DNA from: Planctomycetales bacterium | GTDB taxonomy: Bacteria; 4484-113 | Length of the DNA: 11,423 nucleotides | Direction: 5' to 3' | Assembly: GCA_037445915.1 (NCBI GenBank) | Contig: JBBIJQ010000012.1 | Span: 1 to 11,423, forward strand | Shown here: positions 1 through 11,423 of the stretch, piece after piece | How positions within the stretch are numbered: the first letter of the stretch is position 1 | Layout of the letters: each line of letters opens with the position of its first letter | The notes under the pieces: generated by a model | What the model was told of the DNA's origin: nothing | What the model saw: the letters and a program-made list of their open reading frames with translations, nothing else | Database searches by the model: none | Translations under genes and position numbers: made by a program

Positions 1-2
1 TC

Positions 3-599
3 ATTCCCCTCGTCGTCGGGCTGATCTCAGGCCAGGCGCGCACTGGGACGCCGCGAGCGTTCGCAATCGCGCTTTCTCTTGCGCTGGGCACGCTGGTTTC
101 ATTCACTGCAATCGGCGCGGTCGTCGCATTCGCTGGAGTTATCATCGGCGAGCTGGCGTGGCTGGAAACTACGCTGGCAGTAGTGTTCATCGCCGTGGGG
201 CTAAACCTCATCGGCGTCCTTCCCCTACCCCACTTTCACCCGCACTTTCACCCCAAGGGCAGCGGGCTTATCCCTGCGTTTGCGCTGGGGCTGCTTTACG
301 GCTGCGCGCACGGGCCGTGCTGCCTTGCATTCATGGCGCCGCTCGTGACGGTCGCGCTGGGCACGGCGGCATCAAGCGCATTGTTCGCCGCGCTGCTCCT
401 CGTGGCATTCGGCCTGGGACATTCGGCGGTCATCATGCTCGCCGGAACCGCCGCGGGAACGATGCAGCGCTATTTCAAGTGGAGCGAGAACAAGCGGTTC
501 TCATTGATACTCAGCCGCGTCTCCGGCGCGCTTGTGCTACTCGCGGGAATCTACATGCTCGCCGAGCCGTGGATTGCGTTTGGCAGGTTAGGCACTTGA
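3..599 (+). CDS. ccdA: Cytochrome c biogenesis CcdA / DsbD transmembrane-domain protein, 5'-truncated by the window edge
   Basis: The frame is open from base 3 (IPLVVGLISGQARTGTPRAFAIALSLALGTLVSF...) into the listed 183..599 ORF. It has several hydrophobic helices, a G-P-C motif (HGPCCLAFMAP), FGLGH and a C-terminal SGALVLLAGIY, all typical of CcdA. The first redox Cys motif would lie just upstream of the window. Confidence 0.85.
   Translation: MPLVVGLISGQARTGTPRAFAIALSLALGTLVSFTAIGAVVAFAGVIIGELAWLETTLAVVFIAVGLNLIGVLPLPHFHPHFHPKGSGLIPAFALGLLYGCAHGPCCLAFMAPLVTVALGTAASSALFAALLLVAFGLGHSAVIMLAGTAAGTMQRYFKWSENKRFSLILSRVSGALVLLAGIYMLAEPWIAFGRLGT
228..254 (+). repeat. 12-bp in-frame tandem duplication encoding PHFH-PHFH-P
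   Basis: CCCCACTTTCAC (228-239) and CCGCACTTTCAC (240-251), followed by CCC. Confidence 0.85.
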
Positions 600-607
600 G
601 GTATAAT
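580..607 (+). promoter_or_regulatory. Sigma70-type promoter for the leader ORF / ABC operon
   Basis: TTGGCA (580-585), a 16-nt spacer and a perfect TATAAT (602-607), in a locally AT-rich stretch right after the ccdA stop. Predicted start site is about 613-614. Confidence 0.65.
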
Positions 608-655
608 TCCGCATCCCAACGTGCGAGCGCAGGGACACATATTTTCATTATTGTA

Positions 656-665
656 TAAGGAGGTG
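656..665 (+). promoter_or_regulatory. Strong Shine-Dalgarno sequence for the small ORF at 674
   Basis: TAAGGAGGTG is a 10-nt match to the canonical anti-SD. It lies 8 nt upstream of ATG 674 and follows an A/T-rich stretch (638-655). Confidence 0.85.
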
Positions 666-673
666 GACGGCTG

Positions 674-784
674 ATGTTTGAACGCTATATGCGATCGGCG
701 CGGAACCATGCGCCCGTTTCCCGCATCTGTTTCAATAGTCATATGAACTTTGGCACGAACATCGGTTGTCCCCGCAGGGGTTAG
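674..784 (+). CDS. Unannotated 36-aa small ORF, putative leader (attenuator) peptide MFERYMRSARNHAPVSRICFNSHMNFGTNIGCPRRG
   Basis: Translated by hand from ATG 674 to TAG 782-784. It has a near-perfect SD, an upstream promoter and a terminator about 20 nt downstream. It is too short to appear in the ORF track. Confidence 0.75.
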   Translation: MFERYMRSARNHAPVSRICFNSHMNFGTNIGCPRRG

Positions 785-804
785 CGGCAAGGCATTTGCC
801 TTTC

Positions 805-836
805 GCCCTCTCCTTCGGGGGAGGGTTTTTCGTTTT
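805..836 (+). terminator. Intrinsic terminator (probable attenuator) upstream of the ABC ATPase
   Basis: Stem GCCCTCTCC (805-813) / GGGGAGGGT (818-826), closed by a c(UUCG)g tetraloop and followed by TTTTTCGTTTT (826-836). Confidence 0.85.
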
Positions 837-883
837 AAGCCCATCGTGCCACGGGCGGGGCGCTATGGAGGCGCTACAAGGCT

Positions 884-1759
884 ATGTTGGCAGTGAAAGT
901 CCAATCGGTAAACAAGCGGTTCGCTGTTTCGGCAGGCAAGGACAATGCCGCACTTGCACCCGGGATTAAGGGGGCGCTTGCTCGCGCGTTTCCCCCCAAG
1001 AAGATTAAGCACGCCGTTGACAGCGTTTCGTTTGAGGTTCAGCGCGGCGAGATATACGGCATCGTCGGCCCGAACGGCAGCGGCAAGAGCACGCTCATAC
1101 GCATGCTGAGCACGCTGCTCTACCCCGACACTGGCACTGTGACCATCTTCGGCCACGACGTGATGAAGCACCCTTACGAGGTGCAGAAGCTTATCAACCG
1201 CGTGAGCGTTGACGCGGCATTCTTCAAGAAGCTCTCGCCGTTTGAGAACCTGCTTTATGCGGCGCGGCTATACGGCGTGCCCGACAAGCAGGCGCTCGTG
1301 CGCTCAAAGGAAATGATGGACAAGCTCGGCTTTGAGGGCGGGCGCATGACCGACAGCCTGCAGGCGCTTTCGCGCGGGATGCAGCAAAAGGTCGCCATTG
1401 CGCGCGCGCTGCTCACCAGCCCGGTGCTGCTGCTGCTTGACGAGCCGACGACGGGCCTCGACCCTAAGAGCAAGCGCGACGTGCAGGGCTTCATTGAGGA
1501 AGTGCAGACCATCCACGACGCGACGGTCGTGCTCACGAGCCACGACATGGCGGAGATGGAGAAGCTCTGCCCGCGCATCGCGATCATGCACGCGGGGAAG
1601 TTCATCGCCGAAGACTCGGCTGACGGCTTGAAGCGCCTGGCGCGCGAGAAAGCCAACGGCAGCCTGCAGGCGAACGGCAACGGCGAAATCACGCTTGAGG
1701 ACGCATTCATCGCGCTGACCGGCGAGGAATGGGAAAAGGACGAAGAGGAAGTAGAGTAG
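884..1759 (+). CDS. ABC transporter ATP-binding protein, ABC-2/DrrA-like exporter family
   Basis: Walker A GPNGSGKST, signature LSRGMQQ, Walker B LLLLDE, D-loop PTTGLDP, H-loop TSHDM and a C-terminal TLEDAFIALTG typical of ABC-2 ATPases. GGAGG is at 867-871. Confidence 0.95.
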   Translation: MLAVKVQSVNKRFAVSAGKDNAALAPGIKGALARAFPPKKIKHAVDSVSFEVQRGEIYGIVGPNGSGKSTLIRMLSTLLYPDTGTVTIFGHDVMKHPYEVQKLINRVSVDAAFFKKLSPFENLLYAARLYGVPDKQALVRSKEMMDKLGFEGGRMTDSLQALSRGMQQKVAIARALLTSPVLLLLDEPTTGLDPKSKRDVQGFIEEVQTIHDATVVLTSHDMAEMEKLCPRIAIMHAGKFIAEDSADGLKRLAREKANGSLQANGNGEITLEDAFIALTGEEWEKDEEEVE

Positions 1760-1792
1760 AATCTATGCACTCACTTTTTGCAGGAGACGGGT

Positions 1793-2320
1793 ATGCCTGA
1801 AGCGCCTGAGACTATTAGAGTGATTATGCAGCGGCAAAGCTGCCGCTACTTCCTGCCCGACGAGTTCCCGCAGGAGCACCTTGAGCTGATATTTGAAGCG
1901 ATGCGATGGGCTCCCAGCGCAGGCAATACGCAGCCCTGGCGCTTCCACGTCATTCGCAGCACGCCGCTGAAGCTGGAAATCGCCGCGGCCGCGTTCGGGC
2001 AGAAGTTCATCGCCGACGCGCCGGTCATCATCGCCGTCGTCGCGCTGCCTGAAGTCAGCCGCGCGCAGTACGGCGAGCGCGGTGCGGGGCTTTACTGCAT
2101 CCAGGACACTGCGGCGGCGGTGCAAAACGCGATGCTTGCCGCGGCGGCGCTGGGGCTGGGAACTTGCTGGATAGGCGCGTTTGACGAAGCGCTTGCAGCC
2201 AAGGCGCTGAAGCTTGCGCCCAACGAGCGTCCGCTCGCGTTCATTCCCATCGGCAAGCCCAAGCGCATGGGCCACCGCACCGACCGTAAGCCCAAGAGTG
2301 AAATTGTGGTTGGGGAATGA
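1793..2320 (+). CDS. Nitroreductase-family FMN-dependent oxidoreductase
   Basis: RQSCRYF, WAPSAGNTQPWRF, DTAAAVQNAMLAAAALGLGTCWIG and a C-terminal RK motif. ATG 1793 is preferred over TTG 1778 because AGGAG (1782-1786) lies 6 nt upstream of it. Confidence 0.95.
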   Translation: MPEAPETIRVIMQRQSCRYFLPDEFPQEHLELIFEAMRWAPSAGNTQPWRFHVIRSTPLKLEIAAAAFGQKFIADAPVIIAVVALPEVSRAQYGERGAGLYCIQDTAAAVQNAMLAAAALGLGTCWIGAFDEALAAKALKLAPNERPLAFIPIGKPKRMGHRTDRKPKSEIVVGE

Positions 2321-3267
2321 GCGCCGCGCCTGAAAAGACGAAGGCCATCATCCCCGTCGCGGGCGGGGGAAAGCGGCTGCGGCCGTTCACGGAAAATTAC
2401 CCGAAGGCCCTGTTGCAGTGCGCCGACAGGCCAGTGCTGGGGCATATTCTACGGCGCGTGGAGAAGATGGGGGTGCGCGATGTCATCCTCGTTACCGGCG
2501 AGCATACGCAGCTGATTCAGGATTACGCGCAGGCGGCGTTTCCCGCGCTGGCGATTACGTGCGTGCAGCAGACCGAAGCGCACGGCCTGGGGCATGCGTT
2601 GTGGACGGCGCGCGAGGCTGCAGCGGGCGCGGACGAACTGCTAATTATATACGGCGACAGCATCATTGACGCGGGACTGCCGCAAGGCGGGGAATGGGAG
2701 CTTGCTATCGGTGTGATGATGGTGCGCGACCCCGCGAACTTCGGCGTTGTGGTTACCGACGGCGACCGAATCATCCAGCTTGTTGAAAAGCCCGCGCAAC
2801 CCATCTCCTACCGCGCCATTGCGGGAATGAACATCGTGCGCAATCCCACGGCGCTGTTCGGCGCGCTTGATGAGCTTGTTGCAAAGGACGCGCGAACGCG
2901 CGGCGAAATACAGCTCACCGACGCGTTTGAGCTGATGCTTGAGCGCGGGCATGTCCTGCATTCGTTTCGCCTGCAAAGATGGCTTGATTGCGGCAACCCC
3001 GAAGGGATGCTGGATGCGAACCGGATGCTCTTGCAGCGCTTGCAGCCGGTGGAGATTGAAGGCTGCGAGATAAAGCCGCCGGTGTTCATCGCGCCGGACG
3101 CGATGGTTGAGAAGTCGCGCCTCGGCCCCTGCGTGGCCATTGCATCAGGTGCGGAAGTGCGCGGGTGCGCGCTTAGCGACTGCATCGTGAACACGGGCGC
3201 GAAGCTCATCGGCCTCACGCTTGCGAACGCTATTGTGGGGCCGGCAGAAGAAAGGGGCAAAGGGTAA
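2317..3267 (+). CDS. Sugar-phosphate nucleotidyltransferase (long-form glucose-1-phosphate thymidylyltransferase-like) with a short C-terminal left-handed beta-helix
   Basis: KAIIPVAGGGKRLRP...PKALL, GLGHA, YGD, LVEKP, GEIQLTDA and WLDCG, plus hexapeptide-like repeats at the C-terminus. It has an ATGA overlap with the nitroreductase stop. Exact substrate cannot be determined from the sequence. Confidence 0.9.
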   Translation: MSAAPEKTKAIIPVAGGGKRLRPFTENYPKALLQCADRPVLGHILRRVEKMGVRDVILVTGEHTQLIQDYAQAAFPALAITCVQQTEAHGLGHALWTAREAAAGADELLIIYGDSIIDAGLPQGGEWELAIGVMMVRDPANFGVVVTDGDRIIQLVEKPAQPISYRAIAGMNIVRNPTALFGALDELVAKDARTRGEIQLTDAFELMLERGHVLHSFRLQRWLDCGNPEGMLDANRMLLQRLQPVEIEGCEIKPPVFIAPDAMVEKSRLGPCVAIASGAEVRGCALSDCIVNTGAKLIGLTLANAIVGPAEERGKG

Positions 3268-3281
3268 GGGATTTGTTAACA

Positions 3282-3343
3282 GGAGTGCTGACCTCCAGGT
3301 CGCGTGTTTCCAAGTAATGTGCCGACCTGGAAGTTGACGCCCC
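3282..3343. repeat. Inverted doublet of REP-like palindromes
   Basis: GGAGTGCTGACCTCCAGGTCG (3282-3302) and CGACCTGGAAGTTGACGCCCC (3323-3343) are reverse complements at 15/21 positions. Each unit is itself an imperfect palindrome (GACCT-CC-AGGTC core). Confidence 0.65.
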
Positions 3344-3354
3344 CGCAATGAAGC

Positions 3355-3375
3355 GCACGTGCGTGACGCATGTGC
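3355..3375. repeat. Near-perfect palindrome
   Basis: GCACGTGCGT-G-ACGCATGTGC, 10-bp arms with one mismatch (a G:U pair on the + strand). Confidence 0.7.
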
Positions 3376-3437
3376 CACATTCCAGACTTCAGAAGCCCCA
3401 GACGGCGGCCCACAGGTGATCGCCTTACAGCAGATTC

Positions 3438-3466
3438 CAGAGCACGGCAGGATTGCCGTGTCTCTG
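3438..3466. repeat. REP-like hairpin
   Basis: CAGAG-CACGGCA-GGAT-TGCCGTG-T-CTCTG, a 12-bp stem with one bulge and no U-tract. Confidence 0.7.
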
Positions 3467-3564
3467 AGGGGAGTCCAGCGCCGGACTAAAGCCACGGTGT
3501 GTAGCTATGAAGTTTATTCTGCGCCAGGCCTTCCACGTAAACGTTCTACGTTCTACCAATAGGA

Positions 3565-4443
3565 ATGCTAGAATCTTCGCGCATGGATGAAGCCACTGAG
3601 AGAACGCGCTTCTGGGTATTGCTTGCGCTGGCGGGGATATACGTATCCATCCTCGCATGGCGCAGCGAGATGGGCATCCCTCTATTCGCCTGGGCGCTCA
3701 TCGGCCTCGCTGCGCTTGCGTCGCTAACATTCTACTGGTGGACAACGCGCACTGAAGCTTCCCGGATGGCGCGCGCCATCTTCTTCCTCGTGGCAGGCGC
3801 GTTTGCGTTCTACAGCGTCATCCCGTTGATATTCCTCGCTTTGACGCGCCTGTTCCCGCGCAACTCGCTGATATGGCACGTGCCAGGAATGGAGTTTCTT
3901 GCAGAAATGCTCTGGTATGCCGTGCCCATCGCGTTGGTTTGGTGGCTATTCCAGTTTGCGTCGCCTGCGGATTGGCGCGAGCGTTTCTTTCTAAAGCTCA
4001 ATTGGTACCGCGAGGACTGGGCGTTGCTCATCGGCTTTGCCGCCATTACAGCCATCGCGATGTGGCTGTATATGTACTTTGTAGGCTCTGGCAGCGGGTG
4101 GAGCGCGCTGGGCACGCAGAAGCTAACAGCGGCGTTTGCCATATTCGGTATGCTGTCTGCGGCTGCCAACGCGCTGATGGAAGAGCTTTGGTTCCGCGGG
4201 TATTTTCTCGGCATCAGCGCGCGGCTCATCCCGCCAGGCTGGGGCATCGCCGCCACATCGCTTCTGTTCGGCTTCTTGCACTTCAAAGACGGCATCCCCA
4301 ACGGCTGGATAGGGCTTATCCTCGCGGGGATTTACGGCCTGGCGCTCGCATGGTGGACATGGAAGCGCGGCAGCATTTGGCAAGCCGTCGCCTTGCACTT
4401 CATTACCGACCTCGTAATCTTCTTCGGCGCGAACGCGCGATAG
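3565..4443 (+). CDS. CPBP family intramembrane glutamic endopeptidase (type II CAAX protease / Abi)
   Basis: Motif 1 EELWFRG, motif 2 FGFLH and a C-terminal HFITD motif in a multi-pass membrane protein. The true start may be ATG 3583. Confidence 0.93.
   Translation: MLESSRMDEATERTRFWVLLALAGIYVSILAWRSEMGIPLFAWALIGLAALASLTFYWWTTRTEASRMARAIFFLVAGAFAFYSVIPLIFLALTRLFPRNSLIWHVPGMEFLAEMLWYAVPIALVWWLFQFASPADWRERFFLKLNWYREDWALLIGFAAITAIAMWLYMYFVGSGSGWSALGTQKLTAAFAIFGMLSAAANALMEELWFRGYFLGISARLIPPGWGIAATSLLFGFLHFKDGIPNGWIGLILAGIYGLALAWWTWKRGSIWQAVALHFITDLVIFFGANAR
3566..3574 (+). promoter_or_regulatory. Extended -10 element, possibly driving a leaderless CPBP mRNA
   Basis: TGcTAGAAT ends 8 nt before the in-frame ATG at 3583, and there is no SD between them. 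Confidence 0.45.
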
Positions 4444-4450
4444 CCGCGCG

Positions 4451-6223
4451 CTAGGCGGCTGCTTTTTCGGCTTCGGCCGCCAGCTCGTCGGCATCCATAT
4501 CCTCGTCAAGACTCGCGTATCCCTTGCCGTGCGCCAGCAGGAACGCGATGAGAATGATATGCAGCAGGAAACCTCCCCCGAAAAACGCCAGCGCGCCTGC
4601 GGGGTATGAGCCGTAGGCTTCTTTGAACTCGCCAAACCATCCTTGGTAGAAGATGAGAGTGAGCAGCCCTGGTATCCAGTACTTTATCAACACTGTGAAT
4701 TGCTCATTGCGCTTGCAGCGCCAGCTCCACCCCGAAACAGCCAGCGCGCCCACTGCGATAAGCGCAGGCACCCATAGCTTCGCGGCGTAAGCCCAAAGCT
4801 GCGCGCCCGGCGCGGGCGTTTCATACTGCGCAGCGATGCTCAAAGCGACTTCAGCCTTAACGAGATTCGTCCATGCAAGCGCGGCTGCTATGATGAGCAG
4901 TATCGCAGGGACGATGAAAGTCATAACCCAGTGGAATAGCTGCGCGAGCTTCAGGCCCGGCTGCAAGTTGTGGTGCCTGATAATCTTATCCACGCCATAT
5001 ATGTAGCCGACGATGATGCACTCCGCCACGCCGATGAAAAGCAGGATATATGACGATATGTAGTGGTCAACAATGTCCAGAGCGTAAAGCCCGCCGCGCG
5101 TCACGAAGAGAAGCCCCAAGGCGAAGCCGAATACCGCCAGCGCGGTGAGGATGGCTTTCATCGGCCAGCGGAACTTGTCCCAAAAGGTTGAGGCGACAAC
5201 CTGGACAATTGACATTGAGCTTGTTATCCCGGCAAAGAACACGAGCATGAAGAAGCACACCGCGAAGAACTCCGGCCATATCGGCATGCGTGACAGGGCT
5301 TCAGGGAAAATGACGAAGGCAAAGCCTATGCCGGACTGCATCACCTGGTCAAGGGGCTTGCCGCTGATATGGGCGAGGTAGCCCAGCGTGCCGAAGCTGC
5401 CGAGGCCGAGGAAAATCTCAAAGTAGCCCGAGTTCGCCAGCGCTAGGCTGAACGCTGAACTGACCATGCTCGTGCGCCGGGGGAGATAACTGGCAAACGC
5501 AATCATAATGCCGAACGCCGCTGAGATGCTGAAGAATATCTGGCTAAACGCGTCCACCCACAGGCGGGGCTGGCCAAGCTTTGTCCAGTCCGGCGTCAAG
5601 TAGGCAGTAATGCCGTCCATCGCGTGCGGCAGCGTCACGCCCCTGATGACCAGAATGAGCGCAAGCACTGCCAGCACCGGCATTAGTATCTTGGAGAAAA
5701 GCTCCATTCCTTTTTGCAGGCCACGCGAGATAACCCACCAGTTGAATAACCAGACCAGCGCCAGCGTGAGCACGATCGCGGGGACTACCGTCTCCAGCTT
5801 CCACACCGACCCTGATGTTTGCAGGAACGTGTTAAAGAAAAACGTGTTGGTATCGCTACCCCAGGCGAGCGTCGGCGCGTAAACGAGGTAGTTGGTTACC
5901 CACGCCAGCACGACGGCGTAATAGCTAATTAGAAAGACCATCTGCACGCAGGGTATCCAGCCGATGACTTCCAGCGGCTTGCTGATACGGCGGAAGACTA
6001 GCGGCGCAGTGCGGCGATGGCGGTGGCCCAGCCCGAATTCAAGTATGACGATGGGGACAGCCGCCGTGAGGATGGCGAAGATGTAAACAATGATGAATGT
6101 CCCGCCGCCCCATTCGTAGGCGAGGTAGTTGAAGCGCCAGATGTTGCCCAGCCCTACCGCCGAGGCAATGCAGGCGAGAATGAAACCAAACCGGTTCTTC
6201 CATTGTTCGCGTTGAACAGGCAT
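4451..6223 (-). CDS. Sodium-dependent amino-acid transporter, NSS/SNF family (LeuT-like)
   Basis: REQW...ASAVGLGNIWRF (TM1), SYY (TM3), QIFFSIS (TM6) and FFAGITSS (TM8). An SD-like GGGGAGGG lies upstream of the ATG. Confidence 0.96.
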   Translation of the reverse strand: MPVQREQWKNRFGFILACIASAVGLGNIWRFNYLAYEWGGGTFIIVYIFAILTAAVPIVILEFGLGHRHRRTAPLVFRRISKPLEVIGWIPCVQMVFLISYYAVVLAWVTNYLVYAPTLAWGSDTNTFFFNTFLQTSGSVWKLETVVPAIVLTLALVWLFNWWVISRGLQKGMELFSKILMPVLAVLALILVIRGVTLPHAMDGITAYLTPDWTKLGQPRLWVDAFSQIFFSISAAFGIMIAFASYLPRRTSMVSSAFSLALANSGYFEIFLGLGSFGTLGYLAHISGKPLDQVMQSGIGFAFVIFPEALSRMPIWPEFFAVCFFMLVFFAGITSSMSIVQVVASTFWDKFRWPMKAILTALAVFGFALGLLFVTRGGLYALDIVDHYISSYILLFIGVAECIIVGYIYGVDKIIRHHNLQPGLKLAQLFHWVMTFIVPAILLIIAAALAWTNLVKAEVALSIAAQYETPAPGAQLWAYAAKLWVPALIAVGALAVSGWSWRCKRNEQFTVLIKYWIPGLLTLIFYQGWFGEFKEAYGSYPAGALAFFGGGFLLHIILIAFLLAHGKGYASLDEDMDADELAAEAEKAAA

Positions 6224-6312
6224 GTGAACCCTCCCCGGAAATCATTTAGCGCCCGCGCAGGCGGCCTGGCGCGCAGTTCCTCACGCGCAGCTACGCCCCG
6301 CGCAAGCATAGG

Positions 6313-6324
6313 ATTATGTTAGCA
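6313..6324 (-). promoter_or_regulatory. Possible -10 / extended -10 for the NSS gene
   Basis: The minus strand reads TGCTAACATAAT (TGn-TAACAT overlapping CATAAT) in an AT-rich patch about 90 nt upstream of the start. Confidence 0.35.
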
Positions 6325-6376
6325 CAGGAAAGCGCCTGTTTTCGCGGAGTAGGCAGCCCGTTACGCTTTCGTCCAG

Positions 6377-6392
6377 CGCCCCGACCGGGGCG
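6377..6392. other. GC-rich hairpin just downstream of the 6404..6949 gene
   Basis: CGCCCC-GACC-GGGGCG. There is no convincing U-tract on either strand, so a terminator role is uncertain. Confidence 0.45.
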
Positions 6393-6403
6393 TCAGGCTA
6401 GCC

Positions 6404-6949
6404 TCATCCGCCTCCGCCGAACTCCATGCCGACAGTGCCGTCTTCATTGCTGAAGGGGTTCTTCCCGCCGGTATCGGGCTTGGCGACGACCGGTTTCTTG
6501 CGCGGCTTCGCAAGCTCCATGAACTTCACTGCGTATGGCCCTGTCCCTGCCTCAGCGACGCCGCCCGGCCCCCACACCGCCTTCAGCGCCGAGAATTCGG
6601 CGCCCTTCGCGGGGTCGTCGTCAAAGTCGGCCAGCACGACTGCTGCCTTGAGCGTCTTGTCGCACATCGTAGCAGTGCGCACCGCGTCCATCATCGCATT
6701 GCGCACTGCAGGCGGCGCAGTGTCAGGAGGAACCGACAGGCGCAGGCTGAGCGTCTTTGCGCCCTCGCCGCCCTTGATGTCGCGCTCGGTCACGATATAT
6801 GTAGGCACTGTTGAGGGGTCGTAGCCGTAGTCTTTCCATGAGAATTTGCCGGCGCCGCCTTTGCCGGCCAGCGCGCTCACGCCGATTACGGCGGCCAATA
6901 CAATCGCGGCCGCTAATACCAGCCCCAGCACGAGCTTATTCGCTTCCAT
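6404..6949 (-). CDS. Hypothetical membrane-anchored or exported protein (181 aa)
   Basis: N-terminal Lys followed by a hydrophobic helix (LVLGLVLAAAIVLAAVIGVSALA), a Gly linker, a small alpha/beta-like domain and a low-complexity tail. SD GGGAGG at 6955-6960, with its own promoter. Confidence 0.8.
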   Translation of the reverse strand: MEANKLVLGLVLAAAIVLAAVIGVSALAGKGGAGKFSWKDYGYDPSTVPTYIVTERDIKGGEGAKTLSLRLSVPPDTAPPAVRNAMMDAVRTATMCDKTLKAAVVLADFDDDPAKGAEFSALKAVWGPGGVAEAGTGPYAVKFMELAKPRKKPVVAKPDTGGKNPFSNEDGTVGMEFGGGG

Positions 6950-6982
6950 CGTTGCCTCCCAGGCATCCCTATAACACCAGTA

Positions 6983-6991
6983 ATTATACCA
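6983..6991 (-). promoter_or_regulatory. Extended -10 promoter (TGgTATAAT) for the 6404..6949 gene
   Basis: Perfect TGn-TATAAT on the minus strand, 33 nt upstream of the ATG. Confidence 0.7.
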
Positions 6992-6992
6992 T

Positions 6993-7153
6993 CTAGCAGC
7001 CTATAGCGTAGGCGGGAGCTATAGGCGGGGAGTGAAGGACGCCTCGGTGTCGCATGCGGCAAGTTAGCGCGCAAAAGCGCATTTTCGTCTTGGACAAGCG
7101 GTTTCTACATCGGCTGCTCTAGTGAATGCAACCTACGCTATGACTGAGCCTAG
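6993..7153. repeat. Intergenic segment with nested inverted and direct repeats
   Basis: ATAGCGTAGG (7003-7012) / CCTACGCTAT (7132-7141) form a perfect 10-bp inverted repeat. GCCTATAGC (6999-7007) / GCTATAGGC (7018-7026) form a hairpin. TAGGCGGG occurs twice (7009-7016, 7022-7029). CTAG lies at both ends. Confidence 0.55.
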
Positions 7154-7161
7154 AGTAAATG

Positions 7162-8559
7162 CTAATATGCACCCTTCCGGCTCAACAGCGCCCCTGGCGT
7201 GCGAATGATGATGGAGAAGTCAAGGGCGGGGCTCCAGTTCGTGATGTAGTAGATGTCAAGGTCAATGCGCTCGCGGTATGTGAGGTCGCTGCGGCCGGAG
7301 ACCTGCCAAAGGCCGGTAAGGCCGGGCGGGAAGGACTGCAGGATGCGGCCCCAGTCGCCGTATTTCGCCAGCTCCTCGGGCACGATGGGGCGCGGCCCCA
7401 CGAGGCTCATCTCGCCGCGCAGGATGTTCACGAGCTGGGGGAGTTCGTCAAGGCTCGTCTTGCGCAGGATGCTCCCGGCCTTGGTAATGCGCGGGTCGTT
7501 CTTGAGCTTCATCGTGCGCTTGAATTCGTCTTCCTGCTCCGGCGTCAGCTTCACGCCGCAGCGCATGGTGCGGAACTTCAGCAGCATGAACGTCTTGCCG
7601 TCGGCGCCCAGGCGCTCGTGGCGGAAGAACACGGGTCCCGGCGACGACAGCCAAGCCATTAGCGCGGCGATGCCGAAGAGCGGCGAGAGGATGATGAGCG
7701 CAGCGCCCGCTGTGACGACGTCGGCTGCGCGCTTAACGCTGCGGATGGCGGCAAGCTCGTGGCGCGACTTGGGGGTTATCTGCGGGAATCCGAATTCCGG
7801 CGAGAACTTCACGCTGCCCAAGAGCAGCCCTTCGCCCGCGGGAATCTGGCGCACGCGCACGCGCCCTTCATAGCCGAGGATGAACAGCGACTGCCAAAGT
7901 CCCGGCGTAGGCGTGAGCAGGCACACGACGTCGGTGACGCCGTTTGCCGCGATGTAGTCAAGGAAGTGCTGCGGTGTTTCGCGCGAGCCGAAGAATCGCC
8001 GCGTCACTTCGTCGCCCGCCATGCGGATAAACGTGGCGCGCTTGCCGAAAATGCGGCCTATGCGCGACTCCAGGACTTCAGCGACCGGCCCCCCGCCAAG
8101 CATAAGCACGACAGGCGCGGTGCGGTTCGCGGTGAGGATGCGCAGCGCCCAGCGTGCGAGGATGATGAGCACGAGCGCGATGATGAAAATGAAGAGGAAA
8201 GTCAGGCGCGACGATGGAAGCCCGCGCACGAGGAACGATAGCGTTATGGATGCGATACACGAAAGCCCGATGGCGGCTGGGATGCGTGACATCTCGGAAA
8301 ATGCGCTTTCGCGGAGACAGGCAAAGTAAAGGCCGTAATAGCCGAAGATGACAAGCCAGAACGGAAGCGAGATGATGTAGAAAACGTAATAGTTGACGAG
8401 CGGGACGCTGCCCAACGGGACTGCCAGCGCGCTGTGGAAGCGCAGCGTGTATGCTGCGAGGAACGCCAGCAGCAGGCATCCCGCGTCAACGAGCAGGTGC
8501 AGCAGCGAGAAATTGAGCCTTGCTGGGAGCGGCTGTGAAATGTGGGCGTCGTTGGGCAT
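7162..8559 (-). CDS. Polyprenyl-phosphate hexose-1-phosphate transferase (WcaJ/WbaP/CpsE-type priming glycosyltransferase)
   Basis: Four N-terminal TM helices, a central cytoplasmic domain, and a C-terminal bacterial sugar transferase domain (KRAAD, KFRTM, DPRIT, SLDELPQ, SLVGPRP, PGLTGLWQVSGRS, ending GAY). SD GAGGTGA at 8563-8569. Confidence 0.95.
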   Translation of the reverse strand: MPNDAHISQPLPARLNFSLLHLLVDAGCLLLAFLAAYTLRFHSALAVPLGSVPLVNYYVFYIISLPFWLVIFGYYGLYFACLRESAFSEMSRIPAAIGLSCIASITLSFLVRGLPSSRLTFLFIFIIALVLIILARWALRILTANRTAPVVLMLGGGPVAEVLESRIGRIFGKRATFIRMAGDEVTRRFFGSRETPQHFLDYIAANGVTDVVCLLTPTPGLWQSLFILGYEGRVRVRQIPAGEGLLLGSVKFSPEFGFPQITPKSRHELAAIRSVKRAADVVTAGAALIILSPLFGIAALMAWLSSPGPVFFRHERLGADGKTFMLLKFRTMRCGVKLTPEQEDEFKRTMKLKNDPRITKAGSILRKTSLDELPQLVNILRGEMSLVGPRPIVPEELAKYGDWGRILQSFPPGLTGLWQVSGRSDLTYRERIDLDIYYITNWSPALDFSIIIRTPGALLSRKGAY

Positions 8560-8567
8560 TGGTCACC

Positions 8568-9671
8568 TCAGAGCAATTGTTGCACTGCGCCGAGCATCTT
8601 CTCGTTGAATGTCCCGGTGCTGAACCTCTCGGCGCAGGCGCGGATATCATCGCGGTTCCATTTTATGACGTGGTAGCGGCTGACGGCGCGGTCAACCGCC
8701 TCCGGCGACGGCTCGTTGAAGAAGTTGCCGGAGACCTCGGAAATTACCGTTTCCGTCGCGCCACCGCGCCCATAGGCGATGACCGGCGTGCCGCACGCCA
8801 TAGCCTCGCACGGGATGAGCCCGAAATCTTCTTCGCTGGGGAACAACACTGCATGCGCGTTCTGGTAGAGCGTGCGCAGCTCTTCGTCGGTCACCGTGCC
8901 AAGGAACTCAATGCGCTTGTTCTTCGCCATCCCCATGAGCCTCTCGCGCAACGGCCCATCGCCAACGACTAAAAGCGGCTCGTCGCGGTAATTGAACGCG
9001 TCAATGACCATCTCCATTCCCTTGTAGGGGACGAAGCGCCCGACGAGCAGGAAATACTCGTTTTCGCGGTCCTGCGCGGGAGTGAAGAAGCGCGTGTCCA
9101 CGGGCGGGTGGATGACGACCGACTTGCGGTTGTAAGTCTTTTCAATGCGCCGCTGCACCGTCTCGCTTATCGCTATGAAGCGGTCTACGCGCTGCGCCGC
9201 CTGCCAGTCCCACATGCGCAAGTAGTGCGCCGACGCGCGGAAAACGGTTTCGCGGAAGCGCGACAGGCGAGTGTGCTTGAGGTAGGTCTGGTAGAGGTCC
9301 CACACATAACGCATCGGCGTGTAGCAATAACAAAGGTGCGTTTGGCGAGAATGCGTCAGCACGCCCTTCGCCGCCGCATGCGACAGCGATATGACGAGGT
9401 CGTAATCGCGCAGGTCAAACTGCTCTACCGCGTAAGGGTAAAGCGGAAGCAGCGACTGGTAGCGGTGTGTCGCGCCGGGGAACTTGTTGAGCACCGACGG
9501 GATGATGTGCGCGTCGTCAAGCTCCTCGGGCGTGCCGCCGGGGTCGTGGAACAGCGTGAAGATGGGTGCGGTGGGAAATAGGCGGTGCATCTCAATAAGC
9601 ACGCGCTCTGCGCCGCCGAAGGTGACTATCCAGTCATGGACGAGCGCGATGCGTGACGGCGCCTTATCCAT
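8568..9671 (-). CDS. GT4-family glycosyltransferase (WbaZ-like)
   Basis: RIALVHDW...GGAERVL, YCYTPMRY.WD, VIHPPVD, GRFVPYKG and an intact acidic motif FPSEEDFGLIPCEAMACGTPVI. It overlaps the upstream gene by 8 bp. Confidence 0.95.
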   Translation of the reverse strand: MDKAPSRIALVHDWIVTFGGAERVLIEMHRLFPTAPIFTLFHDPGGTPEELDDAHIIPSVLNKFPGATHRYQSLLPLYPYAVEQFDLRDYDLVISLSHAAAKGVLTHSRQTHLCYCYTPMRYVWDLYQTYLKHTRLSRFRETVFRASAHYLRMWDWQAAQRVDRFIAISETVQRRIEKTYNRKSVVIHPPVDTRFFTPAQDRENEYFLLVGRFVPYKGMEMVIDAFNYRDEPLLVVGDGPLRERLMGMAKNKRIEFLGTVTDEELRTLYQNAHAVLFPSEEDFGLIPCEAMACGTPVIAYGRGGATETVISEVSGNFFNEPSPEAVDRAVSRYHVIKWNRDDIRACAERFSTGTFNEKMLGAVQQLL

Positions 9672-11037
9672 TGGGCTTCTCCCCTGTCATTTGGATGACA
9701 AACGGGATTTGCGAAAGCGGAAGGCCTGCGAATATGAGCAGGTTGCCGCCCCGGTTGAACGCAGGCTTCGTCACCTCGCCGGTAAGCAGGTTCAGCGTCG
9801 CGACCGGCTTCAGGCCAGGCCGGAAGATGGCCAGGTTCGTCGTGCGGTCATACATGTTCATAGTGCTTGTCCAGTAGATGTAATAAGTCGCGCGGGACGC
9901 GGGGTTGTAAAGGTGGTGCGCGAACACCGGGTCGGCCGCCGCGGGAAAGTTGTTGTGCATCTGGAACAAGTAATACGGGTCAAAGAAGTACGAGCCTTTG
10001 AGCAGCGGCGTAAGCCTGCGCACCGCTTTCGCGGCGGGCTTTTCCATCCCGTCGTAGCCGTAAAGCCCCATGCAGCTTTGGGGAAACACATTGTTCAAAT
10101 CTGTGTCCATTAGCGATGCCAGGAAAATGCGGGACGCCCCGCCGTTGAGCAGGTAAAACACGCTGCGGCAGAGCATTGAAACCTGGTCAAGCTGCGACAC
10201 TCCCAGCGGGTCGTAAGCGGTTGAAACGCCCAGCGCGGTTATGAAAAACGGCTTGCCGTACCGGCGCAAGCTAGCCATCATCTGCGCCGTTTCATAAACC
10301 GAAGGTGGCGACAGTTCCTTGTACCGGAGGGGGTGTTCCATGTGCGCGGGATCGGGAAAGAGGCTGAATGAGATAGCGTCCACGCGGTCAAAGATGCGCG
10401 CGCCTTTAAGCTCTGCAATAAACTTGTAGTCCACGCCTTGAATCCCGCCGCAGACTATGCCGAATGAACGCTGGCTGCTCTCGCGGTATGCGCGGACGGC
10501 GCTCAAAAGGATGTGGTAGCTTTCCGCCGAAACGCCAAGGTGGTAGTTGAGGTCGTCTAGGAGCTGGTAGTAGTCCACCAAGCTTCCCACTTCTGCGTCA
10601 ACCAGCCGGAAAAACTCTATGAAAGTGTCCGGCGACGGCATCCCGCTTTCCATTGTCAGCATAACCTGCGCGCCCTGCGCCCGAAGCTTGCTGAGAACAT
10701 CGCCCAGGACAATCAGGTTCGGCGAGTTGGGGTCGGAGAAGTCTTCTTGGCTGATGGTCAGTCGGTATGTCCCGAAGCCGAAGCTCCCTGCGTTGGCGAG
10801 CAGCTCAGGCGTAAGATATCCGGGCGCCAGGTTGAGGCCCAGAGGTTGGTAGTTCGGCCCTTGCACCAAATCAGGATTTGTGGGGATGACCTTGAACGGC
10901 GCTTTGGTGTCCAGGTCGTCTTTCTGCGCGGGGAAACCTGGGGGAAGCTTAATGGAATCGCCAGCCGCCGGCTGGGGCGCAGCGAGTGCGCCGAACGCCA
11001 GCAGCAACAGAAGCGCTATGAGCTTTCGGGCGATCAT
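9664..11037 (-). CDS. Exported protein with a probable GH clan-A (GH39/GH5-like) TIM-barrel fold; catalytic residues appear degenerate
   Basis: Sec signal peptide (MIARKLIALLLLLAFGALAA). Barrel-like motifs occur in clan-A order: LGLN, YRLTI, VMLTM, VDYYQLLDDLN, IVCGG, VDAISFSLF, KPFFITALG, GASRIF, MGLYGYDGMEKPA. The C-terminal domain is beta-rich. The CDS is confident; the family assignment is by eye. Confidence 0.7.
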   Translation of the reverse strand: MIARKLIALLLLLAFGALAAPQPAAGDSIKLPPGFPAQKDDLDTKAPFKVIPTNPDLVQGPNYQPLGLNLAPGYLTPELLANAGSFGFGTYRLTISQEDFSDPNSPNLIVLGDVLSKLRAQGAQVMLTMESGMPSPDTFIEFFRLVDAEVGSLVDYYQLLDDLNYHLGVSAESYHILLSAVRAYRESSQRSFGIVCGGIQGVDYKFIAELKGARIFDRVDAISFSLFPDPAHMEHPLRYKELSPPSVYETAQMMASLRRYGKPFFITALGVSTAYDPLGVSQLDQVSMLCRSVFYLLNGGASRIFLASLMDTDLNNVFPQSCMGLYGYDGMEKPAAKAVRRLTPLLKGSYFFDPYYLFQMHNNFPAAADPVFAHHLYNPASRATYYIYWTSTMNMYDRTTNLAIFRPGLKPVATLNLLTGEVTKPAFNRGGNLLIFAGLPLSQIPFVIQMTGEKPNG

Positions 11038-11051
11038 TGTTTGTGCCGCGG

Positions 11052-11423
11052 TCAGGCGAGTGAATTATAGACCGAGCGGTGAGATGCGGCAATCCGCGCC
11101 ATGGAAAGCCGCGCCTTTAGCCGCGCTTGGTGCGCCAGGCGGCTCGCCGCAGCTTCTTCAAAGCCGTCACAAAGCCTGATTAGGAATGCTGCGGCTTTCT
11201 CCGGGCTGTCGCCGGACTCCAGTGAATACGGCAGGTCGGGTGCGAACTGCCTCACTACCGCAGGATGAACCCCGAAGCACAAAATCGGGGTGCGGAATGA
11301 CAGCGCATTTATCAGCGAGCTCCGGTGCGTGTCAAACGAGAATGGGAACAGCGCCAGCAACGACTCTTCTGCGAGCGCGCGCAATGCAGGTAGCGGCTGC
11401 GTTGGGATGAACTCCACACCCTC
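11052..11423 (-). CDS. C-terminal part of a GT-B (GT4-like) glycosyltransferase homologue, 5'-truncated by the window edge
   Basis: The frame is open to the window end. VEFIP...LRALAEESLLALFPFSFD...LINALSFRTPILC and a terminal LSMARIAASHRSVY helix parallel the GT4 C-terminal Rossmann domain. It lies in the polysaccharide cluster. Confidence 0.65.
   Translation of the reverse strand, partial: EGVEFIPTQPLPALRALAEESLLALFPFSFDTHRSSLINALSFRTPILCFGVHPAVVRQFAPDLPYSLESGDSPEKAAAFLIRLCDGFEEAAASRLAHQARLKARLSMARIAASHRSVYNSLA
11064..11092 (-). promoter_or_regulatory. Candidate internal sigma70 promoter inside the 3' end of the upstream gene
   Basis: The minus strand reads TTGCCG (11092-11087), a 17-nt spacer, then TATAAT (11069-11064), 26 nt before ATG 11037. 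Confidence 0.55.

Follow-up and report, generated by a model that had tools for sequence, protein, structure and literature searches.

Introduction

In the trp leader of Escherichia coli, transcription is terminated when the RNA segments 1:2 and 3:4 are paired and reads through when 2:3 is, and a ribosome standing at the stop codon of the leader ORF masks segment 2. This logic is also covered by Reilman et al. 2014 (PMC4191407), in whose account of bmrB-bmrCD of Bacillus subtilis a small ORF precedes an ABC gene and its leader can form a terminator, an antiterminator and an anti-antiterminator, with efficient translation favouring termination and slowed translation favouring read-through. For the leader upstream ORF (uORF) of whiB7 in mycobacteria, PMC10274678 presents stalling within the uORF as the thought cause of antitermination, and the uORF sequence as one that varies between species.

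The window considered here (the whole stretch of DNA that was analysed, 11,423 nucleotides of a contig assigned to a Planctomycetales bacterium) holds on its plus strand, to which all features below belong unless stated otherwise, what may be a further leader of this sort. We give somewhat better than an even chance to its being a ribosome-mediated (leader-peptide) attenuator of an ABC ATPase/nitroreductase/nucleotidyltransferase operon, and probably one of the bmrB/trp type, i.e., a genus-specific copy of a known kind of control.

By the account of PMC4191407, the bmrB leader and that of the window present the same set of elements before an ABC gene, and neither peptide has a single-residue run; they differ in that the bmrB terminator lies inside the coding region, whereas the ORF of the window ends 20 nt 5' of the terminator stem, in that bmrCD is a full heterodimeric exporter, whereas the window encodes a single DrrA-like ATPase and, after it, a nitroreductase and a nucleotidyltransferase, and in that no sequence similarity connects the two. 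The trp leader shares with the window the four-segment logic and, as modelled, termination as the default without translation, but its tandem regulatory codons have no counterpart here, and its segment 1 consists of the stalling codons, whereas segment 1 of the window is the translation start region. The succession of codons for a regulating amino acid that marks trp/his/leu-type leaders is absent, the operon being, by its gene content, not an amino-acid biosynthetic one, and the peptide is also without the basic-x-basic motif of macrolide-type arrest leaders. The whiB7 uORF (PMC10274678) resembles that of the window in the proposed route from stalling to antitermination and in its variable sequence, yet it is rich in alanine and governs a transcription factor, whereas the peptide of the window shows no alanine enrichment.

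Candidate Promoter, Upstream ORF and Downstream Genes

The sigma-70-type promoter proposed in an earlier note on this DNA, TTGGCA-N16-TATAAT, does have a counterpart at 580-607 (-35 hexamer at 580-585, a 16-nt spacer and -10 hexamer at 602-607), which agrees at 11 of the 12 positions, no other promoter-like site being present within 1-4600. As shuffling (50 shuffles) gives a mean of 1.0 such sites for that region, the count is at chance level, and the weight has to be placed on how well the site matches, on where it lies and on the -10 hexamer, which is identical in the only congeneric genome (G001, “the congener” hereafter), where the -35 hexamer is weaker. From this site, transcription would start near 611-614. 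The near-perfect Shine-Dalgarno sequence and the 36-codon ORF of the earlier note are likewise present, the former (AAGGAGGTG, 657-665) lying 8 nt 5' of the ATG at 674 and within an 18-nt block (653-670) identical in the congener, and the latter, a candidate leader peptide ORF, spanning 674-784 with a TAG stop codon at 782-784.

Downstream, the DrrA-like ABC ATPase gene (884-1759; below the NCBIfam cut-off), whose product is 93% identical in the congener, has no adjoining permease gene, and the two ABC-2 permease matches of the genome are on other contigs. It is followed after an 18-nt gap by a nitroreductase-family gene (1778-2320), also found downstream in the congener, which in turn overlaps a sugar-1-phosphate nucleotidyltransferase gene (2317-3267) by 4 nt, so that the three genes probably form one operon. 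The conserved spacer at 837-883, which carries the GGAGG of the ABC gene (867-871), proved empty when its 47 nt were scanned for promoter-like sites, in keeping with the earlier remark that no obvious second promoter precedes the ABC gene.

Predicted Terminator and Antiterminator

The predicted intrinsic terminator at 805-836, noted earlier for its cUUCGg motif some 47 nt 5' of the ABC start and equivalent to helix (3:4), was confirmed as a 9-pair stem with 6 G-C pairs (805-813 with 818-826), a TTCG loop and a T-rich tract at 826-836, where the stem gives way to T5-CG-T4; the stem alone amounts to -16.9 kcal/mol. A lenient scan found seven terminator-like sites versus 5.5 expected, so their number alone is no evidence; the stem at 805-826 heads the list of these seven, is equal-longest among them and is 100% identical in the congener.

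Folding of 755-840 with RNAfold, a check that the earlier note had suggested, resulted in a structure more stable than chance (z = -2.59; 2 of 200 shuffles were equally stable), in which the antiterminator is the minimum free energy (MFE) state. Its 5' arm (769-780, which covers the five sense codons at the end of the ORF and is identical in the congener) pairs through 769-774 with 816-821 and through 776-780 with 810-814 around a spacer hairpin at 784-806, the core of which (789-793 with 798-802) can coexist with the terminator. Helix (2:3) as originally drawn thus holds for the pairing of 776-780 with 810-814 and falls short of the larger antiterminator, which adds 769-774 with 816-821 around 784-806, whereas helix (1:2) around CCCC-GCA-GGGG is seen as such in the fold of 763-836; the arm is able to pair internally as well (770-773 with 777-780). 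Over 763-836, the antiterminator state comes to -30.9 kcal/mol versus -27.8 to -31.7 kcal/mol for the terminator state, i.e., the (2:3) pairing is competitive in energy, as the earlier reading needed it to be. Folding of nascent transcripts from 740 has the antiterminator formed by 815-822, ahead of the complete terminator, and the local terminator probability is 0.59 as opposed to 0.95 when the upstream part is shuffled, with 10 of 300 shuffles reaching a value as low.

Predicted Long-Range Helix P1 and Simulated Ribosome Footprints

Folding of the full leader brings in a 16-bp helix, P1, between 665-680, a strand that contains the start codon, and 756-771, which shares 3 nt (769-771) with the antiterminator arm; its pair probability in the full leader is 0.89-1.0. 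This predicted anti-antiterminator, absent from the earlier note, is in these models the decisive element, making termination the default without a ribosome: P1 together with the terminator reaches -77.8 versus -73.9 for the competing structures, with a terminator probability of 0.95-0.98. The other predicted elements are two intra-ORF hairpins within 680-714 (680-696 and 697-714) and a 5' hairpin at 614-635 (614-617 with 632-635 and 620-622 with 627-629 in the MFE structure of 613-836).

When ribosome footprints were simulated by masking, the terminator probability fell to 0.32-0.43 with the P-site on codons 1-3, was 0.59 at codon 5 and 0.26 at codon 27, and stayed at or above 0.92 from codon 28 through the stop, i.e., over the last nine codons; masks on the leader of the congener behaved similarly. 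The earlier expectation that a ribosome at the stop masks segment 2 and leads to termination is reproduced by these simulations, and the companion idea, read-through upon stalling a few codons before the stop, is contradicted by them, as the high terminator probability already begins at codon 28. For codons 7-24, and against the mechanism proposed below, termination is predicted by a footprint model that permits P1 to close around a ribosome stalled mid-ORF. The amplitude of the ribosome-mask switch, 0.63 for a mask position picked after P1 had been seen, was reached by 1 of 150 shuffles.

Conservation

The comparison of full leader sequences comprises two, those of the window genome and the congener, and shows 763-843 to be identical save for the loop of the spacer hairpin, where the congener has one extra base, and more conserved than the flanking coding DNA. 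ORF length, frame, start and stop are all unchanged, every indel between the two genomes lying outside the ORF. Across the helices, three pairs are changed on both sides and three on one side, and one of 84 cells is broken; for P1, of 15 pairs counted, one is changed on both sides, three on one side and one is broken. The hairpin at 680-696 has two of its five pairs changed on both sides, the 6-bp hairpin at 697-714 is invariant, and the 5' hairpin is kept through one-sided changes at 622 and 628. With two full sequences to compare, the covariation comes from three pairs, and its shuffle control (70/500) was uninformative.

Contigs of relatives add some variants, the identity of X5, X9 and X11 across the leader being about 85-88%: contig X5 is diverged over 676-743 at unchanged length, contig X9 lacks one base at 740, and the differences listed for it include no insertion that would make up for this, contig X11 has ORF indels of +1 and -1 among the differences listed as well as a one-base insertion after 793 in the spacer hairpin, and all three vary within 618-627 of the 5' hairpin. 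A further contig (X14), from an RNA library of a relative, runs through the terminator (760-941), a weak hint of read-through, since DNA can occur in such libraries; to its missing cover over 300-725 we attach no weight.

It might be argued that the terminator just ends the DsbD-like gene upstream, which stops at 597-599 with no terminator from there to 805, the remainder of the leader being chance in a long 3' untranslated region. We regard this as very improbable indeed: the congener keeps promoter, leader and ABC gene together behind a different gene (SBF family), the conservation of 763-843 exceeds that of the flanking coding DNA, and the shuffle controls of the folds (10/300 for the local terminator probability and 1/150 for the switch amplitude) oppose chance.

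A covariance model of the element (R1), run against 24 genomes of the phylum, found it in the window genome and the congener and not in the other 22; weak matches in two of these (G010 and G017) were set aside as covering the terminator part only. DNA searches among relatives, family and order returned a leader match in the congener only, two 23-nt matches being rejected as leader relatives since they are 23S rRNA, and a 24-nt leader pattern had no match in metagenome contigs. The ABC gene itself has no orthologue at E 1e-60 or better in the other seven genomes of the family to which the window genome belongs and has one in 10 of 10 genomes of the sister family, where it follows another gene by no more than 33 nt at three loci (L117, L120 and L124) and the sequence upstream of it appears to be coding at the other seven. 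Protein-based scans of genomes and metagenome contigs retrieved ABC relatives that were at best 62-65% identical, none with the leader according to nhmmer.

Coding Potential of the Upstream ORF

Relative to the congener, the ORF has 25 differences, spread 8/8/9 over the three codon positions (5 synonymous and 14 non-synonymous codon changes), in contrast to 15/14/67 for the ABC gene, and such an even spread speaks for no purifying selection on the peptide, the identity of which is 61% versus 93% for the ABC protein. For this reason, we infer translation of the ORF and do not take it as shown; its staying open in one congener is weak evidence as well, since it does so in 16% of random-substitution trials. 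The conserved blocks of the peptide coincide with RNA helix strands, which would fit a non-coding RNA too. Neither Pfam nor NCBIfam has a match to the peptide, which has a single near-identical relative: on one Logan contig, a gene caller predicted a 36-residue protein 92% identical to it (the query being the peptide extended by five in-frame upstream codons), and the congener version of the peptide as a query gave no matches. The alignment of the two versions has neither single-residue runs nor tandem regulatory codons, and an R/K-x-R/K motif is absent from the window peptide and occurs once in the congener (residues 3-5), where it is not conserved, so the earlier description of the peptide as lacking both a run and this motif still applies.

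Other coding assignments were rejected. For a RiPP precursor, one misses a neighbouring gene for a cyclodehydratase or the like, the nitroreductase matches SagB weakly (45 bits versus a cut-off of 78) and the peptide varies; an antisense gene in the 97-residue minus-strand ORF at 551-844 has no Pfam match and is not one ORF in the congener; and the overlapping plus-strand ORFs at 750-896 and 766-969 have no Pfam match either.

Promoter, Shine-Dalgarno sequence, ORF and terminator do make up a complete unit, and one could also read it, with the gene-caller prediction on the Logan contig in mind, as an independent small gene, i.e., a transcript of about 220 nt for a 36-residue protein or a small RNA, the ABC operon being expressed via leak-through that is not regulated or from an unrecognised promoter. 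According to PMC6614838, terminated attenuator RNAs can act in trans in other bacteria. The small gene seems to us unlikely, if worth serious thought, as the peptide is free to diverge next to a well-conserved gene and has no relatives past the near-identical one, the overlaps of antiterminator and P1 would be purposeless, no promoter-like site precedes the ABC gene within its 47 nt, and the unit remains with that gene despite a changed upstream neighbour.

A translation-independent attenuator, in which P1 would close a three-hairpin domain binding a small molecule, protein or RNA, the choice of terminator or antiterminator would depend on whether this domain is stabilised, and the ORF would be incidental, has in its favour a riboswitch-like architecture, in which a junction of several hairpins is closed by a helix and an expression platform comes next, and the fact that the substitutions keep pairs rather than amino acids, the conserved peptide blocks doubling as helix strands. 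Riboswitch classes are usually widespread, however, and this element is in 2 of the 24 phylum genomes; Rfam gave no match for the whole window at gathering thresholds, and over 500-1000 with E up to 10 the best sub-threshold scores were at most 18.6 bits versus cut-offs of 40-80. Such a domain also leaves unexplained why the strong Shine-Dalgarno sequence, with an ATG at 8 nt, is perfectly conserved, why the ORF keeps its length and why its stop lies just where a ribosome terminating there would cover precisely the antiterminator arm, and it sits poorly with leaders of homologous ABC genes elsewhere being built on uORFs, for which reasons we hold it to be distinctly unlikely.

Leaders of Homologous ABC ATPases in Other Phyla

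The earlier suggestion to search upstream of homologous ATPases for a uORF and a terminator turned out to be fruitful: at 53 of 141 homologue loci in other phyla, a hairpin with a T-run lies within 300 nt upstream, and 31 of these have a uORF ending just before the hairpin. Comparisons by nhmmer, hhalign and an ungapped motif score detected no sequence relation of these leaders to that of the window. Their frequency on homologous ABC ATPases makes the attenuator reading plausible. Those before ABC-2 exporter genes (in Chloroflexota and other phyla; uncatalogued) precede homologues of the same ABC ATPase at 50-65% identity and, as in the window, use the 3' end of the uORF as the antiterminator strand, followed by a short spacer hairpin and then the terminator. 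They differ in their tandem terminators, one or two hairpins with a shared G+C-rich stem, whereas the window has a single terminator with a different stem, in ending their uORFs 0-5 codons after Arg-x-Ala/Val-Pro/Ser, whereas 21 sense codons follow the Ala-Pro of the window, and in belonging to operons with a downstream permease or GNAT gene, neither of which the window has. Literature searches at the level of the main articles turned up no account of leaders like these in front of ABC-2 or DrrA-like genes.

The Arg-x-Ala-Pro ending of these cross-phylum peptides recalls the RAPP/RAGP arrest peptides. The peptide of the window has Ala-Pro at residues 13-14 and Arg three residues earlier; were this the motif, it would sit at codons 10-14 in the genus of the window, and a ribosome queued behind one paused there would occupy the start region.

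The window leader might then be a rearranged descendant of the cross-phylum ABC-ATPase leader peptides, in which Arg-x-Ala-Pro would pause the ribosome, alone or with a specific ligand, and a queued ribosome would hold P1 open, which would make it a nascent-peptide sensor and not a plain speed gauge. This is speculative, and we would be surprised to see it borne out. With the window leader, nhmmer matched none of 160 loci, hhalign of the window peptide versus the ABC-2 leader peptides aligned one column, and an ungapped motif score equal to that of the window peptide or better is attained by 8,276 of 17,360 (48%) of the small ORFs of the genome.

Proposed Mechanism and Implications

To return to the ribosome-mediated attenuator, the leader contains a short ORF preceded by a ribosome-binding site of its own, an intrinsic terminator predicted from sequence between this ORF and the gene and, in silico, a mutually exclusive antiterminator that overlaps the terminator as well as a part of the leader that a ribosome can cover. 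The leader-peptide layout of the earlier note thereby stands as far as its elements are real, competitive in silico and conserved as a unit in the congener, and needed correcting as to the extent of the antiterminator, the helix P1 and the stall position. That the ORF is translated, that the transcription start is where it has been placed and that the terminator functions is what we infer in the following.

Transcription would start from the promoter at 580-607, and the transcript would have a terminating form, P1 (665-680 with 756-771) plus the terminator (805-826), and a read-through form, the antiterminator (769-780 with 810-821). Without a ribosome, P1 would form and lock the first bases of the antiterminator arm, leaving the terminator to fold; a ribosome that has kept up with the polymerase and reached the last codons or the stop would cover the antiterminator arm, short of the terminator stem, with termination as the outcome again. 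A ribosome lagging behind (anywhere from the start and the first codons to around codon 27) while 810-826 is being transcribed would keep P1 open, the antiterminator could form first, and transcription would proceed into the operon. With a lagging ribosome leading to read-through, the leader would report slowed translation, which could be brought about by translation inhibitors or by a lack of charged tRNA.

If confirmed, this would document leader-peptide attenuation in an uncultured phylum with few sampled members (24 species genomes) and would extend the trp/bmrB logic to it, along with an anti-antiterminator in which the start codon is buried; the operon would probably be induced by translation stress, which would provide a first functional handle on its permease-less ATPase. 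As homologues in several phyla carry conserved, uncatalogued uORF/terminator leaders, this family of ATPases seems to have come under ribosome-sensing control repeatedly.

Leader Architecture and Operon Context

A promoter-like site, TTGGCA-N16-TATAAT (580-607, forward strand, 11 of 12 positions matching; the sole such site in 1-4600), reaches into the 3' end of the gene (3-599) for a DsbD/CcdA-like membrane protein and is followed on the same strand by a strong Shine-Dalgarno (SD) sequence (657-665), a 36-codon upstream ORF (uORF; ATG at 674, 8 nt from the SD, and TAG at 782-784) and a predicted intrinsic terminator (9-bp stem, 805-813 with 818-826, capped by a TTCG loop; the T-rich tract extends to 836). 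All four elements, from which an earlier note had proposed a leader-peptide attenuator at 580-836, were confirmed by inspection of 1-1500, the set of ORFs and a site scan. Downstream, also on the forward strand, comes the ABC ATPase gene (884-1759; DrrA-like product, with a score below NCBIfam's cut-off), closely followed by a nitroreductase-family gene (1778-2320) and, closely in turn, by a sugar-1-phosphate nucleotidyltransferase gene (2317-3267).

As the counts of both site types are not above chance (one promoter-like site against 1.0 expected, seven terminator-like sites against 5.5), the case is made by how good the two sites are, how they are arranged and how well they are conserved. 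That they form a chance arrangement in a 3' UTR seems highly improbable.

Elsewhere in the window, a 7-nt direct repeat, GGCGCTA (859-865 and 870-876), lies either side of the ABC gene's GGAGG and is kept in the only congeneric genome, G001, apart from the final base of each copy. A gap of ~300 nt (3268-3564) with no ORF of note, and with short inverted repeats near 3290-3335, precedes a CPBP-family protease gene (3565-4443), and a 181-residue ORF on the minus strand (6404-6949) has no Pfam/NCBIfam match.

Predicted Mutually Exclusive Structures

The RNAfold minimum of 755-840, the check suggested in the earlier note, is indeed a terminator-destroying competitor, i.e., a long antiterminator hairpin pairing 769-774 with 816-821 and 776-780 with 810-814 around a hairpin at 784-806 (-34.5 kcal/mol, z = -2.59, 2/200 shuffles as stable); the centroid, for its part, corresponds to the terminator form. 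Within 763-836 the two are near-equal (antiterminator -30.9; terminator form -27.8, or -31.7 including the previously proposed 1:2 helix), and in a series of nascent transcripts folded from 740 towards 836 the antiterminator is present by 815-822, ahead of the terminator's 3' arm. The local terminator probability of 0.59 compares with a mean of 0.95 in shuffles of the upstream part that leave the terminator in place (10/300 as low).

Folding of the full leader (613-836) adds a 16-bp helix, P1 (665-680 with 756-771), which had been missed; the 1:2 helix folds in 763-836, and the terminator is present as claimed. The 5' strand of P1 contains the uORF start codon, and the helix deprives the antiterminator arm of its first three bases; the form with P1 and the terminator leads by ~4 kcal/mol (-77.8 vs -73.9), at a terminator probability of 0.95-0.98. 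Since P1 occupies part of the antiterminator arm and the full-leader fold favours the terminator, P1 would be an anti-antiterminator, and the leader, as modelled, shows all four segments of the classical attenuator layout.

Modelled Effect of Ribosome Position

When 30 nt were blocked at each uORF codon in turn, the terminator probability fell to 0.32-0.43 with the P-site on codons 1-3 and to 0.26 at codon 27, and was at least 0.92 from codon 28 to the stop; at codons 7-24 the terminator is kept because the model retains P1, the premise of a helix closing around a stalled ribosome being doubtful. The G001 leader behaves in the same way. The switch amplitude of 0.63 was matched in 1/150 shuffles, a generous figure given that the mask position was picked after P1 had been seen. 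A terminating ribosome would sit on the antiterminator arm, short of the terminator stem. The expected termination with a ribosome at the stop codon is thus reproduced, whereas read-through is predicted for codons 1-3 and 27 and not for codons 28 onwards. The attenuator interpretation is partly supported, and refined by P1 and the footprint masks. A structured switch working independently of translation is rather unlikely.

Conservation and Coding Signal

DNA searches, and a covariance model run over 24 genomes of the phylum, placed the leader in one other species genome only, the congeneric G001 (82% identity across the 541-nt query). There, 763-843 is identical except for the spacer-hairpin loop, as are the -10 hexamer, the SD block and the ATG, and the uORF keeps its length, start and stop, all three indels falling outside it. 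In the 42-pair structure, three changes are double-sided (one in P1, two in hairpin 680-696), three are one-sided and 1/84 cells is unpaired, against 0-1 double changes in controls with the partner column slid 1-3 positions; with two sequences compared, this support for the structure is suggestive only. Upstream of the G001 leader an SBF-family transporter gene stands in place of the DsbD-like gene, and the ABC ATPase and nitroreductase genes follow as in the window, so the leader travels with the ABC operon. This transporter gene (L002:2262-3311, minus strand) separates the DsbD-like gene from the leader, and ~40 nt similar to the 3' end of the DsbD-like gene persist immediately upstream of the promoter.

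The uORF differs from that of G001 at 25 positions (8/8/9 by codon position; 5 synonymous and 14 non-synonymous codon changes; amino-acid identity 22/36); in the adjoining ABC gene the differences are 15/14/67, at 93% amino-acid identity. Random substitutions leave the uORF intact in 16% of trials, and the peptide's conserved blocks coincide with helix strands. This pattern speaks against a selected peptide; our inference that the uORF is translated draws on the preserved SD and ATG, the constant ORF length and the place of the stop. An independent small gene, which a 36-residue called protein on a Logan contig (92% identical to the uORF peptide) might bring to mind, is left as an unlikely reading.

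Three DNA runs from other studies have contigs across the leader, with identities of about 85-88%. Among the contigs of relatives, X5 has 676-743 substituted by a diverged stretch of unchanged length, X11 has uORF indels of +1 and -1 and 5' UTR indels totalling -7 (among the indels listed), and X9 lacks one base at 740, uncompensated by any of the indels listed. The RNA-library contig X14 spans 760-941, over the terminator into the ABC gene, which is a weak hint of read-through, because such libraries can contain DNA. In the ABC gene's N-terminal extension, X5, X9 and X11 all lose one base at 958 and gain one after 967. Either the frame changes and is restored, or the alignment has shifted where the sequence is variable.

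Leaders of Homologous ABC ATPases

The ABC orthologue of the sister family, which belongs to the same order, is present in 10/10 genomes (57-64% identical) and has no leader there; it lies directly after another gene in three loci (L117, L120, L124) and behind sequence that looks coding in the other seven. Neither the window's ABC gene nor those of the three loci adjoin a permease gene, and the window genome's two ABC-2 permease matches are on other contigs. Judged by eye from translations, the ORF preceding the ABC gene in the three loci reads as a methyltransferase, and acetyltransferase-like ORFs follow it in two of them.

In other phyla, nhmmer found the leader in none of the 160 loci with ABC ATPases 50-65% identical (protein-based scans). 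Of the 141 with at least 330 nt upstream, 53 have a hairpin and T-run within 300 nt of the ABC start, 40 share one G+C-rich stem sequence (tandem in 20), and 31 have a uORF ending within 70 nt before the first hairpin. Leaving out L054, L055, L061, L097, L151, L173 and L194, whose picked ORF lacks the terminal motif, the remaining 24 uORFs can be aligned by a Gly-Arg-Ser-Ala-Pro consensus that lies 0-5 codons ahead of their stop, and their ends show complementarity to the first hairpin's 5' arm and loop (mean duplex energy -21.9 vs -16.1 in shuffles; in 9/24 loci matched by at most 5/200 shuffles). The downstream gene is an ABC-2 permease in 6/6 loci examined, followed by a GNAT acetyltransferase gene in two (L046, L058), and Rfam holds no family covering these leaders. 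These conserved leaders occur in Chloroflexota, Bipolaricaulota and other phyla (L027-L206; e.g., L204:1760-1960, L070:2480-2760 and L046:2560-2760) and comprise a uORF with the end Arg-x-Ala-Pro-(Ile/Val), a small hairpin rich in A+U, and a single or double terminator built on the same G+C-rich stem. The likeness of tandem stems means that the 3' arm of the first could pair with the 5' arm of the second, so that a single antiterminator could undo both terminators.

A second leader type precedes the same ABC family in at least four loci (L024, L042, L135, L142), ~80-250 nt upstream of the ABC start. In 3/4 loci the last residues of its uORF are Pro-Glu-Val-Leu and two more (L024 has Met for Pro), its terminator stem starts CCCTCGATC or CCTCGATC, and 3/4 loci carry an upstream copy of the stem's 3' arm.

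The window's leader shares the topology and the kind of controlled gene with the Arg-x-Ala-Pro set, and in its peptide an Ala-Pro pair stands three residues after an Arg. The ungapped motif score does not single this peptide out (8,276 of the genome's 17,360 small ORFs score no lower) and hhalign aligned one column with the Arg-x-Ala-Pro peptides, so the leader is not assigned to that family. Descent from it, with pausing that depends on the nascent peptide in the manner of RAPP arrest peptides (PMC10951233), appears quite improbable.

Proposed Mechanism

We lean, with moderate confidence, towards a ribosome-mediated attenuator whose working mode would resemble that of the trp leader and of bmrB-bmrCD of B. 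subtilis (PMC4191407). Transcription would terminate in the leader when no ribosome is present, and also when a ribosome reaches the ORF end in step with the polymerase; a ribosome lagging on the ORF would permit read-through. The peptide alignment shows neither a single-residue run nor a conserved basic-x-basic motif, so the simplest signal would be slowed translation in general. The window's leader would be a genus-restricted instance of an already known type of control.
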